IMG/VR virus record: IMGVR_UViG_3300032046_000014
Span: 1 to 64,000 of that record
Strand: one strand, 5' to 3'
Length of the DNA: 64,000 nucleotides
Source: a virus
Under the pieces are notes generated by a model that worked only from the letters and a program-made list of their open reading frames with translations, ran no database searches and was not told where the DNA came from. Shown one piece after another: positions 1 to 64,000 of the stretch. Made by a program: the position numbers and the translations under genes. The number at the start of each line of letters is the position of its first letter. Position 1 is the first letter of the stretch.

Positions 1-19
1 TTAGATACAGGTTGTTGAA

Positions 20-862
20 ATGAATCGTACTAAGAACACCATTGGTTGGTGTGATTTTTCGTGGAACCCAGTGACCGGATGTAAGCATGGATGTTTCTAT
101 TGTTATGCTGCGAAGATTGCCAAGCGGTTCCCGAACATTTTTCCCAATGGGTTCGAACCCACGTTTCACCCGGAGCGTTTGGATGAGCCGTGGAAGTTGA
201 AGAAGCCCAGCAAGATCTTCGTATGCAGCAACGCGGACCTGTTTGCTTCCTGGACGCCTGACGAATGGCGTGACGCAGTCTTGCAAACTATCTTCGACTG
301 CCCAGTCCAACATATCTTTCAACTGTTAACAAAGTTTCCAAGGAGAATCCCGCATCTGAAGTTTCCAGATAATGTGTGGGTTGGCACGACAGTTACAGGT
401 GAAGATTCTGATGAAGTCTATAGAATTAATTATCTGAAAGAAGTTCGAGCTGAGATTCGTTTCGTGAGTTTTGAGCCGCTGCTTGGGCCTATAGATTTTG
501 CTAAGGCTAGCCTAAACGGCATTCAATGGATCATTGTTGGCAGACTGACAGGCAGTAGACGTATAAAATTGCAGTGGAAATGGGTTGAAGATATTCTAAA
601 AGAAGTAGACATGTACAAGACATATCCCGTACGTGTCTTCCTTAAGAATAATTTGTTCATCTCGTCTATTCCAGAATGTTGTGAACCGCGTCAGGAGTTT
701 CCACAGATGCAAACTATGAATTGCCCAAAATGTGGAGCAAAAGGATGGCGTGTGAAACTTATTGAAGAAATATGTAAAGATAAAAAACCACGCTATTCAT
801 GCCCAAACTTTCTTAAGGGCACTTGCAATGTTGAATATTTCGATGAGGATGGAGCCTTCTAA
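20..862 (+). CDS. DUF5131 / phage Gp37-Gp68 family radical-SAM-like protein with C-terminal Zn ribbon
   Basis: N-terminal IGWCDFSWNPVTGCxxGCxYCYA, FVCSxADLF, FQLLTK, RFVSFEPLLG and WIIVG motifs. Confidence 0.85.
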   Translation: MNRTKNTIGWCDFSWNPVTGCKHGCFYCYAAKIAKRFPNIFPNGFEPTFHPERLDEPWKLKKPSKIFVCSNADLFASWTPDEWRDAVLQTIFDCPVQHIFQLLTKFPRRIPHLKFPDNVWVGTTVTGEDSDEVYRINYLKEVRAEIRFVSFEPLLGPIDFAKASLNGIQWIIVGRLTGSRRIKLQWKWVEDILKEVDMYKTYPVRVFLKNNLFISSIPECCEPRQEFPQMQTMNCPKCGAKGWRVKLIEEICKDKKPRYSCPNFLKGTCNVEYFDEDGAF

Positions 863-1082
863 TGAACATATCTATAGTCATTCGCCTCTCCGAAGAGGAG
901 GAAGAACAATAAGCAAAACATATAGTCCTCACATCGTTGTTGTCTGGACATCAGATACAACTGTTGTTGTCAAAGAATACCCCTATCAAGAAGACGCTGA
1001 AGAAAAATATGAAGAACTCATACAAGTCCATGTCCAGAAAATTACCTTGGCTAAGGTCGTAAAAAAACACGGAGAAGGTTGA
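843..1082 (+). CDS. hypothetical protein
   Basis: in-frame ATG within ORF 762..1082; tightly packed in operon; start uncertain. Confidence 0.5.
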   Translation: MRMEPSNEHIYSHSPLRRGGRTISKTYSPHIVVVWTSDTTVVVKEYPYQEDAEEKYEELIQVHVQKITLAKVVKKHGEG

Positions 1083-1088
1083 TTCAAA

Positions 1089-1328
1089 ATGTATAGGGCA
1101 AGATGGCAGATCTGGGAAGACATTCTGGCAGCCACAACTAAAGGCGCCAGAAAGACCGAGATCATGTACCATGCCAGCGTCAACGGAGACCAAAACAAAC
1201 GATATCTAAGAGAGCTCATCAAACTTAGATGTATAGTCTGCCGGGGAACCAGATTCAAGGCTACTGGGAAGGGCAAGAGGCTCATGAATTTAGTCAGAGA
1301 ATTGCAGCAGCTGGCTCCAGGTGTATGA
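1089..1328 (+). CDS. archaeal winged-helix transcriptional regulator (HTH_45-like)
   Basis: RxRxxIxxDIL...GARKTEIMY...RYLxEL pattern. Confidence 0.75.
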   Translation: MYRARWQIWEDILAATTKGARKTEIMYHASVNGDQNKRYLRELIKLRCIVCRGTRFKATGKGKRLMNLVRELQQLAPGV

Positions 1329-1331
1329 ACA

Positions 1332-1568
1332 TTGTCAATGATGACGAAACGTCGCCATAGACGACGCGAAAAAATCTTGAACATGATTAAACAGTTGCCG
1401 GAAACATGGACACCATTTTCAGCGATAGCCCAGATGCTCGGCTTAGATCAATATCGTGCCACTAGCTTTTTGAAAATAGCCAAAAGAGAAGGACTCGTAG
1501 AACATAGGTATGGTTCTTGGTCACATAAAACTTATTCTCGAATTAACTATTGGAGAAGAATCAGATGA
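1332..1568 (+). CDS. HTH DNA-binding protein
   Basis: IAQMLGL...FLKIAKREGLVE wHTH-like pattern. Confidence 0.55.
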   Translation: MSMMTKRRHRRREKILNMIKQLPETWTPFSAIAQMLGLDQYRATSFLKIAKREGLVEHRYGSWSHKTYSRINYWRRIR

Positions 1569-2131
1569 AGATTCTCACGTACGGATGTCTCCGCTGTGGC
1601 TGGTGCTGTACACATCTGCTTGCGCGCACAGACTTGGGGCTCCTCGGCCTATATCTCCAGGAGAATGAGCGACGTCTCTTTCCGGAGGAACATGTTTTTC
1701 CGATGTATGGCTGTGGAGAAGCAAAAGGCGTAAGCCGGCCGAGACCTCCGAGAATTTTCGCTTGGCAGCTGGCATTGAATGTCTGTCCGCATTATCAACC
1801 TGCTTCCGCTTCCTGTGCATATTACAGTCAACGGCCGAACATTTGCAGAGGCTTCCCCTTTGATATACTCATGGCCAGTGCAAGCTGCACCTTCATCAAA
1901 CGATATGCCCCATCAGATGAACCATACACGATTGACCCGAGCACAAGACAAGTGGAAATCAACGCTAACAAACTGCATCTGCTCTATGTCAGCCAGTTCA
2001 AGCCGTTAGAGCCCTTATGGATATGGCCGCTTGACAAACACTGCTGGATCAAGAGAACAGAAAAAGATAAGAAAAGACTCATCAGCGGTGTTCCGCGTCT
2101 GCAAGAACTCTTGGAGACCAACAGAAAATGA
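1565..2131 (+). CDS. YkgJ-family (CxxCxxCC) Fe/Zn-cluster protein
   Basis: CLRCGWCC...CPHY...CAYYSQRPNICRGFPF; ATGA overlap with upstream stop. Confidence 0.8.
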   Translation: MKILTYGCLRCGWCCTHLLARTDLGLLGLYLQENERRLFPEEHVFPMYGCGEAKGVSRPRPPRIFAWQLALNVCPHYQPASASCAYYSQRPNICRGFPFDILMASASCTFIKRYAPSDEPYTIDPSTRQVEINANKLHLLYVSQFKPLEPLWIWPLDKHCWIKRTEKDKKRLISGVPRLQELLETNRK

Positions 2132-2316
2132 CTTCTCAAAGAAGAGGCCCCAAATACTTTTGCACAAAATATCAGCGAACGCTCACATCTAAGGATCTGC
2201 AGCTGCATCATTGTTTGCACAAACCTAGAAAGAACAAGAATAGACGGACAAGAAAACTCAATTATTTCCGTTGCCGCTGTCTCCAACAACTGCCACCGGA
2301 GACTCGAACATCATGA
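2128..2316 (+). CDS. small basic Cys-containing protein
   Basis: ATGA overlaps at both ends. Confidence 0.5.
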   Translation: MTSQRRGPKYFCTKYQRTLTSKDLQLHHCLHKPRKNKNRRTRKLNYFRCRCLQQLPPETRTS

Positions 2317-2522
2317 ACAGTCTTGACCAGTTTTTTGGTACTACAGCTGTAGAACAGCGATGTTCAAATCCTAAATGCAGAAAAATATTGGGAGGCAAAG
2401 AGGCCATATACACACTTAGAACCAAAAATCAAGACAGCAGTCTTCCCTACTGCGGAGAATGCGCAAGAGCCCTACTGCCCAAAAGCCAAAAACAGATAAC
2501 AGAAACGGAGGAACAACCATGA
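2313..2522 (+). CDS. Zn-finger protein
   Basis: CSNPKC...YCGEC; ATGA overlaps. Confidence 0.6.
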   Translation: MNSLDQFFGTTAVEQRCSNPKCRKILGGKEAIYTLRTKNQDSSLPYCGECARALLPKSQKQITETEEQP

Positions 2523-2752
2523 CAAAAAAGAAGAAAATCATCACAATGATTTGCCCCAGCTGTGGAGAACATTTCAGTCCAGAACCAAAAATCGTGATAA
2601 ACCCAAAAACCGGCGAGAGTCATATGGAACATCATCTGCCCAAACAATGCAAGTATTGCAGCACGAATCTAGTGCGTTCCGTTGTCAAAGTGAAATCAGA
2701 GAAGAAAGTGTTGGAGGTGAAACGAAGATGGAAAAGCAACCAAAAATCGTGA
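2519..2752 (+). CDS. Zn-ribbon protein
   Basis: CPSC...CKYC; ATGA overlap. Confidence 0.6.
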   Translation: MTKKKKIITMICPSCGEHFSPEPKIVINPKTGESHMEHHLPKQCKYCSTNLVRSVVKVKSEKKVLEVKRRWKSNQKS

Positions 2753-3423
2753 AACTCGCAATCGGCAAAGGCCATACTCTTCCTCAAGGAAAAGAAGCTT
2801 GGGAAAGAAGCTACTATGAAATCACGGTCGAGACTACAGAGGAAAACATTCAGGCTACAAAGGATTGGGCAGAAACATTGATAGATGCCTGGCTGAAACC
2901 TACACCTGCAACAGTTACACCTGCAGCGACCAAGCAAACAACAGACCCTTCTAAGAGTCTGCTTGATAAAATCAAGGAAGCAACCCCGGCCCATATCGCA
3001 GAAAACCTGTCGTTTGAATTGAAAGATAAGTATGTAATTCTACGTGGAAAAAAGATGTTGCCATCCGAAGATTTCCGGCAACTCCTAGACATAGTCAAGT
3101 CTCTGGGCGGTGAGTACATCAGCGCTGGATCCAACAGCCACTTCAAAATCTCTGCAGACATCTTTGCGAAAGAACCATCAGTCGGAGATTTAGACCCGGA
3201 CAAACTGGCTAAGCTTCCATGGCGCATATATAAAGGCGAAGGCTCAGCAGGAGAAGGAGAAGCAGGATGGATCTTCAGCAATGCCAAAGGAGCAGAATCG
3301 TTAGCAGCAGTCATCAGAGACCACGGCAAAGATACACCTGTAACAATCGGCCACGTAATCTATGAATGCAAATTCTCTGGAGAAGCAGACCGTTTTATAA
3401 GCCGAGCTCCTCAGAAGAAATAA
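2728..3423 (+). CDS. hypothetical protein
   Basis: GGAGGTGA RBS upstream of ATG 2728; long ORF. Confidence 0.65.
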   Translation: MEKQPKIVKLAIGKGHTLPQGKEAWERSYYEITVETTEENIQATKDWAETLIDAWLKPTPATVTPAATKQTTDPSKSLLDKIKEATPAHIAENLSFELKDKYVILRGKKMLPSEDFRQLLDIVKSLGGEYISAGSNSHFKISADIFAKEPSVGDLDPDKLAKLPWRIYKGEGSAGEGEAGWIFSNAKGAESLAAVIRDHGKDTPVTIGHVIYECKFSGEADRFISRAPQKK

Positions 3424-3443
3424 GCTAGAGATAATGAAGAACA

Positions 3444-3980
3444 ATGAGCCGGAAAGTTGATGAGCAAAAACTGTCTGCGCATCCAACATGGTCCTTCAAC
3501 ACGATCAATCAACAGCAGCCCTGGTCCGACAAAACAAAAACAGAAAGAAAAGGATATCATCATTACCAGAAATGCAAGGCAATAGCGAATTATAAGCTCC
3601 TCAAGAACCAAGTTGAAGGATTCACCATAAACTTCTGCTGCGGGCTAGACACGACGGGCGATGTGAAAGTAGACGTTGACCTCAAAACGTTGAAGCAGAA
3701 CAAACGCGGCTCGCTCACCAATTCAGACTTCGTACTAGCGGATATCCGTCATCTACCATTCATTCCATTATGCTGCGATACGTTGCTCTCGGACCCGCCC
3801 TTCAAGCTTTACGCCCGGTTCAAATGGATTCTTGAATTGAAGGATTTGGCGCGGAAGAAAGTAATCATTTCACATCCATGCACCAATCTTAAATTGCATG
3901 GGTTCACAAGAGAGCTTTATTTCATCAATTCCAAATCCATCTTTCTCCGTCTGTGGTGGGTGTACACGAGAGAAAGCTGA
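3444..3980 (+). CDS. minimal amino-(N6A/N4C)-type DNA methyltransferase-like protein
   Basis: NFCCG motif I, ADIRHLP, DTLLSDPPF motif IV. Confidence 0.6.
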   Translation: MSRKVDEQKLSAHPTWSFNTINQQQPWSDKTKTERKGYHHYQKCKAIANYKLLKNQVEGFTINFCCGLDTTGDVKVDVDLKTLKQNKRGSLTNSDFVLADIRHLPFIPLCCDTLLSDPPFKLYARFKWILELKDLARKKVIISHPCTNLKLHGFTRELYFINSKSIFLRLWWVYTRES

Positions 3981-4066
3981 CGCATGCTTCGAAAGTCGAT
4001 ATAATTTTGTGCTCGCAATAACGCCTTTTACGCGGGGCTGACCATAGTTATTTTATTTAAACGGAG

Positions 4067-4564
4067 GTGATTGATATGAAATATAAAACTTTCATCGTAA
4101 TCCTAGCAATACTTTGCATAGCAATCCCTTCAATGTATATAGTATACGTGGCTGCGACAAGTTATCTCTCAGCGCTAGTCCACGCACATGGAGTTCTCTA
4201 TGTTGGAGCAGTGACTTCAATGAGCGTGCCAGTTAGCTTTGACTTTGGAACGATAGACCCAAGAGTAACAACGACTATTTCCAAATCCCTCACTGTGACT
4301 AACACAGGAAACATCGCATTCAACATAACGGTCATTGCACCTATTATAGGAACAATGACACCAGCATGGTTACGAACATACGCACTCACACCCGTTGCCA
4401 TAATACCAATTCTAGTACCAGCACAGAGTTCGAGTCAAGTGACATTGACTCTGTCATTCGCATCCGGAACCATATATCAATACATGGGAGCCAACAGACT
4501 CATAGGAACATCCATTGACGTTGACATAGACTTTGCGATTGTTACCGATGGCATTGTACAATAA
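4067..4564 (+). CDS. membrane-anchored/secreted Ig-like protein
   Basis: N-terminal hydrophobic helix; FDFGTI...LTVTNTGN beta-sandwich pattern; TTTAAA and GGAGGTG upstream. Confidence 0.6.
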   Translation: MIDMKYKTFIVILAILCIAIPSMYIVYVAATSYLSALVHAHGVLYVGAVTSMSVPVSFDFGTIDPRVTTTISKSLTVTNTGNIAFNITVIAPIIGTMTPAWLRTYALTPVAIIPILVPAQSSSQVTLTLSFASGTIYQYMGANRLIGTSIDVDIDFAIVTDGIVQ

Positions 4565-4609
4565 AACAACAACCACCAAAAATTTAATTTCCTTTCTTTT
4601 TAGCTAAGT

Positions 4610-4939
4610 TTAGGGCAAGCGCGCGCGTTGCTTCTTTTCATTCTGCATCTTCTGGATAGTCCAGCCTTGATAGGCTACAGCTGCAGCAACAGCGGCCACG
4701 TTCATTGAATAGGCCACGTATTCCAGGAACAGTGTGATGTTGTAGGCTTCTCCGACTGTGGTTTTCCAGATCCAACATTCGAAAGGATCGTCGGCAAAAC
4801 GTCCGTTTGGATGGCAGAAGCCCGGCCCCCATACTGCGCTGACAGCAGTCAAGTCATGTTGCCATATGCCGAAGTAGAATATTGATGTGGCAACTACTTC
4901 CCAGAGAAGAAGAATAGCATAGAAAGTTCTAGTCTTCAA
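4610..4939 (-). CDS. membrane protein
   Basis: two hydrophobic segments. Confidence 0.5.
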   Translation of the reverse strand: MKTRTFYAILLLWEVVATSIFYFGIWQHDLTAVSAVWGPGFCHPNGRFADDPFECWIWKTTVGEAYNITLFLEYVAYSMNVAAVAAAVAYQGWTIQKMQNEKKQRARLP

Positions 4940-5322
4940 GTTTTCTGCCTCTTCTTCTTAAGATGTATTTCGCCTTTGATAGAGAAAAAGCAATGCCGCT
5001 GTCCAACTTTTTCTTTGAACAGAGCATCCATTCGGAAAAGCTGATTTAGATATGAAGATTCTACAGCTCGTGCTTTTTTCGTGACTGCTGCGACTTGACC
5101 TGCTGTAGCTCTGCCAAGCTTGAAGATAGCTTGCCATGTTCTCTGAAGATGTGATGGTAAGGACAGAACAAATATAGTCAGATCGTCTGGGGTAAATCTG
5201 GGAATAGTTCGATGGAGTTCAATGAGGGTACGAACTTGAAAACGGAGCCTTTTTATTTCAGCTTGAAGGGCACTGATGGATTTCTGGAGAGTACGAAGAT
5301 ATGCTAGGCTTTGCCGATCCAT
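4936..5322 (-). CDS. coiled-coil + wHTH transcriptional regulator
   Basis: LPSHLQRT...ATAGQVAAVTKKARAVESSYLNQL HTH. Confidence 0.75.
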   Translation of the reverse strand: MDRQSLAYLRTLQKSISALQAEIKRLRFQVRTLIELHRTIPRFTPDDLTIFVLSLPSHLQRTWQAIFKLGRATAGQVAAVTKKARAVESSYLNQLFRMDALFKEKVGQRHCFFSIKGEIHLKKKRQKT

Positions 5323-5685
5323 CTATGAAGTGGCTCCAGTTGGTTGGGGTCCCAGCGGCGGTTCCTGGCGCCATTTTTTGTCTCGAGCAGCTTTCAGCGC
5401 TGCGATGATTGCGTCTATGGTTATGGCTTTTTTGAGGAAGTCAGATCCTTCTTGCAGTTCCTGGATGAGGCTTTCAACACTTCTTATGTTGATTTCTACA
5501 TCCGGCCCGGTGACTGCTACAATGTATTCTTTATCTAGTCCTTTCGCTTTGAGACCTTCACCAAGTTGAACCGCGATAGCATCACATTCTGGACCTGTAA
5601 CGGAAGCGCCTGTATCAAGAACTTTTATGTGTAGGATTCGCATGTCCTTTTTGAAGGTGCCGGTCTTTTCATCCCGGACGCTCAT
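5323..5685 (-). CDS. hypothetical protein
   Basis: ORF abutting neighbours in a minus-strand operon. Confidence 0.6.
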   Translation of the reverse strand: MSVRDEKTGTFKKDMRILHIKVLDTGASVTGPECDAIAVQLGEGLKAKGLDKEYIVAVTGPDVEINIRSVESLIQELQEGSDFLKKAITIDAIIAALKAARDKKWRQEPPLGPQPTGATS

Positions 5686-6023
5686 TCTTTCTTCAGCTCT
5701 CCCAGAAAGGCTTTAAGCAATCTGCCCCACGCAAGATTCAATTGTTGCCTGACATGTAGACTTTCCTTCTTCCAGTCTGTGAGCTTCATGCTGGAAACGG
5801 TGTAGCCACCTGTTGCTCGCTTCTTGATTATGACGAGCCCTATCTCATCTTCCTGGAGGCTGAGCGCATTCGCAACTTGTTCCACGGGAATCTTCTTTTC
5901 TACAGGTGCAGCCTCCGGTTCATAGAAATCTTTCTTGGGAAAGAGATCATCGCTTCCCACAGTTCCAGGAGTGCTCATGGATGGACCTCTCTCGGGGAAG
6001 ATTCTCTGTTCTTCAGCTTCCAT
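5682..6023 (-). CDS. hypothetical protein (start may be 5978)
   Basis: ATGA overlaps in operon. Confidence 0.55.
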   Translation of the reverse strand: MEAEEQRIFPERGPSMSTPGTVGSDDLFPKKDFYEPEAAPVEKKIPVEQVANALSLQEDEIGLVIIKKRATGGYTVSSMKLTDWKKESLHVRQQLNLAWGRLLKAFLGELKKE

Positions 6024-6295
6024 TTGAAATCTGCGATTTTCTCCGTAAGAATCGTCGTAAGCTCCAAGCTTTTCTGAAGTGTTTGATGGAGATCAAATCT
6101 TAAATTAGAATCTTTCTTGACAGGTTTCATTGTTTCAGTTAGTGTACCTGTTGGGCTGCTCAGACTTTCGTCTAAGATATGATGTAACTCGTTGATTCCG
6201 GCAAGTGCGTCTTGAAGTTTCGATTTCAAGATTATACTTGCGTCTCGTGAGTCTTCTAAGGTTGGTTGTCGATCGGCCTTTGGTTGTTCAGTCAA
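5975..6295 (-). CDS. hypothetical coiled-coil protein
   Basis: overlapping start and stop with neighbours. Confidence 0.55.
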   Translation of the reverse strand: MTEQPKADRQPTLEDSRDASIILKSKLQDALAGINELHHILDESLSSPTGTLTETMKPVKKDSNLRFDLHQTLQKSLELTTILTEKIADFKWKLKNRESSPREVHP

Positions 6296-6486
6296 GTTTG
6301 CTGCATCTCCTTTTCCATCGTGATGAGTATTGCCATCACAGTTTCGAGTGTGCCTTCGCCTTTATCTTCGATCTTCCTGGAGGCTGGTTGAATGTTGGCT
6401 AGAATCCATCCTTGCTTACCCATTTCTTTGAGGTAAGCTTCAACTCCATCTCCACCTATGACTTTGAAGTTATAGTCTTTGACCAT
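6292..6486 (-). CDS. small hypothetical protein (DUF4177-like)
   Basis: EAYLKEMGKQGWIL motif; TAATG junction. Confidence 0.55.
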   Translation of the reverse strand: MVKDYNFKVIGGDGVEAYLKEMGKQGWILANIQPASRKIEDKGEGTLETVMAILITMEKEMQQT

Positions 6487-6683
6487 TATTTTTGTTCTCC
6501 TTGCCCGTTCTCTCTCCAGTTCCACAGGTCCTTCTGGCACCGGCTGCACTTCTTCGGCTTTTCCACACGCGAGCGATATTTGTAGCTGCAATGGCTGCAG
6601 GTGATGTATCGGACAGTCTGGAGTTTGCCAGCCTTGTTCGTGACCTGTTCCAGAGTCACTGTGAAATAGAGTTGCTCGGGCAT
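6486..6683 (-). CDS. Zn-ribbon protein
   Basis: CSHC...PKKCSRC; TTTAAAG TATA-like element upstream. Confidence 0.6.
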   Translation of the reverse strand: MPEQLYFTVTLEQVTNKAGKLQTVRYITCSHCSYKYRSRVEKPKKCSRCQKDLWNWRENGQGEQK

Positions 6684-6731
6684 GCTTCACTACTACAACA
6701 ATATAGATTAATAAGCTTTAAACGCGTGCGC

Positions 6732-7025
6732 TTAAACTACAGATTTTAATGTGAAGCTGCCAGACGAATTGTCCGGGTCCCCATCAAAGTAGCCGGTGAA
6801 AATGAAATAGTACGTGCCTTCCGCAAGCCCAGCGGTTCGATACTTGTATTGGTAGGTGCCTGCAGCAGTCTTAGTGGCGATGAGATCCGTTTGTATGACT
6901 CGGCCTCGAGCATCCTGGATCTTGGCACGTACAGGCGGGCTCGCATCAGCATCTATAGGATTATCATTCTTGTCATAGTAGATGGTCTGGAGAATGATTG
7001 TTGTTCCAAGCACATAATCTGTCAT
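6732..7025 (-). CDS. Ig-like virion accessory protein
   Basis: GTYQYKY...GTYYFIFTG Ig-fold pattern. Confidence 0.6.
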   Translation of the reverse strand: MTDYVLGTTIILQTIYYDKNDNPIDADASPPVRAKIQDARGRVIQTDLIATKTAAGTYQYKYRTAGLAEGTYYFIFTGYFDGDPDNSSGSFTLKSVV

Positions 7026-7026
7026 A

Positions 7027-9690
7027 TCATCTTTCCTTCGTGCTGACTACGCCGGTAATGAGGGCACCTGTTACTCCAAGCGTAGATAGTTCTGTATATT
7101 TGAGTCTTTTCACACAGCTGAAACTGCTCGAGAGATCTTTCCAGGTTTGATACACGTAGAACTTTTCAGAAAGGTCAGCTGAACCTATCTTGCGTATGAT
7201 GAAGCTGGACTGTAATTCATTGCTGGCCGAAACCCTCAGTGTGAATGAGCAGGACAAGTTACGGCTGCCAATCTTTGTAATAGTGATGCTTGCGGACAGG
7301 TTGATACTACTACTCTTTTCAACAGTGAGACTGCTGGACAGGTCCTTCGAGGCCGACTTTCGCATTGTAACGCTGCAACTTTGAAGAGCACTGCTGGCTT
7401 TGCGTATAATCACATTACAGGATAGCCATGTGGATGCTGTCTTGCGAAGAGTAAAGCTGGACGATAATGCTCTAGCTGCAGTTCTCTGTATGGCAAAGGA
7501 TGAGGAAACATCTGCAGCTGTAGTTTTCCGAACGGTGAAACTCGCGGCAATCGCAGTTGAAGTAGTCTTTCTAACTGTAAAAGAACTTGTCAGATCGCGG
7601 GAAGCTGCTTTCCTGACTGTGAACGAAGATGCAAGCTGAGTATATGTTATTTTGCGCAGAGTGATTGAAGTTGCTAGGTCTTTGACTGCTGTCTTTCGAA
7701 CAGTGAAGCTGGCTGATACTGGTTTGCTGTTGGCCTTTCTGATAGTAATCGAACTGGACAGATTTGTGGATGTTGATTTGCGAATTGTAATTGAAGAAGA
7801 AAGCTTCTTTGATAGGATAACATGTAGACTAGCTGAAAGAGCAGCGGCACCTGTCTTCCTGATTGTGAAAGATGATGACAGATAGCCGACGCTTGGAAAC
7901 ATCACATAGAAGGATGATGATAGATCTCTAGTTGCAGCCTTTCTGACTGTAACGCTGGAACTAAGGGCTTTAGACCCTGATTTTCGGATAGTGACTGATG
8001 AGGACAGTATTCTGGATGATACATTCCTAACTGTGACTGAGCACGATAATGCTTTGGACGCGACTTTGCGCACGCTGAAGGATGAGGATAACGCCTTAGA
8101 GGTTGCCTTTCTAACGACCATGCTGCTTGACAGGGCTTTCGAAGAAGCCTTCCGGACTGTGACACTGGAGCTGAGTATTTTGGAAGACGATTTGCATATG
8201 ATGAATGAGCTGCTTAAAACTGTAGAACTCTTATTCCGTACAGCAAACTCTTCTGACAGATCCTTAGAGCCTATGTTGCGGACGGTGATACTGCATGATA
8301 ATTGTTTAGAAGCGGCTTTTCTGATTGTGAAGCTGGAACTCAATAGTTTGGAAGAACCCTTCTGTATAATGACGGATGAACTAAGAGCTTTAGACCCGAG
8401 ATTTCTAATCGTGATGCTACACGATAGCGGTTTCGAGCTGGCCTTGCATATGGTGAAAGAGGAACTCAAAGCTTTGATTGCGGATTTGCGTACCGTGAAG
8501 GACTGGGTAGATGATGCTTTGGAGGCTGCCTTGCGCACAATCACGGAAGAAGACAGAGCCTTTGATGATTCCCTGCGTATGGTGAAGCTGGACGAAAGCG
8601 GGTTTGTTGCAGATTTGCGAATTGTGAATGAGCCTGAAGCTGCTTTAGATCCTATATTTCTGACAGTGATTGAGGCTGACAGCGTCTTAGAACTGGCCTT
8701 TCGGATTGTGAATGAGGACAAGATTATGTTGCTGGCTGACTTTCTACAGATGAAGCTACATGACAATGCTTTAGACGTGGACTTCCGGATGGTGAATGAA
8801 CTGCTCAGGTTTTGAGAGGCTGATTTTCTAAGAGTGACAGAGGAGGTCAGCGCATTGCTTGCCGATTTTCTTATGGTGAAGTTAGATTGCAGAATTACTG
8901 AAGCAGCTTTTCGAATCGTGAAGCTGGCCCGCAACTTAGCGGAAAGAGTAACATGGAACGACGAGGACAAGTCTTTAGAAGCTGCTTTGCATATCGTGAA
9001 GGAACTGGAGAGCGTTTTGGAACTGCTCTTCCGGACGGTAATGGAGGACGAAACTGTCTTGGTCGCAGTCTTTCTGATTGTAAAACTGGAATTGATTATT
9101 TGAGAGTCTGACTTCTGAATAGTGATTGATGAAGACAGTGTTTTGGAAGATGCTTTGCGAATTATGAAGCTGGATGACAGGGCTTTTGAACTGCTTTTGC
9201 GAATGGTAAAACTGGAACTCAGCGCTTTTGAAGCAGACTTCCTAATTGTCCAAGAGGAAGACAGGGGGTTGGAAGCAGCTTTCCTACAGGTGAAGCTGCT
9301 GGAGAGAGCCTTGCTGCTAGATTTGCGAATTGTAAAGGAGCTGGAGAGCGCTTCAGAAGCTGCCTTTCGAATAGTGAAGCTGGATGATAACGATTTTGAA
9401 GAAGCTTTCCGAATGGTGAGGCTTGAAGATAATGGCTTGGCTGCTATTTTCCGTATGGTGAAACTACTTGACAGTTTACGTGAGAGTGAAACATGAACGG
9501 ACGATGATAGGTCTTTTGAATTTGCCTTACGAATAATCAGATTGGTGGAAAGATCTGCACTGCCAAATTTGCGGATCGTAACACTGCTGGCTAATGATTG
9601 AGCAGCGGTTCTTCTAATTGCAAAGCTAGAGGATAATTGCTTATAGGCTTTTGGTACAAGAGCAAGGCTCTGCGCAATAATAAGAGGCAC
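7027..9690 (-). CDS. 887-aa Ser/Lys/Arg-rich 14-aa tandem repeat protein (putative virion fibre)
   Basis: about 60 units of the type SKALSSSFTIRKSS. Confidence 0.8.
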   Translation of the reverse strand: MPLIIAQSLALVPKAYKQLSSSFAIRRTAAQSLASSVTIRKFGSADLSTNLIIRKANSKDLSSSVHVSLSRKLSSSFTIRKIAAKPLSSSLTIRKASSKSLSSSFTIRKAASEALSSSFTIRKSSSKALSSSFTCRKAASNPLSSSWTIRKSASKALSSSFTIRKSSSKALSSSFIIRKASSKTLSSSITIQKSDSQIINSSFTIRKTATKTVSSSITVRKSSSKTLSSSFTICKAASKDLSSSFHVTLSAKLRASFTIRKAASVILQSNFTIRKSASNALTSSVTLRKSASQNLSSSFTIRKSTSKALSCSFICRKSASNIILSSFTIRKASSKTLSASITVRNIGSKAASGSFTIRKSATNPLSSSFTIRRESSKALSSSVIVRKAASKASSTQSFTVRKSAIKALSSSFTICKASSKPLSCSITIRNLGSKALSSSVIIQKGSSKLLSSSFTIRKAASKQLSCSITVRNIGSKDLSEEFAVRNKSSTVLSSSFIICKSSSKILSSSVTVRKASSKALSSSMVVRKATSKALSSSFSVRKVASKALSCSVTVRNVSSRILSSSVTIRKSGSKALSSSVTVRKAATRDLSSSFYVMFPSVGYLSSSFTIRKTGAAALSASLHVILSKKLSSSITIRKSTSTNLSSSITIRKANSKPVSASFTVRKTAVKDLATSITLRKITYTQLASSFTVRKAASRDLTSSFTVRKTTSTAIAASFTVRKTTAADVSSSFAIQRTAARALSSSFTLRKTASTWLSCNVIIRKASSALQSCSVTMRKSASKDLSSSLTVEKSSSINLSASITITKIGSRNLSCSFTLRVSASNELQSSFIIRKIGSADLSEKFYVYQTWKDLSSSFSCVKRLKYTELSTLGVTGALITGVVSTKER

Positions 9691-11195
9691 TAGAGCTTCA
9701 CGACTATCTTATTTTCTGGATCAGTTGGAACAACGTTTAAGATGGGCTTTCCGCCTTGATCCAGCAGGATTTGGCTTATCTTAGCAAGTTTGATTTCCCA
9801 TGAGGTCTTATCGGTCAAAGTGAATTTCTTCACGTATTTTTGGTAGCCTGCCATAGTTATGGTTAAGGTGTGTGGACTATACTCTTGAAGAGTGTCTCCT
9901 GTTGCCTGTGCATAGTAGCCTCTTGAAACTGTCTGCTGAGTGATTGTGCCGTCTGCCGCTGTTGTGACGCTGAAAATGATGTTTCCGTCTTTGTCTTTGA
10001 GTGTGACTGTTGCTCCGCTTATGTTGTTGTTGTCTTTGTCAGTGACTTTTATGTCGATTGTGTTCTTGCGATAAATCTTTCCCGTGCAGGTTCCAGAATA
10101 CGTGAAAGTCCACGCGTCAGTGTCGATGTTGATGAGGTTTGAATCGACTGTGGCGCTGATGACGCTCATCATGTAGGTGTTACGTCTTAAAATGGTATTC
10201 GATATGGTAGTAGCTGTTGCGGCGTAAGCGTATAAGGCAGCGACACATTCTGTCACGAAAAGAAGATTCATTACTGAGTTTACGTTAATGTCCGAGAAGC
10301 CCAGTGTGCTTTTCGTGACGTAGACGTTGTAAAAGTTTGCTCTGCACCCCCAAAATAACACTGCGTTTATGCAACTGCAGTTCCAAACGGGACCGTCATT
10401 CAAGACTGTAATGAAATGGTAAGGTATGTTGCCTACAGCCGCAAAAGTGCATGAATACAAGGCTCCAGTGTTGATGTACACGAATAGGTTAGCGTTATAG
10501 TTATCTTCCAAAGACCTGAATATGCATCCACTTGAAGATGTTTTCAAGGTGGCATTTTCAAGAATGCCGAAAGTTACGTGTGCGTTTGCTCTGCTATACA
10601 GGAGAAACTCCCAAGAACCACCAACGATTCCATCGCTGAAAATGATTTCTTTCAGAGTATCGACAAACCATGTTTCTGTTGACCCATCGCCGATGTAGAG
10701 TTTAGAGTCGAACATGAACTGAACAAGATTCGTCTTCCAGACGCGGCCCCATTGTCCCTGAGTCAACACGTAGTCGAAGGTGCCGCTGTCGCTTTTAGTG
10801 AAGACGGTGACTTGAGTCTGCGTTAGAGTGCGGAAGTATTTGGTTGCGTAGTAGGTTCCGTCGCCAGTGATGGCGAGGTCTTCAGTTTGGGCTGCGCCTG
10901 CAGTGTCGGTTCCAGTTAAGCGAATCGTGGCGGCGGTCATGTTAGCCCAGTTAGCCACTACGACGTAAAGGTCTAATGCGGCTCCTCCTAGAACGTAGTA
11001 GTCGGTTGGACGTAGGTTGTGGCTGCAAGCTACTGCGGAGCCGTCAACAACCGTGATTGTGCGGGTGTGAACTAGTTCTTGAGTGCCGGCTTTGTCGGCG
11101 TTCCAAGCGTCTATGAAGGCGCATGGGGCTCCTGAAGTGCCGCCTATGACTGTTATGATGTTTGTTGCGTGGTCGTATGTCCATGTGCCCGCCAA
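9690..11195 (-). CDS. putative virion protein, beta-helix plus carboxypeptidase-regulatory-like domain
   Basis: Thr/Asn-rich beta pattern; IKVTDKDNNNISGATVTLKD...TLTITMAGY. Confidence 0.6.
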   Translation of the reverse strand: MAGTWTYDHATNIITVIGGTSGAPCAFIDAWNADKAGTQELVHTRTITVVDGSAVACSHNLRPTDYYVLGGAALDLYVVVANWANMTAATIRLTGTDTAGAAQTEDLAITGDGTYYATKYFRTLTQTQVTVFTKSDSGTFDYVLTQGQWGRVWKTNLVQFMFDSKLYIGDGSTETWFVDTLKEIIFSDGIVGGSWEFLLYSRANAHVTFGILENATLKTSSSGCIFRSLEDNYNANLFVYINTGALYSCTFAAVGNIPYHFITVLNDGPVWNCSCINAVLFWGCRANFYNVYVTKSTLGFSDINVNSVMNLLFVTECVAALYAYAATATTISNTILRRNTYMMSVISATVDSNLINIDTDAWTFTYSGTCTGKIYRKNTIDIKVTDKDNNNISGATVTLKDKDGNIIFSVTTAADGTITQQTVSRGYYAQATGDTLQEYSPHTLTITMAGYQKYVKKFTLTDKTSWEIKLAKISQILLDQGGKPILNVVPTDPENKIVVKL

Positions 11196-11483
11196 TTAGA
11201 CCAAGACCCACTCGTCACGTGTTTCCGCTGGTTTGGTTACGGGTTTCTTTTGCCAGTGTTCAACTATGTCTCCTGACCAAGTGTCTGTCGCGTTCATCCA
11301 CGCTTGAATGTTAGTTATGAGTGCTTTTGCCATGTTCTTCGTAGTTGCGTCTAGTTTGACCTTGTACATGTCAACGCCGTTTGGGTCGTAGTAAAAGATG
11401 AACCAGTCTCCTGCTTCTTGGACGCATTCAAAGATTAGATTCCAGCCGAACATTTTGTTTCTAGCGAGTGTTTTTGATACCAT
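11196..11483 (-). CDS. hypothetical protein
   Basis: ORF in operon. Confidence 0.6.
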   Translation of the reverse strand: MVSKTLARNKMFGWNLIFECVQEAGDWFIFYYDPNGVDMYKVKLDATTKNMAKALITNIQAWMNATDTWSGDIVEHWQKKPVTKPAETRDEWVLV

Positions 11484-11485
11484 GG

Positions 11486-11848
11486 TTAGGACCTCAGAAT
11501 CTTCGTTACGTTTCCGTTGGTGTAACTGAAGGTTAACGTGAAAAGGGTTGCTACGGCACTGTCCTTGTAGACTGCTGTGGCAACTGTTCCATCCCCGTTC
11601 CAGGTGAAATCGATTTCATTCACCCGCTTCGCCACTGCTGGATCAACCAGACTTCCGCCAAATGGTATTGCAACACCGGCAGAATCCACAACCACGATGG
11701 CTTCCGAATGTATGAGTTCAGTTGGGTCTTGTGGGTCAGGATTTACGAAGGTCTGAAGCTTCTTGCCGAGGTTGTCCGGCTGCACCTGCACATAACCACA
11801 GTTTCTAAGCTGGACGGATGAACTAAGAGCCTTTGTCCCATCAGTCAT
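11486..11848 (-). CDS. putative virion protein with one N-terminal 14-aa repeat unit
   Basis: MTDGTKALSSSVQLRN; C-terminal TLTFSYTNGNVTKILRS; GGAGGT RBS. Confidence 0.65.
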   Translation of the reverse strand: MTDGTKALSSSVQLRNCGYVQVQPDNLGKKLQTFVNPDPQDPTELIHSEAIVVVDSAGVAIPFGGSLVDPAVAKRVNEIDFTWNGDGTVATAVYKDSAVATLFTLTFSYTNGNVTKILRS

Positions 11849-11916
11849 TTATGAACCTCCACCTCTAGATTTGCTCTAGTTGTTTTTTACTCTTGTGCTG
11901 TAGCGTCTAGTTTAAA

Positions 11917-13344
11917 TTACGATACTGCCTCTTCTTCAGTCCATGTGGTCAATTCAGCCTTTATCACAGATTCAGTTGACAATTCCGCGTATTCATATGT
12001 GATTGCTCTGACTGTGAAGCTGCAGCTCAGGTCAGCTTTCTTCTCGAAACTGAAGCTCGAGGACAAATCTTTGCTGCCGACATTGCGTACGGTGACATTG
12101 CTACGTAGGCGCGCGCGGCTGTAGCTGGCTATTCCGAAGCTTGACGCTAGGTTCGCGTAGGTTACGGGTGCAGGCGGAGCATGAACCAGGAGGCTCGAAG
12201 ATAGAACTGCTGAGGCTGGCCGCGTGACTGTGAAATTCGAAGATAGCTTCACAAAGTTAATGCCTCTGACGAGGAAGCTGCACCTGTAGGACTTGAAACC
12301 TGCATTGCGGACCGTGAGACTGTTGGGCATGTCGGCTGAACTGGTTTTTCGAGGGGTGAATGATGAAGCAAGAGCGCGAGCTGCAGGTGTAACTATGAAG
12401 AACCAGGCACTGAGATCCTTACCAGCTGCTTGGCGTACCTGCAGGCTGGAACTTAGATTCTTAGCTTCAATGATGCCGATAGCCAAACTGGAAGAAACCG
12501 CTGCGGAACGGGCCTGGCGCACTGTAAAGCTATTGCGGAAGTTCGATGAAATTTTCATCACAGTAACATTGCAGGGAAGGGCTCCCGAGCCAGACTTGAT
12601 CGCCACGAAACTACTATGCAGATCGACACTGGCAGGCATCATCACATGAATGGATGAGCTGACCTGTTTGCTGCTGCTCCTTTGCAGTGTTAGGCTTGAG
12701 GAAAGGTTCTTTATCGTTGGCAATGCAAAGGCGCAGGATAGGACTTTAGCGGCTGCGCCTCGAACCGTGAGGCTTGTCCTATAATTGACAAAACCAGCAT
12801 TCTTGGCTGTGACGCTGGCGGAGAGGTTGTTGCTAGGTGAGGAGCGGAGAAGAAAACTTGACGACAAATCGGCCGCGTTGCTTTGCCGCACAACCAGGAA
12901 GGCGCCCGCATCCGCTGAGCCCGGGGTTTGCACTGTGAAAGAACTGGAAAGAACAGTTGAGCTTGGAGTGTTTCTGACTTGGAAGCTGCTGCTGAGGTCA
13001 TAGCAATTCCTGATTGTGAAGCTGGACCTCACATTTCTGCCGGGGTAAACAGGCGTGACGTTAGACCTGAAAGACGCAGATCCTATATTACACGCTATGA
13101 AACTTGACGATAGTGCCTTGATTCCTCTATTACGAATCAGGGCGGATGTAGACAATAATGTTTTTGAAGAACTTCTCCGAATTGAGAATGATGAATGTAC
13201 TTGTTTAGCGGGCACATGCACGGTGAAGCTGGAAGGCACTGTTTTAGATGCAGACTTTCTGATGGTGAGTGAAGAAGAAAGCGGAACGAAGCCAGATTTT
13301 TGAATTGTGGCTGATGAAGACAGCGATGCAGACCCGTCTGTCAC
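11917..13344 (-). CDS. 475-aa 14-aa repeat protein (paralog of 7027..9690)
   Basis: repeated LSSSFTV(R/Q) units; shared C-terminal Y-x-ELST. Confidence 0.8.
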   Translation of the reverse strand: MTDGSASLSSSATIQKSGFVPLSSSLTIRKSASKTVPSSFTVHVPAKQVHSSFSIRRSSSKTLLSTSALIRNRGIKALSSSFIACNIGSASFRSNVTPVYPGRNVRSSFTIRNCYDLSSSFQVRNTPSSTVLSSSFTVQTPGSADAGAFLVVRQSNAADLSSSFLLRSSPSNNLSASVTAKNAGFVNYRTSLTVRGAAAKVLSCAFALPTIKNLSSSLTLQRSSSKQVSSSIHVMMPASVDLHSSFVAIKSGSGALPCNVTVMKISSNFRNSFTVRQARSAAVSSSLAIGIIEAKNLSSSLQVRQAAGKDLSAWFFIVTPAARALASSFTPRKTSSADMPNSLTVRNAGFKSYRCSFLVRGINFVKLSSNFTVTRPASAVLSSSLLVHAPPAPVTYANLASSFGIASYSRARLRSNVTVRNVGSKDLSSSFSFEKKADLSCSFTVRAITYEYAELSTESVIKAELTTWTEEEAVS

Positions 13345-13433
13345 AGTATCAACTCAACGGTTCTCTTGAACGGAAGCTCATCTGTTTTCTAATGTTTTTA
13401 AGGTTCCGCAATAGCGTCACAGAAAAGGGAAAG

Positions 13434-13808
13434 TTAGAAGCCGTCTCGAGTTGCTTTCTCGACCTTCGTTACCTGCAGCTGCACATTCTGGTTTCTCGGA
13501 TCAATGAAAAGTTCCAGCCTGTACACGTTCGGCGACTCGCCAATATGAGCCCCAACAGTTCGCGCTTCAACCATAGGCGGCTTCACCTCCGCTTGCTGAC
13601 CTGGAGACGTCATCATGGCAAGATCCCTGCTTTCAGTCGTTTTCACGAAGAAATTATGCAATGCCGGATGCTTCTTGATACTGATGCTTCTGCCGCTAAT
13701 GATTCTTTCTACAGAAGTAATTTCATCTTCAGGAACGTCCCAAGGATACTTTTCTTTGTCAGTGTAGCTTTTGCCTGATTTCAGGTGGATTATCCATCTT
13801 GTACTCAA
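13434..13808 (-). CDS. hypothetical protein
   Basis: AGGAGA RBS then TTG start inside ORF 13434..13985. Confidence 0.6.
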   Translation of the reverse strand: MSTRWIIHLKSGKSYTDKEKYPWDVPEDEITSVERIISGRSISIKKHPALHNFFVKTTESRDLAMMTSPGQQAEVKPPMVEARTVGAHIGESPNVYRLELFIDPRNQNVQLQVTKVEKATRDGF

Positions 13809-13860
13809 ACTGTTCAGTCTCCTAAATATGCGTAACCCTGAACATGGAATACGCTTTTGC

Positions 13861-14091
13861 CTACGATATTGTTGGAGGCGATGCAACCGCAGGCGTATGC
13901 AAGCTGGCTTTCTGATTTTCCAGCTGCTGTATTTCTGCGCGCAAAGCTTCTGCTTTCTGAGCCAATTCTTCAACGTCCATTTCAAACTTCAAGGACTTCC
14001 TGATTGCTGGGAAAGCCTGCAACGTCTTTACGAAATCCTCAAGTTCTTTGAGATCCGTGAAACGGAGAAGAAGAGTGGCTTCCATGGTCAA
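13861..14091 (-). CDS. small coiled-coil protein
   Basis: ORF with heptad-like C-terminus. Confidence 0.55.
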   Translation of the reverse strand: MTMEATLLLRFTDLKELEDFVKTLQAFPAIRKSLKFEMDVEELAQKAEALRAEIQQLENQKASLHTPAVASPPTIS

Positions 14092-14102
14092 AGATACACT
14101 CT

Positions 14103-14762
14103 CTAAACCTCTTCTACAGAAGATGTTAATATTTGTTCTGTTCCATTATCTCTAGCAAGTTTGAAGAAATTCATCGATTCCGTAAGAATAATAAACTGTT
14201 TTATCTTTTCTGAAGGTTGAACATTCCATTTCTCAGAATAAGTTTCCCATTTATGTCGATTACGAATGTGTCTTTGTCCTTCGGTCCCCAGATTCATCGT
14301 ATCCCTCAAGAAAAGGATATCAATATAATCCTGCACAGTCCATGTTAAAGGATTGCCTCGCAATATGCCCTTCCGAGATTTATGCGAGATTCTGTCCATT
14401 TCAGCTAAAACATATTTGAATTTAAGAAAATCCCTGAACTTAACCGTATGCCACCGTAGAGGGCTGAGAAGATCACAAAACTTCAGATTTTCTTTTATTC
14501 CACAAATAGTCAAACAGGACCTCCAATGTTTGGCTTTGGACAGACCGCTCACTACAAACCTAAGTTTAGCTATAGATGAAATATCACGTTCCCATAGAAA
14601 GTCCCGGATGGAATAGATAGTTTCTTGCTCTTTCTTTGAGACTCCAATATCAAAACGAGGTCTGATTCTTAATCCAAAATGCAGATCATTATCAACCTGA
14701 GCGATAGTAGTGAAGCATCCTTCACCTTCCACATAACCCAGTAGCCAGTCCAAGTCAGACAT
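14103..14762 (-). CDS. single-motif LAGLIDADG homing endonuclease
   Basis: DWLLGYVEGEGCF motif, PRFDIG, KFRDFLKF; AT-richer than flanks; TATA about 25-30 nt upstream (leaderless). Confidence 0.85.
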   Translation of the reverse strand: MSDLDWLLGYVEGEGCFTTIAQVDNDLHFGLRIRPRFDIGVSKKEQETIYSIRDFLWERDISSIAKLRFVVSGLSKAKHWRSCLTICGIKENLKFCDLLSPLRWHTVKFRDFLKFKYVLAEMDRISHKSRKGILRGNPLTWTVQDYIDILFLRDTMNLGTEGQRHIRNRHKWETYSEKWNVQPSEKIKQFIILTESMNFFKLARDNGTEQILTSSVEEV

Positions 14763-14919
14763 ACGGTTATATATGTAATAATCCGCATATAATTTTTGTT
14801 ATAGAAAAACTTACCTATGCTGTTCTCCGCTACGGGAGTTCACCATAAGTCTTTGGATACTGATTCAACCCATCTGCTCAGGCAGTGTATTTTCATCACT
14901 TGCCGAAGGCACAGGTTTT

Positions 14920-15366
14920 TCAACCTGTGTATTCACCTATGCCAGTCAAACTGGACATATTTGGTAACGGAAGTGATGTTTGTTCTTGTCAGTCACAAAG
15001 GGCTAACAATTTGAACAGCACTGTGCCTGAAGTTGCTGGTACAGCTGGGACTTTGACTTTGGTGGCAACGCGGATGCTCTTGTCGTAGCTTTGAACCACT
15101 GACGGTGCGAGGCATTCTTTTCCGCCGCCTACTGACTTCACGTAGTTTGTCTTTGCACTGGTGCTTTCCCAGACCCAAGATTCGTCTTTGGCCTCTGAAG
15201 CGTTTGTCGACCCAAGATAGCTGAGGCTGGCGTTTTTCGCAGTCGCATAGGAACCACTCTTGTTCCTAATATGGTAGGTTTTCTTTGCTGTTGATGTTCC
15301 TACATCAACGACTCCAAAGCTAATGGATGACGGGTTGAAACTTATTGAAGGAGCACTGGATACCAT
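14920..15366 (-). CDS. Ig-like putative virion protein, predicted spliced: join(15366..15011,14979..14961,14931..14920), 128 aa
   Basis: unspliced ORF stops at TGA 14991-14989; removing two BHB introns gives ...GTVLFKHHFRYQYTG*. Confidence 0.75.
14932..14960 (-). other. 29-nt BHB-type mRNA intron 2
   Basis: GT-TACC-AA^A-TATGTCCAG-TTTGA-CTGGCATA-GGTG-AA^T-AC canonical BHB. Confidence 0.8.
14980..15010 (-). other. 31-nt BHB-type mRNA intron 1
   Basis: GTTC-AA^A-TTGTTAG-loop-CTGACAA-GAAC-AA^A; relaxed outer helix. Confidence 0.75.
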
Positions 15367-15434
15367 CTTTTTCGTTCCTCAGAAAAGCACTACTGCCCAT
15401 TACGTTTTTAAGCGTTATCCTCACACGAACTAGA

Positions 15435-15785
15435 TTAATAGTGCGGAGCAGCTATTCCAAGTTGGCTTCTAGGTTCGCAGAAATGTTCTCTGCATAAACT
15501 GGGCCTTTCCAAATAGATCAGGCACCGGTTTGTTTTCTGATCCAAAAATCCACAGGGATAATCACTGTGGCTCATGACCCACACGGGCTCATCATTAATA
15601 GTTTCGATGGAAAGAACCACGTCTCTCTGCAGCTGCCGGGCAAGCTTATTCATTTTGCCAAGCTCTTCTTTCAAAAGAGGAATGAAGACGCCTTTGCGAC
15701 AGCAGTGAGCATTACATTTAGAGCAGAACCGCTGTTGAAATTCCCTTTCAGAATATTCCGGAATCAGATTGATTATTTGACTCAA
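15435..15785 (-). CDS. YkgJ-family (CxxCxxCC) protein
   Basis: CSKCNAHCC...PCGFLD...CLIYLERPSLCREHFC. Confidence 0.8.
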   Translation of the reverse strand: MSQIINLIPEYSEREFQQRFCSKCNAHCCRKGVFIPLLKEELGKMNKLARQLQRDVVLSIETINDEPVWVMSHSDYPCGFLDQKTNRCLIYLERPSLCREHFCEPRSQLGIAAPHY

Positions 15786-15787
15786 CG

Positions 15788-17107
15788 TTATTTTTCTCCT
15801 CTTCTCCTTTTTGCTTTATGAACCCACTGCGTCAGGAAATCTGCAAATTCCGTTGCTTCATCCGGTTCTGCAGGCGCATACAGAGTTAACTGTTCTTTTC
15901 CCCGGCAAATGATTGATGCGGACACTGTAATCTCAGCCTTGTTCATCCAAGTTTTACCTGTAGTCATGCCGTAAGCAGTGACTATTTTCAATGGTCCTCT
16001 CAAAAAACCAGTTTCCATCGGCCAATAATAGTATATTTTGTTTTCGTTCGGAAAGTGTATTGTCCATTTGTGGCCTGCCCAGCCTTGTTTGCCGACATGC
16101 CGTTCCTTCCAGTGGGACAGTTTCTGCAGGTGCAGCAGCAGAATCTGTTTTTTTGGCTTAGTTAATTCTCTGGATCTTGTAAGTAGAATCTTGACTGTCT
16201 CTAGCACTTCTATTAGGGCGCCAGTTCTGTCGTTTGGATAAACGATGGAACAGCGGCCTCCGACCCTGGCAGCCTCTTTTATTGCAAGCAAAGGCTTATC
16301 CAAGTGTTCGATGACATGATGGACGATTACATCATTGAAGACAGTATCCATGAAAGGCAAAGCTTCGGCACTTGCTATAATGTTTACGGCAGTTTCCGTT
16401 TTGAAATATTGATCATACCGGTTTACATCAACTCTTATATGGCCTCTATTATCGACTCCACAGCCAACATTCAGAGTGGCGAATTCATGATTCCGCTGTA
16501 TTTTGATATGCTGAAGTTTTCTGCCCGAAAAGAAATGTTGGATTGACTGAATTTCACCTTGGTCTTCCAGACTGATTTCAGGCATGAATACTTCTTGAAA
16601 TGTTACTGTGGACCGAAGACATTGATGTGGAAATGGCTGTTTGGTCAGAACTCCCGGCGTCGTACATTCGCAGATATAGCATGCTCCTTCGGTTTTGAGG
16701 ACTCTTTTAATTTCCATAATGGCCTTACGGAATTTCCTATCGTCTACAATATGCTGCAGAACCACGTTAGAGACGATTGTATCAAAGCTTTCATCTGGGA
16801 AAGGCAAACCGTCTGCAATGTCAATAAAAAATAGTTCGTCTTGCGGCCGGAGTGTTCGATGTTCCCGGAAGAGCTTCAGCATTTCCGCGCTGAAATCAAT
16901 GCCGACGTATTTCTGGCAGTGCTTGGCCAACGTTTCGTAGAGTCTGCCTGTTCCGCAGCCAACATCCAATAAGATATTACAATCTGCCACTTTTTCAAAG
17001 GCGGCTATGGCTTTCTCATCATCTGCAGTTCCGCCGTTAAAACCAGGAGCAGAAACACCGCAGCGCTGAGCCCGGTGGTCCCAGTAGCGTTTTTCCCATC
17101 CGCTCAT
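15788..17107 (-). CDS. double class I SAM-dependent methyltransferase
   Basis: LLDVGCGTG...LPFPDESFD and a second LNVGCG...LPFMDTVF...HVIEH domain. Confidence 0.85.
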   Translation of the reverse strand: MSGWEKRYWDHRAQRCGVSAPGFNGGTADDEKAIAAFEKVADCNILLDVGCGTGRLYETLAKHCQKYVGIDFSAEMLKLFREHRTLRPQDELFFIDIADGLPFPDESFDTIVSNVVLQHIVDDRKFRKAIMEIKRVLKTEGACYICECTTPGVLTKQPFPHQCLRSTVTFQEVFMPEISLEDQGEIQSIQHFFSGRKLQHIKIQRNHEFATLNVGCGVDNRGHIRVDVNRYDQYFKTETAVNIIASAEALPFMDTVFNDVIVHHVIEHLDKPLLAIKEAARVGGRCSIVYPNDRTGALIEVLETVKILLTRSRELTKPKKQILLLHLQKLSHWKERHVGKQGWAGHKWTIHFPNENKIYYYWPMETGFLRGPLKIVTAYGMTTGKTWMNKAEITVSASIICRGKEQLTLYAPAEPDEATEFADFLTQWVHKAKRRRGEK

Positions 17108-17145
17108 GCTTGTTCCTGTTGTGGTAGACTGTTTAAAAAGATATG

Positions 17146-17508
17146 CTAATGGGAAGCTGCTTCTGTGGCCAAATCACTGCTTGAACGTGCAGTTCTTTGA
17201 AAATCACGCTCGTTCATCTGCTTCACTTTTAATCGTGCAATACTCCATGCGACCGCGACAACAACGCAAGTTACCGTGTAACTGATTACGAAGTATGGTA
17301 TAGTGATAAGAAGTAGGATGACTGGCACAAGCAGGACAGTCATGATACCTATGAGAGCAGCCCAAAGTTGAATCAAGAAAGCATTATGAAGCTGTTTTTT
17401 GGAACGGGAATGTTTATCTGCTGGAGCTCTAGGATCATCAGAAGCTTCAAGAAGAACGCGGTGAATCCAACGATGGAAGCGAGAAAAAAGGGAGGGTTTT
17501 TTCGCCAA
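17146..17508 (-). CDS. membrane protein (2 TM)
   Basis: long hydrophobic stretch; TTG start after AGGTGG; start uncertain. Confidence 0.55.
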   Translation of the reverse strand: MAKKPSLFSRFHRWIHRVLLEASDDPRAPADKHSRSKKQLHNAFLIQLWAALIGIMTVLLVPVILLLITIPYFVISYTVTCVVVAVAWSIARLKVKQMNERDFQRTARSSSDLATEAASH

Positions 17509-17521
17509 TAGGTGCACCCAC

Positions 17522-17635
17522 CTATTCTGGCGACCCGCCGCTGAAGCATCCACATATAAAGCGGAGGGCATGACCGGCAACTACACACGCGAATGGTAGT
17601 ACGGTCATGAAGAAAATCTTTATTCTTGTGTTCAT
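17522..17635 (-). CDS. 37-aa hydrophobic peptide
   Basis: GGAAAGGGAG RBS and ATG directly after promoter-like AACTCTTAAATAC. Confidence 0.4.
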   Translation of the reverse strand: MNTRIKIFFMTVLPFACVVAGHALRFICGCFSGGSPE

Positions 17636-17726
17636 TTCGGGCTCCCTTTCCCTGAGAAATCCTCTGTTATCTATGTATTTAAGAGTTCCTAGAACTAACT
17701 TCTAGGTTAAACGTCTATATTTTCCT

Positions 17727-18011
17727 TCATCGTTTCTGATCTAGTTTACGTGTAACTTCATCTATTTTTTCTTTATCAGCCTGCAGTTTCTTTTGAAATT
17801 CAACCAAGTCAAGCCTGTAAGTCACATATCTATAGCTGATTTCATTTCGTGTAACCAGCTTAGCTTCTCCGAGAGCCTTCAAAACTTCAGTGAACACGGA
17901 ACGTGAAGGAGAACCAACCTGCTCATATAATTCTGAAAACCGTATTTCATTTGGATAACCTTCTGAAAGCGCTTGCAGAACTTTATCTTTCAAGGGAATT
18001 GGCTGTGTCAT
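17727..18011 (-). CDS. HxlR/ArsR-like wHTH protein
   Basis: IRFSEL...VLKALGEAKLVTR...VTYRL. Confidence 0.7.
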   Translation of the reverse strand: MTQPIPLKDKVLQALSEGYPNEIRFSELYEQVGSPSRSVFTEVLKALGEAKLVTRNEISYRYVTYRLDLVEFQKKLQADKEKIDEVTRKLDQKR

Positions 18012-19102
18012 TTTGCTCCCACTTCATCCTGAACCCTTCGCAAGATCCGCACAAGCTGAGCAGCTGTTCGTTTAATGTCATAGTATTTTTCAGCAGTCTC
18101 TCGAGCTTCCTTCCGGACCTTGGCTTTGTCAACGCGGACTTGGTCGTAGAGTTTGGCTATACATTCGGCCATGTTAATCGAATCTAAAGCTCGCGCATGC
18201 ATGGTCGCATGACTATCGCCCCATCGTAAGCTGCTGTCCAAATCAATTACTGGGCAGCCGCAAGCCATGGCTTCGAAGTGAACTCTTGATGGGTCCCCAT
18301 AGAGACTGGGACTGAGCAGCATATCACATCCTCTATACCATTGGTCAGGATACAACTGTAGGCCCATGAGCCGGTATTTGCCAAGCCACTTGTCAAAAAG
18401 AGTTTTATGGAAAAGTATGTCAAGCACAGGTCTTTCCTGCGTTACACCCCAATGATGCAGTCTTACCAGAGGATTCTTCTGATAATATTCATTGACGGCT
18501 GCGTATGGCAGAAGCGGAAGCTTGACTCCTCCTTTCCTTTCCACTTCACCCATGCCGACTGCGGGTTCACCGTTTAAATCGATGCGCATGCCCTTCGGCG
18601 TATACCTGGACAAGTCGATGCCTTTTTCTATGCAATGTAGAATGCCGCGATGATCATAGGGCTTCCACATGGAAAACTGACGTTTATTCATTACTACGGA
18701 AGCGTCCAAGTTTTGAAGAGAACCAATTACTGCAGTATAACTGCCGCTTTCCCGTTCAGCCTCATAACAAGCCTCCGGAGTACCATGAATAAGCATTACG
18801 CGGGGACGCTGCATTGTTGAATAGCCAGTCATGAAGTAGCTGCTGACATGTATGGTTGCGCGTTCCTGGGCCCAGCCGTGGCTTTGCGTGGTGATCCAAC
18901 CGTCGCTTTTGCCGCCCTCCTTATTCTCGGGCTCCACGATTCCGGCTTCAACGCCGGGCAGTTGCATTTCAGCCAATACCAATTCTTTTATGGTTTCATA
19001 CATTCCGCTTAGTCCCGGAGCAAACATGACCCAATGCGCAATCACCAGGTCTACGTCTTCTTTTTCTTTGCCGGGAGCGTGTTCAGCTTCATGTAAAGTC
19101 AT
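18008..19102 (-). CDS. GT-B (GT4-like) glycosyltransferase
   Basis: IEKGIDLSRY, CDMLLSPS, FEAMACGCPVI; ATGA overlap start. Confidence 0.85.
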   Translation of the reverse strand: MTLHEAEHAPGKEKEDVDLVIAHWVMFAPGLSGMYETIKELVLAEMQLPGVEAGIVEPENKEGGKSDGWITTQSHGWAQERATIHVSSYFMTGYSTMQRPRVMLIHGTPEACYEAERESGSYTAVIGSLQNLDASVVMNKRQFSMWKPYDHRGILHCIEKGIDLSRYTPKGMRIDLNGEPAVGMGEVERKGGVKLPLLPYAAVNEYYQKNPLVRLHHWGVTQERPVLDILFHKTLFDKWLGKYRLMGLQLYPDQWYRGCDMLLSPSLYGDPSRVHFEAMACGCPVIDLDSSLRWGDSHATMHARALDSINMAECIAKLYDQVRVDKAKVRKEARETAEKYYDIKRTAAQLVRILRRVQDEVGAK

Positions 19103-20106
19103 GATTGTTTTTCTCCTAAAATGGCGTCCACGATTTTTTGTGCCCAACAATCCTCATTGTGCTGTTCTTGGACAAACTTCTGCACCTGTAGACTTAAGTC
19201 CTGTTTCTCCATCATAGACTGTTGCTCCCATTGAATAATCTTACGGACCAAGTCTCTTTGAGTCAGGAAAAGACATTTCTCCGGGAAAAGTGTTTCAGCG
19301 CCAAACCAATGGTGCACAAGGGGAGAGGCGCCGTAGGCCATGGCTTCAAATACTGATTGATGGTAGCCTTCCTGCATGCTATTGCTTATGATGATATCTA
19401 GGCTGCTGAGAAACTTTGCATATTCTTCCTGCTTCAAGAACCCGTGGAAAACTACCCGGTTGACTGGCAACCCCATTTTTTTCAGTGTATCGCTGAATTC
19501 GCCGATGAACTTTAGATATTCGGCTGTAACGTTGTCGTTGAAGCCTGTGAGTTCAGCGCCTCGAATATGTAGTGTCCAGTCGACATCTTTAGATTCGCTG
19601 CGGGAAAGCAGATCAAAGAAACTTTCAATAGTAGTATAGATGCGTTTGCGCGGTAATGGTGTGTATGTAATGAGGCCGAGTGTATGGTTGAAAGTCTTCT
19701 TGGGAGTTGCTGCAGGTGCAGTATTGCAGCCTACATTAGCTTCAGTATAAGAAAGTGGGGTTAACCCGATTTGTTTTTGGAAGCGCATGTACTGGGTTTT
19801 GGTGCAGATAAGGTGTACTCTAGACCAGTCTACCAGTTTGGCCTTGTCATAGACTTCTATCCTGTGCATGCGCGCGCTGATTCGGCAGCGTGTGGGAAAT
19901 CTGCTGGTCTCCGGCAAAGGAGCATAAACCCAATCAAAGAATGCGCAGTCTGCCCATCGCATCATCAGCTCATGTAATTGAACTAGATCGAATGTTTCAT
20001 CATCGGAGAAAACAAACTGCTGTACTTCGCATCCTCGGCGATTCAATTCTCTCAGTATTGGCGCAAGAAAATTAGGATTTCGAGCTACAACCAAAACTTT
20101 CAACAT
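19099..20106 (-). CDS. GT-B (GT4-like) glycosyltransferase
   Basis: DIIISNSMQEGYHQSVFEAMAYG. Confidence 0.85.
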   Translation of the reverse strand: MLKVLVVARNPNFLAPILRELNRRGCEVQQFVFSDDETFDLVQLHELMMRWADCAFFDWVYAPLPETSRFPTRCRISARMHRIEVYDKAKLVDWSRVHLICTKTQYMRFQKQIGLTPLSYTEANVGCNTAPAATPKKTFNHTLGLITYTPLPRKRIYTTIESFFDLLSRSESKDVDWTLHIRGAELTGFNDNVTAEYLKFIGEFSDTLKKMGLPVNRVVFHGFLKQEEYAKFLSSLDIIISNSMQEGYHQSVFEAMAYGASPLVHHWFGAETLFPEKCLFLTQRDLVRKIIQWEQQSMMEKQDLSLQVQKFVQEQHNEDCWAQKIVDAILGEKQS

Positions 20107-20108
20107 GT

Positions 20109-21125
20109 TCAGGATTCTCCCAGGATGATGTCAACAAGTTCCTTTGCTATTGTATTTTGGTTATCGGCCCGAGCGCAATTCTGGATTCGCATAGACTTGG
20201 CCATCTTAGATTCTGGGCGCCATTGTTCCCATTCCAAGATTTTATCAACCAGTTCTCTTTGAGAGAGAAACAGGGTTTCTTCTGGGAAGAGCTCATCTGC
20301 TCCCAACCATCGATGCACAAAAGGATAGACACCGTAAGTCATTGCTTCGAAGATGGACTGATGATAACCTTCCTGCATACTGTTACTGATGATGATGTCG
20401 AGTCCTTTCAAGAATTCTTTGTATCGGTCCGGTTTCATGTAATTATGAAAAATGATAGGATCAGTTGGTAGTCCTAAACTCTGGATTGTCGCTGCAAACT
20501 CTTTTATCATGCTGAAATATTCTAGACTTTCTGCTATTCGCCATGTTGAAGGTGTGCTTCGAATATGCAGCTGCCAGTTAGCATCATAGCCACCGCGTTT
20601 TGTTTGCTCGAGCAAATCATAAAAGGTCTCGATTGTAGTGTAGATCCGTTTCCGTGGCAGTCCTGTAATAGCAATGAGTCCGATATTATGACCGAAAACT
20701 TGTTTCGGCGTTTTTGTAGGTTCAATATCTACACCGATATTTAAGAAATGGACTTGCGCTGGACTTGGAAGATCTTCCCTTTGAAATCGTGAAAACTGAG
20801 GCGACGAGCAGACCAACTGTACCTTTGACCAGTCAATCTCATGCATCCATGCTTCATACACTTCTAACCCGTGAAGCCTAGCGGTGATCCGGCATTCTCG
20901 AGCCATTCGAGTGCCCCATACTAGAGGCGGATTGCAGAAGTCAAAAAATGCATAATCAGCCCACTGCATCAGTTCACAAACATTTATCCTGTTGATAGTC
21001 TCGTTGGAGCCGAACATTGTTCTTTTGACTGTGCAGTGACGCTGGGCAAGCTCTGCTAATACTGGGGGAAGAAAGGTTTCGTTGTATGCTATAACCGCAA
21101 CTTTAGAGGAAGCCAAAACTTTCAA
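20109..21125 (-). CDS. GT-B (GT4-like) glycosyltransferase, paralog of 19099..20106
   Basis: DIIISNSMQEGYHQSIFEAMTYG; shared PRKRIYTTIE. Confidence 0.85.
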   Translation of the reverse strand: MKVLASSKVAVIAYNETFLPPVLAELAQRHCTVKRTMFGSNETINRINVCELMQWADYAFFDFCNPPLVWGTRMARECRITARLHGLEVYEAWMHEIDWSKVQLVCSSPQFSRFQREDLPSPAQVHFLNIGVDIEPTKTPKQVFGHNIGLIAITGLPRKRIYTTIETFYDLLEQTKRGGYDANWQLHIRSTPSTWRIAESLEYFSMIKEFAATIQSLGLPTDPIIFHNYMKPDRYKEFLKGLDIIISNSMQEGYHQSIFEAMTYGVYPFVHRWLGADELFPEETLFLSQRELVDKILEWEQWRPESKMAKSMRIQNCARADNQNTIAKELVDIILGES

Positions 21126-21334
21126 CCGAGCTTTGCCTGCAGATCAGACGTCTTAACGTGAACTGCCATGCCTCTAGTATATTGGCCGGTGATGTTCTCG
21201 CTTGAGGAGCTTGTTATTTGCACGTCTTCGCCTTCAGGGCTTTGACCCTTGAGGATCACCGTGTACTTTTCTTTTTCTTCATCTTCAATTTTCTTCTTTA
21301 CTATTACATCCAACTCCAAATCATTCAGCCTCAA
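21122..21334 (-). CDS. small OB-like hypothetical protein
   Basis: TTG start with TATA upstream; overlaps next gene. Confidence 0.5.
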   Translation of the reverse strand: MRLNDLELDVIVKKKIEDEEKEKYTVILKGQSPEGEDVQITSSSSENITGQYTRGMAVHVKTSDLQAKLG

Positions 21335-21376
21335 AACTTATTCAATTATCAACGGAAAGCCTTTATATGACTTGCG

Positions 21377-21697
21377 ATGAGTTCTTCTCTGCGAACCGAT
21401 ATGACAGAAATAGACCGAGCCTGCGAACACTGTGGAAAAGTCACGAAGCATACCGTTACGCCTTTCTATATACCTTCAGTAAACCCAACAATTATCAGCT
21501 CGTCAAACAAGAGCATTGATCTTACAGGAAGAAGCGGACCCCCCGTGACTGTAACAAATACTCTGCCGCAGACCATAGAATATAAATGTAAAGAATGCGG
21601 CCACCTTACAGTTGAGGCTGGCCCAATTCAAAAGCAATCCGGGGATGATGCTTTTTCTGGTTTGAAACGGGGCTCGGACTGGACGGAGCCAAAATAG
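21377..21697 (+). CDS. Zn-ribbon protein
   Basis: CEHC...CKECG. Confidence 0.6.
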   Translation: MSSSLRTDMTEIDRACEHCGKVTKHTVTPFYIPSVNPTIISSSNKSIDLTGRSGPPVTVTNTLPQTIEYKCKECGHLTVEAGPIQKQSGDDAFSGLKRGSDWTEPK

Positions 21698-21752
21698 TTC
21701 GGTAGACCATAAGCCTTAAAATTCCTCATAACCTTTTTGAATAGCAGTTCAT

Positions 21753-22223
21753 GTGAGAAAAATGGACGTCTCAGAAGTCTTATCCTATATCGGTTCTGCC
21801 ATCGGTGTCATCGTGGCAATAGCATCTTTTATTGTTGCGCGCGCGCGTGCTTCTGTGACTGACACGAGAGAGCTTGAGCATCGTCTTACACAGCTGGAAA
21901 CTAATCAGTTCACAAAAGAGGATCGCCAATGTCTGCGAGATAATGATTTGAAGATGAAGCTATTCTGGGGAGTCGTTGAAAAAGAGTTTCCTAAGCTATT
22001 GAAGCAGCATCGAACCCCGATGGTTGACAAGCTTCTAACTAAGGCCGCAATGGGACTCGACAAACTCACTCCGAACGAAACTTCAAAATTGATGAAAGCC
22101 CTGGATAACGAATTCAATATAGCTGTATCCCAAAAGAATCCACGTCGGGCTCTTATGATTGCTTTCTACCTTAAAGTTATGGAGTTCAAGAATGGCATCA
22201 GACTATCAAGAGCCTGTGTGTAA
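21753..22223 (+). CDS. membrane-anchored coiled-coil protein
   Basis: N-terminal TM segment then ELEHRLTQLE. Confidence 0.6.
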   Translation: MRKMDVSEVLSYIGSAIGVIVAIASFIVARARASVTDTRELEHRLTQLETNQFTKEDRQCLRDNDLKMKLFWGVVEKEFPKLLKQHRTPMVDKLLTKAAMGLDKLTPNETSKLMKALDNEFNIAVSQKNPRRALMIAFYLKVMEFKNGIRLSRACV

Positions 22224-22259
22224 AGGCATTAATAGTTTACTGATATATATTGCAAGAGC

Positions 22260-22694
22260 ATGTCTCTTCTGATCCAAATAGAACTTTATGATGACATGCA
22301 TGGCAGTTTGGGAAGACGACATTTCCTAGCTCAGAACAACATAATTCCTGAGCCCAAACAAGTAATTCACGCAGTAAACTACTCCTATCAGACAAACGAT
22401 ACAATCATAGAAGTCTATTTGGATCAGCTCTGCAGAGCAGCCGCTTTCCATTATCCGCTTCAGTATATGGGTGTGGTTATTGCAATGCTTACCGAAGATT
22501 TGCTTGCCCAGATAATTCTGGCTGAACTTCAGTTTCCTCATGATGTCACGGGACCCTCAAGTTTTCTGGCAGCCAGCATCGTAGATGATGCTGTAGAATC
22601 CATTCTTCTCAGACAGAGTTTCAGCAAAAAAATCAGGGAGAAAGCATTGCCACGGGTTCTGGCCCGATACTCTCCTGATGAACGTTTTGTTTGA
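22260..22694 (+). CDS. hypothetical protein
   Basis: 144-aa ORF with TATA-like upstream element. Confidence 0.55.
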   Translation: MSLLIQIELYDDMHGSLGRRHFLAQNNIIPEPKQVIHAVNYSYQTNDTIIEVYLDQLCRAAAFHYPLQYMGVVIAMLTEDLLAQIILAELQFPHDVTGPSSFLAASIVDDAVESILLRQSFSKKIREKALPRVLARYSPDERFV

Positions 22695-22755
22695 CGCTGC
22701 ATCATAACCCTTTAAAACACTTACAGATACAGAAGTCAGGGAAGAGGTTGCTAAA

Positions 22756-23682
22756 GTGGATTCAACGCAGAAACTCTATCTTTTCAACGGTGAAACCTAC
22801 ATCGTGGTTCCCGAGTCAGCATGGCTAGACGAGCTGAAATCAAACCCGCTGGGCCCCACGGCAATCCATGCCCTGGAAGACCCGCTTATTCAGAAAGGCT
22901 GGACCAAGCTTCTAGGAGTACAGAACCCGAACAATCATGCTTACACGAGCGAATGGTTTTTCGCTGAAACAGGCACACATCTACGGGTCCTGGTTGATGA
23001 ACAAGGTCAATTAACCGTTGACGGAGCACCTGTAGGATCGACTACTACAGGTGAAGCAGTGAAAACACTGCAGAAGATCTCTGAAGAGAAAACCGGCAAA
23101 TGGATAACAGCTGTCCAGGAAGTCAAAGATGCAAATGGTACGCCGATTGTTGTGAAAAGAAAAATCTTCATTCCCACTGACAAACTGCGCAAACCACAGA
23201 TCTTCGCTCCCGGCAAAGATGCACGTTTGCCGGAACATATAACCAGGATCGGCGCGGAAAAAGGCGGTCCCCATCCTACCATGGATGTTATGACTTCACA
23301 GAAAATGGATGCGATGAACCAGCTTCTCGGCATCTATACGCCTATACTTTTGAAGGAGCAACCGAGCCCCCAAGAAATGTTGCGGCGCTGCAGTTGCATG
23401 TTGGAAATGGCTGAAAAAGAAGAAAATGAAGAAGAACGGCAGCGACTCTGCGAAACAATTGAAAGAGAACTAGCAGCTCTTGAGGCAATGCAGAAGTCTT
23501 TGAAACCAAGCCAACTGAAACCTTTCGTCGGCGACGAAGCAAAAGACAGAGACAAATACCGAAAACTGGCAGACCAAACTGATGATCCGAAAGAAAAGAA
23601 AACCCTGACGGAGATCAGCCGGCAAGAAGGAGAACACAACGAGAAAATCCGACAGATGATCGCAAGGTCACATGAACAATAG
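22756..23682 (+). CDS. putative head-associated protein with C-terminal ferritin-like helix pair
   Basis: DEAKDRDKY...EISRQEGEH; late-type promoter upstream. Confidence 0.55.
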   Translation: MDSTQKLYLFNGETYIVVPESAWLDELKSNPLGPTAIHALEDPLIQKGWTKLLGVQNPNNHAYTSEWFFAETGTHLRVLVDEQGQLTVDGAPVGSTTTGEAVKTLQKISEEKTGKWITAVQEVKDANGTPIVVKRKIFIPTDKLRKPQIFAPGKDARLPEHITRIGAEKGGPHPTMDVMTSQKMDAMNQLLGIYTPILLKEQPSPQEMLRRCSCMLEMAEKEENEEERQRLCETIERELAALEAMQKSLKPSQLKPFVGDEAKDRDKYRKLADQTDDPKEKKTLTEISRQEGEHNEKIRQMIARSHEQ

Positions 23683-23693
23683 GAGAATGAGAA

Positions 23694-23945
23694 GTGTCAG
23701 CTCAAACTCCCCAAGTTGTCAGAGACTCAGCAGGCATCGTAGGCTATTATGTCATTTTGGAAGTTGTTGTTTCCACGGGCGACACGTTTAAGGTGCAACA
23801 GCTTGCAAGTATCAGCGGAGTCGCAGCTCTCAAAATTGCCGACTGGAGCACAGTCACCTGCACATCTGTAGGTAATGTTGTCACAGTCACTCAGGCGGGA
23901 CTGAGCGGTGCAAGGATCGTGGCTGTGGTTGGTGGCCAAAAGTGA
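23694..23945 (+). CDS. small beta-rich putative virion protein
   Basis: Val/Thr/Gly-rich; AGGAGA RBS. Confidence 0.55.
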   Translation: MSAQTPQVVRDSAGIVGYYVILEVVVSTGDTFKVQQLASISGVAALKIADWSTVTCTSVGNVVTVTQAGLSGARIVAVVGGQK

Positions 23946-24694
23946 CCCTTTTCCCCGGAGCAAAGACTCTTTCTTCAAGCGTCTATCTTAACCCGCATTT
24001 CCAACAAGAAGCATATCAACCAAAATATTGCACTCTCGAGGACTTCGAAGATTATTATCAAGCAGACGTAACTGCAGATACTGTGCCAACTGTTTCGCAG
24101 GCCCTTAAACTACTACAGATCGGGGAAGCAGAAATCGACTCGCATGAATGGGGAAGATACATTCAGGAAGACGAATACTTAGACGGTCAATATGAAATCC
24201 TCACCTTCCAATGGCGATACGTCGGCTTCTTCGCCCAAGTCTTTTATCCGCACCACACGAACATTCTACGAGTAATCGACTGCGCTTACAACTCCGGAGG
24301 AGTACCTTCCAGCGACGCAACCTGGACAAAAGTCACCGAGGGCCCAGCAAACAACAGCAGCTTCGTAGTGCTGAGAAAACCCAAACTGAAAACCCAGGTG
24401 GGAAGTGCACTTCTTTTCTATTCAAACGTACCCTATCCAGGTCCGCTGCGGCTCAGACTCACGTACGAATACGGAATGGACATCGACAAAGCTTTACTGC
24501 GTGAATGGGCCGGCAAAAAAGCAGCCAAAGATGCATTGGAAATGCGTTCCGCAGCAGAACATGTTAACATCAATCTGGATGCGGGGCCATGGGCCGCTCT
24601 GTACAAGGCATATGGAGACCGACTTAAAGAACTAGCAAATGACTTGTTCCCGAAGAAAGTGCGCAAAATTTGGGTCTATCCAAGCACAATGTAA
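23942..24694 (+). CDS. head-to-tail adaptor-like protein
   Basis: YCTLED...GEAEID...EYLDG...LRLTYEYG pattern typical of gp6/gp15-like adaptors. Confidence 0.65.
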   Translation: MTLFPGAKTLSSSVYLNPHFQQEAYQPKYCTLEDFEDYYQADVTADTVPTVSQALKLLQIGEAEIDSHEWGRYIQEDEYLDGQYEILTFQWRYVGFFAQVFYPHHTNILRVIDCAYNSGGVPSSDATWTKVTEGPANNSSFVVLRKPKLKTQVGSALLFYSNVPYPGPLRLRLTYEYGMDIDKALLREWAGKKAAKDALEMRSAAEHVNINLDAGPWAALYKAYGDRLKELANDLFPKKVRKIWVYPSTM

Positions 24695-24744
24695 ACGTCC
24701 GCTAGACCATAACACTAAAAACACAAAACTTCTAAAACAGAACT

Positions 24745-24942
24745 ATGCCAATTCCACAGTTAACATGCCCAAAATGCGACAGCTCTCTCGAACAGGAAAT
24801 CCGCGTTTCAAAAATGACCCATATCGTCAAAAATCCGAAGAGATCTACCAAAACCAAACGTGGTTACGTCTATCACTGTCTTCGCTGCAAGACATACTAC
24901 AAACCTGCCATGGCTCTAGTCGAGTGTGTCATAGTCGAATGA
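24745..24942 (+). CDS. Zn-ribbon protein
   Basis: CPKC...CLRC. Confidence 0.6.
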   Translation: MPIPQLTCPKCDSSLEQEIRVSKMTHIVKNPKRSTKTKRGYVYHCLRCKTYYKPAMALVECVIVE

Positions 24943-25538
24943 CTCTGTCGCCAGCTTTGATGATGCTCATACCGATTCTGATTGTTCTCGTAACAGCATA
25001 CTTCTTACATGAACTGTATATCATCATCAGAAAACTCTCGGCTTTCCAGCTTTCTAGCAGTTGGATAAAAATAGGCACCATAATCCTAGCATTCGCCTTG
25101 GCTGCAGTCTCAGGTATGATGGTGTATCAAAGCACTTTTGAAATATTCGCCGCGTCGATGCTGCTTGTCCCTTCACAAGGAACAATAAAAACTGCTGGCC
25201 TTGACTTTGGAGTATACTGGGACATCACAGGAACTCAGCCCGTGACTTCTGTTGATTGGGGCACATTGAGCCCGGGAGACCACAAAACCGTGACTTTCTG
25301 GGTGAAAAATCAGGCTGCAATCCCGATTTATTGTGGTGCACAGCCGGACAGTGGAACATGGCAGCCTGCAACTGCAAGCAATTATCTTACGTTGAGCTGG
25401 ACCTTTGGCACAAAGTCGCTGGGAGTCTCTATGCTTCGACGCATCAACATGACTCTTACCGTGAGCCCGACCATTAAGGACATCACAATTTTCAGTTTCA
25501 CCATAATAGTCAACGCGCAAGAAACTCCTCTCAGCTGA
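24939..25538 (+). CDS. membrane protein with Ig-like C-terminal domain
   Basis: two TM segments; GVYWD...VTSVDWGTLSPG...YLTLSW. Confidence 0.7.
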   Translation: MTLSPALMMLIPILIVLVTAYFLHELYIIIRKLSAFQLSSSWIKIGTIILAFALAAVSGMMVYQSTFEIFAASMLLVPSQGTIKTAGLDFGVYWDITGTQPVTSVDWGTLSPGDHKTVTFWVKNQAAIPIYCGAQPDSGTWQPATASNYLTLSWTFGTKSLGVSMLRRINMTLTVSPTIKDITIFSFTIIVNAQETPLS

Positions 25539-25579
25539 AACCCCACAAATGTTATTTAGTCCCACAGAAGAAGAATAGT

Positions 25580-25978
25580 TTGACCATTATGCCATCGTTA
25601 TGGTTCTGGATAGTCCTATGGCTATGCATTCTAGCAATAGTCATAATTGCTATCTGGTTCGGGAAGCATGTCTCTGTGCCGACGATAACCGTAAACACAA
25701 ACAAGGACAGTTACGCCAGGAACGAAGTTGTACAAATCACAGGCACGGTAAAGCAGGGGGCCACCCCCCTTCCAGGAAAGACGGTCAAACTGGCAATCCA
25801 AGGGCCGGGACCTGATGCTTGGTCTTTGCCCGACGCGACCACGGATTCCAACGGCTTATTCAGTACAAGCTGGACCGTCCCCGCTGACGCTGCAAACGGA
25901 GATTATACCCTGAATGTTTCGTGTTTAGGTTCGTCGGCTAGTAAGACCTTCAGACCGGACCAGATGGCAATCAACTAA
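25580..25978 (+). CDS. membrane-anchored Ig-like (MG2-like) protein
   Basis: TM segment plus TNKDSY...VQITG...TTDSNG...GDYTL. Confidence 0.7.
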   Translation: MTIMPSLWFWIVLWLCILAIVIIAIWFGKHVSVPTITVNTNKDSYARNEVVQITGTVKQGATPLPGKTVKLAIQGPGPDAWSLPDATTDSNGLFSTSWTVPADAANGDYTLNVSCLGSSASKTFRPDQMAIN

Positions 25979-26022
25979 AGGTATAAACTCCATCGAACAA
26001 AAAAAGAAGGGAGTTACTGAGT

Positions 26023-26316
26023 TTACTCTTCTTCTATGTAGGCTTCGATTTTGGCGAGCAGTTTCAGTATGGATTTCGAGAGCATCATTAGTGTCCCGAT
26101 GATGAGGATGAACACTGTCAGGATGATCCAGTTCACCCATGTCATCATGGTAGCGGTTTCAGCTTGCAGTGCAGGCACTACGACGTATGCTCCGTAGAGA
26201 AAGTTAAGTGCCAAGCCGAAGATCGTCCAGAGCAGTAGAATCAGTGTTTTCAAGCCTTTAGGGATTCCTTTTCCATTTTCTGACAAAATGATCCCTGAAG
26301 AACCATCGTGTAGCAT
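26023..26316 (-). CDS. 2-TM membrane protein (holin-like candidate)
   Basis: two hydrophobic helices and charged C-terminus. Confidence 0.55.
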   Translation of the reverse strand: MLHDGSSGIILSENGKGIPKGLKTLILLLWTIFGLALNFLYGAYVVVPALQAETATMMTWVNWIILTVFILIIGTLMMLSKSILKLLAKIEAYIEEE

Positions 26317-26440
26317 CTATTTAACTTTTGTTGAGCAACCATAGGGTTTTGCGGGAAAACGAAAAGAGTCTATTATTCCGTTCACTGTTCTGAGAAACGC
26401 AAAACTTATATCATGAATATACGTTTTATCATTTGGTGAA

Positions 26441-26710
26441 ATGATGCTGCTTAACACAGACCTTGTCCGAGAAGTAGTGAATGAACTTATTAAAGAGGAT
26501 CGAGAGTTTCATTCAACCGAATTGGCTGAAGCATTGGGCAAAAGGATTGGTATGGTCATAAAAGTAGATACCGCCAGATACTGGGCGAACAAGTTCACTC
26601 TTGATGGGTTGCTTGAGAGACGCCCGATCAATAAAAAACTTCGAGTCTACCGCAGAAGAAAAGGCATAGATCTTTCTTCATCATTGACAGTTCAGAAACC
26701 ATCTAATTAA
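26441..26710 (+). CDS. wHTH protein ending in one 14-aa repeat-like unit
   Basis: FHSTELAEAL...DGLLER; C-terminal KGIDLSSSLTVQK. Confidence 0.65.
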   Translation: MMLLNTDLVREVVNELIKEDREFHSTELAEALGKRIGMVIKVDTARYWANKFTLDGLLERRPINKKLRVYRRRKGIDLSSSLTVQKPSN

Positions 26711-28920
26711 CTATCAGTGTAACCCTTATATAATCCTTTGACGAAATGCAGAGTTCTTGTTCCACCGCCAACCTTTGCGACATCTACATCTCCATCCCAT
26801 CCGTCAAGCCTCGCATCTGGAACAGTGCCGCTGCTGAGATCGGATGCGCTCAAATCAACATTATGCACTGCCCTAGCAGAACTGATTATTTCCGTTCCCT
26901 GTATCTGCAATGAGCTCGCATTCACTACAGCTGAAGAAGCATCTAACGTCGTGATTATTACAAGCGTATTGAATTTGCCGCTATAACCACGTATGTAAGA
27001 CCATCTATAACTATCATTCCCCAATGCTCTAGCATTATCTGTAAGGGGCAACCAATCAGCATTGACGCCGGCAAGAACTTGAAGCTGATTAAATCTTCCT
27101 GTTTCCGCTCTGATCATCGACCAGCGATAATCATCCTTGCCTAAAGAATAGACATTATCCACACCTGGATAGAGAGACTCGAAAACCTTGCCATAAAGGT
27201 AGAGGTCCATCAGATGAAGTTCTTTCCATCTACGCGGGGGCATTCCCAAATCAAAAGTTTCGTCGCTGTCGGGTATGAAATCATTAGCGGAAGCAATAAC
27301 GGGCGCGTTAAGAAGGATTTTGCTGTTCGCAGCGAGAAGAAGTTCGCCGTAGAGCCGTGGATTCTGCAGTGTGAGCAGATTTCCCGTGTACATTAGCACT
27401 GTCTGCGGAGTTTCTTCTGTATCCTTGAAAGCTAGATATCCCGAGTTCTCGAAAGTCAGCACTCCTCTAAACGCCATGTCCATTATGTATAAGCGTCGCC
27501 AGTAGGCGTCCTCACGTCCCAGATCATACATATCGCCTGCCAGAGGCACTATATTATAACAGTCGAATTCTGTTCCCCATTTGGCTTGAAACTCCATTCT
27601 TGAATCAGTTACATTCCAGAGTTTGAAAGCGTCAATTCCTAATGCGATGACTACGGTTTTTCCGCCGGGAGCCGCGTTTCTCAGTCTGAAAATGTCCGTG
27701 GTGGTTGCTGTTATGTCAACAGTATTCGGTGTTCCACGGCTGTTATCGTCAACAATCAGTCGAGGAATGATTTTCAATCCTCTTGACTGGTCGCTCTGGG
27801 CTGGACTGTCAGCTCTCATGAAGGTGAGATTTTGATTATCAATTAGTTCCGTGTATGGTGGTGGCGGATGGCCTGCGCCAACATCAAAGTCAGCATGGCA
27901 GTCTTGGAGAATGTTGCTTTTGCTTTCTTTTCCTGCTGCTTGATACCAGCTGCTTTCTTTTGTGCCGATCCAGCTGGCATCATGCTCGTCGAAAAGGTCT
28001 ATTCCTATGAGGTAATGAGTCCATTCAATGTCTAAGAATCTGTGTTGGCAGTTGTATCCGTGGATTCTGATGAAGAACGCATTGTAGGGTGCTTCGTCAT
28101 TGCTTTGATTGCCAACTTTGATGGCTGCATTTGTGGTTTTGGAGATTACAATGTCGTCTCCCCAACACCAGTCACACTGACAGTCAATAGCGGTTGCTAT
28201 CTGGTATTCTCCTTCTATTCGAATATTTTTTAATTCTTTAGAATTTCCCTTCAAAGAACTATAGGCCAGATTGATTGCGCTTTCGCTTGCATATCCGGTG
28301 AGGGCTATTACTTTCAGTTGAGCAAAGTCACAGTTGCCAACGCGAATGTGGCCTTTGGCTGAGGTATTCGTGTTTTTGATGGCAATATTTTCTATGTCAA
28401 CATTATTCTTTTTTCCGCTTTCAGTCTTTTCTCTTATTGCATAGTCTGTACCGGTGTAGGTGATGTTCGGTATTATGGTTCCGCCGCCGCCTAGCACAGT
28501 ATTGCTCAAGATTAGGATGTTGTCCTTCCATAGAATCGGCGCATTGGTTATAATTGGATCGCGTATGAACAGTATCCCATAGGACATCCGATTGATACAA
28601 GCATTTGCAACTGCAGCTGCATCTGTTCCATCGATTCCGCCTTCATTGTCTGCTCCTCCAAATTCAAGTCGAAGTGCTTCACCATTTATCCCACAGTAAT
28701 AACCGCCTTCTTCGATGAGTAAATAGGATTCTGCAATCATACTATATGTTGTCATATCCCCGATTTTTCCCACTACTTCAGGCCGGTTGGAGTCAGCATC
28801 GCTGAAAATCAGTGCAAGTTGATCGCCTGGAATGAAGTCTGCTTCGCTCTGAACTCTATAATCCGTGTATGGAGCCGTATTGACCTTGCTGCGATAGACT
28901 CTTACAGTATAGGTTTTCAT
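26707..28920 (-). CDS. tail fibre / receptor-binding protein with pectin-lyase-like beta-helix
   Basis: DAAAVANAC beta-helix entry; four P..D....LG....W repeats; C-terminal TLHFVKGLY; position after hub gene. Confidence 0.7.
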   Translation of the reverse strand: MKTYTVRVYRSKVNTAPYTDYRVQSEADFIPGDQLALIFSDADSNRPEVVGKIGDMTTYSMIAESYLLIEEGGYYCGINGEALRLEFGGADNEGGIDGTDAAAVANACINRMSYGILFIRDPIITNAPILWKDNILILSNTVLGGGGTIIPNITYTGTDYAIREKTESGKKNNVDIENIAIKNTNTSAKGHIRVGNCDFAQLKVIALTGYASESAINLAYSSLKGNSKELKNIRIEGEYQIATAIDCQCDWCWGDDIVISKTTNAAIKVGNQSNDEAPYNAFFIRIHGYNCQHRFLDIEWTHYLIGIDLFDEHDASWIGTKESSWYQAAGKESKSNILQDCHADFDVGAGHPPPPYTELIDNQNLTFMRADSPAQSDQSRGLKIIPRLIVDDNSRGTPNTVDITATTTDIFRLRNAAPGGKTVVIALGIDAFKLWNVTDSRMEFQAKWGTEFDCYNIVPLAGDMYDLGREDAYWRRLYIMDMAFRGVLTFENSGYLAFKDTEETPQTVLMYTGNLLTLQNPRLYGELLLAANSKILLNAPVIASANDFIPDSDETFDLGMPPRRWKELHLMDLYLYGKVFESLYPGVDNVYSLGKDDYRWSMIRAETGRFNQLQVLAGVNADWLPLTDNARALGNDSYRWSYIRGYSGKFNTLVIITTLDASSAVVNASSLQIQGTEIISSARAVHNVDLSASDLSSGTVPDARLDGWDGDVDVAKVGGGTRTLHFVKGLYKGYTDS

Positions 28921-30740
28921 GGCAGGACCTCTCCTACCGCCGGGAACATTGCTTTTGAATCCTGCAGACTCTGTGTTCCAGTCTGGCCTTTAGCAATGTC
29001 TGTGAAGACTCCGGACAACAGGTTTGGACTTATTACCTGCGTGAACCTTCTCAACACCAGCTCCTGAATGTACCCATCTGGTCCAAGCTTATCAATGACG
29101 CCTGTTAGAAAGTAGGTGCCAGCAAGACCTGTAATACCATCATCTGTGAAGTTGCAGGCACTACCAGGCAGCAACTCCGGATCCCCGATGACTGTAATTC
29201 TAATTTCATTCTCGGGATAAAGCAGTTTGAACAATGTCGAATAGGAAAGTACATCACAGTAAATTGGACTTTTCAATGTGCCATCTGTGATTATGGTTTG
29301 TTTTCGCCCATATCTTGCTTGGAAGTTTAGATCAAAACAGGGATTAGTTTGTCCTGAAGGAAATAATGTTGGACTGTTCGTGTCCGCAATAGAATATGCG
29401 CCCTCACCATAAACGGCAACTCTGTTCCGCATCGGAACCCCAGTGACTCTAACTTGCAAGCTTACGATGTCGATGCCCCACTTTTTAACTGCTGGCTTAA
29501 TAATTTCGGTGCTGAGCACGGGTCCCCATGCCAGAGGGAAATCAAAGTTGATGCCTCCTCCCGCTGGATTAATTGTTACCTTACCTGTAACCAAATCTAC
29601 AGCTGTAGCTTGAACCATGTCTGCATAAGCCGGAACCATTCCAGGCTTATTGGCACAGATGAATAATGTTTCACCAACCCAACTTGAGAATAATATTGGG
29701 TCTTTAACATAGAGATAAGAATTACCGGCAGTTATGGGCTGCACAACTGCGCTGATGCGAATATGATCCTTCCACATCAATGTTGGAGTACCATAATGCT
29801 CGCCAGAATCCATCCAATAATACATTTTGTAGAGGCTGCTGATTTTCTCTATGGCTTCCAGAATCGTGGAATCATTGAATGGTAAATATGATACCCATGG
29901 ATTCCAAGCCCAGTACGCCCAGTTTGGTGAGCCCAGCCCAGCTGTGGATAAACCTGCTCTGGTGCCGATGAGATCTTCCATCATGTCTTGCGGGTACATA
30001 TCTATGTAAGTGCCGTCGAAGTTTGTGCCTTCTGCAAGCTTCGCCATATAGTCGCGGCCTGTCACCCGGACCGTGCTGCCTCCGCCTTTGGTGACTGTAT
30101 AGTCTACAGTGTCGATTAGGCCCCATAATCTGATGGTGTTTACGCCGTTATAGCCTATGTATATTTTGACGTTGCGGAAATAGTCAAAGACGGGCTGCTC
30201 CCATGGGCCAACTAAAGCATTTTGTCCGTCTCGGTTGTCGAAGGTCATGTCAAAGGAAGCAGCTTGGCCGCCGAACTGACGTTCTATATTAAGTTCGATG
30301 AGGCCAACTGGTTCGACATACACGCCTATCTCGTTTGCAACAAGCACCTGCCATGATGGTTTCTGGAAGACTGTTGTGTCTGGAAGAAGTAAAAAGTCAA
30401 TTCGGAAAGGAATCTGGCGTTCATAATATTTGATTTGTTCAGCTGAGAATTCCAGTTCCGTGATGACGGCATTTTCGCCCCCGTAATATGTTGGCGTTAC
30501 AAGCTTGGCAACTGTGCCGTTTACCCATGCTATTTCCAGTTGGTTCATCACGGTCTCAGCGTCTGTGCCTGAGAGAATTCCTTCTAAACTTACTTTGACA
30601 AGGTGCCGCTGCTTGCTTTCCAGCGTCTGTCCAATTCCAAGAATGTTTTTGCGAGCTACAGACCGCATGTACGTTCTAATCATGCTTTCTGGATTAATAG
30701 GAAAAGTGATACTTCCGAATTTTGTTTGAGTCAAGACCAT
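28917..30740 (-). CDS. tail tip / baseplate hub protein
   Basis: FDMTFDNRDG, VKIYIGY, GLIDTV, VTGRDY, GDPELLPG hub motifs. Confidence 0.7.
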   Translation of the reverse strand: MVLTQTKFGSITFPINPESMIRTYMRSVARKNILGIGQTLESKQRHLVKVSLEGILSGTDAETVMNQLEIAWVNGTVAKLVTPTYYGGENAVITELEFSAEQIKYYERQIPFRIDFLLLPDTTVFQKPSWQVLVANEIGVYVEPVGLIELNIERQFGGQAASFDMTFDNRDGQNALVGPWEQPVFDYFRNVKIYIGYNGVNTIRLWGLIDTVDYTVTKGGGSTVRVTGRDYMAKLAEGTNFDGTYIDMYPQDMMEDLIGTRAGLSTAGLGSPNWAYWAWNPWVSYLPFNDSTILEAIEKISSLYKMYYWMDSGEHYGTPTLMWKDHIRISAVVQPITAGNSYLYVKDPILFSSWVGETLFICANKPGMVPAYADMVQATAVDLVTGKVTINPAGGGINFDFPLAWGPVLSTEIIKPAVKKWGIDIVSLQVRVTGVPMRNRVAVYGEGAYSIADTNSPTLFPSGQTNPCFDLNFQARYGRKQTIITDGTLKSPIYCDVLSYSTLFKLLYPENEIRITVIGDPELLPGSACNFTDDGITGLAGTYFLTGVIDKLGPDGYIQELVLRRFTQVISPNLLSGVFTDIAKGQTGTQSLQDSKAMFPAVGEVLP

Positions 30741-30805
30741 TAGGTAATCTCCACCAGCGCGCGCCGCAGTCTTATTCTGGATAGATAACTTACGTCCGTC
30801 ATGTT

Positions 30806-31420
30806 TTACACTCCGTAAATGTAAGTATCATCTATATTGCCGCAATAATGGGTTGCGTACGAATAATATCCATAGACTCTTATTCCTACTCTTCCCCCTA
30901 TCGTCTTCCAGAGATTAAGAGTATCATAATAATCAAAGAGGGATGTCCAAACAGAGCCATTATAGTATTCTGCTCTTATTACCAGACCAACAGCATCATT
31001 CCACCAAGTAATTCTTACATTGGTCCAGTTTGAGTCTATAGTATAAAGAGTTTTAACAGTAGTACCAAGTTGAGTTTGAATTCCAGCAACCACTTTGTAA
31101 CAAGCGGCTTGTAAGCCATAACCACTAAGATAATTATAAGGAGAAAACTGCACATAATAATAGTTGTTGTCATCTTGGTATCTAAAGACAATATTTATTT
31201 GTCCAGCGCCAGCTTCCTGTCTCCATTGCGTTTCCATTTTACCTTCTTTTACACTCGCTATTGGTACAATACCAATTTTTATTAGGGCAAGCACACTATC
31301 AGTTGTCCACTGCACATGATGATCTTCTCTTAAACTGCTTGGAGAAGAAACATAATGAACACTATCCAATACCCAATTGGTATTACTGAAATCCCAATTA
31401 CCTGTTGTCATGTAGTCCAA
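30806..31420 (-). CDS. concanavalin/lectin-like tail protein
   Basis: IVFRYQDDNNYY...GGRVGI...IDD. Confidence 0.55.
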   Translation of the reverse strand: MDYMTTGNWDFSNTNWVLDSVHYVSSPSSLREDHHVQWTTDSVLALIKIGIVPIASVKEGKMETQWRQEAGAGQINIVFRYQDDNNYYYVQFSPYNYLSGYGLQAACYKVVAGIQTQLGTTVKTLYTIDSNWTNVRITWWNDAVGLVIRAEYYNGSVWTSLFDYYDTLNLWKTIGGRVGIRVYGYYSYATHYCGNIDDTYIYGV

Positions 31421-31941
31421 GCCTCACTGAATATAACCGCAAATGTTGGTGGATTAAGATAGTTCCAGTCCTCTGAATAGAGGGGCGCGGCAAAGGTTGG
31501 AGGTCCATAGTTCCAAGGTTCATAATACTTGAGAGATGGTGGTGTGGGTTCGCTAATATCGATAGTCACTATTGTAATCGTTATTTCATAGTACACTTGA
31601 TATATGCTTGGAGGAGAATCACTTCCTATTCCTGCTATATGTTGCGGGGGGATTCCCTTCTTTTCAATTGATACAATGTTTGTGATTCGCACTGTTGCTT
31701 CTTCCTCAAAATCGGGAATATTCAAAACCATCAGAGTCTCAGCATCCCAAGCAGCAAGAAGATCATTCAACGTGTCAACAGTTACTTCTACACCTGTAAG
31801 AGTAACCTCCCTGTTTGTGCGACCCATCCAATGAGCATGGTCCGTGCCGTCTGGAATCTCAACAATGACTATATGTGAGGACATAGTTTTTCGCGGAGCT
31901 GGTCCTGCCAGAAAAGTATGCGCACCCAACGTGACTGTCAT
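31408..31941 (-). CDS. distal-tail-like protein, copy 2 (extended C-terminus)
   Basis: near-identical to 31938..32327; downstream of tape measure. Confidence 0.6.
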   Translation of the reverse strand: MTVTLGAHTFLAGPAPRKTMSSHIVIVEIPDGTDHAHWMGRTNREVTLTGVEVTVDTLNDLLAAWDAETLMVLNIPDFEEEATVRITNIVSIEKKGIPPQHIAGIGSDSPPSIYQVYYEITITIVTIDISEPTPPSLKYYEPWNYGPPTFAAPLYSEDWNYLNPPTFAVIFSEAWTT

Positions 31942-32327
31942 GTAGTCTTCACTACTGTAATCGTTATTTCGTAATAAACTTGGTATATGCTTGGCGGAGA
32001 ATCGCTGCCGATTCCCATTATGTGCTGTGGTGGAATTCCTTTCTTTTCTACCGATATAATATTTGTAATTCGAACGGTTGCTCCTTCTTCAAAATCGGGA
32101 ATATTTAGAACCAGTGAAGTTTCAGCATTCCAAGCAGTAAGAAGATCGTTCAATGTGTCGATGGTTACTTCTATGCCTGTGAGAGTGATTTCTTTGTTTG
32201 TGTGGCCCATCCAATGAACTCTATCTTCTCCGTCTGGGATCTCGATCATGCCTATGTGCGAAGACATGATTTTTCGTGGAGCCGGCCCGGCAAGAAAAGT
32301 ATGCGCACCTAGTGTGACTATAGACAT
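31938..32327 (-). CDS. distal-tail-like protein, copy 1
   Basis: immediately after tape measure. Confidence 0.6.
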   Translation of the reverse strand: MSIVTLGAHTFLAGPAPRKIMSSHIGMIEIPDGEDRVHWMGHTNKEITLTGIEVTIDTLNDLLTAWNAETSLVLNIPDFEEGATVRITNIISVEKKGIPPQHIMGIGSDSPPSIYQVYYEITITVVKTT

Positions 32328-34129
32328 TAAGCTCCTCCTGGCACCCTTACTATTTCATTTTGAATATGTCGGCGAAGTCTCAAGGCAACAGTCCGCATGT
32401 CTTCCTCTCTGGCCACCTGTTGCACTTGGATGATAATATCGCCAAAACTGTAATGGTAAGTGATTTGCGATGGCTCAGTTGCACCTCCAAGCTCAGTTCT
32501 AGCTGCAGCATTAAGAATTGCCGCTGACTCGCCTATCTCATTTCCAATTGACATCAAACGGTCAGCTGGAGCCTCAACTCCTACAGGTGTGACTTTCTCG
32601 CCTTTACCAAGCACATAAGGACCCGGTTTGGAAACTTCTTCTATTCCGAATTGACCGCCTGGTAGTTTAAGGCCAGTTGCTGCCTCTATCGCCCGCCTCG
32701 AAGCCTGTTCATCACCACCAACCATTGCTCTAAGACCCGCCGCCGGTGCACCCAGTCCAGTTAGAACTTGGCCTGGCAAAGACTTTTTGAATTCTTCGTA
32801 GGCATATTGCCCTCCTCCTAGCCACCAATCCCAATAGCTTTGTTTATCAGGGTTCCATCCCGCTTTCTTTGCTGCTTCCTCACGATCTTTTTGCGCCTGA
32901 CCAGAAATCTCGGTACTAATACCATAGCCAATTACTGGTGCCATGGCCGCCATCATCCCTGCATAAGGCAACGTTCGAGCTCCAATACTCACTGCAGCTT
33001 CACCGACTCCTCCTCCTGCAGGTGCAAGACCCCCTAATGTTCCTCCTCCTCCGATCCCGCCTCCGATCCCGCCTGCGAGTCCCCCAAGCCCCCTGCAAGC
33101 AGCAAGACCGCCGCACGCCGCTGACAACAATCCTAGATTTGTAACGAGCATAATTACTTGTCCTGCCATTCCAACAACTTCTAACCCAAAGGCTATTCCT
33201 TGAAGTCTAGCTTCTTGCTCAGCAGCCGCGATTTTTTGCATGTCCGCAACTATGTCTCTGCGAGTGTTTTCAACAGTGTCTTTCCAGTCGCCCGTCAACT
33301 TGTTAAGTTTCTCTTGGTCAGTTGCTGTGTTCTTGAAGTCTTCCTGGATTCCTTTCGTAGCCATGTCAATAACAGAGTTCGCGTTCATTGCGAAAGTTCC
33401 AAGAGGGCCAAACTGTTCTGCGTTCCAGCCAATCTCTTCTCCGAGAGCTCGCCAGTTTGGAATTTGGCCATTCTTAATAGAATTCGTCAGCACGTTCATT
33501 ATTGCATTGATTTGTCCTAACGGTACGCCCATTTCTCGAGCTTTTTCTCCCCAGCTTATCAGAGAGCCTTCCCAGTTGGCAACTGCGGCTGCGGCTTCAT
33601 CGCTTTGCGGTCCGAATCTGCCAATGGCAATTATAGTGTCGCCTGTAGCGCGTCTCAGGTCATTGAATGCTGTTGGTGCAAGCACAGCAGCTTTGGCCAT
33701 GTTCTGAAGTTGAGTTGCTATCTGGAAAGTTATCTGACCAAGATCTTTGTCTACTCTGATGACTTCTCTTTGTTGGGCAGCTTGTCTTTTCAAGGAGTCT
33801 AGAAGTTGACTCTGATATTGGATAAGACGGATTTGCCAAACATTCCACTGCGTATACATGCCGATGACTTGGCGGCCGAGACTGCCGACGGTCATCATGG
33901 CACTCGCCATCTGGCTCAACGAAACACTAGCGGAGCGTGTGCTGCCTGTTAGAGCGCCTGCGGAACTGCCTGTCTTATTCAATGTTCCCTGAAATGCGAA
34001 TAGGTTCTGATTTGTTCCTTCCTTAACAACGTTGAATTGTTGAAGGGACTGCTGTGCTTTCAAAAAGTTTGAACTGAAATTACTTGTGTCAGCTACCAGA
34101 GTATAGCCAAGTTGAGGCCCTGCAGACAA
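32327..34129 (-). CDS. tape measure protein
   Basis: N-terminal LVADTSNF; Ala/Gly/Gln-rich helical body; C-terminal LGKGEKVTP. Confidence 0.8.
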   Translation of the reverse strand: MSAGPQLGYTLVADTSNFSSNFLKAQQSLQQFNVVKEGTNQNLFAFQGTLNKTGSSAGALTGSTRSASVSLSQMASAMMTVGSLGRQVIGMYTQWNVWQIRLIQYQSQLLDSLKRQAAQQREVIRVDKDLGQITFQIATQLQNMAKAAVLAPTAFNDLRRATGDTIIAIGRFGPQSDEAAAAVANWEGSLISWGEKAREMGVPLGQINAIMNVLTNSIKNGQIPNWRALGEEIGWNAEQFGPLGTFAMNANSVIDMATKGIQEDFKNTATDQEKLNKLTGDWKDTVENTRRDIVADMQKIAAAEQEARLQGIAFGLEVVGMAGQVIMLVTNLGLLSAACGGLAACRGLGGLAGGIGGGIGGGGTLGGLAPAGGGVGEAAVSIGARTLPYAGMMAAMAPVIGYGISTEISGQAQKDREEAAKKAGWNPDKQSYWDWWLGGGQYAYEEFKKSLPGQVLTGLGAPAAGLRAMVGGDEQASRRAIEAATGLKLPGGQFGIEEVSKPGPYVLGKGEKVTPVGVEAPADRLMSIGNEIGESAAILNAAARTELGGATEPSQITYHYSFGDIIIQVQQVAREEDMRTVALRLRRHIQNEIVRVPGGA

Positions 34130-34132
34130 TTA

Positions 34133-34531
34133 TTATCCTCCTGCCAATTCATTCAGACGTGCGGTAATGTATTCTGGTATTTTTGGTCTGACAGTTTCTA
34201 CCGCATTAGTGAGAAAGAGTTTCGGAGGTACACTTGTTCCTGCTCGAGTTGTCCAGCCGAACTCTTGAAAAAAAGGATATCCAAGAACATTGCTACCGAC
34301 TTGAACTTTTACAATGTTTCCTTCAATGGACTGGTCTAGCATTTGAAGGCTATTGATCAATGTGCCTGTTCTTGACTTCAGGACTGCCATAGCATTTGTC
34401 CTTGCTAAAGACACAATCTCATTAGCCCCATCCCGCATACCTGCTAGTACGACTTCAAGCACTTTTGCTCTCATGCCCTGTAATTTTCTGAGAGCTTCAG
34501 GCATTCCTATCTCTATGATTCTGGCACTCAT
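34133..34531 (-). CDS. HK97 gp10-like tail completion protein
   Basis: RTGTLINS...VGSN...YPFFQEFG...PKLFLTNA. Confidence 0.8.
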   Translation of the reverse strand: MSARIIEIGMPEALRKLQGMRAKVLEVVLAGMRDGANEIVSLARTNAMAVLKSRTGTLINSLQMLDQSIEGNIVKVQVGSNVLGYPFFQEFGWTTRAGTSVPPKLFLTNAVETVRPKIPEYITARLNELAGG

Positions 34532-34827
34532 GTTGGTGGCGCCTTTTGAAATATCATTCCTTCCGGAAGCAGACTTATGCCCTTCTGCTGTCCCCGTCTC
34601 GATTTTGCAGCTGCCATATGCAGTTGCACCTTTAATATAGTCTTCAGTAATTCAGCGTCCACAGCGTCCATCGCCTCAACCTGGGCTGGCGTGAATCCGT
34701 AGGCGGTGGCAAACTGATGTTTTTCAATTGCTTCTTTTGCGAGCGTATCGTCGCCGCAGAGACTTATGTTGTTGGAGTAGATCGCTGCCGCGAGACGCTG
34801 AATGGTGCTAAAGGGGGCGAGTTCCAT
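34528..34827 (-). CDS. tail assembly chaperone, -1 frame C-terminal part
   Basis: overlaps upstream ORF at slippery CCCTTTA; FGF/YGFTPAQVEAMD-type motif. Confidence 0.65.
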   Translation of the reverse strand: MELAPFSTIQRLAAAIYSNNISLCGDDTLAKEAIEKHQFATAYGFTPAQVEAMDAVDAELLKTILKVQLHMAAAKSRRGQQKGISLLPEGMIFQKAPPT

Positions 34828-35291
34828 GCCAGAATTTGAGTGTATAGTATATCCAGGATTGCTCCGTCCAATGTTGTTTTATCAAGGTCTTCTTTGGTTT
34901 TCAGTGGTTCAGGACTTTTGACTGCGCATGTGGTGATGGCAAAATCCATGACGTCAGAAGTAACTTTGACGCCTGAAGATTGTCCTTCACCTGTTTGAGT
35001 AAATGTGCCTGTCAGCCTGTAAAATTCCTGTCTTTCTCGGTATGTCCAGCGTCTTATCTTGAATGTGTTGCTTTCAGTTGGTTTGATTTTGTGGGTACAA
35101 AGTATAGGAGTCGGAGTCTTGTGTTCTGGGTCTTCTGTGTCAAGCATTCCTATTTTTGTGTTACAGACGATTTCTGCTTTGCCCCGGCTTTCGATGATGC
35201 CATTTGTTAGTCTATCGACATGTAGTGTGTTGCATTCGGGACATATTTCGATGAGTATGTCTTTTGTTTTTGTGGAGCTTTCTTCGCTCAT
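34764..35291 (-). CDS. tail assembly chaperone
   Basis: between tail tube and tape measure; FKIRRWT..ER. Confidence 0.7.
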   Translation of the reverse strand: MSEESSTKTKDILIEICPECNTLHVDRLTNGIIESRGKAEIVCNTKIGMLDTEDPEHKTPTPILCTHKIKPTESNTFKIRRWTYRERQEFYRLTGTFTQTGEGQSSGVKVTSDVMDFAITTCAVKSPEPLKTKEDLDKTTLDGAILDILYTQILAWNSPPLAPFSVSRQRSTPTT

Positions 35292-35309
35292 GCCTGTCTT
35301 GGTCTCCGT

Positions 35310-36222
35310 TTAAGTGAGAGATGCTGAGAGTGCTGTGAATGCCCAGCGTTCCAGTGCTACTTCTGTGGGTCGAATGGTGAAGCTATCGAGTCTGTGGAAT
35401 TTGCATTTTGTCAGTGTCAGTATGGATGACGGTGAACTGTTCAAGGTCCAGGCAATAGTACGATCTGTATAATCTACTAGATCAGTGTAGCGGTTTTGGC
35501 TAATCCAGATGAGAGTCATTGTGCCTGTGATGGCTCGTTGTTTTGGCGGAATGAATTCTGCTTGGCCGCTTCCCATCACGTAGATTACTTCTGGGTTGCG
35601 TTCTATTGTCACGGTGATTTCTGTGCATGGAACACCTGGACCGCCTACTGTTACTGGGTTGAGGCCGCCGCTTGTGAAGATCCATGGAGGTGTTGCAACA
35701 TCACCTGCCCAGCTGCCCGTGCCTACTGGATCTGCTGTGCTTGGCTTCGGGATTTCTCGGCATACGATTTCGCCTCTGAGTCTGATTGCTTCGTTCGGTC
35801 TTCCTGTCAAGGTAAGAGTTCTTGGTCTACAACCATTGAGCTTGTAATAGTAGACTGTGCCTGCTGCTCCGCCCATTTTGATGCCGAAGGCTAAGCTTAG
35901 ACTTTTGTCAATGCTGCCAGCTCCTCCGCCCTGTGGATTGATGAAGTATTTGGCCCAAGTGCTTCCTTGCATGAAATGTTCAAGCGTGAACTCATATGAT
36001 TCTTGTCCTTTCAATAGATACGCAGGATCTTCGCTTCCGAGCTGTCGAACTATGATCGGCGGTATGTCTGCTCTGGGATCCCAGCTTTCTGACGGACCTA
36101 TCCAGCTGAGATCAGGATTTGTGGGGAACACTCCAAAGGTGACTTCTTCAACATATTGTGGGTGCTTATAGACGAAACCAGCCGCCGCTTGGCGGGGTTG
36201 TGAAGCTCGGTGGTGAGCTCAT
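35310..36222 (-). CDS. major tail tube protein (5' frame discontinuity)
   Basis: YVEEVTFG..P N-terminal motif lies upstream of the GTG at 36131; GCRPRTLTL, RAITGTMT; the RBS-associated ATG at 36222 is in another frame. Confidence 0.75.
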
Positions 36223-36263
36223 TTCTTTTTCATCTCCTTTTTTCATTCTTTTTTGTTGTACGC

Positions 36264-36791
36264 TTAGCGGTTAACCTGGATTCCGCCTACTATGGCATTA
36301 CGGAATTCGCGCGCCCGGACCGGAAGTATCGAGTGAAGTATGGGGAAGCCTGCTCTTGACGCTGCAGCAGAAGATTTCTGAGAACGCAAAATATCATCAT
36401 CAATGGCGAAGTATTGGTCAGCGCAGATTTCATTTTCGAAGTAGACCCATTGGATGTCTTCAACAGTGGTTTGGTACAGGTGTAGTATTCGTCTGACTTC
36501 CTGCAGCATATATTTACGATTGTTCTTGGCTTGCGCCAGAGCGTCTTTTTCTGTGGTTCGCGGCCGCACCCAGACGTGTACGTGTGCGAGATGATCAAGT
36601 TGTAGCCATTCTGCCGTTAACACTTTAGGAGTGTCGCCGATGGTGACTACTTCTATGCTTGGGTACTTGCGTGACGGAGCCGTTTCACCGGTGTTAAAAT
36701 CAACATGTTTCTTGTCCAAGTTCCCATGGAGCCGCCAATTGTCATATAGCTTTTGGCGTATTGCCTCGGGAACGTCTGTTGTGAATACCAT
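36264..36791 (-). CDS. tail terminator-like protein
   Basis: YPSIEV...HVHVWVR...EVRRIL; upstream of tail tube. Confidence 0.65.
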   Translation of the reverse strand: MVFTTDVPEAIRQKLYDNWRLHGNLDKKHVDFNTGETAPSRKYPSIEVVTIGDTPKVLTAEWLQLDHLAHVHVWVRPRTTEKDALAQAKNNRKYMLQEVRRILHLYQTTVEDIQWVYFENEICADQYFAIDDDILRSQKSSAAASRAGFPILHSILPVRAREFRNAIVGGIQVNR

Positions 36792-36900
36792 TGTCTTTGC
36801 CTTCCATCACGCTACACGCGGTATAGGATCGGGTTGGGCTTTGCGCAACGTTGTCTATTTTGAGGTTAGCCGCTGCGCGCCTGGACAGCTGTTTGACCCA

Positions 36901-36928
36901 CTATATTTTTAAGCGTTCTGTTATAACG
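36901..36928 (-). promoter_or_regulatory. late promoter (shared motif)
   Basis: CGTTATAACAGAACGCTTAAAAATATAG, nearly identical to 48500-48527. Confidence 0.65.
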
Positions 36929-36997
36929 AAAGGAATAATGTAATACTAGAAATTAGTTCTATACATCTTTTTATATAAGCGTGGAGGAATGGAAAGG

Positions 36998-37084
36998 GTA
37001 GGTGGTTGGCTTCAAGGTGCCGGGTTCTTCCTCTCCTTTCTCCCGGGAATGCGCATAGAAATTTTCCATCGAGCCACCACCTAC
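36998..37084 (+). ncRNA. candidate sRNA hairpin with pyrimidine-rich (anti-SD-like) loop
   Basis: GTAGGTGG.TGGCTT pairs with GAGCCACCACCTAC; TTATATAA about 25 nt upstream. Confidence 0.45.
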
Positions 37085-37225
37085 AAAATCTTAAAATAAT
37101 TAGACGCGCGCGCTAACGCCAAAAGGGACGCAAATATTGCTCTTTTTTAGAAAACTAATGTCCGATATTTAGAAAATTAGAGTAGAGAATTTTTAGGTAA
37201 ACAGGACAAGAGAAGATAGACTTCT

Positions 37226-37507
37226 ATGCGGATCACAGTAACTAATCGAGAAGCAGCGGCTTTCATCAAGCTCAGACAGCTCGGATATCCAGTTCACCTA
37301 ATCGCAAAAGCTTTTGGAAGAAGCACGAGTGTTGTGCAGCGTCGATTCCGTTTCAACGAGTTTATCCATGCAATCCGGAAAGTTGACTTAAGAAAATTGC
37401 CAGCGCGTATTCGCAGGCTCGCAGCAGCCAGACAATGGACAGCGCTCATGAAGTTTTTGCCCGCTTGGGAAAACTGGATTCTGGGCCCTGGAGGAAAGCC
37501 GCCCTAA
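37226..37507 (+). CDS. HTH DNA-binding protein
   Basis: LRQLGYPVHLIAKAFGRSTSVVQR. Confidence 0.75.
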   Translation: MRITVTNREAAAFIKLRQLGYPVHLIAKAFGRSTSVVQRRFRFNEFIHAIRKVDLRKLPARIRRLAAARQWTALMKFLPAWENWILGPGGKPP

Positions 37508-37540
37508 CCTTCACGTCAAACCTTCAGTCTAACGTTTAAT

Positions 37541-37605
37541 GTTAAGGGTAAAGCTTAAAGTATAACCTTAAAGTTTAAGTTTAAAGGATAATCTTAAAGT
37601 AAAAG
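37541..37605. repeat. five degenerate 13-bp tandem repeats (NTTAARGNNNAAN)
   Basis: gttaagggtaaag/cttaaagtataac/cttaaagtttaag/tttaaaggataat/cttaaagtaaaag. Confidence 0.65.
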
Positions 37606-37892
37606 AATCAAGATGCCCGCGCTGCAACACCTCAGAATTTTCTCATAGAAAATCTTTTATCTACATAACGCCAAGGCTTCTCTCAGCACGGCGTGATGAG
37701 CTGCTCCTACAGCAACCCAAAAAGGGAAGCTTGAGAGTAAGACGCTTGCAGAGAACGGGTGATGGAAATCTTGGTAATGCTAACGTTGCCCAAGTGCTGT
37801 AAGGTGCTCACCAGGTCTACACGTGGTCCTTTAGACCAGCATGACGCATGTGACCATAACGGTCACGCGCGCTTGTCAGTCGCACGTGCAAA

Positions 37893-38765
37893 TTGGAGAT
37901 ATCGAGAGTGCCTATACAAACAATCGAAGAACTGAAAGCAAAGTTTCCCAAAGAAGAAGTAAGTCCGTATGGTCCTTGCCTCATTATCCCTGGAACTGAG
38001 TTTGATCCAGACTCGGAAGATCCTCTTGAAGAACAAGGATATAGAATAATCAACATGTCTTTTAAAGGAAAGATGGTTACTCTCGTGAAGCTTACAAAAA
38101 AAGAACAGACCCCAGATGTTCATGAACCGCCTGTGGAAAAAGCCAAAAACGATTCTGTTAAACGTGGACGAGGCCAGAAAATGACAACGGGATTTTGCCG
38201 ATGGACTGCCGATGATCAAGCAAAGTTGCTTCGGCTTTGGGATGAAACGCCAGGTATAGCTGCAGAAAAAACTGCAGCTCTAACGGCTCAGTTTCCAAAC
38301 CGCACCGCAAAAGCTCTTGATCTACAGCATCTTAAGCTCTTGCACAAGACCGGTCAAAAGTCAAAGAAATCGAAACATTGGGCTGAGCTTCCTGTTCCAC
38401 CAATATCCAAACGTGGCTATACTTCTGGTGAAGAAATAGAAAAAAATGAAGTGGATGGCAAAGAAGAAAAGAAAGAAGCTCCAGAGATCATGGACACGAT
38501 CTTAGACAGCGTCAAATCTCTAGCAGAGGCAATAGACAAGCTTGCTGTGTTGATGGCTGAAGACCATCTCCTACATGAAAAATTAAGCTGCCAAGTGATA
38601 ATGCACGGTCTGGAAATCAGCGAAGTTGAAGAAGAATTCCAGATCCCACTATCGCTCAAGTTGCTTCTCAAGAATGCTCTTCTCAGCAATGACGGAATAC
38701 ACTGCGCTGTTTTTAAAGCGAGAACTAATAAGTTTCTTGAAGCTGTCCGTCCAGTGGAAATGTAG
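37893..38765 (+). CDS. hypothetical protein with Myb/SANT-like domain
   Basis: RWTADDQAKLLRLW...FPNRTAKAL. Confidence 0.6.
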   Translation: MEISRVPIQTIEELKAKFPKEEVSPYGPCLIIPGTEFDPDSEDPLEEQGYRIINMSFKGKMVTLVKLTKKEQTPDVHEPPVEKAKNDSVKRGRGQKMTTGFCRWTADDQAKLLRLWDETPGIAAEKTAALTAQFPNRTAKALDLQHLKLLHKTGQKSKKSKHWAELPVPPISKRGYTSGEEIEKNEVDGKEEKKEAPEIMDTILDSVKSLAEAIDKLAVLMAEDHLLHEKLSCQVIMHGLEISEVEEEFQIPLSLKLLLKNALLSNDGIHCAVFKARTNKFLEAVRPVEM

Positions 38766-38779
38766 GGGTGGGGTCTAAC

Positions 38780-38914
38780 ATGGATTGTCCTAGATGTGGA
38801 AGTCTATGGATATCTGACAAGGCTATCGTTATGCGGATAACTAAGAGCATCGCTGCCCAGAAGATTGATGGTCAACGGTATAAATGCTTGAACTGTGGAA
38901 CTGAATTTTCTTGA
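38780..38914 (+). CDS. 44-aa Zn-ribbon protein (not in ORF track)
   Basis: MDCPRCGS...QRYKCLNCGTEFS*. Confidence 0.65.
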   Translation: MDCPRCGSLWISDKAIVMRITKSIAAQKIDGQRYKCLNCGTEFS

Positions 38915-39150
38915 ATCCTAAGACTAAGAAAAAGAAGAAGAAGAAAAAACCCTCGACATACGTCGTGCAACCTCATCATATCACTTATGATCCTGAATGG
39001 GTAGTTCCTATGTTCAAGGGTGAACACTTCAGTATCACGAAGATGCTGAGACGCAAACGGGTCAGTTTCGGTTTTCTCGAGGCGCTGATGGATTTCATCG
39101 AGAAACATAAAGGGCAGGCAGAAGCCCTACAACTGCCGCCTAAGAAATAA
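38911..39150 (+). CDS. small basic protein, degenerate HNH-like
   Basis: HHITYDPE...KGEH. Confidence 0.45.
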   Translation: MNPKTKKKKKKKKPSTYVVQPHHITYDPEWVVPMFKGEHFSITKMLRRKRVSFGFLEALMDFIEKHKGQAEALQLPPKK

Positions 39151-40795
39151 TTACGTTAGGAGCCAGTTTCCAGCGATTGCGATCCGTATGCTTCATGCCA
39201 AGCACATCAGCTTCTACAAGTTCTACGAGAGTTCCAGTCACAGCTTGAGACGTGTTAGGTCCCAATGCCAATTCGTCAAGTCTACTCTGCACTTCATTTA
39301 GGGCTTTCCAAGTCTTAAAGAAATCTTCCTTTACAAGTCGAAGAACTTTGCCCTTCACAGTGTCGCTTGGAACCTTCGGCAATTCCCTCTTGATCTCTTC
39401 CAGTTCAACCACGGTGACAATAGGTTGAAGTCCTAAAGTGGTATGCACCGGTGTATCTACCGATGTAGGTACTGGTGTAGGCGCGAATTCAATGAGAGCC
39501 TTATTTAAAGCATCAAAGGCCGCAACTTTCCTTACAACTTCCTTGGGCAACGGGCGCTCTTCTGTTTCAGCATCTGCTCGCCCTCGAGAATAACCATTCA
39601 AATCAGCTTCAACGACAGCCTTTTGCAATTCATCTTTCGAAACATAGTCCTGCAGAACTTTTCGAAGTTTCTCTTCTACCATCCGATTACTTAGATGTTC
39701 AAGTTGACGAGCGAATTCTTTCTCACATTCTTCACGCTTTCGTTTTTCTTCTTCATACATTTCCTTGTACATTTCATCATTCACTTCCATGTTTGGTTTC
39801 AGATAAGCTTCCTTCACCTGTAATGGTGTCATGATTCCTCGGGCCACGGCCTCCCCGACATTCTCCGGTACACCTGTAGGCAACACGTAAACTTTCTTGA
39901 CCATGTTACCGATGGCCGCGTAGAAATGGCCCAGGGGCAATGTTTGTATTTCTTCAGCAGGCACCTTCACACCCAACAGCTGTTTGAGAATGCGTTCTAT
40001 TTCATGGGCTTCTTTCATACGTCCCATGAGCCAGTTGTCGACCTGCCGCAGCGGAGTCTTGTCGATTCCCCCGATGTCTTGGCTGTCCAGCCATAGATAA
40101 TTGCCCAATGCAGCGCCTTTGCGAATGAACTGCTGTGCAACCCATTTCACCGGCGTCATTCTGCCCTGGGGAATCATTTCCCAAGCTTCAGGAATTATGA
40201 TGATCACATGATCCAGCTTTGCAAAAACATGCTCGATCGTGCTGGCTATCACGAGCTGCTGCGTCTCGAGACGCATGTCCTTTAAGTCCATAACGTTGAC
40301 ACCGTCTTTCAAGTCAAGATTCACGGTGAAGGTCCACTTGGCCAATTCAGGAATTACGATGTCCAGGTACTCGTCGAGACGTTCGTAGACGGCGCGCATG
40401 AACCCGCTTTTCTCAGTCTTTGCCAATTCACGAGATACAAGCTGAATTTCCTTCAGGTCTTTTCGTCCACGACAAACCTTCATGATCGCAGAACGCATGC
40501 CCGGCTCATACTTTACCTTCTCACCAAGGGCCACATTCACAAGACTTTCGACATACTGCCAGTCAGAACGGGGCTTATAATAGGGCATTAAAAAATTGAA
40601 TTTGGTAAAGCCACCTTCACCACGCTTGGTGATGAATGCGATGGCCCTGAGTTTTGAACGACTGATGAATCCTTCTATGCCGGTGGTTTTCCCTGAGAGC
40701 GCGCTCATGCCGAAGATGGCAAGATGATGAAGAGACATGTAGACAGGCAGGCCCGAGCCGATCTCATAGCCGACAAGAACCTGATCAACTGTCAT
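39140..40795 (-). CDS. HerA/FtsK-like P-loop ATPase with coiled coil and C-terminal wHTH
   Basis: HLAIFGMSALSGKTT, IIIIPEAW, IRKGAALG, DSQ. Confidence 0.7.
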   Translation of the reverse strand: MTVDQVLVGYEIGSGLPVYMSLHHLAIFGMSALSGKTTGIEGFISRSKLRAIAFITKRGEGGFTKFNFLMPYYKPRSDWQYVESLVNVALGEKVKYEPGMRSAIMKVCRGRKDLKEIQLVSRELAKTEKSGFMRAVYERLDEYLDIVIPELAKWTFTVNLDLKDGVNVMDLKDMRLETQQLVIASTIEHVFAKLDHVIIIIPEAWEMIPQGRMTPVKWVAQQFIRKGAALGNYLWLDSQDIGGIDKTPLRQVDNWLMGRMKEAHEIERILKQLLGVKVPAEEIQTLPLGHFYAAIGNMVKKVYVLPTGVPENVGEAVARGIMTPLQVKEAYLKPNMEVNDEMYKEMYEEEKRKREECEKEFARQLEHLSNRMVEEKLRKVLQDYVSKDELQKAVVEADLNGYSRGRADAETEERPLPKEVVRKVAAFDALNKALIEFAPTPVPTSVDTPVHTTLGLQPIVTVVELEEIKRELPKVPSDTVKGKVLRLVKEDFFKTWKALNEVQSRLDELALGPNTSQAVTGTLVELVEADVLGMKHTDRNRWKLAPNVIIS

Positions 40796-41073
40796 TCAGT
40801 TTCCTCTTCTTCTTCTCTTTTCTTGCGGTAATGCTTTTTAAATGCAATCTGTATTCTGTCTCCACAGACGATGCCATAAAGTTCCCAGAGATCTTTGGGC
40901 AAGAACAAACACATGCCTGTGCCTCGAGCAGAAACTGGCAATGTAACAACTTCATCAAGCTTCGCAAGAAGATCCCATTCACTTGTACTGAATCTTCGTT
41001 CGAATGGTGGGGCTTTCTTCCTTTTTCTAAATCCTCCCCGAAGTTCCCCTCGAACTTCCATGTCTTTTGCCAT
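40792..41073 (-). CDS. AbrB/SpoVT-like protein
   Basis: LFLPKDLWELYGIVCGDRIQI. Confidence 0.6.
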   Translation of the reverse strand: MAKDMEVRGELRGGFRKRKKAPPFERRFSTSEWDLLAKLDEVVTLPVSARGTGMCLFLPKDLWELYGIVCGDRIQIAFKKHYRKKREEEEETE

Positions 41074-41284
41074 TACATTTCACAACCATAATCCCGATTA
41101 ATAATCATATCTTCAACAACTGATGATGCTATTAATTAGACTAGAATATACACTGAACGAAGTTTCACATCGCACATCTACACTAACCATTGAAAAGACT
41201 CCATTCATGTCGTCCTCAGCATGTTCTCTGTCTGACAATACATAAAAATCTTACGTAGTATTGAACAATGCTACACTAATCGGG

Positions 41285-41593
41285 TCAAACTGGTCTGCCC
41301 CTTAACCATTTTTGATTAGTGCTCAAAGTAACAGCGTACCCAGCCAAGATAACAGTACCCTCACGCAGACAAGCTGACTTCAAATCCAAATCGTCTGAAG
41401 AACTTTTCCATACGGAGCCATCATCGTTTCTATGCCAATGTTTCGTCCGTCCTTCACATACCTGCAGGTGTAGCTGATAATCGTAACTGCTCATCAAAAA
41501 ACAGGGACAGTAATGGCATTTTCTGCCCCATCCAAGATAGAATATTGTGCCTTCAGGCGCATCATCATGATGAATGACAGATGAAAAACTCAA
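41285..41593 (-). CDS. C2H2-like Zn-finger protein
   Basis: KCHYCPC....DYQLHLQVC. Confidence 0.5.
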   Translation of the reverse strand: MSFSSVIHHDDAPEGTIFYLGWGRKCHYCPCFLMSSYDYQLHLQVCEGRTKHWHRNDDGSVWKSSSDDLDLKSACLREGTVILAGYAVTLSTNQKWLRGRPV

Positions 41594-41847
41594 GCGGGTA
41601 TCGCCGTAGCCTTTTTTGCTGCGAAGTCAGCTTTTTCTTGTGCTAGTTGGGCCATTGTTTGGTATGCTTTTGCTTGTCCCGAGTAGTAGCCTGCGCTTAC
41701 GAAGCCCATGCCAGAGAGAAGCATTAGAAAAATCGTGTAGATATCACTCCATGGAGCAACGTGAGCAAGAGCCAGCTCAACACATGCGGCGATAATCGCT
41801 ATTGCTGTGACGGCCATAAGTATTCTATCGATTGGAATATCTGCCAA
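41590..41847 (-). CDS. 2-TM membrane protein (holin-like candidate)
   Basis: GGAGGTGA RBS; two TM helices. Confidence 0.6.
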   Translation of the reverse strand: MADIPIDRILMAVTAIAIIAACVELALAHVAPWSDIYTIFLMLLSGMGFVSAGYYSGQAKAYQTMAQLAQEKADFAAKKATAIPA

Positions 41848-41879
41848 AACATTTTCACCTCCTCCAATACAGCAAACTG

Positions 41880-42887
41880 TTACCAGATGATTTCAAGGTT
41901 TGCGTCTGTTTCTATGAAGTCGTAGTGGCAGAAGATCGTGTGGGTGTCGCTGCCTGCGAATAGGAGCCCCGCGAATTTCTTGTCCGTTTGGGTGATGATG
42001 GCGCTGCTGCTGTCGCCGCCTGCGCTGAATCCTGTTTTCTGGATGAGGCCACAGGGGCCGAATATGGCTGCTCCGCTTGAATAGCCAACTTCACCGTACC
42101 AAGCGTCGTCGATGAGCAGGCCGTCAGTTGTAAAACAAGTTGTGCGACCGGACTTCATTACCATCTCGCCAACTTTGCCCCGGCGTTTGCCCGTGATTGC
42201 ACCTATGCCAATGATCTCGAGAAGGATATCCGATGGATCGACTGAGACGACACCGACGTCCACGCGGTTAAGCGGCTTCTTCGTGCCGAACAAGCATCTG
42301 CGTGCAAACTTTATAGGCACAAATCTTTTAAGAATGCCCAGAAAACTTGGCAAGCCATCGTATGGTGAAGGTTGCATGTAAGAGGCTCCGAAGGGCAATC
42401 GGTTTTCATTGGCAGTACAGTGATTGTTAGCTATGATTACAAGTTTGCCGTCTACTTTGTCTTTGGCAAACCAGCCGAGCGTACATGCAGTGCCTCCATT
42501 ATAGATTGCTGAGCAGCCGGCGGATGCTGGCCGTTGCTTGGCCTTCTTAGCCGCTTCCAGTGCCATCTTACCAGGGTCTCCCTCTTCTTTCTTAATTCGA
42601 CCTTGTGAATCAAGCTTAACAGGTTTTGGCCATGGTGGTGCTGTTGGGCGATGCATCTCCACAACATCAGTCTCCACACTTTCTTGGTCATTCAGTTTGA
42701 GGGATAGCGGAATCAGCTGCTTTGGTTTCAGTTTCTGAGTGTCTATCTTTTGAATTACATAGACTCTGAAGACTCGTGTTCCTGGAACTTCTTTTCCGTC
42801 CTGTATTCTCGGTCGCAGTTCACCGCTGTAGCCGATGACGTTGGGTAGATGCTGAACTTGTTTCCAGAGTTTCGTCATATCGGTCAT
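41880..42887 (-). CDS. trypsin-like (S1, Nal1-like) serine protease
   Basis: TLG...ANNHC...VD...KSGRTT...SAGGDSSS catalytic triad. Confidence 0.8.
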   Translation of the reverse strand: MTDMTKLWKQVQHLPNVIGYSGELRPRIQDGKEVPGTRVFRVYVIQKIDTQKLKPKQLIPLSLKLNDQESVETDVVEMHRPTAPPWPKPVKLDSQGRIKKEEGDPGKMALEAAKKAKQRPASAGCSAIYNGGTACTLGWFAKDKVDGKLVIIANNHCTANENRLPFGASYMQPSPYDGLPSFLGILKRFVPIKFARRCLFGTKKPLNRVDVGVVSVDPSDILLEIIGIGAITGKRRGKVGEMVMKSGRTTCFTTDGLLIDDAWYGEVGYSSGAAIFGPCGLIQKTGFSAGGDSSSAIITQTDKKFAGLLFAGSDTHTIFCHYDFIETDANLEIIW

Positions 42888-42932
42888 GTTTTGATTCTTC
42901 CTTTCAGCCTAAAAGTTTTCTCATTTAGCACT

Positions 42933-43136
42933 TTATTCATTGACTTCCCTAGCGAGAATTCTTGGAGTTTCAGGCAGAAAATGGTACGTGAAATCATTGC
43001 CATCAATCGTTAGTCTCCAGCGAGTTCGCCGTTTGATCTCTCTTTCCTTGGCCGGTTTCTTCGGGACCAGAATGTAGAGACTGGCGTTGATTTCTTTTGT
43101 GTCGCCTACTGCCACTGTTTTTCCATTATTACTCAT
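42933..43136 (-). CDS. AbrB-like small DNA-binding protein
   Basis: SLYILVPKKPAKEREIK. Confidence 0.55.
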   Translation of the reverse strand: MSNNGKTVAVGDTKEINASLYILVPKKPAKEREIKRRTRWRLTIDGNDFTYHFLPETPRILAREVNE

Positions 43137-43218
43137 GAGCTTTCACCGAAATCTCAATACAAAACACGTATATATCTTTTGGCAGAACGCGCGCGGCACG
43201 CTAAAAATAAAGAGAAAA

Positions 43219-44175
43219 TTAGCCGCCTGTCCGACTTTTCAGGGCTGCCCAAGCGCGACTGTTGCTACTGGGAGTCTTGTTCTTTGCTTGAACTCTGACT
43301 TTTTCAAATTCTCCGGTGAATGATGCTATGGTGCCCATGTTGTCAGGGTCGCTGACTGTGATATCAACGTCGACCTGGTTCGGTATCCCTACCCATACGT
43401 TCGGACGGTCTCTGGTGGCTGCTTGGATTCTGTAGGTTATGTCGTTAGGGGCTCCTGCAGCAATTGCTATGCTGTGACTGAAATAGCCAATCACATCCTG
43501 CTCCATGATCGTCGCGTAATTGTCAGTTGTTGGACGTGATGCTGGGCTACATGACTTCTGGATGACGAAGTTGTTGATGCGCTCCACCGTGTACGTCGGT
43601 GCTGTGATCCAAAAGCTACATGAAAGATTCGCATTTTGGGTGATGCCAAATTTGCAGCTGAGATTTGCAAATCGGGCAACTCCGAATTTAATGCTTAAAT
43701 TCTTAGAGCTGCTCTTCCGAACAGTGATGCTTGAGCTCAGTGCTTTGGTTGCCGATTTTCGAATGGTGAGGCTTGAAGATAGGGCCTTAGTGCCTGCTCC
43801 TCGAACAGTAATATTCGAATGCAACGGTGTACTGGCTGACCTTTGGATCGTAAAACTGGATGAAAGGATTTTTGAGCTCCTCTTCTGAATGGTGATGCTG
43901 GAAGAAAGGGACTTGATCCCTTGGCTTGTGAAGCTACATGAAAGATCTGCTGAATCAGCATTTCTGATGGTGATACTATTGCTGAGAGCTTTCATGGATG
44001 TTTTCCGAAGTGTGATGCTTGAAGAAAGAGATATGACTGCTTGGCTTGTGAAGCTGCTTGAAACATTTGCTGAACCAATATTCCGAACGGTAATGCTGCT
44101 GCTCAGGTTTTTCAGAGAAGCTTTCCGTATTGTGAAACTGATGGATTCTCCGTCTACAGAGTCATATTCTACCAT
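43219..44175 (-). CDS. third 14-aa repeat protein with a globular C-terminal domain
   Basis: about 13 LSSSITIRK-type units; located in capsid operon. Confidence 0.75.
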   Translation of the reverse strand: MVEYDSVDGESISFTIRKASLKNLSSSITVRNIGSANVSSSFTSQAVISLSSSITLRKTSMKALSNSITIRNADSADLSCSFTSQGIKSLSSSITIQKRSSKILSSSFTIQRSASTPLHSNITVRGAGTKALSSSLTIRKSATKALSSSITVRKSSSKNLSIKFGVARFANLSCKFGITQNANLSCSFWITAPTYTVERINNFVIQKSCSPASRPTTDNYATIMEQDVIGYFSHSIAIAAGAPNDITYRIQAATRDRPNVWVGIPNQVDVDITVSDPDNMGTIASFTGEFEKVRVQAKNKTPSSNSRAWAALKSRTGG

Positions 44176-44256
44176 TTGTTCAGCCTCGATTTTTCCATAG
44201 CTCGGAATGTCTGCCCGAAAAAAACTTGGGAAAGGTAGTGACCTCTAATTGGAACA

Positions 44257-44511
44257 CTAATCCTTTGGCTTTTCAGGCCAAACAGGTCTATCATTCACTA
44301 CCTTAAAGGGTACATCGCTTTGTGGTTGGACTGGAGAATTGCCGTAACACAGCACGACTGCGCCGGGCGGTAGCATCGGATTTTTGGCTGGTTCGATTCC
44401 TGGTTCGCCGAAAGCTTTCCGTTCGCCTTTGGGCAATGGTTTCATGCCGATTGTTTTGGTCGGATTTCCGAAGAACAGTCTCTTCATGTTTGATTCTGCC
44501 ATGTTATTCAC
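44257..44511 (-). CDS. hypothetical protein
   Basis: ORF in capsid operon. Confidence 0.5.
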   Translation of the reverse strand: MNNMAESNMKRLFFGNPTKTIGMKPLPKGERKAFGEPGIEPAKNPMLPPGAVVLCYGNSPVQPQSDVPFKVVNDRPVWPEKPKD

Positions 44512-44842
44512 CGACCACTACGAATGGGATTTCAAGCGCGCTGACATCAACTTTGTCTGAAACTTGAGAGTTAACGTCCGAGTACATCTTCAGCTTTTTG
44601 TTTGCATGATCATACAGATTGTAGTAGGTTCCTGTGTTGTCTAGTTGGCAGATGAGTCGATAGTTTTCCAGCGGAAAATATTTTGTGAGTGCTGCTAGGT
44701 TGCAGAGGATACCGCCTGTCTTGTAGTATTTCGGTTTGAATATTCCTCGGATGAGCGTTTGTGATCGTCCGGTGGTTCGCTCTGTGATTTCACATTCGAA
44801 CGCTGCATCGTCTAGGGTGGTGACTGGTATGCCGCCTGCCAC
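44504..44842 (-). CDS. capsid decoration-like protein, paralog 2
   Basis: similar to 44890..45237 (TLD, IRG, LCNLA, YDH.NKKLK, VGE). Confidence 0.65.
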   Translation of the reverse strand: MAGGIPVTTLDDAAFECEITERTTGRSQTLIRGIFKPKYYKTGGILCNLAALTKYFPLENYRLICQLDNTGTYYNLYDHANKKLKMYSDVNSQVSDKVDVSALEIPFVVVGE

Positions 44843-44889
44843 TGAAAATGAGCTGCTTATGGCTTTTGATGCGTCAGTCGCCGTTTAAG

Positions 44890-45237
44890 TCACTCTCCGA
44901 CAGCTATGAAGCCGAAGATTCCGTTCACAGACTGGTCGCCGGTTGCTTCCGCACCTAATCCAGTGTAGACTTTGAGTTTCTTGTTCGTGTGATCGTAGAC
45001 GCCAAGTCGGTTGCCCGTGTTGGACAACGGGTTCAGGATAACGCGGTACTTGACGGTTTGGTCAAAGCCGGAGCGTGGAAAATAGTTGGCAAGATTGCAA
45101 AGATCGCCGTTGCTTGCATATGAAGCTGAAGCTTTGATGGTGCCTCTGATGATCCTTTGGCCTCTCTGTTGGGCTCTTCCACCGGATACTTCTGATACGA
45201 AAGCAGTTGTATCCAGTGTTACCATGCAAGTTCCCAT
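44890..45237 (-). CDS. capsid decoration-like protein, paralog 1
   Basis: directly after major capsid gene. Confidence 0.65.
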   Translation of the reverse strand: MGTCMVTLDTTAFVSEVSGGRAQQRGQRIIRGTIKASASYASNGDLCNLANYFPRSGFDQTVKYRVILNPLSNTGNRLGVYDHTNKKLKVYTGLGAEATGDQSVNGIFGFIAVGE

Positions 45238-45246
45238 GCTAATCGA

Positions 45247-46461
45247 CTACTCCTTCAAGTCTCTTATTTTGCCTTGGACATTGAAACGAGTGCAGATTAT
45301 GTCTCCCATGGTCCTGTACAGGCCCTTGTCTCCGATGAAGTTGATTGCGAATGGGTTGCCGGTGCTGATGCCTGCCTCGAAGTATTGTGTTGGTTTTGCG
45401 ACTTTGAAGAGCAAGTAGTCTGTGTCTAGGAAGTAGAGTCTGCTGAGTCCAGCTGGCGTTGCGCTTGGTTGGTCTTGCAGGTTGTTCTTGGTCGGAAGTA
45501 TGGGTACTCCGTTGTAGGTTGCAACGATGAATCCGGCTGCGATGCCTTCAATTCCTCTGACTCCGCCGTAGGTTGGGACAACAGTCTTGTATTCGACGAA
45601 TCTCTGTTGCGCCTGGAGCAGTCTCTGGACTGCTTTGAGTGTGTCGTATCCGGTTTGGATTATCTTGGGGGTTCCGCCTGCCTTCCAGATCTGTCGGAAT
45701 ATATCGTCCAAAAGGTCTAGTGTGAGGCTTCTCAGGCTGCCTTTGGTTGCGTGGTAGCTGATGATGGCGTCTGCCCAGCTGTAGTTTGTGGCGTCTGACC
45801 TGTCTATTGTGGTTCCGTTCACGTACACGTCGTTGCTGACTACGTCTGGTGTGGTGGAGCCATCGGCCATGAAGCAGGTTCCATCTGATTCAACTTTTGC
45901 TGAAACAAGTCTGTCAATTGTTTGGATGTCATTGCCTTCTTGGACTGCTGTAGAGGCAACTCCTTCAGCGTTGAGCATGATGTTGATGTGTTCTGCGTGG
46001 TGCAGGCCCATGTATTCTCTCATCTGGCGCATGACATCGCCGAGTGAGTCGTCGATTCCACCCAAGTATTGTATCATTTCAGCTACGTTGAACGTGTGGC
46101 CCACGATTTTTGGTTTGCTGTAGAGCTGTTTCCATGTTGGCTTTGTCGTGTCTGGCAATGCAGATCCTTCAGCAAGCCCGCCTGGAGCTACTGTGTATGA
46201 CCCAACGGGTGGCACTGGAGCTCTTGCGGTTAGGACACGGAAGCCACTGTGGTCCCATACTGCTTTGGGCAGAAAAGCAAAAGTGTTGGCTTCAAGGTTG
46301 AGTTGTGACCATACTTTAGCGCCGTAGATTGGATTATAGATTCCGCCTTGCGTGGTTAGGATTGGTGCGTCTGCCTTCATTACGTCGGCTACGCCGAGAC
46401 CGTAGTAGTATCGTTCCATATCTTCGAGGGTTTTGATTTCAAATATGCTTCTTCCTGACAT
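45247..46461 (-). CDS. major capsid protein (HK97 fold)
   Basis: follows protease; YGAKVWSQLNLE, GG.AEG..LP, YNGVPI, LYFLDTDY, QGKIRDL. Confidence 0.85.
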   Translation of the reverse strand: MSGRSIFEIKTLEDMERYYYGLGVADVMKADAPILTTQGGIYNPIYGAKVWSQLNLEANTFAFLPKAVWDHSGFRVLTARAPVPPVGSYTVAPGGLAEGSALPDTTKPTWKQLYSKPKIVGHTFNVAEMIQYLGGIDDSLGDVMRQMREYMGLHHAEHINIMLNAEGVASTAVQEGNDIQTIDRLVSAKVESDGTCFMADGSTTPDVVSNDVYVNGTTIDRSDATNYSWADAIISYHATKGSLRSLTLDLLDDIFRQIWKAGGTPKIIQTGYDTLKAVQRLLQAQQRFVEYKTVVPTYGGVRGIEGIAAGFIVATYNGVPILPTKNNLQDQPSATPAGLSRLYFLDTDYLLFKVAKPTQYFEAGISTGNPFAINFIGDKGLYRTMGDIICTRFNVQGKIRDLKE

Positions 46462-46463
46462 GC

Positions 46464-48470
46464 TTATGCACTCTCCCGTAAGCGCGCTGCGCGCTGTTGA
46501 TCACTCATGTCATGGACTTTAGTCCATGGCAGCTCATGCAATGTCTGCAAGGTCAATGGTTGGCCGGGTGCAGCTGCACCTGGAGTTCCGGGCGTTTCCG
46601 GTGCGTTGTCGCCTGTGAATGCAGACTTTCTAACTGTTGCGCTTTGGCTCTTCAGAATATCAGCGGTTTTCTTGGCGATGCCATCAACATCGACGGCAGT
46701 GGCGCTCTTCTGTAAGGTTGCTACTGCTTTCGTTAGTTCAGCAACGGCTTTTCCGATGTCTGCGATTCTTTGAGAATCGCTCTTTTTGCGATGTTCCTCA
46801 ATGTATCGTTTCAAGCCTGGAGGCATTTTGCCTTTTGCTTCAAGTCCCTCGAGAGTGGAGATGACTTCTGGGTCGTTGAGCATTTTCTCGTCTTCAGGAG
46901 GATATGGTAATTTGGTTTTGTCCTTGCCAGCAGCATCCTTAGCATCCTCGTCTTCTTCGTCCTCTTCCTCTCCTGGTTTCGCAGCAGCCTTTGCGGCGCC
47001 TTCTTTCTCGCCTGGCGGTGGATATTTGCCTGCCTTACAGCCAGCATCTTTGACTGCACCTTCCTTCGCTGCACCCTCTTTCTCGGGTTTCTCTTCATCC
47101 TCTGGTTTTGCAGCTTCTTTCTCTGGCTTTTCCTCTTCACCTGGCTTTACTTCAGCTTTGACTGCTCCCTCTTTTCCTTCAGAGGGCAGCATTGCTTCGA
47201 GCTCCTTGATTTTGGAGCGCATGGTCGCTATGTTCGGTCCCGTTGCAGAAGTTCCTGTTACTCCGCCTGTGTTTGGTCCTGTTCCAGTTCCTACGATTCC
47301 TGGTGTTCCAATTGTTTTTTCTACTTTGTCGGACATTTTTGAGTCCTCAGTGGTTGATGTTCGACCTTCTATGTTTTTAAGTGTTATGTTTGACTGAGCG
47401 CTAGACGGTTCGCCTGACTGTGACGTTTCTGCCTTTATCATGTCAACCCTACCGAGACTATCGCAAGGCACGAGTGCAAGATCAAATAGGGGCCTATAAG
47501 CATCATGAGGCCCTCCTTCGTCGCCGAAGATGAATTCAAGTTTGTCCCAGAGCTCATTAGGCAATGCTTTGAGGATTCGTGTCTCAATATGTCTCCGCAT
47601 AGGATTGTCAGTATCCATTTTTATGAGCAAGTCAAAGTCGTTGCCTTCTCCTTTCTCCACACTGCTTCCGACTTGGCACACGAATTCTTTGCGGATGATG
47701 AGGCTTTTGCCCATGAGGTTCGGCAGAAAAGACAGCTCCTTCACGAGTTTCTCGCTGTTCTTCAGTTCTGCGCTTTTCTGCAGGAACATTTCTTCCGTGA
47801 TGAGCCCATGGTCCAAGTAACTTTTGAGAACCTGGAACCCGCTCTCCGTGTTCTTGCCACGCTTGCAAACCGTAATCTCGTAAAGTTCAAGATCATCAAT
47901 CTTCCAGAACGCGCCCGAACGTGCCTGCGCTACAAGAGTTTTTCCGCCGAGAGCCCGTCCGCCAATGCTGAAAGCGTTAAGTTCGCCCTTGTTAGCCATT
48001 TCCCAGACTTTGTCAGCGATTTCTATATCATCGCGTAATTCAGCGACCACATAGAGGCCCTTATCGTCGACGTGGCTCCAGTATTTCTTGCCTTCTGAAT
48101 CTTCAACGGTTTCTTTGAGAAGGATTTTGCCGATGGTAATGTTGCTGTGTTCCAGGTTGATGTTAGCGTATTTTTCGCCGGCTGCCTTCATTCTGTCCCA
48201 TGCTTTCTGCAAGGCGGGGATGGTGACAAGTTCGTTTTGTTTGTCGATAACTTCGACACTGGCGTAACCGTGGATGATTCTGCGTTTGCCGTCTTTCAGA
48301 AGTAATCCTGCGGCTGGAATATCGAATCGTATGTAGGCGGGGACGGGGGAGTCAACAAGCTCTTTCAGCAGAAGTTCGGTGATGGGATGTTCAAGGACCT
48401 GGCGTGCCATTGGGTCTCCGGCTAATGCGCTTTTCTCAAGCTCAGCCAAAAGTGTTGCAGCATTTGGCAT
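46464..48470 (-). CDS. HK97-type prohead protease fused to NTase-like domain and scaffold
   Basis: GYASVEVIDKQNE, EHSN, AFSIGG, LYEITVC..GKN; acidic low-complexity C-terminus. Confidence 0.85.
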   Translation of the reverse strand: MPNAATLLAELEKSALAGDPMARQVLEHPITELLLKELVDSPVPAYIRFDIPAAGLLLKDGKRRIIHGYASVEVIDKQNELVTIPALQKAWDRMKAAGEKYANINLEHSNITIGKILLKETVEDSEGKKYWSHVDDKGLYVVAELRDDIEIADKVWEMANKGELNAFSIGGRALGGKTLVAQARSGAFWKIDDLELYEITVCKRGKNTESGFQVLKSYLDHGLITEEMFLQKSAELKNSEKLVKELSFLPNLMGKSLIIRKEFVCQVGSSVEKGEGNDFDLLIKMDTDNPMRRHIETRILKALPNELWDKLEFIFGDEGGPHDAYRPLFDLALVPCDSLGRVDMIKAETSQSGEPSSAQSNITLKNIEGRTSTTEDSKMSDKVEKTIGTPGIVGTGTGPNTGGVTGTSATGPNIATMRSKIKELEAMLPSEGKEGAVKAEVKPGEEEKPEKEAAKPEDEEKPEKEGAAKEGAVKDAGCKAGKYPPPGEKEGAAKAAAKPGEEEDEEDEDAKDAAGKDKTKLPYPPEDEKMLNDPEVISTLEGLEAKGKMPPGLKRYIEEHRKKSDSQRIADIGKAVAELTKAVATLQKSATAVDVDGIAKKTADILKSQSATVRKSAFTGDNAPETPGTPGAAAPGQPLTLQTLHELPWTKVHDMSDQQRAARLRESA

Positions 48471-48499
48471 AATACATACCTGTTCTAGCGTGCAGTTGA

Positions 48500-48527
48500 C
48501 TATATTTTTAACTGTTCTGTTGTAACG
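48500..48527 (-). promoter_or_regulatory. late promoter (shared motif)
   Basis: CGTTACAACAGAACAGTTAAAAATATAG, 30 nt before protease ATG. Confidence 0.65.
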
Positions 48528-48570
48528 GCAACACTTTTTAGTCTCGCATTACCACTACAACAAGATAATC

Positions 48571-48981
48571 ATGAAAGATGTTATCGGCATATTAGTTTGC
48601 AACAGCCAGAAAGTGCTTGACCATAAATTGAAGGATGGTAAAAAGAGCGAACATTGCTATTGTTTTTGGAACATGACTCGTTTTCCTCGACGAATTCTCC
48701 AGCGCGTATTTCCTGAATCTATAGGTGCAGTTTCTGAAGCAGCAAAAGCGCCTGGCTTCGGATGGTATGCTGAAGATGATATAGGGGTTCCAGAGGATTT
48801 TGAGGTTCACCTTTACTTCGCAGTGAAGGGGCAAGTGCTGGGCTATTTTGTTTGTAAGGCAATGGGAGAACGGCATAGAACGCAGGAATTAAGATTTCAC
48901 AGTGAATCATGGACTCCGATAAAACCAGTAACTATCAAGCCGAGCCAGGGATTCCGATACTTCAAGCATGACTTAGACTAG
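48571..48981 (+). CDS. hypothetical (PUA/ASCH-like) protein
   Basis: LYFAVKGQVLGYF...QGFRYF. Confidence 0.55.
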   Translation: MKDVIGILVCNSQKVLDHKLKDGKKSEHCYCFWNMTRFPRRILQRVFPESIGAVSEAAKAPGFGWYAEDDIGVPEDFEVHLYFAVKGQVLGYFVCKAMGERHRTQELRFHSESWTPIKPVTIKPSQGFRYFKHDLD

Positions 48982-49010
48982 CGCGCATTTAATGGTTATA
49001 ACAGCAAAGG

Positions 49011-49541
49011 GTGAAAAATACGGAACGTAAACTGAAATATCACTTGTTCCCTGAGCAAATCGTAAACTATGTTTGGCAAGGAAAGCAGTGTTCAGTACAA
49101 GGTATTCATAAAGCCCTAGATATGGAATATGATAAAGAACACAAAACTTGGCTCAGATTTGAACAAAAACCTGACGACAGAGGATACTTCTGGTGGGAGG
49201 AAGCTGATCTTATTGCGATAGTTAAAGGGCAGAGATCATTCTCATGTGACATTTGCCGAAAAACATTTTCGCCAAAGAGAGTAGGCTTTCTTTCTTCCCA
49301 AAGGATAGTCGAACCTGCTTACTATGTTGGGTTACTCGATATGGAGGGTTGTACTCCTCCACCTTGGGGATACACTACTAAAATCTGCTTAGACTGCGCT
49401 TCGGAAATCTTCAAGGATGCCATAGTTTACAAGTGTGATCCAGATTCGGACTGGTGGTGCGGATGGCATTCAGAAGCACCGAAAATAGATAGACCAAAAA
49501 TCAAGCTGATAGACGAATTATTCCCTTTTCTTTGCGGTTAA
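49011..49541 (+). CDS. hypothetical Zn-finger protein
   Basis: CDIC...ICLDC. Confidence 0.55.
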   Translation: MKNTERKLKYHLFPEQIVNYVWQGKQCSVQGIHKALDMEYDKEHKTWLRFEQKPDDRGYFWWEEADLIAIVKGQRSFSCDICRKTFSPKRVGFLSSQRIVEPAYYVGLLDMEGCTPPPWGYTTKICLDCASEIFKDAIVYKCDPDSDWWCGWHSEAPKIDRPKIKLIDELFPFLCG

Positions 49542-49592
49542 CTTAGTTTGTGCGAAAAGGATGAAAAGAATAGCGCGCGTATGAGGTATATT

Positions 49593-49880
49593 TCAATTCC
49601 GCAGAGATAGGAGCTGCTGGCGCACCGCCTTATTCCATCTGAGCTGCATAACGGCTCTGATGCTGATTTTCTGCATCTTAGAATTGCCACAGATAGGACA
49701 TTTGTTTCCCCGACCAGTTTTATGGAAAAGAAATGGTATGGCATGACCCTTTTTTGAACTGTCCTCACAAGTACAGCATTTATAGACTGACAGTTTGTCT
49801 TGCATTCGCCGACCTAGAAACTCCGTGGTTTTCGGCGTTTCCCTCTCCATTCCTAAAAACTTCTTCAAACTCATCTTCAT
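49593..49880 (-). CDS. Zn-ribbon protein
   Basis: YKCCTC...KCPICG; ATGA overlap. Confidence 0.55.
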   Translation of the reverse strand: MKMSLKKFLGMERETPKTTEFLGRRMQDKLSVYKCCTCEDSSKKGHAIPFLFHKTGRGNKCPICGNSKMQKISIRAVMQLRWNKAVRQQLLSLRN

Positions 49881-52800
49881 CCCTCTATCGGCTTCTTTTC
49901 TTCTCCTGGGCTTTGGACCGGGGCTTCAGTCTCTCCCGCAAGTCTATAGTGGCCATCATCTTCATGTTTAATTGGGTCCATGGGTTGCTGATCGGATGGT
50001 CGAAAGGCAAGCCATCTAGGGCTGCCAGACGCAAGCTTAAGGAGCCGGAAGATCCATCTGCCCCGGAGGAGTTTTCCATAGAAGAAGTATTCGTGGAGAT
50101 TGTTTCTTTGGACCCCGTACTTGAACGTGCCTTCTTCCAAAATCTCATAGAAACCACACCTGTTTGTTTCAGCTGCAGATCCTTCTCCGCCGAGAAGCAC
50201 TGGTTTACGTAGGCCCTGGACGTCTAGCCAGCCTCTAGGAAACTTTTTGCTGCTCTGTTTAGGAATGGCCGGTTTGGCCGTGGTCATGCCCTTAATGCTG
50301 CCGCTGAAGAATCTCTGAGTTTTCTCCCAAGGATATGTGAGGAAAGTCCAGCCGATCATGCTTTTCGCGTCGCCTGTGTCCTGGCGAGTTTCCCAATGTT
50401 CACGAAAACCGCCCACGCCCTTCCTTATTTCTTCAGGTTCAGAGTCTCCGAATTCGATGTCTGGCTCTTCAGACTTTGCTAAGTCAGGTTTCAATTGTTC
50501 CCAGACGTAACGTTCAGCCGAGCTTGGGTCTCTTGGTGCAGAAATGGCGTCTCCGGGCGGATTGCCGCCTGCGCTGCTAGGCGGAGAACCTGTGATCTTG
50601 ATATCGCCGGCAGTGTCTGGTTCTATTCTTTTCTCCTTGTTGATCTTGGGTCCATATGGAAAATGATGATGGACGATGAATGTGAAAGCTTTTCCATGCA
50701 GCCATTCGGCCCCCTTGTAAAACTGGGCGGGATATGGATTGCCTTCCTTGGTCTCGGGCAGCTGAGGTTCAGCAGCTTTTTTCAGTCCTCCAGGCAATAC
50801 GAAACCATCATGTGCAGCGAGCACTGGCTTGTCATATTCTGCTTCCAACGCAATCTTTGACAAAGCTTCCGGCATATCCTCTTGCTTCACGCCCAAGTGT
50901 CCAACATGGGTAATTATCACTTGGGGCACACCGTTTTTCTTCGCCTGTTTCAGACTATTCAAGATGCTTTGATGCCCATAATCTTCACCATCTTGCTCTC
51001 GAACGATGTCTCGAGTGAGGCTTGCGCCGTCTATGATCCAGGTTTCCACACCGCCAAGCCACTTGTCACTTATTTCTAGGCAGTCGGGACTATAGAGTAC
51101 GATGCCGTTGATGCGGATGGCGAACGTTTGAACCTTCAAGCTGTGTTTAACTGGGAGCCAGCGGACCTTCACGTTTCCGATTCTGATGGCGTTATAGCTG
51201 CTGTAGAAGTGAAGTTCTCGATGACTCAGTTTCTCAGCGTATTCAGGACGCTGCTCACGTATGTCACGCCATATAGAACGGTGCATGTATATGGGCACGT
51301 CTTCAGACAGAAATTCCAGGCCGTCTATATGGTCCGGATGTGCATGAGTGACGCAGACTGCATCAAGGCGTGTTTGAACCTTCTCCGCGAGCTCCTTGCT
51401 TCCGCAGTCAAGCAGAACGTTCGTACCGCTGTTTTCGAATATGGCGCTTGCATTCAACCTTTTATCGGTGCGACACTGCTCATCATCGCAGTCTTTGCGC
51501 GGAAAAGTTTTCTCTCCGCTTGTACCGAGGAACCGGAGATTCCAGGTTGCAAGCTCAACCGCGTCGGCTGCTGCTCCCCGGCTCGGAGTCCATGTTACAG
51601 GACCTTGCCGAGTTGATTCTTCGGGCGGCATCTGTTTTTCCGTCGGGTTAACGGGCGGCTTTTCAGACGAAAGAGGCTTTCCCGTTTTCGGGTCTGCTCT
51701 ATGGCCAGTCCACGGCGGCCATAACTGTTTCTGCAGAGTGTCTATGCGTTCTTTCAGTTTTTCAGGGTCAGTTGCTGAGGCTCTCACGGTGGCGACCCAA
51801 CCGTCTGCTTCTTCATCGACAGAGATTTTGTAGTTGCTGATGCCGATGCTTTCAAACAGGTTTTCTACTTGAGCTTTCCATTGTTGGGCTTTCGCGTATC
51901 CTTCGGGCCCTTTGAAGAAAACATGAGATGTCAATGATGTCTCGTCAGCGCGCATATACTGTAACGGTGTGATTTCATGGAAAGTATTGTCTGCAGGGTC
52001 GGGAACTCTTTCGCCGCCGCCCATTCCAGGAACGCCTATGACCCCACCGGGAGCATAAGTAAATCCGCCATTTGCTTTCGTCAGCTCTTCCTTTTCTAAT
52101 GGTGTGTTATGGTTCATTCCGCGTTTTTCAATTTCTCTGGCGATGGCATCGTGAAGAGCTTTGACCGTTGGCTTATCATGCACTAGAGGTTTGCCGCTTT
52201 GCAGTGTGCTCCACCAAGCATGTGTGATTCTGTGATCATCGAGAAGGACGCGGTCATCAATCTTGGCCGGATCATACGTGTCTACGTCCTTGATTTTTGT
52301 TATGCCAGCTGAACCTTCTGGACCCGTAGAATCTGCGCTGGGCTCGGGCTTCGTTGTCGTAGTCATGATGCCCTGGTCAAGTCTGCCCGGTTCAAACTGC
52401 TGTGAACCGCTGTCAGGATCAGATGCAAACTGTTTCTGAACTTTCTCATCATGCTGTTGAGAATGTTCTTTCCAGTGGACAGGAACTTCACCATCTGTGA
52501 CTTTGTAGACTTTGCAAATGTCCTTCTCATGCGTGTAAGCAGCATCGTATTCGGGATCTTCTTTTTCCCAGGGACCGCCGGGCTCTTGTTTCCATTCTTC
52601 GAAGTCTTTGTCGCAGAACCAAGCGCGGCCCATTCCTTCAGCATAGAGTACGTCGACTGTCGGAGGGTCTTCGCAGCGCATGCATTTTTGGCGATTAGCC
52701 CTTTTTTCTATGTAGTCAGAGGCTTTCTTGAACTGGGTGATTTCTTCAGGTGTAGGAAGCGATCGTCCTGGACTAATCGGCGCCAGCATATGCAGATATC

Positions 52801-54946
52801 CTGCTACGTCATCGGCTTTCTGAAGGGTTTGACTGGCCAATTCTTCAGCTGTATCCAAACCGTCTGGCACATTCTTTTCAGGCTGGTACATGGGAACAGC
52901 ATTCTGGTATGTGTAGTCGTAACTGTTGTTTTTGACGATTTCCAAGCAGCGAACTCGGAGGATATCCCCCTCAGCTGCTTCTACGCCTGAGACGTGCGTG
53001 TGGCCCATGATAAGCCATTTCTTGCCTTTCATTTCTGCAATACGGTTTGCCGGCAGAGTCTTCGCCTGCGCGTCATTGATGGGGCCTATTGCGCCGAGAT
53101 AGCGCCAGCCTTCCTGTTTGCGTTCTTTCTTGACGACGAGGACGTCGATTTCTTTCTGCTTCTTCCATTTTGCCCATCCGAAATTGATGATTCGCTTAGT
53201 ATTCCATTGGCTTTGTGCGTCGAAGAGCATGGCGCCTTCGCTGCCCTTCAGGTTGCCCATGCGTTCAGCTGCTTCTGCGGTTTTACTTGGCGGTACAACG
53301 GTAAACTGTTCAGGTTTTATGATGGGCAGATGCACGGTTCCTTTGAATTCTTTTCTGAGCAGTTTCAGTCTGTCTATCATGGGCATGTCCGCGAGGCTTT
53401 TTCCGTCTAACTCGATGATGTCGAAGATCCATATTCGGAGGTTGCGGCCTTCCTCTACCGGGGCCTCCCCATTCAAGTATCCGATTGCTAATGTCCGGTG
53501 CATCGGCTGACTGTCCGAATACATCATCGCTTGTCCATGGAGGATGAATGATTCGTGGGGCCAATTTTTCAACTCCTCAATAATATGGGGAACACGACTT
53601 GTCTTGTCAAGTCCCCTGCCACTCCAAACTTTTTCTTTGCTCAGCATCATGTCCATGCCGTCAAACTTCTGCTGAACAAGAACATTGGCAAACCTTCTGA
53701 GAAGGGATGGAAGCTTCTTGACGTCATAGTACCGGGTGGCAGGCTTGTTTGCTTTCGGCAATGATGCCTTCGCTATAAGCTGGCCGTCCTCGACAATGAG
53801 GTCGCTTTTGCCGATTTGCTCTGGAGAATGAACGGTTCTGACGGCTTCCTGGTAAGTGGTGGGGTGCATTTCGACTGCTGTTTCTCCGCCGGGCCCTGCA
53901 GATTCGGGAGTTTGTTTTTCTTCGCTGAACATTTCAGCAGCAGCATGGGCTACTCCGACAACATCTCTCCAGTTGTCGCAGAAGTTCACTCCTAAATCGT
54001 CAATGTACATGTCGGCAACGGGCTTGCCTAGTATGAGCTCATCATAAGAAATTCCGTTCTTGTCGAGCCATCCTGCAGTGAGCTCATAGTACCGGGGATC
54101 TCGAGCGGTGTAAATGACGATGTTTGCCAGGTCATTAAGGTCTTTCATGCTTTCCTGCGCGAGAGTTTTCGGTTTTGCTTGTGTATAGCATTCTGGAATC
54201 GGCAGGTTAGTGTCGGTGTCGGCTATTGTGCCATCCAGGTCGACGGCGATTGTGAGGTCTTGAGTGTCGCTTTTCCATTCAGGCGTCGGGAAAAAGACTT
54301 GTACTCCTCGCTGGTACTTGTAGGATTGTGGAGTTTTGAAGCGGTTGAGAATCTTGAGAGTGTAGGCGTAGAGCATGTTGGCGTCGGGCCACCATCGGGT
54401 TCGCTCTTTGTCGCTGATCTTGTGCTGGGGCTGGAGCTTCTTGAACTGCTCGAGCGTAATGGGCTCGATGTCCGTGAATTTGAGAACTCCATAGACATAT
54501 TCATCGTCGGCCCAGTAGAGCGGTTTGTTGAGCATGCCGCTGTAATTGCGGCATTTTACAGTGAGACTTTTTTCGCCGTTCCAGATCATACGTGCATGGG
54601 GCGGGGCAAGATAAACGCTTTTGGCGTTTATTTGTGAAACTGTGCTCTTGAGACTTTGAACAGTGCTTTTGCCCACGGTCACGCCGTCTAGGTCATCGTA
54701 AGTTTTATGGATGAAACCGCGTCTGTCCATTTCTGCTTGGAGCAACCAGTGATAATCAACCAGATCCTCTATCGACCAGCCTGGCACCGCGTCTGGCACA
54801 TCTTTTTTTCTGCACCAGAGCGCGTGACATAAGGCATGGTCAAACAGCAACTGTTGATCAACAAGTTCTCCAGGAACCGACATGGCAGTTAGGCTCTCCG
54901 GCTTAAATCCTCCTTGTTTACCCGCTGTTTCGTAGGGTCTACCCAT
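49877..54946 (-). CDS. 1689-aa polyvalent protein: ASCH, HAD phosphatase, ATP-dependent ligase + OB, Zn finger, metallo-beta-lactamase (RNase Z/PhnP-like), LigD phosphoesterase-like
   Basis: YLAPPHARMIWNGEK; AVDLDGT/YTAR/GKP..DMYIDD; QKFDG/FDIIELDG/SEGAM/WAKWK; FLGTSG/LLDCG/THAHPDH/ITHVGH/AHDG; HHH...HWETR...GRWIF. Confidence 0.8.
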   Translation of the reverse strand: MGRPYETAGKQGGFKPESLTAMSVPGELVDQQLLFDHALCHALWCRKKDVPDAVPGWSIEDLVDYHWLLQAEMDRRGFIHKTYDDLDGVTVGKSTVQSLKSTVSQINAKSVYLAPPHARMIWNGEKSLTVKCRNYSGMLNKPLYWADDEYVYGVLKFTDIEPITLEQFKKLQPQHKISDKERTRWWPDANMLYAYTLKILNRFKTPQSYKYQRGVQVFFPTPEWKSDTQDLTIAVDLDGTIADTDTNLPIPECYTQAKPKTLAQESMKDLNDLANIVIYTARDPRYYELTAGWLDKNGISYDELILGKPVADMYIDDLGVNFCDNWRDVVGVAHAAAEMFSEEKQTPESAGPGGETAVEMHPTTYQEAVRTVHSPEQIGKSDLIVEDGQLIAKASLPKANKPATRYYDVKKLPSLLRRFANVLVQQKFDGMDMMLSKEKVWSGRGLDKTSRVPHIIEELKNWPHESFILHGQAMMYSDSQPMHRTLAIGYLNGEAPVEEGRNLRIWIFDIIELDGKSLADMPMIDRLKLLRKEFKGTVHLPIIKPEQFTVVPPSKTAEAAERMGNLKGSEGAMLFDAQSQWNTKRIINFGWAKWKKQKEIDVLVVKKERKQEGWRYLGAIGPINDAQAKTLPANRIAEMKGKKWLIMGHTHVSGVEAAEGDILRVRCLEIVKNNSYDYTYQNAVPMYQPEKNVPDGLDTAEELASQTLQKADDVAGYLHMLAPISPGRSLPTPEEITQFKKASDYIEKRANRQKCMRCEDPPTVDVLYAEGMGRAWFCDKDFEEWKQEPGGPWEKEDPEYDAAYTHEKDICKVYKVTDGEVPVHWKEHSQQHDEKVQKQFASDPDSGSQQFEPGRLDQGIMTTTTKPEPSADSTGPEGSAGITKIKDVDTYDPAKIDDRVLLDDHRITHAWWSTLQSGKPLVHDKPTVKALHDAIAREIEKRGMNHNTPLEKEELTKANGGFTYAPGGVIGVPGMGGGERVPDPADNTFHEITPLQYMRADETSLTSHVFFKGPEGYAKAQQWKAQVENLFESIGISNYKISVDEEADGWVATVRASATDPEKLKERIDTLQKQLWPPWTGHRADPKTGKPLSSEKPPVNPTEKQMPPEESTRQGPVTWTPSRGAAADAVELATWNLRFLGTSGEKTFPRKDCDDEQCRTDKRLNASAIFENSGTNVLLDCGSKELAEKVQTRLDAVCVTHAHPDHIDGLEFLSEDVPIYMHRSIWRDIREQRPEYAEKLSHRELHFYSSYNAIRIGNVKVRWLPVKHSLKVQTFAIRINGIVLYSPDCLEISDKWLGGVETWIIDGASLTRDIVREQDGEDYGHQSILNSLKQAKKNGVPQVIITHVGHLGVKQEDMPEALSKIALEAEYDKPVLAAHDGFVLPGGLKKAAEPQLPETKEGNPYPAQFYKGAEWLHGKAFTFIVHHHFPYGPKINKEKRIEPDTAGDIKITGSPPSSAGGNPPGDAISAPRDPSSAERYVWEQLKPDLAKSEEPDIEFGDSEPEEIRKGVGGFREHWETRQDTGDAKSMIGWTFLTYPWEKTQRFFSGSIKGMTTAKPAIPKQSSKKFPRGWLDVQGLRKPVLLGGEGSAAETNRCGFYEILEEGTFKYGVQRNNLHEYFFYGKLLRGRWIFRLLKLASGSPRWLAFRPSDQQPMDPIKHEDDGHYRLAGETEAPVQSPGEEKKPIEG

Positions 54947-56871
54947 CTTTTCTTCTTCGGGATTGAAGCGGTCGGGTTCAGGATGCCCGGTGTTGCAGTG
55001 GTGACGGGAGAGTCTTCTTTAGCAAGGATCGGTTCCGTTGTTGTTTCTTGCAGTTTTGGGTTAACGAAGCTTGTTTTCTGGGGGCCATGATACCATTGTT
55101 CTTTATCTTTCCAGAAGGCGCCGCAGAAATCTTCAGGGTCTTTCACCCAGCCTTTAACCCGGACCTTGCAGGCTTCCATGAAAGGATCTATAGAGGAACT
55201 TGACTTCGAAAGCAATATTAGATCATCTATCATGGATTTGTTGTAGTTTTCAGCTTGTTGCCCCGCAGGTTTCGGCGCGAAGCGTCCGGTTCTTTCTCGA
55301 ATTTCGCCGGTGGCTTCAGATTCGATGCCAATTTTCTCGGGCGGTGATGGCGTACTCTTTTTACCTTGTTCTGTAAGTTCTCCTTCTCCAGAAACTTCCA
55401 GTTCCCCTCTTTCGTTGAGGCGAACATCAAAACCTGCTTTCAGCCAAGTGAAGGCAGTGTTTGCTTTGATTTGGCCAATCTCGGTGAGCCGCAGTTCATC
55501 TCGAAGTTCCAGCGTGTTAAACCTGAATTTCCAGTCTGTAATGTTGAAGGCTGGAAACACACGGTTGTTCATTATGTCCTCGCGGTTCTTGTGATGCTCG
55601 CGTATGGCACGGTCTTGGACTGTGACCTGCATCATAGGTGTGGTGCCTGCTTTGCCTGATTCTATGTCGCCTGTGAAGACTGGCTGGGCCGAGTACACGG
55701 CGCCGCAGGCTGCTCTCCAGAACTTGTAGAATTCGATGCTTTGCATGCGTTTGAAGTCTTCCATGACTCGAGTGACTTTGATGGGGTCTTTGCTAGCTAT
55801 CATCATAGTGCGGACTTTCTTGCTTGTCCGGAATCTGCGGAGCACGGGGTCGTAGACTCGTTTGCGCAAGGCTTCCTGCTCAAACTGATCCATGATCTCG
55901 TTGACTTCTTCCTGTTCGTGGCCTGGAAAATTGACGATGCTGCCCAGTTTTCCTTCAGTATAGAGTTCTATGTTGAAGTCATCCATTGCCTGTATGCTGA
56001 GCAGGATTTTCCAGAGGCAGATGATTCTGCTTTCACCATACAAATTCGGTACCCAGCGGTCACTGCTGCCGTGGATAACTTCGTCTTTGGTGAATCTTGC
56101 TTTGACAGCTCCGCCCACACGCTGCACGTATGCTGTTTTCTGCAATGGTTTGCCGCAGACTAGACAGGTAACTGTTGGAGGCGCATAGACAAAATCTGGT
56201 TTCCAGCATTCTGGACAGAAAAGCTGGTTAGGATCTCCGATGTGGCCTTTATCATCGGCAACAACACGGAAGTATCGCGGGTCTTCCACGTTAAGTTCAG
56301 CCGGGATCTTGAGTAGTTCACTGGCTTTCTCGGGTTCGGGGTTGATCACATACTTGTAGCTGATAGTCATGAAATAGTTGTCCAAGCTCAGGTCATACAT
56401 CAGCGTGCTCTTCAAGAGTTCATAGAAGGTGTTTTCCTCATTTGGTTTCGTCAGCAGTTCCAGGGCTCTTTGCTCCTGTTCCGTGTCAGGAGGCACGAGT
56501 GATTCTTTGTCCTTTGGACATTTGTTGTCAGGCGGCGGATCCTTGAATTCCTTCTTGCATTTTGGACATTTGCCGATGAAAGCAGGTTCTAAACGCCAGC
56601 CGGGACTCATGGTTTCACGGATGATTGTGCCGAAAACATTCTTCAAAACCCAGTGAGTGCGCGCGATCAGCATGAGCTCTTCGAAGTTGTAGATAGGCTC
56701 ACGTATCTTGTAGCTAGGTTCCCATATGTATTCCGGAATTACTGTACGGTCAGCTTTGCGGATTTCCTTTTCAAACTCGGTCAACGGCGCAGTTGCCTTG
56801 ACCATTACTTCGGCTTTTTCAACAATGTTTTCCCATGGCATTATTTTTTGCTCCTTTTGATGTTGCTGCAT
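54889..56871 (-). CDS. portal protein with Zn-ribbon insertions
   Basis: LLTKPNEE.TF, DEVIH, LYGES; position after terminase; start may be 56841/56838. Confidence 0.85.
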   Translation of the reverse strand: MQQHQKEQKIMPWENIVEKAEVMVKATAPLTEFEKEIRKADRTVIPEYIWEPSYKIREPIYNFEELMLIARTHWVLKNVFGTIIRETMSPGWRLEPAFIGKCPKCKKEFKDPPPDNKCPKDKESLVPPDTEQEQRALELLTKPNEENTFYELLKSTLMYDLSLDNYFMTISYKYVINPEPEKASELLKIPAELNVEDPRYFRVVADDKGHIGDPNQLFCPECWKPDFVYAPPTVTCLVCGKPLQKTAYVQRVGGAVKARFTKDEVIHGSSDRWVPNLYGESRIICLWKILLSIQAMDDFNIELYTEGKLGSIVNFPGHEQEEVNEIMDQFEQEALRKRVYDPVLRRFRTSKKVRTMMIASKDPIKVTRVMEDFKRMQSIEFYKFWRAACGAVYSAQPVFTGDIESGKAGTTPMMQVTVQDRAIREHHKNREDIMNNRVFPAFNITDWKFRFNTLELRDELRLTEIGQIKANTAFTWLKAGFDVRLNERGELEVSGEGELTEQGKKSTPSPPEKIGIESEATGEIRERTGRFAPKPAGQQAENYNKSMIDDLILLSKSSSSIDPFMEACKVRVKGWVKDPEDFCGAFWKDKEQWYHGPQKTSFVNPKLQETTTEPILAKEDSPVTTATPGILNPTASIPKKKRWVDPTKQRVNKEDLSRRA

Positions 56872-56938
56872 GTAACGCAGCCTAACCCGTATTCACTGCA
56901 TTTTCTGCAGAGGTCACGGTTAATCACCTGGCGTTTCA

Positions 56939-57127
56939 TCATGGTTCCTTCTTTTCCCTTACTATGCGAACTTCCTGAAGCTTGATTGTCTTGGTAATAT
57001 CGACGCCGTTGACAAGTATGTGAAGTTCCTTTATGTTGCAGTCTAAAGTCATGCCGAGCGCTTTCACTTCACTGTCATTGGCGCCGGGAACGCTTGGAGC
57101 TTTAGCTTTGAAAAGTTCTTCTTCCAA
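56939..57127 (-). CDS. hypothetical protein
   Basis: AGGTGA RBS; in operon. Confidence 0.5.
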   Translation of the reverse strand: MEEELFKAKAPSVPGANDSEVKALGMTLDCNIKELHILVNGVDITKTIKLQEVRIVREKKEP

Positions 57128-57138
57128 TCGTCATCACC

Positions 57139-57432
57139 TCATGTTTTGAATGCTTCCTGGATGGCCAGCATCATCCGCTCGTTCGCTGCTTGCTGGCGAG
57201 AATCCAGCCCTGTTGGTTTCCTGTTGACGACATGGACCGTTCCGCAGGCTGGACATTTTTTTTCCCATTCACCACCGATGTCTTTAACGGCGACCTTAAG
57301 CAGACAACCGCAGCTTCCGCAACGGAATCGGACAGTTCTACCTTGTTGGACGAATGGGTTCAAACCTCTTGTAGGCTCTACAGCCTTACGGTATCGAAGG
57401 TCTTTTCCTGCTGGTTTTCGGTCAAAACTCAT
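57139..57432 (-). CDS. Zn-ribbon protein
   Basis: RCGSCG...KCPACG; ATGA overlap start. Confidence 0.6.
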   Translation of the reverse strand: MSFDRKPAGKDLRYRKAVEPTRGLNPFVQQGRTVRFRCGSCGCLLKVAVKDIGGEWEKKCPACGTVHVVNRKPTGLDSRQQAANERMMLAIQEAFKT

Positions 57433-57641
57433 GCTTTCGTCTCCAAAGCTTTTTTGAGGCCAAATGGCGTGAGCCAAATTACTTTACGGCCGAACTCATC
57501 GACGCCTGTTTTGCAATAGCCATTCGCTTCCAAGCTTGTTAGAACTTTGGCAGAGCCTGGATCTCGAAGATTCTGCAGCCAGTTTTGCAGTTTATCCTTT
57601 CGGGTTTGTTTCAGTCCACTACTCATACTCTCAATCTCCAT
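57429..57641 (-). CDS. small wHTH-like protein
   Basis: LTSLEANGY...WLTPFG. Confidence 0.5.
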   Translation of the reverse strand: MEIESMSSGLKQTRKDKLQNWLQNLRDPGSAKVLTSLEANGYCKTGVDEFGRKVIWLTPFGLKKALETKA

Positions 57642-58276
57642 GTACAGAACCAGGCAAGGTTGCTGTTGTCAGCAGTAACGCCGTCGAAAGAATCTATCAA
57701 TATGTAGTTACTGTTGAGGAGCTGGCGAAATTCTTTCCGACCCATCGTTAAAACGTGACTTGCAGTCCAGCCCTTCCAATCTTGCCCTTCTTCATTAATT
57801 GGGATTTGGAAGGCTAGGTACTTCACTCTGGCTTCTGCCACATAATTCATGAGGTACATCACTTCCTCATCGTTGAAGTGTTCCAGCGTTTCTGAAGCTA
57901 TGAGTAGGTCGTACTTTTGCAGGGGAACTCGTTCCACCCATAGGGGCAGGGTTAAAACGTGTTCTCTGTAGGTCTGGGGCAAGCCCTGCATTGGATTGTG
58001 CTGGATAATTTCAATGTTAAGCCACGACTTGCATCCTACGCTGCAGCTTACGGCTTGGGCAAGTTCGCCTTGGTAGCCGCCGATTTCCACGATGTCCAGC
58101 AGAGGCTTCTTCAATTCTTCACTGGCGGTTCGAACAGCGTTGCAGAAGAATTCCTGTCTGAAATGCAGTTGTTCAGGAAATATGTGGTACCAAGTCAGGT
58201 TCAGCATTTTCAAATCGTTGAAGCTGAGGCTACTGTATTGCTGACGGTACTCTTCGAAGTTTCGAGGCAACGTCAT
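57623..58276 (-). CDS. class I SAM-dependent methyltransferase
   Basis: IVEIGGYQGELA, YDLLIASETLEHF. Confidence 0.75.
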   Translation of the reverse strand: MTLPRNFEEYRQQYSSLSFNDLKMLNLTWYHIFPEQLHFRQEFFCNAVRTASEELKKPLLDIVEIGGYQGELAQAVSCSVGCKSWLNIEIIQHNPMQGLPQTYREHVLTLPLWVERVPLQKYDLLIASETLEHFNDEEVMYLMNYVAEARVKYLAFQIPINEEGQDWKGWTASHVLTMGRKEFRQLLNSNYILIDSFDGVTADNSNLAWFCTWRLRV

Positions 58277-58472
58277 CGTTCCAGACTCCTGACAGCCAAT
58301 TTCACAGACAGCCTGTTTTTGTCAAACATGATTTTATATATGATTCCGTTGCTCGAATTCCAGTTTGCGTCAATAATCTTGCCTATTTTCAGGCCCGCAT
58401 CATCAAGAATGGGCTTTCCAGTCATGGACAAGGCGAATTCTTCAAGTTCTTTCTGCATCATCTTATGCGCAA

Positions 58473-59969
58473 TCAAAAGTCTACACTCCTGATAGCCAAT
58501 TTCACAGGCGGCTTCAATATGCTTCGCAGCATGAGCCCACAACTCTTGGGATAGTCATCATGCTTATCGTAGCCTTCCGGCGCGGCCAAATGCAGCATGT
58601 TGCCCTTCCAGAGCATGTTCAGGTCTAGGAATTCTCTGATAAACCTGTCTCGTTGGCGACGCTGGCGTCTGGCAATTGCTTCATTGATACTGGGAAAATC
58701 TATGAGTTTCTTTCTGAAGCAGTTAAGCATGAGTTTGCTTGTGATGTCTTCTTCGCGTATCTCGTTTGTTCGGATGCCCTGGATGTCCAGGCGAGCTCCG
58801 CCGCCGGGCAGATTACGCCATTCTTTGCGGAAGTAATCCAGCACAGGATCTCCGACGCCGGCACTGTCTATGCAGATCTGCCGCGCGCCCAGTTCCAGGC
58901 ATCGTTGAGCTACATGCTGGCTTTGCACTGGATAGTCTGTGCCTTCAAACTCCATCCATTCCAGAATATGGGCCATGTCACCTTCACCATAGCCGAAGGT
59001 GATGACGCTGCGGTCGCTTTGTTTTGCCACATCCCAGCCAGCATAAATGTTGAACACTGGCTTTCCATCAACCATCGGTACTACGAGAGGCTGTTTCCTG
59101 CTCATGTCCTGCAACGTTTCCAGTGTGGTGAATTTGTCAATGCCTAAAGCCCATTGCAGCTCGTACTGAGTTCGGAACCCGATGCTTTCCGGACCCAGTC
59201 TTTCACGTTCATTCTCCACGAATAGAGCGTATCGTTTGTTCCATCGGCTTGCTTCGTGGCAGTCGACACGTGTAATATTGCTGCGGTCTTCCCGTTTGGT
59301 ACAGGCATCATAGAAGTAGCTGTTGATAACCACGTTTTTCGGTGTGCCATCCAAGATGCGCGCTCCACCTACAGCAGCGCTCATGGGGAATACTTCCTGC
59401 GTCATCTTCAACGGGTCCACATCTTCGCTTTGTTCGATGACAATGAGGTTCAATGTTTCGCTGGTTACATTGCTTTTTTCTCCTATGCTTAGGCAGCGGA
59501 TGCGGGCATCAACGTTTTCAGCAATGTTCCGTATAACGAAAAGTTCGCTATATACTGAATCTCCGGTTATTAGTCTAAGGCCAAGCATATCGAGTAACAG
59601 TTTGATCCGCATATATCTGCGTCTGAGACGTTCCTTTACAACCAGGATTGACTGGCTTGCAGCAGGAGCGAACACGCCAATGCGCACGTGCTGCTTCAAA
59701 ATTTTCGTGAAGAAGATGCTGAGCGTGAGGAAGCTTATGCATACCGCCTCTGTTTTGCCACTTTGCCGGCACTGCAGTATGAAGAGTTCTTCTCCTTTCG
59801 CGTTCAAAGTCACACGCATGATGTCATCGCTAACCCTCGTCTCATAAGGGTAAAGTCCTTCTGGCAAGTCTTCTTTGAGAGCGGCGACGATGATCTTTCG
59901 TAATGCACGACAAATATCCAAGGAACTATGACCGTTATTACTGGTTAGAAGTTCCTGGAGTTGATTCAT
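58473..59969 (-). CDS. terL: terminase large subunit
   Basis: CRQSGKT Walker A, LIVIEQ Walker B, GTP, AGWDVAK..D, IDSAGVGD, HDDYP. Confidence 0.9.
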   Translation of the reverse strand: MNQLQELLTSNNGHSSLDICRALRKIIVAALKEDLPEGLYPYETRVSDDIMRVTLNAKGEELFILQCRQSGKTEAVCISFLTLSIFFTKILKQHVRIGVFAPAASQSILVVKERLRRRYMRIKLLLDMLGLRLITGDSVYSELFVIRNIAENVDARIRCLSIGEKSNVTSETLNLIVIEQSEDVDPLKMTQEVFPMSAAVGGARILDGTPKNVVINSYFYDACTKREDRSNITRVDCHEASRWNKRYALFVENERERLGPESIGFRTQYELQWALGIDKFTTLETLQDMSRKQPLVVPMVDGKPVFNIYAGWDVAKQSDRSVITFGYGEGDMAHILEWMEFEGTDYPVQSQHVAQRCLELGARQICIDSAGVGDPVLDYFRKEWRNLPGGGARLDIQGIRTNEIREEDITSKLMLNCFRKKLIDFPSINEAIARRQRRQRDRFIREFLDLNMLWKGNMLHLAAPEGYDKHDDYPKSCGLMLRSILKPPVKLAIRSVDF

Positions 59970-60507
59970 TTTCCTTCTGCTCGTTCTGACCCATTACTCT
60001 TTCAAGCAGTTCTCTGAGAGCTTCATCGCTCATGCCCTTCGAAACATCGCCACTGCTTATTCGTGCCCGTAGGCCCAAGTCCATTTCTATTCCAAGTATA
60101 CTCTTCAAGATATCTCCGAGAGTGGCTACGCCCTTATCGACAATGCCGCTCATCGTGTTTTTGTCTTCTTCCAGCTTCAAGCCTATGCTCAAACGCTTCA
60201 TCTGTAACTGAACAAGCTTATACAATTCTAGCAGCGCATCAATCTTCTCTTTCGCGCCGAGCACTGCTTTAGCATAATGCGTGTCTTTTAGAGCAGTTAT
60301 GACTCCTAAAACATTTCTGCGATAATCACTGACGCAGTGGGTGCCAATATTCTTGTGCCTCTCCTGTTTCAGCCAGCCGCTGATCTGCACTGAACTCTGG
60401 CCATTAACAATCTTTTGTTCAATTTCGTCTCGCAAGTCAGGGTTGAGATACTCGATTTTGCTCTTCTTCTGCAGCCTTTTCTTTTTCTCTGTAACCTGTT
60501 CAGTCAC
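59938..60507 (-). CDS. terminase small subunit-like protein
   Basis: N-terminal HTH and helical body, directly upstream of terL. Confidence 0.65.
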   Translation of the reverse strand: MTEQVTEKKKRLQKKSKIEYLNPDLRDEIEQKIVNGQSSVQISGWLKQERHKNIGTHCVSDYRRNVLGVITALKDTHYAKAVLGAKEKIDALLELYKLVQLQMKRLSIGLKLEEDKNTMSGIVDKGVATLGDILKSILGIEMDLGLRARISSGDVSKGMSDEALRELLERVMGQNEQKENESTPGTSNQ

Positions 60508-60605
60508 TCAGAAATCGCCTACACCTGTACTAATCGAGTTTTCAGTGTTAAAACGTTTACGCTCAACCAAACAGCAGAGAACACGTTAGAACCGAAAAGT
60601 TTACG

Positions 60606-60717
60606 CAGCTGACGACATGCCGGCATAGGGCTCCTGCAATCTTATGGGGAAGGGTCCCTTCGGAGAGAGACAGTGTCTCCCCAGACCGCGCGGAGCCCCT
60701 AGCCGAGCATGGCGCTG
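60606..60717 (-). ncRNA. long GC-rich hairpin upstream of terminase operon
   Basis: CATGC..GGC.TAGGGGCTCC pairs with GGAGCCCTA.GCCG.GCATG; TTTTATAT near 60780. Confidence 0.5.
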
Positions 60718-60961
60718 TTCTTTGTTGGTGGTTGATGCGCGGTTGTGAACGCGCAAAGTATACTAGATCAGGGAAAATATAAAAGAGTTTCGTAAATAGC
60801 AAGGAATAAAAGGCAGAGAGAAAATAGGATTCGGCTTGAGGGGACTGCTGTTGGGTGCAAGCACTTTTCTCTTCTCCTTTCAGATGTCAGAATTGAAATC
60901 CTTGTTCGGCAGCAGCAGGTCCCCGGCAATATCATAATGAAAAGGGAGTTGTTCTTCCAAA

Positions 60962-61342
60962 TTGGCTTTTCGAGAGCGCATGCATCCGACTGTGAGCAAT
61001 GCTGAATGGGACGTGAGAATCGACCTTACTCTTCTGCGAGATCGTCTTGAGAAAGCAAGCGTGCACATGGAATACCAAAAGCAGATTGTGTTGGATGCAA
61101 CAACCATGGATGCCTACGCTGAACTTTCTAACGGGGAGAAACACTGCTTCCTCCTAGATGGACCTGTACACTTGAAAAGCGAGAAGGTCAAGTTACGCGA
61201 TGAGTATGTGGAGCAAGTGCTGCAGAAAAGACACTACAAGATCCACCGATATCCTTACGTACCGCCACTGAGCAAAGAGAAACTTGCGGAGATCGAGGCA
61301 GACATCCTTAAGGCTTTAGGGGTCAAGATGAAGAATGAATGA
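60962..61342 (+). CDS. DUF559/Vsr-like endonuclease-fold protein
   Basis: SNAE...DA...LLDGPVH...RDE...L...YKIHR. Confidence 0.65.
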   Translation: MAFRERMHPTVSNAEWDVRIDLTLLRDRLEKASVHMEYQKQIVLDATTMDAYAELSNGEKHCFLLDGPVHLKSEKVKLRDEYVEQVLQKRHYKIHRYPYVPPLSKEKLAEIEADILKALGVKMKNE

Positions 61343-61490
61343 AGAAAAATTAAGAGAACTTCGATTGAGAACAGGCAGACAATGGGCCTGGTACTTCTAT
61401 CAAGAACTTGGTTATCGAATAACTGAAGATTTTGAGCAGGAAGAATCGCTGAAGAAAGCAATAGCCAAAATCCTAGATGGGACATGTTGA
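61335..61490 (+). CDS. 51-aa hypothetical protein (not in ORF track)
   Basis: MNEEKLRELRL...ILDGTC* fills the gap with overlaps. Confidence 0.45.
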   Translation: MNEEKLRELRLRTGRQWAWYFYQELGYRITEDFEQEESLKKAIAKILDGTC

Positions 61491-62374
61491 ATGTTATGAG
61501 TGTTTGGCTAACCGTATCGCCGGAGGATCCGTACCTACAAACAATCGCTGTAGAATTCACTAATTATTGTAATCTGCAGTGTGACCCTTGTTATGGACAA
61601 AATCCGAGACTCTATAAGGCCAGATCTAAAGGTTACATGACACTTGAAAATTTCCGCGTTTTGCTGGAACAATTAAAGAGGCTGCCAAGACTGAGAATTC
61701 TGAACCTCAGCTACAATGGCGAATCATTGCTGCATCCGCAGTTTGAACTGATGGCTCAAGAGGCAAGGGCAGTTCTGCCTAACATGATGATAGGGATTGT
61801 TACAAACGCAACTTTGATTACACGGTCGAAAGCTTTTGCCATTCTTAAGAACTGCAGCAGTATAATTGTCAGCATGCACCATGGCCCTAAGCTTGATGAA
61901 GCCTTAGACGGCCTCGAGACCCTTTCAACTATCAATCAGCAGGCCAAGAACCCGCGCAGCCTATTCGTTAACGTGATGGCTGACGAGTTCAAACATCATG
62001 AAATCATAGCGTTGGCTGATCGAGTGAAGGAAAGGAAGATTGTTGTGCAGTTTAGGCGAGGGTGGCCGATGACGGAAGACTTGAAAAGGCCAATGCAACA
62101 TCCGCAAACTACTACCACATGGACAGATGTTCCCGCGCCTTTTCACTCAGACAAATTCTGTCTGGCGCCCTTCTATTACACGGCGGTCCTCTGGAACGGC
62201 GACACGTTGCCGTGCTGTCACATATTAAACGGCGGCGACTTCAGTTTAGGCAACGTCTTCAACACCAGCCTTCTTGACGTTTGGAACGGCCAAGCCTATG
62301 GAAGACTACGGAACGAAAACTACGAGTCATCATGTCCTTGCGTTGCATGTGAAGTTCGTGAGCTTCCGGTTTAG
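61484..62374 (+). CDS. radical SAM / SPASM-domain protein
   Basis: EFTNYCNLQCDPC, GESLLHP, TNATL, C..PF...WNGD..PCC, LGNV, C..C. Confidence 0.9.
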   Translation: MLNVMSVWLTVSPEDPYLQTIAVEFTNYCNLQCDPCYGQNPRLYKARSKGYMTLENFRVLLEQLKRLPRLRILNLSYNGESLLHPQFELMAQEARAVLPNMMIGIVTNATLITRSKAFAILKNCSSIIVSMHHGPKLDEALDGLETLSTINQQAKNPRSLFVNVMADEFKHHEIIALADRVKERKIVVQFRRGWPMTEDLKRPMQHPQTTTTWTDVPAPFHSDKFCLAPFYYTAVLWNGDTLPCCHILNGGDFSLGNVFNTSLLDVWNGQAYGRLRNENYESSCPCVACEVRELPV

Positions 62375-62379
62375 CGCTC

Positions 62380-62511
62380 ATCGTATCACACATCATATTG
62401 CTTATCATATCGCAAATCGTATCACACATCATATTGCTTATCATATCGCAAATCATATAGTGTACTATATGGCGTAGGATATGGCGTAGGATAAGGTGTA
62501 TCGTATGCGAG
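62380..62511. repeat. 12-bp-period array including a perfect 36-bp duplication
   Basis: (atcgtatcacac atcatattgctt atcatatcgcaa)x2 plus five degenerate units. Confidence 0.8.
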
Positions 62512-62921
62512 AGGAACTGGAAAAGTTTCATGGGGAAAGACGCCGCTTCCAAGGAGAATTCATACGTTACGGCCAGAAAAGAGGATGGAAACATCCTCTC
62601 ACTACAATAGTTCTCAGAAACGTCATCGACGTCAAGACCGGCAGAATAGTCACGGACCATCTGTGGTTTACGCAGGGCAAGCAGTTCGAACGGCTTTATC
62701 TTGAACCGGGGGACATAGTAAGTTTTACGGCTCGAGTGACAAAGTATCTGAAAGGCTACCAGGGACGAAGAGACGAATATGATGACCGGCCTCCCGTAGA
62801 AATTGATTGTCGCCTCAGTTACCCAGCCAAACTTGAGAAGAAAACTACTGAAACTGCACATAATAGTACAGTACAAAATGGGACCCGAACAACAGTTCTT
62901 ACGCGCTGGACAAGCCCATAA
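62496..62921 (+). CDS. OB-fold-like phage hypothetical protein
   Basis: TDHLWFT...LEPGDIVSFTARV..Y.KGY. Confidence 0.65.
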   Translation: MYRMREELEKFHGERRRFQGEFIRYGQKRGWKHPLTTIVLRNVIDVKTGRIVTDHLWFTQGKQFERLYLEPGDIVSFTARVTKYLKGYQGRRDEYDDRPPVEIDCRLSYPAKLEKKTTETAHNSTVQNGTRTTVLTRWTSP

Positions 62922-62953
62922 AATATAAAAGAAAGCTGAGAATACATACTTCT

Positions 62954-63277
62954 GAGGCTGGTGTCCTTTAGCAGACTAGGCCAAGGCAGCTTCGTTCAAG
63001 CTGCTACGTTCCCGCTCCTAGGCGGGAACTAAGAACCTGCGGCGAAGGAGGTTCAAAGCACCGAGTTTTACGGTGCTAAAAGACCATTTGATCAGGTCTT
63101 GTAAGGCGCTCGGCACCCGAAGACGAAATCGGCTTCATAACCGAGGGTCGTCAGGGAGTCCCAGAGAGCCAGCCAGTTAGGTACCCAAAATTCGCTTTAG
63201 GCACCTAATCAGAGTTTAGGTACCGAACTGGTGTGTCTGGAGAAGGTATGAAGCTTAAGGGCTACAGCCTCCCTGAC
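62954..63277 (+). ncRNA. candidate large structured ncRNA (~320 nt)
   Basis: terminal stem GAGGCTG/CAGCCTC, five consecutive hairpins, TATAAAA about 25-30 nt upstream, no ORF. Confidence 0.65.
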
Positions 63278-63317
63278 TGAACTGAATTGAACTGCCATTG
63301 ACACAACAATGCCATAA

Positions 63318-63442
63318 ACAGGGGTGGTGTAGTCAGGCTATCGCGCTGGGTCCATAAGGCTATGGTCTGGCAAGCCCAGAGATCAGAGGTTCAAAAATGC
63401 ATAAGAAAAGCTTATGTGTTGAAAGTCCTCTCCCCTGTACCA
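63318..63442 (+). tRNA. tRNA-Met(CAT), initiator-like, with two BHB introns (63357..63373 at 37/38; 63396..63425 at 59/60)
   Basis: ACAGGGG/CCCCTGT acceptor (A1:U72), CTGGG/CCCAG anticodon stem, spliced T-loop TTCAAAT, encoded CCA. Confidence 0.8.
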
Positions 63443-63490
63443 CTATTTCATTAAATTGAATTTGCTTATAAGTAGTTCAATTTTATGAAA

Positions 63491-63565
63491 TGGCGGTCTG
63501 TGCGGGAGTTGAACCCGCCTCAGTCGAGTGACAGTCGACCATCCGCACCGGCGGACTTACAAACC
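63491..63565 (-). tRNA. tRNA-Asp(GTC)
   Basis: GTCGA-CTGTCAC-TCGAC arm, GCGGG-TTCAACT-CCCGC, encoded CCA. Confidence 0.85.
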
Positions 63566-63571
63566 TTGATG

Positions 63572-63642
63572 TGCACCCGCCGGGATTTGAACCCGGCCGT
63601 CAGCGTGGAAAGCTGAGATCCTAGCCACTGGACCACGAGTGC
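63572..63642 (-). tRNA. tRNA-Gly(TCC)
   Basis: GCACTCG/CGGGTGC acceptor, TCAGC-TTTCCAC-GCTGA, TTCAAAT. Confidence 0.9.
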
Positions 63643-63654
63643 GATGATCCTGTT

Positions 63655-63816
63655 TGGTGCAGAGGACCGGATTTGAACCGGCGCGTCCGCCTTGCGGAAA
63701 GAGGTTTCTCACAGGCTGAACAGTCGTTCCTAACCGTCCTTAGCTTCGAGCTTACGACTTGAGCTTCGAGCTGGGTCTTAAGCCTCTCGCTTTCAGCCAT
63801 GCTTGGCTACCCCTGC
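63655..63816 (-). tRNA. tRNA-Leu(TAA) with 71-nt intron at 37/38 (63706..63776)
   Basis: AGAGG-CTTAAG^...TGAGAA^A-CCTCT; long variable arm; encoded CCA. Confidence 0.85.
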
Positions 63817-63844
63817 ATTAACGGATGGTACTGATAGATCGTAC

Positions 63845-63920
63845 TGGTGGAAGCTGTGGGATTCGAACCCACGGCCTACTGCTTGCAAAGCAGCTGCTCA
63901 TTCCGCTGAGCTAAGCCCCC
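63845..63920 (-). tRNA. tRNA-Ala(TGC)
   Basis: GGGGGCT/AGCTTCC with G3:U70, TTTGCAA loop, TTCGAAT, encoded CCA. Confidence 0.9.
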
Positions 63921-64000
63921 AACAAAACGGTTCAAGGGTCAAAACAACGTGGATGCAACACCGCTTTACTGGGCGGCCTGCGCTTCAGCGGGATCTTTTT

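Follow-up and report, generated by a model that had tools for sequence, protein, structure and literature searches.

Putative bulge-helix-bulge mini-introns and a linked LAGLIDADG endonuclease gene: a candidate mobile cassette in a predicted archaeal tailed virus

Mobile bulge-helix-bulge (BHB) introns of archaeal rRNA genes encode LAGLIDADG endonucleases, among them I-DmoI, I-PorI and I-Vdi141I. In these elements, the endonuclease ORF lies inside an intron of several hundred nucleotides. In PMC2738675, BHB intron movement is documented only for large rRNA introns with their own endonuclease. A BHB intron is also present in a protein-coding transcript, the cbf5 pre-mRNA of Crenarchaeota (Watanabe 2002; Yokobori 2009, PMC2738675). 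As of 2009, cbf5 was the only case in which archaeal mRNA splicing by the tRNA-splicing enzymes had been experimentally confirmed (PMC2738675). Among viruses of Archaea, 12-bp indels in protein genes of the rudivirus SIRV1 have been proposed as putative introns (Peng et al. 2004, in PMC2738675). The SIRV1 elements are in frame and, as that proposal is summarized in PMC2738675, neither their splicing nor a mechanism of insertion was demonstrated. Our full-text literature search returned no BHB introns described in archaeal-virus protein genes beyond this 12-bp proposal, in agreement with the original prediction for the locus studied here, which knew of no described archaeal-virus mRNA with such introns.

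A further precedent is collaborative homing, in which an endonuclease-less group I intron is paired with an adjacent free-standing endonuclease. Described cases include cyanophage psbA/F-CphI and trans homing by T4 mobE/I-TevIII (PMC2988022, PMC2790892). The known examples involve self-splicing group I ribozymes, bacteriophages, and HNH, Endo VII or GIY-YIG enzymes.

We analyzed an 84,303-nt IMG/VR virus record (78% complete), of which bases 1-64000 form the window, the whole 64,000-nt stretch of DNA under study. A 128-aa gene on the minus strand is interrupted twice within its last ten codons, and a homing endonuclease gene follows downstream. Read directly, the minus strand at the interruptions is GTGCT-GTTC-AAA-TTGTTAG-CCCTTTGTGA-CTGACAA-GAAC-AAA-CATCACTTCCGT-TACC-AAA-TATGTCCAG-TTTGA-CTGGCATA-GGTG-AAT-ACACAGGTTGA. 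The features of the locus are as follows (H and H', strands of the central helix; caret, predicted cut).

15011..15366, minus strand: exon 1, encoding residues 1-118 and the first two bases of the Lys119 codon
14980..15010, minus strand: putative intron 1, 31 nt, GTTC (H) - AA^A - TTGTTAG...CTGACAA - GAAC (H') - AA^A
14961..14979, minus strand: exon 2, 19 nt, ACATCACTTCCGTTACCAA, completing the Lys119 codon and then encoding H H F R Y Q
14932..14960, minus strand: putative intron 2, 29 nt, TACC (H) - AA^A - TATG(T)CCAG...CTGGCATA - GGTG (H', one G.U) - AA^T
14920..14931, minus strand: exon 3, 12 nt, TACACAGGTTGA, encoding Y T G and a stop, equal to the YTG-stop end of homologs
14763..14919, minus strand: spacer from the spliced stop to the endonuclease gene, by direct sequence reading
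14103..14762, minus strand: free-standing single-motif LAGLIDADG homing endonuclease gene, 219 aa (Pfam PF00961)
14143..15028, minus strand: polymorphic 886-nt block, spanning the 3' end of the gene (with its two introns), the spacer and the greater part of the endonuclease ORF
15029..15109, minus strand: SNP-dense tract adjoining the cassette, from contig comparison with other sediment runs

The BHB layout, the coordinates, the 31- and 29-nt lengths and the 19-nt middle exon given in the original prediction all match the minus-strand sequence. Without splicing, the ORF at 15366..14989 encodes 125 aa and ends LFKLLALCD at an in-frame TGA (14991-14989), which lies inside the 31-nt intron as predicted. 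Deletion of 15010-14980 and 14960-14932 gives a reading that ends ...GTVLFKHHFRYQYTG followed by a stop, for a spliced protein of 128 aa. Because of the A runs, the boundary of intron 1 is ambiguous by as much as 2 nt, with no effect on the product.

We compared this reading with 25 relatives of the gene product (57-85% identity to the window protein) retrieved from a collection of 5.8 billion proteins. FKHH[F/V/H]RYQYTG is the C-terminus in 21 of the 25, one of which then continues with DD. P0022 and P0024 have aberrant tails that start at the position of intron 2, and P0028 is also an aberrant-tail protein. The ending LLALCD is found in only one member of the set, the window's own protein P0018, which is the deposited protein of this virus and corresponds to the unspliced, truncated form that gene callers report. 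H121 and R123-G128 are invariant in the alignment of 25 full-length members. The search for intron-less alleles ending F-x-H-x-F-R-Y-Q-Y-T, through which the original prediction could be assessed, was thus positive.

One such allele is P0026, the 90% cluster-mate of P0018. It is present on four contigs, is 128 aa long, differs at two residues and ends ...LFKHHFRYQYTG (HHFRYQYTG). Its C-terminus is identical to the product of deleting both segments. The prediction that joint removal of the two introns (60 nt) restores the C-terminus accordingly agrees with P0026 and with the 21 homologs.

Comparison at the DNA level places the two interruptions precisely. L001, a related 84-kb IMG/VR contig, carries a gene 73% identical to that of the window and ending GTVLFKHHVRYQYTG and a stop; affine-gap pairwise alignment of the two DNAs opens two clean gaps, of 31 and 29 nt. 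In L001, a 76-aa coiled-coil ORF directly follows the gene. Exon 2 matches the conserved codons of the intron-less loci L004 and L007, with synonymous differences only, and the intron sites fall in the most conserved DNA of the gene. Both introns are absent from all intact homologs compared and from the near-identical allele P0026. We found no exact copies of either intron elsewhere in IMG/VR, and a scan of genome contigs for the 128-aa gene returned no relatives. At the level of sequence, these comparisons confirm both segments as insertions that no intact homolog has. They also support the core of the original prediction, that two candidate introns of the tRNA (BHB) type, which would have to be excised from the RNA, lie within a viral protein-coding gene.

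A second instance comes from L011, a metagenome contig of 1.6 kb with a gene that shares 57% identity with that of the window. L011 contains a single 35-nt insertion at the intron 2 site, TACC-AGA-AAGAtCTAGC-ATATATTT-GTTAGtTCTT-GGTA-AAT. Its inner stem shares no sequence with that of intron 2 in the window, and the central helix, inner helix and bulges are kept. Because the insertion is 35 nt long and contains an internal stop, read-through is impossible; the same cutting rule yields YQYTG followed by a stop. In L012, a close intron-less relative of L011, the last four codons (exon 3) differ only synonymously. Structure is therefore conserved without sequence, and the downstream exons are intact in two distant lineages, which is our main argument that the insertions are removed from RNA. 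If the cassette arrived recently, the intact exons of the window would not by themselves prove selection for splicing, and the argument would rest mainly on L011.

A BHB motif is defined by a 4-bp central helix and two 3-nt bulges on opposite strands, and relaxed hBH and HBh' forms exist (PMC4090602). Intron 1 has the central helix GTTC/GAAC with bulges AAA and AAA, intron 2 has TACC/GGTG (one G.U) with AAA and AAT, and the L011 insertion has TACC/GGTA with AGA and AAT. When each of the six sites is cut behind nucleotide 2 of its bulge, the window yields HHFRYQYTG and a stop and L011 yields YQYTG and a stop, as in intron-less alleles. All three insertions have a strong inner helix h': 7 bp with one G.U in intron 1, 8-9 bp with a 1-nt bulge in intron 2 and 9-10 bp in L011. 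The outer exon-exon helix h is weak: intron 1 has AGTG/CACT, set off by an asymmetric loop, and intron 2 has only 2 bp. Because their outer helices are weak or interrupted, the window introns fit a relaxed, HBh'-like class and not the strict hBHBh' form. As summarized in PMC5829648, relaxed HBh' motifs are reportedly cut only by EndA types of broad specificity. Given the weak outer helices, a strict alpha4/alpha'2-type EndA might fail to cut the window motifs.

We estimated how often an insertion of the given length at the given site would by chance have a 4-bp central helix, an inner stem of the observed quality and a frame-restoring register. In 400,000 shuffles each, the frequency was 1.2e-4 for intron 1, 3e-5 for intron 2 and 7.5e-6 for the L011 insertion; random genomic segments gave BHB rates similar to or below those of the shuffles. 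The genome-wide scan for hidden in-frame introns envisaged in the original prediction was run and stayed at background. A generic scan returned 643 BHB-like motifs in the 84-kb genome, a coding-aware scan (removal extends an ORF by at least 20 codons) returned 200 matches, and neither reveals further hidden introns without homolog comparison. ViennaRNA local folding energies are unremarkable (z -0.5 to -1.2), and both BHB hairpins of the window are present together in the minimum-energy fold of 109 nt. The signal beyond chance is the exact insertions and their frame-restoring register, not the rarity of BHB-like motifs.

We also considered an intron of the self-splicing group I class and rejected it, as the ribozyme core (P3-P8) needs about 200 nt or more and the insertions are 29-35 nt long. 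An Rfam search of 13000-15500 gave no Intron_gpI match at E values up to 10, its other matches being noise, and a scan of the whole window at gathering thresholds returned tRNAs only.

From these observations, we judge it highly probable that BHB splicing excises the insertions from the mRNA. An alternative is that they are kept in the RNA as repair scars or junk and that the protein is truncated to ...LFKLLALCD, in a gene that is tolerated or decaying. The gene-caller product P0018 is this unspliced ORF. We consider retention very improbable, as three independent insertions all form a BHB in the frame-restoring register (p 1e-4 to <1e-5 each), the downstream exons are intact in two lineages that are 57% identical, and the segment lost would be the invariant terminal beta-strand.

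Coding gaps can also be crossed during translation: in phage T4 gene 60, ribosomes skip a 50-nt gap that is tied to a free-standing mob endonuclease. The mobA insertion at T4 gene 60 is mentioned in PMC2988022. Bypassing of this kind would suit intron 1, which has matching take-off and landing codons (AAA...AAA) with a hairpin between them, and the T4 precedent likewise joins a coding gap to an endonuclease. It would suit the rest of the data poorly, since intron 2 and the L011 intron lack matching take-off and landing codons that yield QYTG, the take-off codon of intron 1 is not followed by a stop, and all three insertions fit the BHB rule. We regard the probability of ribosome hopping as close to negligible and retain BHB splicing as the preferred reading.

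BHB splicing would require a host with the corresponding enzymes. In a set of 50,697 phage records, the only matches to the major capsid protein (MCP) and portal are archaeal tailed viruses (of Haloarcula, and one of Methanofastidiosa), which identifies the virus, on the basis of these protein matches, as an archaeal tailed virus. The viral tRNA-Leu(TAA) contains a 71-nt intron at position 37/38 (CTTA-AG^A...TGAG-AA^A-CCTCT), and the same cutting rule leaves a normal 7-nt anticodon loop with G37. This intron is far too short for a ribozyme, and the virus thus already depends on a host splicing endonuclease. We detected neither EndA nor RtcB in the 78%-complete viral record. Separately, a capsid-protein search of genome contigs returned viral-looking contigs in unrelated MAGs, some labeled bacterial and some archaeal, a result uninformative for placing the host.

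Like cbf5, the window gene is protein-coding and contains short, protein-free BHB introns whose presence or absence is lineage-specific and which would be removed by the tRNA-splicing endonuclease and a ligase. The two cases also differ. The cbf5 gene is cellular, contains one intron only and has no homing endonuclease associated with it, and its splicing has been shown experimentally. The window gene is viral, has two introns 19 nt apart at its extreme 3' end, is linked to a LAGLIDADG gene and is polymorphic in one population. The insertions resemble the SIRV1 proposal, as it is reported in PMC2738675, in being very short insertions in archaeal-virus protein genes that may be introns. Unlike the SIRV1 elements, they shift the frame, bear a stop and fit the BHB geometry exactly, and intron-less alleles define the expected spliced product.

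The ORF immediately downstream, at 14762..14103, matches PF00961 with 37.6 bits (cut-off 23.1) over profile positions 1-101 of 102. It contains one motif only, LLGYVEGEG, with Glu at the catalytic Asp/Glu position; because the motif is single, the enzyme is expected to be of the homodimeric type. Its best PDB relatives are LAGLIDADG enzymes, including the archaeal rRNA-intron enzyme 3e54. A homolog (37% identity, E 2e-25) lies directly downstream of the gene in L011. The endonuclease gene has its own start codon and begins about 170 nt 3' of the intron in the window and about 65 nt in L011. A word-based protein search for relatives of the endonuclease retrieved only the window's own protein, and a scan of IMG/VR with the two-sequence endonuclease alignment retrieved only distant LAGLIDADGs (23-33% identity).

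By direct reading, an A-rich/TATA-like element, AAAAATTATATG, lies at about 14797-14786, 24-35 nt upstream of the endonuclease ATG. This element may represent an archaeal BRE/TATA promoter for a leaderless endonuclease mRNA. Across 85 ORF upstream regions in the genome, Shine-Dalgarno-like motifs lie at -15 to -10 and a global TATA peak is absent, a pattern not decisive for the domain.

The endonuclease and the introns co-occur. A LAGLIDADG gene is present in 2/2 intron-bearing loci vs 0/9 intron-less loci (Fisher p ~0.02, from 11 loci of which two bear the endonuclease). In the nine intron-less loci, we found no endonuclease gene downstream of the gene or elsewhere in the DNA examined. As in collaborative homing, a free-standing endonuclease gene therefore stands beside an intron-interrupted conserved gene with which it co-occurs.

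Variation within the virus population points to a cassette. We compared DNA contigs from four other sediment metagenome runs over 13000-16500. In each of the four, the near-identical variant that dominates lacks the 886-nt block: position 14142 is connected to 15029 through 160 different letters. This length is approximately that expected for an intron-less gene end (49 nt) plus spacer, and the dominant variant, which has no endonuclease, would be intron-less to judge from P0026. Runs X2 and X3 additionally contain low-depth contigs (~3.5x vs ~16x and 9x) that represent the window form over 14281-15067 with 0 differences. Carrier and non-carrier genomes thus occur side by side in the same sediment samples. 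On the evidence of these contigs, gain or loss affects the endonuclease gene and both introns jointly, as a single 886-nt block, within a near-clonal population.

The DNA flanking the block is also distinctive. In the major variant of X2, 8 differences fall at 15076-15109 and 2 at 15029-15067; the next 1,089 nt, as far as 16198, are identical. Upstream of the introns, P0018 and P0026 differ only at two residues (Q to A, D to N), both within this SNP tract. The tract looks like a co-conversion or recombination tract. The pattern fits a recently transferred cassette with a co-converted flank, and ordinary recombination with a diverged relative would look identical.

We propose that the locus is probably a composite mobile cassette, in which host-spliced BHB mini-introns and a free-standing LAGLIDADG endonuclease engage in a form of collaborative homing. 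The pre-mRNA would contain both BHB motifs. In each 3-nt bulge, host EndA would cleave behind nucleotide 2, and an RtcB-type ligase would join the three exons, restoring the terminal strand ...FKHHFRYQYTG. The introns would form one half of a selfish cassette and the endonuclease gene the other, with no regulatory invention on the part of the virus. The endonuclease would cut intron-less alleles within the conserved DNA that encodes HHFRYQYTG, and the intron or introns would split this target and so protect the carrier genome. During co-infection, double-strand-break repair would copy the endonuclease gene, the introns and some flank into intron-less genomes; this direction of spread is one that we infer. 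Whether such a two-part element (an ORF-less mini-intron and a free-standing LAGLIDADG enzyme) is now segregating in a natural archaeal-virus population is, in our assessment, evenly balanced.

That the endonuclease targets the intron site or sites is a step towards which we lean slightly. We searched for a palindromic target around site 2 and found only TACnnGTA, which is symmetric at about 4/10 positions and not above chance, and we set it aside as evidence. Intron 1 lies 19 nt from site 2, outside the typical ~22-bp LAGLIDADG footprint centered there, and has no counterpart outside the window among the loci compared. A model with a single target at site 2 therefore leaves intron 1 unexplained. 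Intron 1 could be a relic of the target of another endonuclease, or could reflect extended protection.

The difficulty with intron 1 counts in favor of a different account, in which the BHB introns are genuine and host-spliced but unrelated to the endonuclease, the downstream spacer is a hot spot for mobile genes, and co-occurrence reflects coincidence or shared ancestry. Just two loci bear the endonuclease, and in L012 this downstream spacer houses a different mobile-element ORF, TnpB-like, which is suggestive of a hot spot for insertion. This account is nevertheless unlikely. The endonuclease and the introns move as one 886-nt block in a near-clonal population, they are associated again in a lineage whose host gene has only 57% identity, and the intron sites lie in the gene's most conserved DNA, as expected of homing targets.

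The proposed cassette resembles known collaborative homing in that a free-standing endonuclease lies beside a gene whose conserved target is split by an ORF-less intron, and in that these parts are co-inherited with flanking DNA. It differs in its components, which here are a 29-35-nt protein-dependent BHB element, an archaeal virus and a LAGLIDADG enzyme of predicted specificity. The pairing of the BHB intron type with the LAGLIDADG family is shared with archaeal rRNA introns. In contrast to those introns, the endonuclease here is free-standing and the host gene is protein-coding.

The interrupted gene may encode a structural protein. An AlphaFold model (25-sequence alignment, pLDDT 72) predicts an all-beta sandwich in which residues 119-125, encoded by exon 2, form the last strand, consistent with the plausible final beta-strand of the original prediction. 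The Foldseek matches are all weak and are to donor-strand pilins, FimA for example (E ~1e-3, TM ~0.55-0.6). Neighboring genes include large repeat-rich fiber-like ORFs, with methyltransferase and glycosyltransferase genes nearby. The 128-aa Ig/pilin-like protein is probably a component of the virion surface or of a fiber.

For such a protein, one could imagine an adaptive switch, in which partial or conditional splicing generates three C-terminal variants or ties a late protein to the tRNA-splicing capacity of the host. Three distinct termini can indeed be read from the sequence (unspliced LLALCD, half-spliced ...YQICPV and fully spliced ...YQYTG, each followed by a stop), and partial splicing is compatible with all measurements. 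We consider a switch distinctly improbable. The introns are dispensable, because most viruses with the gene, including the dominant near-identical variant, have none. The invariant C-terminus across the family speaks against useful alternative tails, and the combination of presence/absence with a homing endonuclease gene marks a selfish element. The original prediction had favored a splicing-gated switch or isoform generator, for which we found no specific support, and had offered as its alternative that the introns disrupt a nuclease or CRISPR target. The CRISPR version likewise found no support. Disruption of a nuclease target is the version that we favor, since a free-standing LAGLIDADG gene is linked to the introns, their presence or absence is polymorphic and a SNP tract lies alongside. 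None of the rival accounts fits the three insertions, the polymorphic block and the second lineage together as well as the proposed cassette does.

At the three mini-introns of this viral gene, comparative data define the predicted spliced product to the nucleotide. The locus makes the gain of short archaeal introns, a long-standing question, directly testable. It also indicates that archaeal virus genes can escape standard ORF calling, as the truncated deposited protein P0018 illustrates; if the proposed mechanism is correct, gene callers would systematically mis-annotate such genes as truncated. Late-gene expression of the virus would then depend on the tRNA-splicing machinery of its host. 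The cassette would provide a live example of BHB introns invading and spreading through protein-coding genes, and viruses would serve archaeal introns as vehicles as well as targets.

Three database homologs of the intron-bearing gene's protein (P0022, P0024 and P0028) carry aberrant C-terminal ends. In these records, which are protein sequences only, read-through beginning at the intron-2 position yields unrelated tails. A tail of ~38 residues is common to P0024 and P0028 (TLSACLKRVSTRAKSA...), and P0022 ends in ...RYHEFQLD. These tails probably mark additional, longer insertions at the intron-2 site. Because the first tail codon in P0024 and P0028 is Thr (ACN), the third bulge nucleotide of their insertions would again be A.

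The spacer 3' of the gene is occupied in L012, the close intron-less relative of L011 (a locus that combines a 35-nt BHB insertion at the same site with a LAGLIDADG endonuclease gene). It contains:

L012:396-1409, plus strand, 337-aa ORF with TnpB/IS200-IS605 OrfB-like features recognized by eye

This ORF, which has a C-terminal CxxC...C zinc motif (also by eye), occupies the place of the LAGLIDADG gene in L011. In L012, the ~25 nt immediately after the shared spacer look like the beginning of the endonuclease ORF in L011 and are possibly a remnant.

A small hairpin lies just 5' of the next gene's T-rich, promoter-like element in the window and in two related loci, L001 (an intron-less contig) and L008:

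Window 14825-14845, minus strand, GAACTCC-loop-GGAGAAC, shape kept in L001 and L008

L001:5411-5428, GTTCTCC-loop-GGAGTTC, also in L008

The hairpin may be a terminator or regulatory stem.

Two large ORFs lie near the intron-bearing gene:

Window 11917-13344, minus strand, 475-aa ORF consisting almost entirely of ~20-residue repeats with SSSF/SSSL ends

Window 7027-9690, minus strand, 887-aa ORF matching phrog_11333

Both match this giant PHROG and therefore probably represent fibre or surface-array proteins from the module that also includes the intron-bearing gene.

BHB-like splice sites also occur in a viral tRNA:

Window 63655-63816, minus strand, tRNA-Leu(TAA) whose 71-nt intron sits at canonical position 37/38 and has BHB-like splice sites (CTTA-AGA ... 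TGAG-AAA)

This tRNA clusters with tRNA-Ala(TGC) and tRNA-Gly(TCC). The fourth member of the cluster is a tRNA-like match to Rfam at 63494-63565, which ARAGORN did not call. Rfam searches at gathering thresholds gave no matches in positions 64001-84000 of the virus record. The longest-stem match of the BHB scan (68333-68433, minus strand, 11-bp stem) falls in a non-coding region.

Capsid-protein relatives (37-50% identity) were found on five short contigs from MAGs labelled Parvibaculum, Bacillota, TA06, 'archaeon' and Woesearchaeota. Most probably they represent mis-binned viral contigs, and they have no value for host assignment.

Finally, a large ORF separates the portal and prohead-protease genes:

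Window 49877-54946, minus strand, 1689-aa ORF with ATP-dependent ligase and metallo-beta-lactamase domains

The metallo-beta-lactamase domain is PhnP/RNase Z-like, and other domain matches are weaker. The product might be packaged in the head and serve to heal and seal nucleic-acid ends.

Follow-up and report, generated by a model that had tools for sequence, protein, structure and literature searches.

The window, a stretch of 64,000 nucleotides of viral DNA, contains a single genuine open reading frame at positions 49877–54946 of the minus strand, and its product, P0001, joins in one polypeptide a ligase core, a HAD phosphatase, a metallo-beta-lactamase (MBL) domain, a LigD-phosphoesterase (PE) fold, an ASCH-like domain and two small helical modules. 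P0001 originates from an uncultured archaeal tailed virus and, as one polypeptide with several disparate catalytic domains encoded among virion late genes, is a new variant on the known "polyvalent protein" theme. We propose that it is a polyvalent cargo of the head module that would be loaded into the capsid, processed by the head protease and used to heal and seal viral DNA, a proposal whose chances we regard as evenly balanced. The presence in P0001 of the HAD phosphatase, of the ATP-dependent ligase with its OB fold, of the MBL and of the C-terminal LigD-PE fold is strongly supported, that of the ASCH domain and of a zinc finger moderately. An earlier interpretation made from the letters alone (the sequence-only reading) had described one ORF carrying these domains, and each of them was recovered at the place where it had been called. 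The features are summarized in Table 1.

Table 1. Features of P0001 and of the neighbouring head genes (positions in the window; res, residues of P0001)
Feature	Position	Strand	Remarks
P0001, whole ORF	49877..54946	-	1689 aa; homologues in other metagenomes
DH module 1, res 22-95	54662..54883	-	two-helix; conserved D..L...H...H and E...RG..H
ASCH-like (PUA-like) domain, res 100-228	54263..54649	-	ESM Atlas, Foldseek; Pfam below cut-off
Small cap-less HAD phosphatase, res 229-340	53927..54262	-	phrog_1238, PDB 1xpj, motifs
ATP-dependent DNA-ligase core (NTase + OB), res 395-705	52832..53764	-	PF01068, profile alignment, motifs
Cys-rich putative zinc-binding module, res 745-840	52427..52714	-	C755, C758, C778, D781
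DH module 2, res 885-955	52082..52294	-	paralogue of module 1
Variable middle region, res 956-1135	51542..52081	-	Gly-rich conserved motif
MBL-fold phosphodiesterase or nuclease, PhnP/YhfI/short-RNase-Z-like, res 1136-1390	50777..51541	-	PF12706
LigD-3'-phosphoesterase-fold domain, res 1395-1689	49880..50764	-	predicted model, Foldseek, family profile
95-aa ORF	49593..49880	-	overlaps P0001 stop codon
Portal protein	54889..56871	-	directly upstream of P0001
Prohead serine protease, Peptidase_S78, long C-terminal extension	46464..48470	-	PF04586, PHROG head maturation protease
Major capsid protein (MCP)	45247..46461	-	isolate relatives are archaeal tailed viruses only

The true start of P0001 is probably M22, at position 54883. 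The homologues P0003, P0004 and L002 begin at the equivalent methionine, L003 carries an in-frame stop five codons upstream of it, and with this start the 58-nt overlap with the portal gene disappears. Homologues from other metagenomes share 49–93% identity with P0001. The stretch was found in sediment and groundwater, so that damage by sunlight is not an obvious driver; no RNA runs containing it were found.

The ligase core of P0001 matched PF01068 with 41.8 bits (gathering threshold 26.2) and with 47.2 bits in a six-frame search, and NCBIfam NHEJ-ligase models were among its best matches. Profile positions 403–684 aligned with residues 258–559 of 4eq5, placing an OB fold after the NTase. Motifs I (KFDG, 427–430, with the adenylation lysine K427), IV (SEGAM, 569–573) and V (W-x-K-W-K, 591–595) are invariant in five homologues. 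Motif III reads H470-G-Q472 in all five members of the subfamily, against D-x-E in most relatives and in a second, canonical ligase encoded in the same record (G000:C1:81094-81663, 88 bits). These data bear out a KFDG ligase with an OB fold and a degenerate HGQ motif III, exactly as had been read from the sequence. The usual contacts of the Glu of motif III are O2' of the AMP ribose and a water molecule bound to metal (PMC6698739). In the homologue P0002, inteins are inserted at ligase motif V and in DH module 2, the latter between its two conserved His, an indication that both are conserved core sites.

The C-terminal domain was modelled with a pLDDT of 81.8, and the seven top Foldseek matches of the model were all LigD PE domains (E 4e-6 to 2e-2). 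VIA Z scores against six LigD-PE entries were 11.3, 10.5, 9.5, 9.3, 8.2 and 8.1, the next match scoring 2.2, and the family profile matched 3p4h, 2lj6, 3n9b and 3p43 at about 1e-3. P0001 itself had no match to PF13298 at E<=10 or, in a second search, at E<=1; seven of 55 relatives match this model (best 1e-16), and the homology of P0001 to it is transitive. Between H1428, the first His, and H1517-x-E1519-x-R1521 lies a structured insert some 85 residues long, in agreement with the LigD-PE-like domain with a long loop insertion that had been described earlier. The metal site of Pae LigD is formed by H42, H48, D50 and R52 (His-His-Asp plus Arg). H1428, H1517 and R1521 are kept in P0001, and Glu1519 stands in place of Asp50; across the family the corresponding columns contain His in 139/141, Asp in 135 plus Glu in 7, and Arg in 141/143. 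In an HMM alignment of low confidence, His84 and Tyr88 of LigD are replaced by F1569 and W1573, and in the same alignment the family column for His84 holds Q55/E36/H19 and the Trp is near-invariant. Because these equivalents are absent in that low-confidence alignment, the domain appears to be a viral lineage that has diverged within this fold rather than a member of the LigD PE domains.

The HAD domain matched phrog_1238 at 9e-18 and phrog_415/505, the phosphatase part of "polynucleotide kinase", at about 3e-5. Its motif I (DLDGT, residues 236–240) lies at 54227–54241, where a HAD had been called from this motif, and the acidic pair of motif IV is D316-D317, with D317 invariant among homologues. 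The MBL call was also borne out: the domain scored 66.7 bits against PF12706 (cut-off 27), its HxHxDH motif occupies residues 1201–1206, and H1201, H1203, D1205, H1206, H1268, D1306 and H1347 are invariant. Further matches were to NCBIfam PhnP and RNase Z and to PDB 6kns, 1zkp and 6b9v. An assignment of the MBL to Apyc1 (PF23023) was rejected (13.6 bits, cut-off 50, model positions 17–72 only).

Support for the ASCH-like region and the zinc finger is moderate. ASCH clusters were the top ESM Atlas matches to residues 100–228 (0.93), and Foldseek returned 2dp9, ZmASCH and YqfB from a low-confidence model (pLDDT 47.6); the Pfam model PF04266 was matched below its cut-off (E 0.1, 13.7 bits, cut-off 21.2). 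The putative zinc finger corresponds to the cluster Cys755/758/778. Residue 781, an Asp in P0001, is His in P0003 and P0005, the module is missing in P0004, and its sole database match was a weak one to DUF6797 (17.3 bits, cut-off 24.9). In homologues, DUF6011, DUF5661 or a second MBL takes the place of residues 956–1135 or is added to them.

The two DH...H repeats noticed in the sequence proved to be true paralogues, with a BLASTP E value of 3e-5 between them and family HMMs that cross-match at 6e-16. Module 1 reached 22.9 bits against Pfam Pyr_excise (PF03013, cut-off 23), over model positions 51–77 only, and matched TIGR02328 with an E value of 0.0025; the similarity of the DH modules to T4 endonuclease V thus appears only borderline. 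Identity with that enzyme was not supported: hhalign against T4 DenV gave an E value of about 0.03 and a probability below 2%, and in the local alignment the catalytic Glu23 faces a Leu of the DH module. A PDB search with the DH module gave no match.

Misaligned catalytic residues had been named in the sequence-only reading as evidence that would count against it. The residues do depart in part from the canonical sets (HGQ in the ligase; Glu for Asp and, by alignment, no His84/Tyr88 in the PE domain), so that either enzyme could be altered or inactive, while the domain calls stand. P0001 could accordingly be a pseudo-enzyme cargo, whose non-catalytic ligase and PE domains bind nicks or ends of the genome, packaged or ejected, and either shield them from host exonucleases or anchor the DNA ends in the head. 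The non-canonical residues are indeed invariant in the five-member subfamily, whose relatives keep D-x-E and H-x-D-x-R, and both DH modules, like the zinc cluster, resemble binding modules. We nevertheless consider this unlikely: the ligase retains its adenylation Lys and its motifs I, IV and V, the two His and the Arg of the PE site are kept, the Gln and Glu are conservative replacements, and nothing is missing from the catalytic motifs of the HAD and the MBL.

As claimed earlier, the P0001 gene lies between the portal and protease genes, and it is separated from the latter by the 95-aa ORF and two ORFs on the opposite strand. The order TerL, portal, P0001 gene, protease, capsid is conserved in L003, a 65%-identical relative. 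The proposed MuF/minor-head slot holds as regards position but not as regards the domain, since P0001 contains no MuF and PF04233 was found nowhere in the 84-kb record. P0001 is also without a recognised capsid-targeting signal. The protease (29.3 bits against PF04586, cut-off 21) weakly matches an XkdF-type HMM built from fused relatives and is likely the enzyme that processes P0001. The MCP shares 31% identity over 98% of its length with that of HCTV-1/HVTV-1 (Druskaviridae). In HCTV-1, the slot of P0001, which there directly precedes a small ORF, the protease and the MCP, is occupied by the MuF-like gp108 and by gp109, a 1210-aa multidomain "zeta toxin domain" protein; no domains shared between gp108/gp109 and P0001 were detected, and only the slot is common to them.

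The PE-like domain defines a large and mostly uncultured family of 257 representative clusters (membership cut-off, a match to the PE domain at E<=1e-3). Pfam searches on 55 relatives identified the ligase in 21, Peptidase_S78_2 in 11, LigD_N in 7, the MBL in 6, and UDG, MuF and Pyr_excise in 2 each. In an HMM census of 155 proteins, PE was present in 150, the ligase in 88, DH in 71, the XkdF protease in 53, ASCH in 22, the MBL in 19 and UDG in 15. The XkdF-type prohead protease forms the C-terminal end of the 53 proteins that carry it, so that the ligase-PE kit is fused to a prohead protease in about a third of the relatives analysed. P0044, for example, has the architecture DH-ligase-PE-protease followed by a coiled-coil tail, and P0048 is a DH-MuF-PE protein. 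The direct fusion of the ligase kit to the head protease in related viruses suggests that many viruses probably carry a DNA-mending kit in their capsid.

These fusions bear on the possibility that P0001 stays in the cytoplasm as a late repair/maturation polyprotein, acting for instance on concatemers or intermediates of packaging and playing no part in the next host. The gene could merely be co-located with the head genes, and MuF was not found. However, in many relatives the kit is fused to the prohead protease, to the scaffold or to MuF, which would place it physically in their procapsids, and the virus already encodes a separate canonical ligase; an unpackaged enzyme is therefore improbable. 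The idea of a head-packaged P0001 is partly supported, with what we see as real comparative support from gene order, from the protease/MuF fusions, from the HCTV-1 slot and from a shared linker motif.

This motif, hydrophobic-x-K-[S/A], recurs at the inter-domain linkers of P0001 and in the portal, protease-scaffold and capsid proteins. Observed and expected numbers were 7 vs 1.9 in the portal, 12 vs 2.9 in the protease, 3 vs 0.95 in the MCP, 10 vs 4.9 in P0001 and 1 vs 1.1 in TerL. In P0001 the enrichment is modest (P about 0.03, against 0.19 for P0004). The linker sites are conserved across P0001 homologues, and L003 shows the same pattern.

In the capsid-cargo model that we favour, P0001 would enter the procapsid along with the protease/scaffold. 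The S78 protease, presumably with the specificity of HK97, would cut after Lys at the hydrophobic-x-K-[S/A] linkers, at about K93, K393, K710, K957 and K1390, and the resulting enzyme-sized pieces would be kept in the head and exit with the DNA. In the new host, and ahead of viral gene expression, they would remove blocking groups from 3' ends (3'-phosphate, ribonucleotide or other adducts) and close nicks or breaks in the viral DNA as it comes in, the separate canonical ligase of the virus serving for replication. Genome circularisation by sealing of cohesive ends, one of the roles first envisaged for P0001, is unsupported, as terminal repeats are reported for the nearest isolates (PMC4284463).

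A further role envisaged in the sequence-only reading, tRNA or intron processing, lost ground, because no polynucleotide kinase or RtcB was found in P0001 or the record and because relatives add UDG rather than RNA enzymes. An RNA repair kit, healing 2',3'-cyclic-phosphate or 3'-phosphate ends left by host anticodon nucleases, viral ribozymes or BHB-intron splicing and then religating them, is thus decidedly unlikely. It would fit the resemblance of the HAD to the phosphatase part of phage PNK families, T4 Pnkp among them, the PhnP/RNase-Z-like character of the MBL and the frequent association of ASCH domains with RNA; but neither protein nor record contains a 5'-kinase or Rnl, the ligase, which has an OB fold, falls with DNA ligases and LigD, and UDG is a DNA enzyme. 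The T4 repair enzymes Pnkp and Rnl act on RNA and are not known to be packaged. An anti-defence eraser, in which the MBL, perhaps with PE or HAD, degrades cyclic-nucleotide immune signals in the manner of Apyc1 and the ligase is secondary, is very unlikely: PF23023 is named in the precomputed Pfam list and Apyc1 structures are among the weak PDB matches, but the low-scoring match covers the HxHxDH region only, 13/14 control genomes also match the model below its cut-off, and few family members (19/155) carry the MBL.

T4 internal proteins, which are loaded into the prohead as cargo and shortened by its protease, provide a precedent for our favoured model. Virions of African swine fever virus contain base-excision-repair enzymes including a DNA ligase; this virus likewise brings its own DNA-repair and sealing enzymes, but it is a eukaryotic giant virus, the enzymes are separate proteins and there is no evolutionary link to P0001. 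The first minutes of infection are decided by proteins that are packed in the capsid and leave it with the genome; RNA polymerases, anti-restriction factors, toxins and lysins are the kinds known to us to date. If our proposal is true, a ligase carried in the capsid together with end-cleaning modules would extend the ejected functions to DNA repair or sealing and would account for the way in which viruses of slow-growing archaea in sediment handle nicked or damaged genomes or host nucleases.

Polyvalent proteins of phages and conjugative elements were proposed to accompany the DNA when it enters a new host (Iyer, Burroughs, Anand, de Souza, Aravind 2017, PMC5512222). Like them, P0001 is very large, has many unrelated enzymatic domains, is encoded among late virion genes and has relatives fused to MuF. 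Unlike them, its theme is DNA end repair, it has no zincin peptidase, and the recurrent fusion partner in its family is the prohead protease rather than MuF. In its text, PMC5512222 has neither an ATP-dependent DNA ligase nor a LigD-PE, ASCH or metallo-beta-lactamase domain, and it describes its 2H phosphoesterases as never being associated with ligases.

We tentatively suggest that P0001 and its relatives form an undescribed, large class of tailed-virus cargo of at least 250 clusters, prominent in archaeal viruses. Its members would combine a capsid-borne ligase with a LigD-type 3'-end-healing domain, often with UDG, MBL, ASCH or HAD, as an N-terminal extension or neighbour of the prohead protease-scaffold that releases them; these pre-loaded and possibly pre-adenylated enzymes may repair or seal incoming genomes before gene expression. 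A capsid-borne kit of this kind would offer for testing a well-delimited collection of compact ligase and phosphoesterase enzymes that are modular by nature. The fusion to the prohead protease seen across the family is a case in which nature loads a cargo, and it could serve as a model for placing foreign enzymes in capsids. In cultured phages of Lactococcus and Rhizobium, the enzyme N-terminal to the XkdF protease is a DNA methyltransferase; the known XkdF fusions carry methyltransferases, whereas the relatives of P0001 carry the ligase-PE kit.

Bacterial and archaeal LigD of NHEJ likewise pairs an ATP-dependent ligase core with a 3'-end-healing domain of the PE fold. LigD consists of ligase, PE and PrimPol and acts with Ku, whereas P0001 stands in a viral head module and neither PrimPol nor Ku was found in the 84-kb record; the insert, the Glu for Asp50 and the non-conserved His84/Tyr88 further set its PE domain apart. 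The same pair of domains occurs in ANMV-1 (KP703175), a virus of ANME-1 archaea that, like that of P0001, is an archaeal tailed virus from sediment. Its protein AJP62006 matched the family ligase HMM at 5e-77, followed by a PE-like part at 1e-35; it is annotated as "ATP-dependent DNA ligase", the PE part being unannotated in its record. In contrast to P0001, AJP62006 has 866 aa and no HAD, MBL, ASCH or DH modules, and its gene neighbours are a MutT-like gene and a 1166-aa ORF.

The best reading of P0001, whose composition, position and family fusion pattern are established here, is as a capsid-loaded, protease-processed cargo that would mend viral DNA on entry. The protein is encoded by a single ORF (Table). 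With the annotated ATG (54946) as its start, the gene would share 58 nt with the portal gene. In the homologues the first codon corresponds to M22, 5 nt past the portal stop, and in a 65%-identical relative (L003, among the three loci L001-L003 covered) a stop codon in the same frame precedes that start by five codons. Hence, the true start is probably at 54883 (M22), and codons 1-21 of the ORF as listed (54883-54946) are probably untranslated. L003 keeps the order TerL, portal, homologue, protease and MCP without intervening ORFs. The pair of plus-strand ORFs found among the head genes of the window is missing from the equivalent place in L003, which suggests that it is a recent insertion or moron.

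Table. Features discussed in the text. Coordinates are those of the window, except those prefixed G000:C1 (whole 84-kb viral record) or L008 (ANMV-1).
Feature	Coordinates	Strand	Remarks
Large terminase (TerL)	58473-59969	-	
Portal	54889-56871	-	
P0001	49877-54946	-	1689 codons
95-aa ORF	49593-49880	-	
ORF without family match	49011-49541	+	between 95-aa ORF and prohead protease
ORF without family match	48571-48981	+	between 95-aa ORF and prohead protease
Prohead protease	46464-48470	-	668 aa, Peptidase_S78
Major capsid protein (MCP)	45247-46461	-	
Repeat ORF	7027-9690	-	887 aa
Second ATP-dependent DNA ligase	G000:C1:81094-81663	+	stand-alone, canonical; 88 bits; ORF about 351 aa; outside window (L005)
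ANMV-1 ligase	L008 3200-5800		866 aa

Among 50,697 sequenced phage records, the relatives of the MCP are archaeal tailed viruses only: HCTV-1, HVTV-1 and HCTV-5 (31% identity, 98% of length), a Methanofastidiosa virus being also matched. These relatives support an archaeal virus as the source of the window. Several metagenomes from sediment and one from groundwater contain the window DNA, and no RNA run containing it was found among the sequencing runs listed.

Three of the catalytic modules proposed in the sequence-only reading were strongly matched. The HAD phosphatase (residues 229-340; phrog_1238, 9e-18; PDB 1xpj) carries its DLDGT at exactly 236-240; phage "polynucleotide kinase" families match it more weakly, through their phosphatase portion. 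The ATP-dependent ligase, nucleotidyltransferase plus OB (residues 395-705; PF01068, 41.8 bits against a cut-off of 26.2), matches NCBIfam LigB and NHEJ-ligase models as well as archaeal DNA-ligase structures, the OB fold lying within the alignment to 4eq5. The metallo-beta-lactamase (MBL) hydrolase (residues 1136-1390; PF12706, 66.7 bits) has PhnP, YhfI and short-RNase-Z-like proteins as neighbours, and all its metal ligands are invariant. Motifs I, IV and V of the ligase are intact. Motif III, D-x-E in most relatives, is H-G-Q throughout the five-member P0001 subfamily (49-93% identity); the Glu of D-x-E normally touches a metal-bound water and O2' of the AMP ribose (PMC6698739).

The proposed ASCH domain (residues 100-228) and zinc finger held moderately. 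For the former, the Pfam E-value was 0.1 and Atlas gave 0.93 with ASCH clusters; ASCH proteins also lead the Foldseek matches, though from a poor N-terminal AF2 model (pLDDT 47.6), and the N-terminal alignment retrieved no match when used in a word-indexed search. The latter corresponds to a Cys755/Cys758/Cys778 cluster. The two DH modules (residues 22-95 and 885-955) are, as judged from cross-matching family HMMs, real paralogues. Their likeness to pyrimidine-dimer glycosylase is confined to a local stretch and of borderline score (22.9 bits against 23 for P0001; 23.8 for one relative). The hhalign comparison with T4 DenV was not significant, and the catalytic Glu is not aligned. A PDB search with the DH-module profile gave no match and an Atlas search no usable one. 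DH is treated here as a small helical module in its own right, probably for binding.

Single-sequence searches of Pfam and PDB left the C-terminal domain unmatched. With a two-sequence profile, a whole-library HMMER search retrieved 257 representative clusters at E<=1e-3, and 7 of the 55 top relatives matched PF13298 LigD_N (best 1e-16). The only structures matched by a 13-sequence profile were LigD 3'-phosphoesterase (PE) entries (3p4h, 2lj6, 3n9b and 3p43), with which its H-x-D-x-R motif aligns. An AlphaFold model from a 42-sequence alignment (pLDDT 81.8, pTM 0.81) gave LigD-PE entries as the best seven Foldseek matches, and VIA-align Z scores of 11.3 (3p43, rmsd 2.1 Å, 122/124 residues), 10.5, 9.5, 9.3, 8.2 and 8.1, then 2.2. 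The long loop insertion noted earlier in this domain was confirmed: about 85 residues separate the first His (H1428) from H1517-W-E1519-T-R1521. The model is confident over most of the insert, in which there is a long helix; about 15 acidic, disordered residues come next. A comparable insert occurs in a sister subgroup (e.g. P0014). In P0001 a Glu replaces the metal Asp, and a Phe and a Trp align with LigD His84 and Tyr88. Most members of the viral family have Gln or Glu in the "His84" column, with E1619 and R1630 invariant instead. Because of these departures at the metal Asp, His84 and Tyr88, the domain is predicted to belong to a divergent, viral branch of the PE fold rather than to LigD-PE proper. 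A less likely rival reading takes P0001 for a pseudo-enzyme that binds ends; such substitutions, like that of ligase motif III, have to be set against the intact motifs I, IV and V.

The HMM census analysed 155 PE-family proteins and detected PE in 150, ligase in 88, DH in 71 and the XkdF-type prohead protease in 53, followed by ASCH-like (22), MBL (19), UDG (15), zinc (6) and HAD (5) modules. It agrees with Pfam on the scanned subset (e.g. Peptidase_S78_2 in 11/55). The most frequent layout is DH - ligase - (UDG) - PE - protease, which in P0044 runs on into a scaffold-like coiled-coil tail; the family protein P0048 shows DH - MuF - PE. Since the window protease, of the Peptidase_S78 family, gives a weak match to the XkdF HMM made from fused relatives, P0001 followed by this protease looks like a split form of a widespread fusion. 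The full P0001 architecture was found in no isolate (tblastn of P0001, P0006 and P0044 against the 50,697 phage records), and a scan of genome contigs gave just two ligase matches, both distant and in bacterial MAGs.

The HK97 protease cleaves after Lys. The motif hydrophobic-x-K-[S/A] was observed 7 times against 1.9 expected in the portal, 12 against 2.9 in the protease-scaffold, 3 against 0.95 in the MCP and 10 against 4.9 in P0001 (P about 0.03). It is enriched neither in the terminase nor in the pooled remaining window ORFs (26 against about 20, one repeat protein excepted). Conserved sites of P0001 lie at domain boundaries (K93, K380/393/398, K710, K957 and K1390), with a further one (K1491) inside the PE insert. 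Cutting at these motif sites would give, by a residue-span estimate, pieces of about 8 to 48 kDa with one or two modules each. L003 shows the same pattern, the homologue's own count being not significant. A second, less likely rival, P0001 as a late enzyme that is not packaged, has to be weighed against the fusions to prohead protease or MuF in many relatives.

As virion cargo, P0001 would be loaded into the capsid and cleaved by the prohead protease, and its pieces would stay in the head and be ejected with the DNA; on entry, blocked 3' ends would be healed and nicks or breaks in viral DNA sealed. The earlier reading of a head-packaged toolkit had left DNA and RNA ends open. As an RNA repair kit, a further rival, P0001 would be at odds with its DNA-type ligase, with the UDG of its relatives, and with the finding of no 5'-kinase, RtcB or Rnl in P0001 or the 84-kb record; these points favour DNA. 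That record yielded a single P-loop match, a weak one in a different gene. Searches of the record (estimated 78% complete) found no Ku, LigD-PrimPol, MuF or RtcB, and the lack of Ku and PrimPol there argues against classical NHEJ. P0001 is probably not the replicative ligase, because the separate canonical ligase, with a normal D-x-E motif III, fits that role. Circularisation, also proposed earlier, found no support in the form of sealing cohesive ends, the nearest isolates being reported to have terminal repeats (PMC4284463). A signal-eraser role is the weakest rival; the anti-Pycsar enzyme Apyc1 was rejected as an identity for the MBL, which scored 13.6 bits where the cut-off is 50.

Polyvalent, virion-delivered proteins have already been described (PMC5512222); LigD, ASCH and metallo-beta-lactamase domains are absent from that text, in which ligases appear only as never associating with its 2H domains. 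In the literature searched, we found neither a ligase-PE cargo nor its prohead-protease fusion, though reports may exist elsewhere, and no relevant report of LigD-PE or ligase in virions. The main addition is the family and its context; of the results, the pattern seen across the family is the more interesting one. In HCTV-1 the slot corresponding to that of P0001 is occupied by a MuF-like gene together with one for a 1210-aa "zeta toxin domain" protein, which have no domains in common with P0001. In cultured phages (Lactococcus P335-type phages and Rhizobium phage RHph_Y1_11), XkdF proteases are fused to DNA methyltransferases, so that the head protease bears an enzyme in the same way as in the PE-family fusions; the ligase-PE architecture itself occurs in no isolate. 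ANMV-1 (KP703175) is the sole published genome found with ligase and PE; its "ATP-dependent DNA ligase" has an unannotated LigD-PE-like domain at residues 470-691.

The linkers of the family are hot spots of module exchange. Among homologues, the middle region holds a second MBL and DUF6011 in P0004, DUF6011 in P0003, and DUF5661 in P0005, which is without DH1. The 93%-identical P0002 contains two inteins with LAGLIDADG-type inserts, one within ligase motif V and the other between the two conserved His of DH2, and the family protein P0015 has a Hint/intein within PE, so that three core sites of the family carry inteins. Short, strictly conserved motifs stand in the variable or disordered linkers of P0001 at residues 841-855, 960-994 and 1060-1080 (window about 51700-52430). 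They are Asp/Ser/Gly-rich ending in P-G-R, Gly-rich, and Trp/Pro-rich, with invariant columns, and could be docking or targeting peptides.

Elsewhere in the window, the repeat ORF is little more than a tandem array of about 60 units of 14 residues (consensus near SSSFTIRKxSSKxL) and may encode a fibre or beta-solenoid protein. It accounts for the GC-skew peak at 8-10 kb, and its repeats account for its 32 chance-looking Lys-motif matches.

Follow-up and report, generated by a model that had tools for sequence, protein, structure and literature searches.

A structured non-coding RNA family outside Rfam 15 carried by viruses and integrated elements of Bathyarchaeia

Positions 62954–63277 on the plus strand of the window, i.e. 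the whole stretch of 64,000 nt that was analysed, constitute the gene for a stable, highly structured non-coding RNA of 324 nt. The RNA is a member of a new and uncatalogued family that lies outside Rfam 15 and is known from Bathyarchaeia alone, where viruses and integrated elements carry it. The conserved unit is a core of ~210 nt, in which a rod of three helices (P1-P2-P2a) joins the two ends and is combined with invariant junctions and the irregular helices P5 and P6. The five tandem hairpins and the long P6 arm seen in the window are lineage-specific expansions, the hairpins belonging to an array of variable number.

The RNA gene and its conserved structure

The original prediction placed a structured RNA with its own TATA box in this region, and both were borne out. 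The gene limits rest on fold stability, on covariation among homologs and on homology in Logan contigs with unrelated flanks, which starts at 62954 and stops at 63274–63278. By RNAfold the stretch has a minimum free energy of −141.1 kcal/mol, to be compared with −105.6 ± 5.4 in dinucleotide shuffles (n = 100), none of which folds equally well (0/100, z = −6.53), and no open reading frame of at least 40 aa is found within it. The predicted 3' end follows from the stop of the homology and leaves a short tail, CCUGAC (63272–63277, plus strand), of which CCU is found after P1 in most members. The RNA is read from the plus strand because it contains invariant G.U pairs (alignment columns 11/366, 248/339 and 252/337).

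A TATA-like promoter box, AAAATATAAAAG, is located at 62920–62931 (plus strand) with its centre ~28 nt before G62954, the first nucleotide of the RNA as predicted from the sequence. TATA-like A/T-rich boxes ~25–28 nt upstream of the RNA were counted in the virus of the window and in L169, L166, L179, L173 and L131, the last being a stand-in for the conserved promoter of those loci that have a divergent AbrB gene (AbrB-type loci, described below), where the box reads GGGAAAnTCTTATATG. L140 has a weaker box, ~19 nt before the RNA. T-runs are present 3' of the RNA in some members, not in the virus of the window. We infer that the RNA is its own transcription unit, with an archaeal TATA promoter and a start at the first base of P1. 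A mini-ORF in the RNA, with an SD-like GGAG followed by AUG AAG CUU and further codons, was considered and rejected, as its variation tracks the RNA pairings (columns 15/362 are C-G in 11 members and U-A in 7) and there is no conservation past P1.

The alignment A4 comprises 20 distinct sequences from related elements, namely the virus of the window and 19 homologs, and 51 predicted pairs. Over these pairs 97.6% of the cells are paired, compared with 90.1 ± 0.5 in shuffles. Covariation among homologs had been named as a check in the original prediction, and changes on both sides were found in 22 of the 51 pairs, against 10.0 ± 1.9 in shuffles (0/500 reach 22) and 3–7 with slid partners. Most of the compensatory changes sit in P1, P5 and P6, and they bridge a long range, more than 300 nt. 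About 100 nucleotides are invariant among the 20 sequences, and as much of the core is invariant, the junctions and tertiary pairings are beyond the reach of covariation.

RNAalifold gives a rod of P1 (7 bp), P2 (6 bp) and P2a (3 bp), in which a GU/UA internal loop separates P1 from P2 and one U.G pair of P2 is invariant; next come the junction AGACUAGGC, the tandem hairpin array, the junction GAAAGGCGCUC, P5, P6 and the junction AGAAGGUAUGAA. In the window the 5' strands of the rod (62954–62972) are located at 62954–62960 (P1), 62963–62968 (P2) and 62970–62972 (P2a), and the 3' strands (63253–63271) at 63253–63255 (P2a), 63257–63262 (P2) and 63265–63271 (P1), the GU and the UA of the 2x2 internal loop being invariant. 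The long terminal helix that had been noticed in the sequence is present, with the pairings GAGGCUG/CAGCCUC (P1), GUCCUU/AAGGGC (P2) and AGC/GCU (P2a), and it covaries. Five of the 16 pairs of P1-P2-P2a are changed on both sides and 97.5% of the cells are paired; examples from P1 are GAGGCUG/CAGCCUC, GGGGUUG/CAACCCC, GAGACUG/CAGUCUC and GUGUUUG/CAAACAC.

The rod is followed by the invariant junction AGACUAGGCC (62973–62984), in which GCC (62980–62982) is a candidate partner of GGU (63245–63247). This pairing, P7, may form, and the alignment gives a slight hint of it: pair 28/351 is C-G in 19 sequences of A4 and U-A in one (L130, compensatory), and pair 27/352 is G.U in 14 and G-C in 6. The junction GUAAGGCGCUC (63101–63111), with GCGCUC invariant in A4, leads to P5 (63112–63160), an irregular hairpin that reads GGCACCC-GAA-GACGA..UCGUC-A-GGGAGUC in the window and GGCACCC-GAA-GAC...GUC-A-GGGAGUC in the family consensus. 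It has an invariant 3-nt/1-nt internal loop and the distal loop CUUCAUAA. The P5 helices are 98–100% paired, with both-side changes in 7 of 11 pairs and with 9 such cells at columns 204/228. P6 (63161–63240; CCAGA..GC..GCCAG / CUGGUGUGUCUGG in the window, CCAGU-GA-GC-CA-GCCAUG...CAUGGUGUGACUGG in the consensus) closes the arm that is enlarged in the virus of the window; 8 of its 11 pairs are changed on both sides and 99.5% of the cells are paired. The last junction (63241–63252) is invariant in A4. Its apparent invariance is inflated by the 16 loci that were retrieved with the 3' motif, and it is confirmed independently by the virus and by the members found with a 19-mer from the central block. 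The lengths of the P6 arm and of the P5 tip vary widely between members, and the whole RNA ranges from 212 nt (the L132 form) to 343 nt.

A 9-bp pairing between GTCAGGGAG (63150–63158) and CTCCCTGAC (63269–63277) had been taken to suggest a pseudoknot or a switch. The complementarity is present, but the pseudoknot or switch has no support from covariation: across the 20 homologs the pairing is 73% paired without any compensatory change, and the outer three pairs are unpaired in 9–15 of the 20. The part AGGGAG/CUCCCU is kept, through sequence conservation. In L169, the one informative case, compensation is seen in the P5 pair that competes with it (CCU/AGG) and not in the tail.

For the tandem array (62985–63100, plus strand) RNAfold gives exactly the coordinates at which five hairpins of differing sequence had been seen by eye, H1 at 62985–63005, H2 at 63008–63029, H3 at 63033–63054, H4 at 63057–63077 and H5 at 63080–63100. 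All 20 members have two to five tandem hairpins, spaced by 0–5 nt, in the same slot between the rod and P5; five are found in the virus of the window, L169, L166, L179 and L173, and among these the loops are unconserved. A groundwater variant from Logan, which spans 62882–63274 with 16 substitutions, carries G63082C and C63098G, a compensatory change in H5, and its changes in H2 and H4 preserve the stems. In our reading of the viral-type alignment, the stems of H3–H5 also appear to covary or to be kept (GCACC/GGUGC, GUGCC/GGCAC and GAACG/CGUUC).

A type III toxin-antitoxin RNA (ToxI-like) was rejected as an explanation of the array, the five hairpins being different in sequence and no conserved co-directional gene being found downstream. 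A comparison of the array sequence with five candidate host MAGs gave only scattered matches of 14–22 nt and no repeat arrays. Scattered 14–21-nt matches to hairpin 4 (~63061–63083, E 0.2–3) are located in G009 (C36:17009, C17:131399, C3:13151, C27:130760 and others), outside arrays, and are probably due to chance or low complexity. Two other multi-hairpin non-coding stretches occur in the virus, one from 63921–64000 to ~64075 (minus strand) and one at 67945–68270 of the contig, with stable folds of −46.6 and −112.6 kcal/mol. Neither blastn-short nor a covariance model of the 3' half of the RNA (R1) shows paralogy for them, and paralogy with other hairpin-array RNAs of the virus was rejected, since R1 finds a single copy and blastn-short no internal repeat.

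Distribution of the family

No match was found in Rfam 15 (4227 families, cmscan, E<=10) for positions 62800–64000 of the window or for the minimal homolog, L132:555–790, in agreement with the original prediction, which could not assign the RNA to a known family. Nineteen further distinct homologs were collected, six of them full-length loci in GTDB MAGs and 13 distinct full-length JGI metagenome contigs, and additional variants are supplied by Logan contigs from four sediment and groundwater runs. Among the sequencing runs listed as containing the stretch there is no RNA run. With the 19-mer of the central block, 185,579 species genomes yield six true loci, located in five MAGs of Bathyarchaeia, and the degenerate 3' motif finds nine GTDB loci, all in Bathyarchaeia, and 16 JGI metagenome contigs; a scan of IMG/VR with the latter gave no further contig. 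The two motif scans are independent, and each motif is confirmed by sequences that were found with the other. More distant Logan contigs match three blocks only, 62954–62990, 63097–63129 and 63229–63278.

Blastn against phage GenBank, related virus records and 20-mer scans of IMG/VR yielded no homolog or chance matches only, and the matches of a 14-mer scan were likewise rejected as chance. No description of the RNA was found in the published literature, and in a survey of Bathyarchaeia viruses published in 2024 (PMC10848311) the terms for RNA genes that we looked for are absent.

Each carrier with a name is a MAG of Bathyarchaeia (several bear the label Bathycorpusculum or Bathy-6), and this ties the uncultured 84-kb virus to Bathyarchaeia hosts. 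BLAST among 301 class-level and 201 family-level Bathyarchaeia samples returned only genomes already known as carriers, and the sole addition from model R1 among 151 class-level Bathyarchaeia genomes, a weak match in G038, is a false positive in AT-rich coding DNA. The family is rare and sporadic in Bathyarchaeia. One genome, G005, holds two elements 1.56 Mb apart with copies that are 92% identical. On these sequence grounds the host of the virus is taken to be an archaeon, a member of Bathyarchaeia, and not a bacterium.

Mobile elements, the AbrB cassette and neighbouring tRNA genes

Every locus that could be typed sits on a mobile element, either a viral contig or an integrated element. The window covers bases 1–64000 of an IMG/VR record of 84,303 bp that is ~78% complete (CheckV). 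The phage-type portal, the prohead protease, the intron-bearing tRNA genes and a G+C content of 47% indicate that this is a tailed virus of an archaeon. L173 and L169 are also of viral type, with protein genes in common with the virus of the window and with a tRNA-Met(CAU) gene nearby. At other loci integrase-like, primase-MCM and associated genes indicate integrated plasmid-like elements. Integrase-like proteins belonging to one protein cluster are encoded in six loci (integrase HMM E 5e-13 for L174 and 0.008 for L157; with Pfam PF00589, L174 scores 23.1 bits, under the cut-off of 27.1). L174 further encodes a 1044-aa primase-MCM protein (Pfam) that clusters with proteins of L159 and L170, and a 165-aa ORF is common to three loci. 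An operon whose 3' end faces the RNA, in convergent orientation, is found in L167, L170 and L174; that of L174 is made up of the 165-aa ORF and then the primase-MCM gene.

In 13 of the 19 other loci a divergent gene for a 49-aa AbrB/SpoVT protein (PF04014) is located 57–126 nt upstream of the RNA; viral-type members are without it. The AbrB protein is present in 24 clusters of a large protein collection and matches an 'antitoxin' PHROG weakly. The two genes are separated by a conserved bidirectional promoter region (L131:3986–4060, L134:6660–6722 and equivalents), which has an inverted repeat, ACCTAnTAGTAGGTA, immediately upstream of the TATA box that they share; from its sequence and position the repeat is probably the AbrB operator. 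L168 has the AbrB-RNA intergenic promoter unit twice in tandem, and in L156 and L157 a ribbon-helix-helix-like ORF, by our own translation, follows the AbrB gene. AbrB homologs with the same promoter layout also exist without the RNA, facing an 80-aa ORF in L192 and a tyrosine integrase (40.8 bits) in L194, indicating that the AbrB cassette is a general divergent regulator, with the RNA among its cargoes. Neighbour clustering of the 20 loci reveals no protein that all of them have in common and yields only AbrB, integrase-like and primase-MCM proteins and small proteins of unknown type; the profile scans covered part of the neighbouring ORFs.

The closest viral relative, L003, has flanks ~94% identical to those of the window, and a 339-aa ORF replaces 62893–63318. 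The RNA is hence a swappable cassette or cargo, as L003 holds a protein gene in the same slot, and this slot is a swap site for accessory cargo. The ORF of L003 (4446–5465, plus strand) has an N-terminal hydrophobic stretch and, by reading, a C-terminal pair of dockerin-like repeats (DxDGKVDMxD). In the window a gene for a radical SAM/SPASM-domain protein (61484–62374, plus strand; SPASM E 2.4e-13) is located 0.6 kb upstream of the RNA and is followed by a 141-aa ORF (phrog_3752).

The RNA had been described as heading a tRNA locus, a position that proved incidental: tRNA genes near the RNA were found by ARAGORN only in the virus of the window, L169 and L173, all of viral type, and the 13 AbrB-type loci have no tRNA beside the RNA. 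Within 62954–63277 itself no tRNA or tRNA-like structure is detected by ARAGORN or by the Rfam tRNA model. A tRNA with giant introns was rejected, as by reading a T-arm could not be formed by the 17 nt that precede the P1 3' strand.

Downstream of the RNA, at 63319–63435 (plus strand), is a tRNA-Met(CAU)-like gene that both ARAGORN and Rfam fail to report. By reading, it has the acceptor pair A1:U72, its anticodon stem has three G:C pairs at the foot, CCA is encoded, and there are apparently two introns, one after position 37 and one in the T-loop; L003 keeps this gene with 89–90% identity. A tRNA at 63494–63565 (minus strand) is found by Rfam (43.4 bits) and missed by ARAGORN with default settings, and its anticodon loop was read as GUC (Asp). 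Only with the ARAGORN intron option is a tRNA-Leu(UAA) seen at 63655–63816 (minus strand); its intron has 71 nt. The minus-strand tRNA array, 63492–64111, is absent from the 94%-identical L003. ARAGORN also finds a tRNA-Met(CAU) gene in L169 (389–538, minus strand; intron of 75 nt) and another in L173 (7404–7655, minus strand; intron of 174 nt). Each of these 'introns' holds a T-arm-like sequence, GGGTTCGAATCCCACC and GCCGGTTCAAATCCGGAC, which suggests that nested, split or merged tRNA genes adjoin the RNA in these two viral contigs. A link to initiator tRNA was rejected, as A1:U72 and the three G:C pairs were read only in the virus of the window and the tRNA-Met genes of L169 and L173 are without them.

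Comparison with known RNAs and possible function

The RNA shares features with several known classes. Archaeal RNase P and SRP (7S) RNAs are similar in size and have a terminal helix and conserved 5', central and 3' blocks between variable arms. The absence of RNase P and SRP signatures in the original prediction was upheld, as neither RF00373 (archaeal RNase P RNA) nor RF01857 (archaeal SRP RNA) matches the RNA (E<=10) or the viral contig, and the host MAGs have canonical copies at other loci (RNase P RNA in 3 of 5, 181–197 bits; SRP RNA in 4 of 5, 147–153 bits). In contrast to the single housekeeping RNase P copy per genome, the RNA is absent from almost all sampled Bathyarchaeia. This rarity and the separate RNase P and SRP RNAs of the hosts indicate that it has no housekeeping role. 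That the RNA mimics rRNA, RNase P RNA or SRP RNA of the host was rejected as well, BLAST giving chance 7–10-mers only.

Like the Y RNAs and YrlA, the RNA has ends that pair in a long conserved stem with invariant non-Watson-Crick positions, followed by a variable interior of several hairpins, and some Y RNA-like genes are phage-borne and located near tRNAs. Unlike them, it has no tRNA-like module and no match to Rfam Y_RNA or YrlA. A Y RNA was rejected, as the partner domain PF05731 (TROVE/Ro60) is absent from the five host MAGs, which are incomplete; the positive controls of this search, Deinococcus radiodurans and Bacteroides thetaiotaomicron, were matched. HEARO/omega RNAs (IscB-TnpB) and the IS110 bridge RNA are also structured RNAs of 150–350 nt borne by mobile elements, and some of our loci are near recombinase genes. 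However, the internal loops of the Bathyarchaeia RNA are invariant in sequence and not programmable, there is no Rfam HEARO match, and no IscB, TnpB or IS110-type gene was found beside the RNA among the neighbours scanned with Pfam and PHROGs.

By context, the nearest analogues are ROOL, which is ~580 nt long, and GOLLD. Both are RNAs of phages and prophages that have no partner, form RNA-only cages of unknown function and are 'often near tRNA islands'; many GOLLD members exceed 800 nt, and GOLLD env-38 is located downstream of a Met-tRNA (bioRxiv 10.1101/2024.12.08.627333). The Bathyarchaeia RNA is likewise a stand-alone structured RNA without a partner protein gene, carried by viruses and integrated elements, with a conserved core and divergent regions. 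It differs in its length of 210–340 nt, its archaeal hosts and its lack of a match to Rfam at E<=10, and most of its loci adjoin an AbrB gene and not tRNAs, several being in integrated elements. The mention of ROOL and GOLLD in the original prediction hence stands for the context, but membership is excluded by the covariance models and by the smaller size.

The best explanation, which we put at slightly better than an even chance, is that this is a stable structured non-coding RNA of Bathyarchaeia mobile elements that would act in trans, alone or as the scaffold of an RNP; the proposal is built on analogy and on exclusion. In the integrated elements the divergent 49-aa AbrB-type DNA-binding protein would probably control the RNA promoter, at best a regulatory link. 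Given this control, and the same cassette facing an integrase gene in a relative without the RNA, the RNA would be made when the element is active. The invariant core could then bind a conserved host component or assemble with itself, both with low certainty. As no protein partner encoded by the elements is conserved across the family, the partner would have to be host-encoded, or else the RNA would work alone. Acting in trans, as an RNA or RNP scaffold, it might aid the element during replication, and the hairpins and arms might be tolerated structural expansions, again at low certainty.

Other functions can be imagined. Phages P1 and P7 and the satellite phage P4 have small immunity RNAs that act as regulators of a switch, and the RNA might similarly serve the genetic switch of the element, as a regulator of immunity or copy number or as an antisense RNA, being the first product opposite the AbrB repressor and acting on transcripts of the element or of a rival element. 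The bidirectional promoter region that it has in common with the AbrB gene in 13 of 19 loci fits such a role, as do the same cassette driving the integrase in L194 and the RNA converging on the operon 3' end in L167, L170 and L174. We nevertheless find it unlikely: known antisense and immunity RNAs are far simpler than a core with ~100 invariant nucleotides and irregular helices, neither the AbrB gene nor a conserved neighbouring target accompanies the copies of viral type, and G005 carries its two elements with 92%-identical copies. An anti-defence decoy, mimicking a host RNA (the anticodon stem-loop of a tRNA, or CRISPR-repeat-like hairpins) and soaking up a nuclease or modification enzyme, is quite unlikely. 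By reading, the distal loop of P5 is YUCAUAA, resembling the anticodon-loop sequence of tRNA-Met, in the virus, L166, L179, L173 and L174, and the viral copies adjoin tRNA genes; however, with only five members having the loop it cannot explain the family, a CAU-type loop being absent or different in most. The unconserved loops of the five-hairpin members and the lack of repeat arrays among the scattered matches of the viral hairpins to the host MAGs also speak against a decoy, which would leave the invariant junction core unexplained.

A ribozyme, with a catalytic invariant core (self-processing or acting in trans) and variable hairpins as peripheral stabilisers as in RNase P RNA and group I introns, agrees with the typical ribozyme pattern of an invariant core, a variable periphery and insertion-tolerant arms. 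We hold it to be very unlikely, since at E<=10 the RNA matches none of the known ribozyme families, neither a conserved signature of a cleavage site nor an exon context in the flanks is seen, and P1 joins the two ends, as is the case in stable RNAs that act in trans. That the RNA is the 5' leader or processing scaffold of a tRNA operon, co-transcribed with the downstream intron-bearing tRNA-Met-like gene and with no role of its own, is largely refuted by the family distribution and has become a highly improbable reading. Only 47 nt without a T-run lie between 63271 and the start of the tRNA-like gene near 63319, and in L169 tRNAs adjoin the RNA, but these tRNAs are located upstream and are divided from it by a T-run and a TATA box; moreover, the 13 AbrB-type loci are free of adjacent tRNAs, and L003 keeps the tRNA without the RNA. 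Hardly credible is an element that works as DNA (an origin of replication, for instance, or a site of packaging or attachment), with palindromes that only resemble RNA hairpins. The location between gene modules of mobile elements would suit it, and the L174 copy is near a replication gene with homologs in L159 and L170; against it, the invariant G.U pairs and the G-C to G.U changes work only as plus-strand RNA, the compensatory changes span more than 300 nt, and the promoter is located at a fixed distance.

The trans-acting structured RNA that we prefer can be carried further by analogy, though what follows is doubtful. It may be the first archaeal RNA-only machine of the ROOL/GOLLD kind, enclosing or binding a host component such as a tRNA or the translation apparatus, or else an RNA effector silenced by AbrB. 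If the former is true, Bathyarchaeia would harbour viruses and integrative plasmids that turn on a self-sufficient RNA of compact size without any protein encoded by the element, and if the latter is true, it would constitute a new kind of addiction or conflict module. Very few classes of structured RNA are known from archaeal viruses and plasmids, and the present family is a cassette that tailed viruses and integrative elements exchange. With a minimum of ~210 nt it offers a well-bounded target for structure determination, and for finding which host function archaeal elements manipulate by RNA alone.
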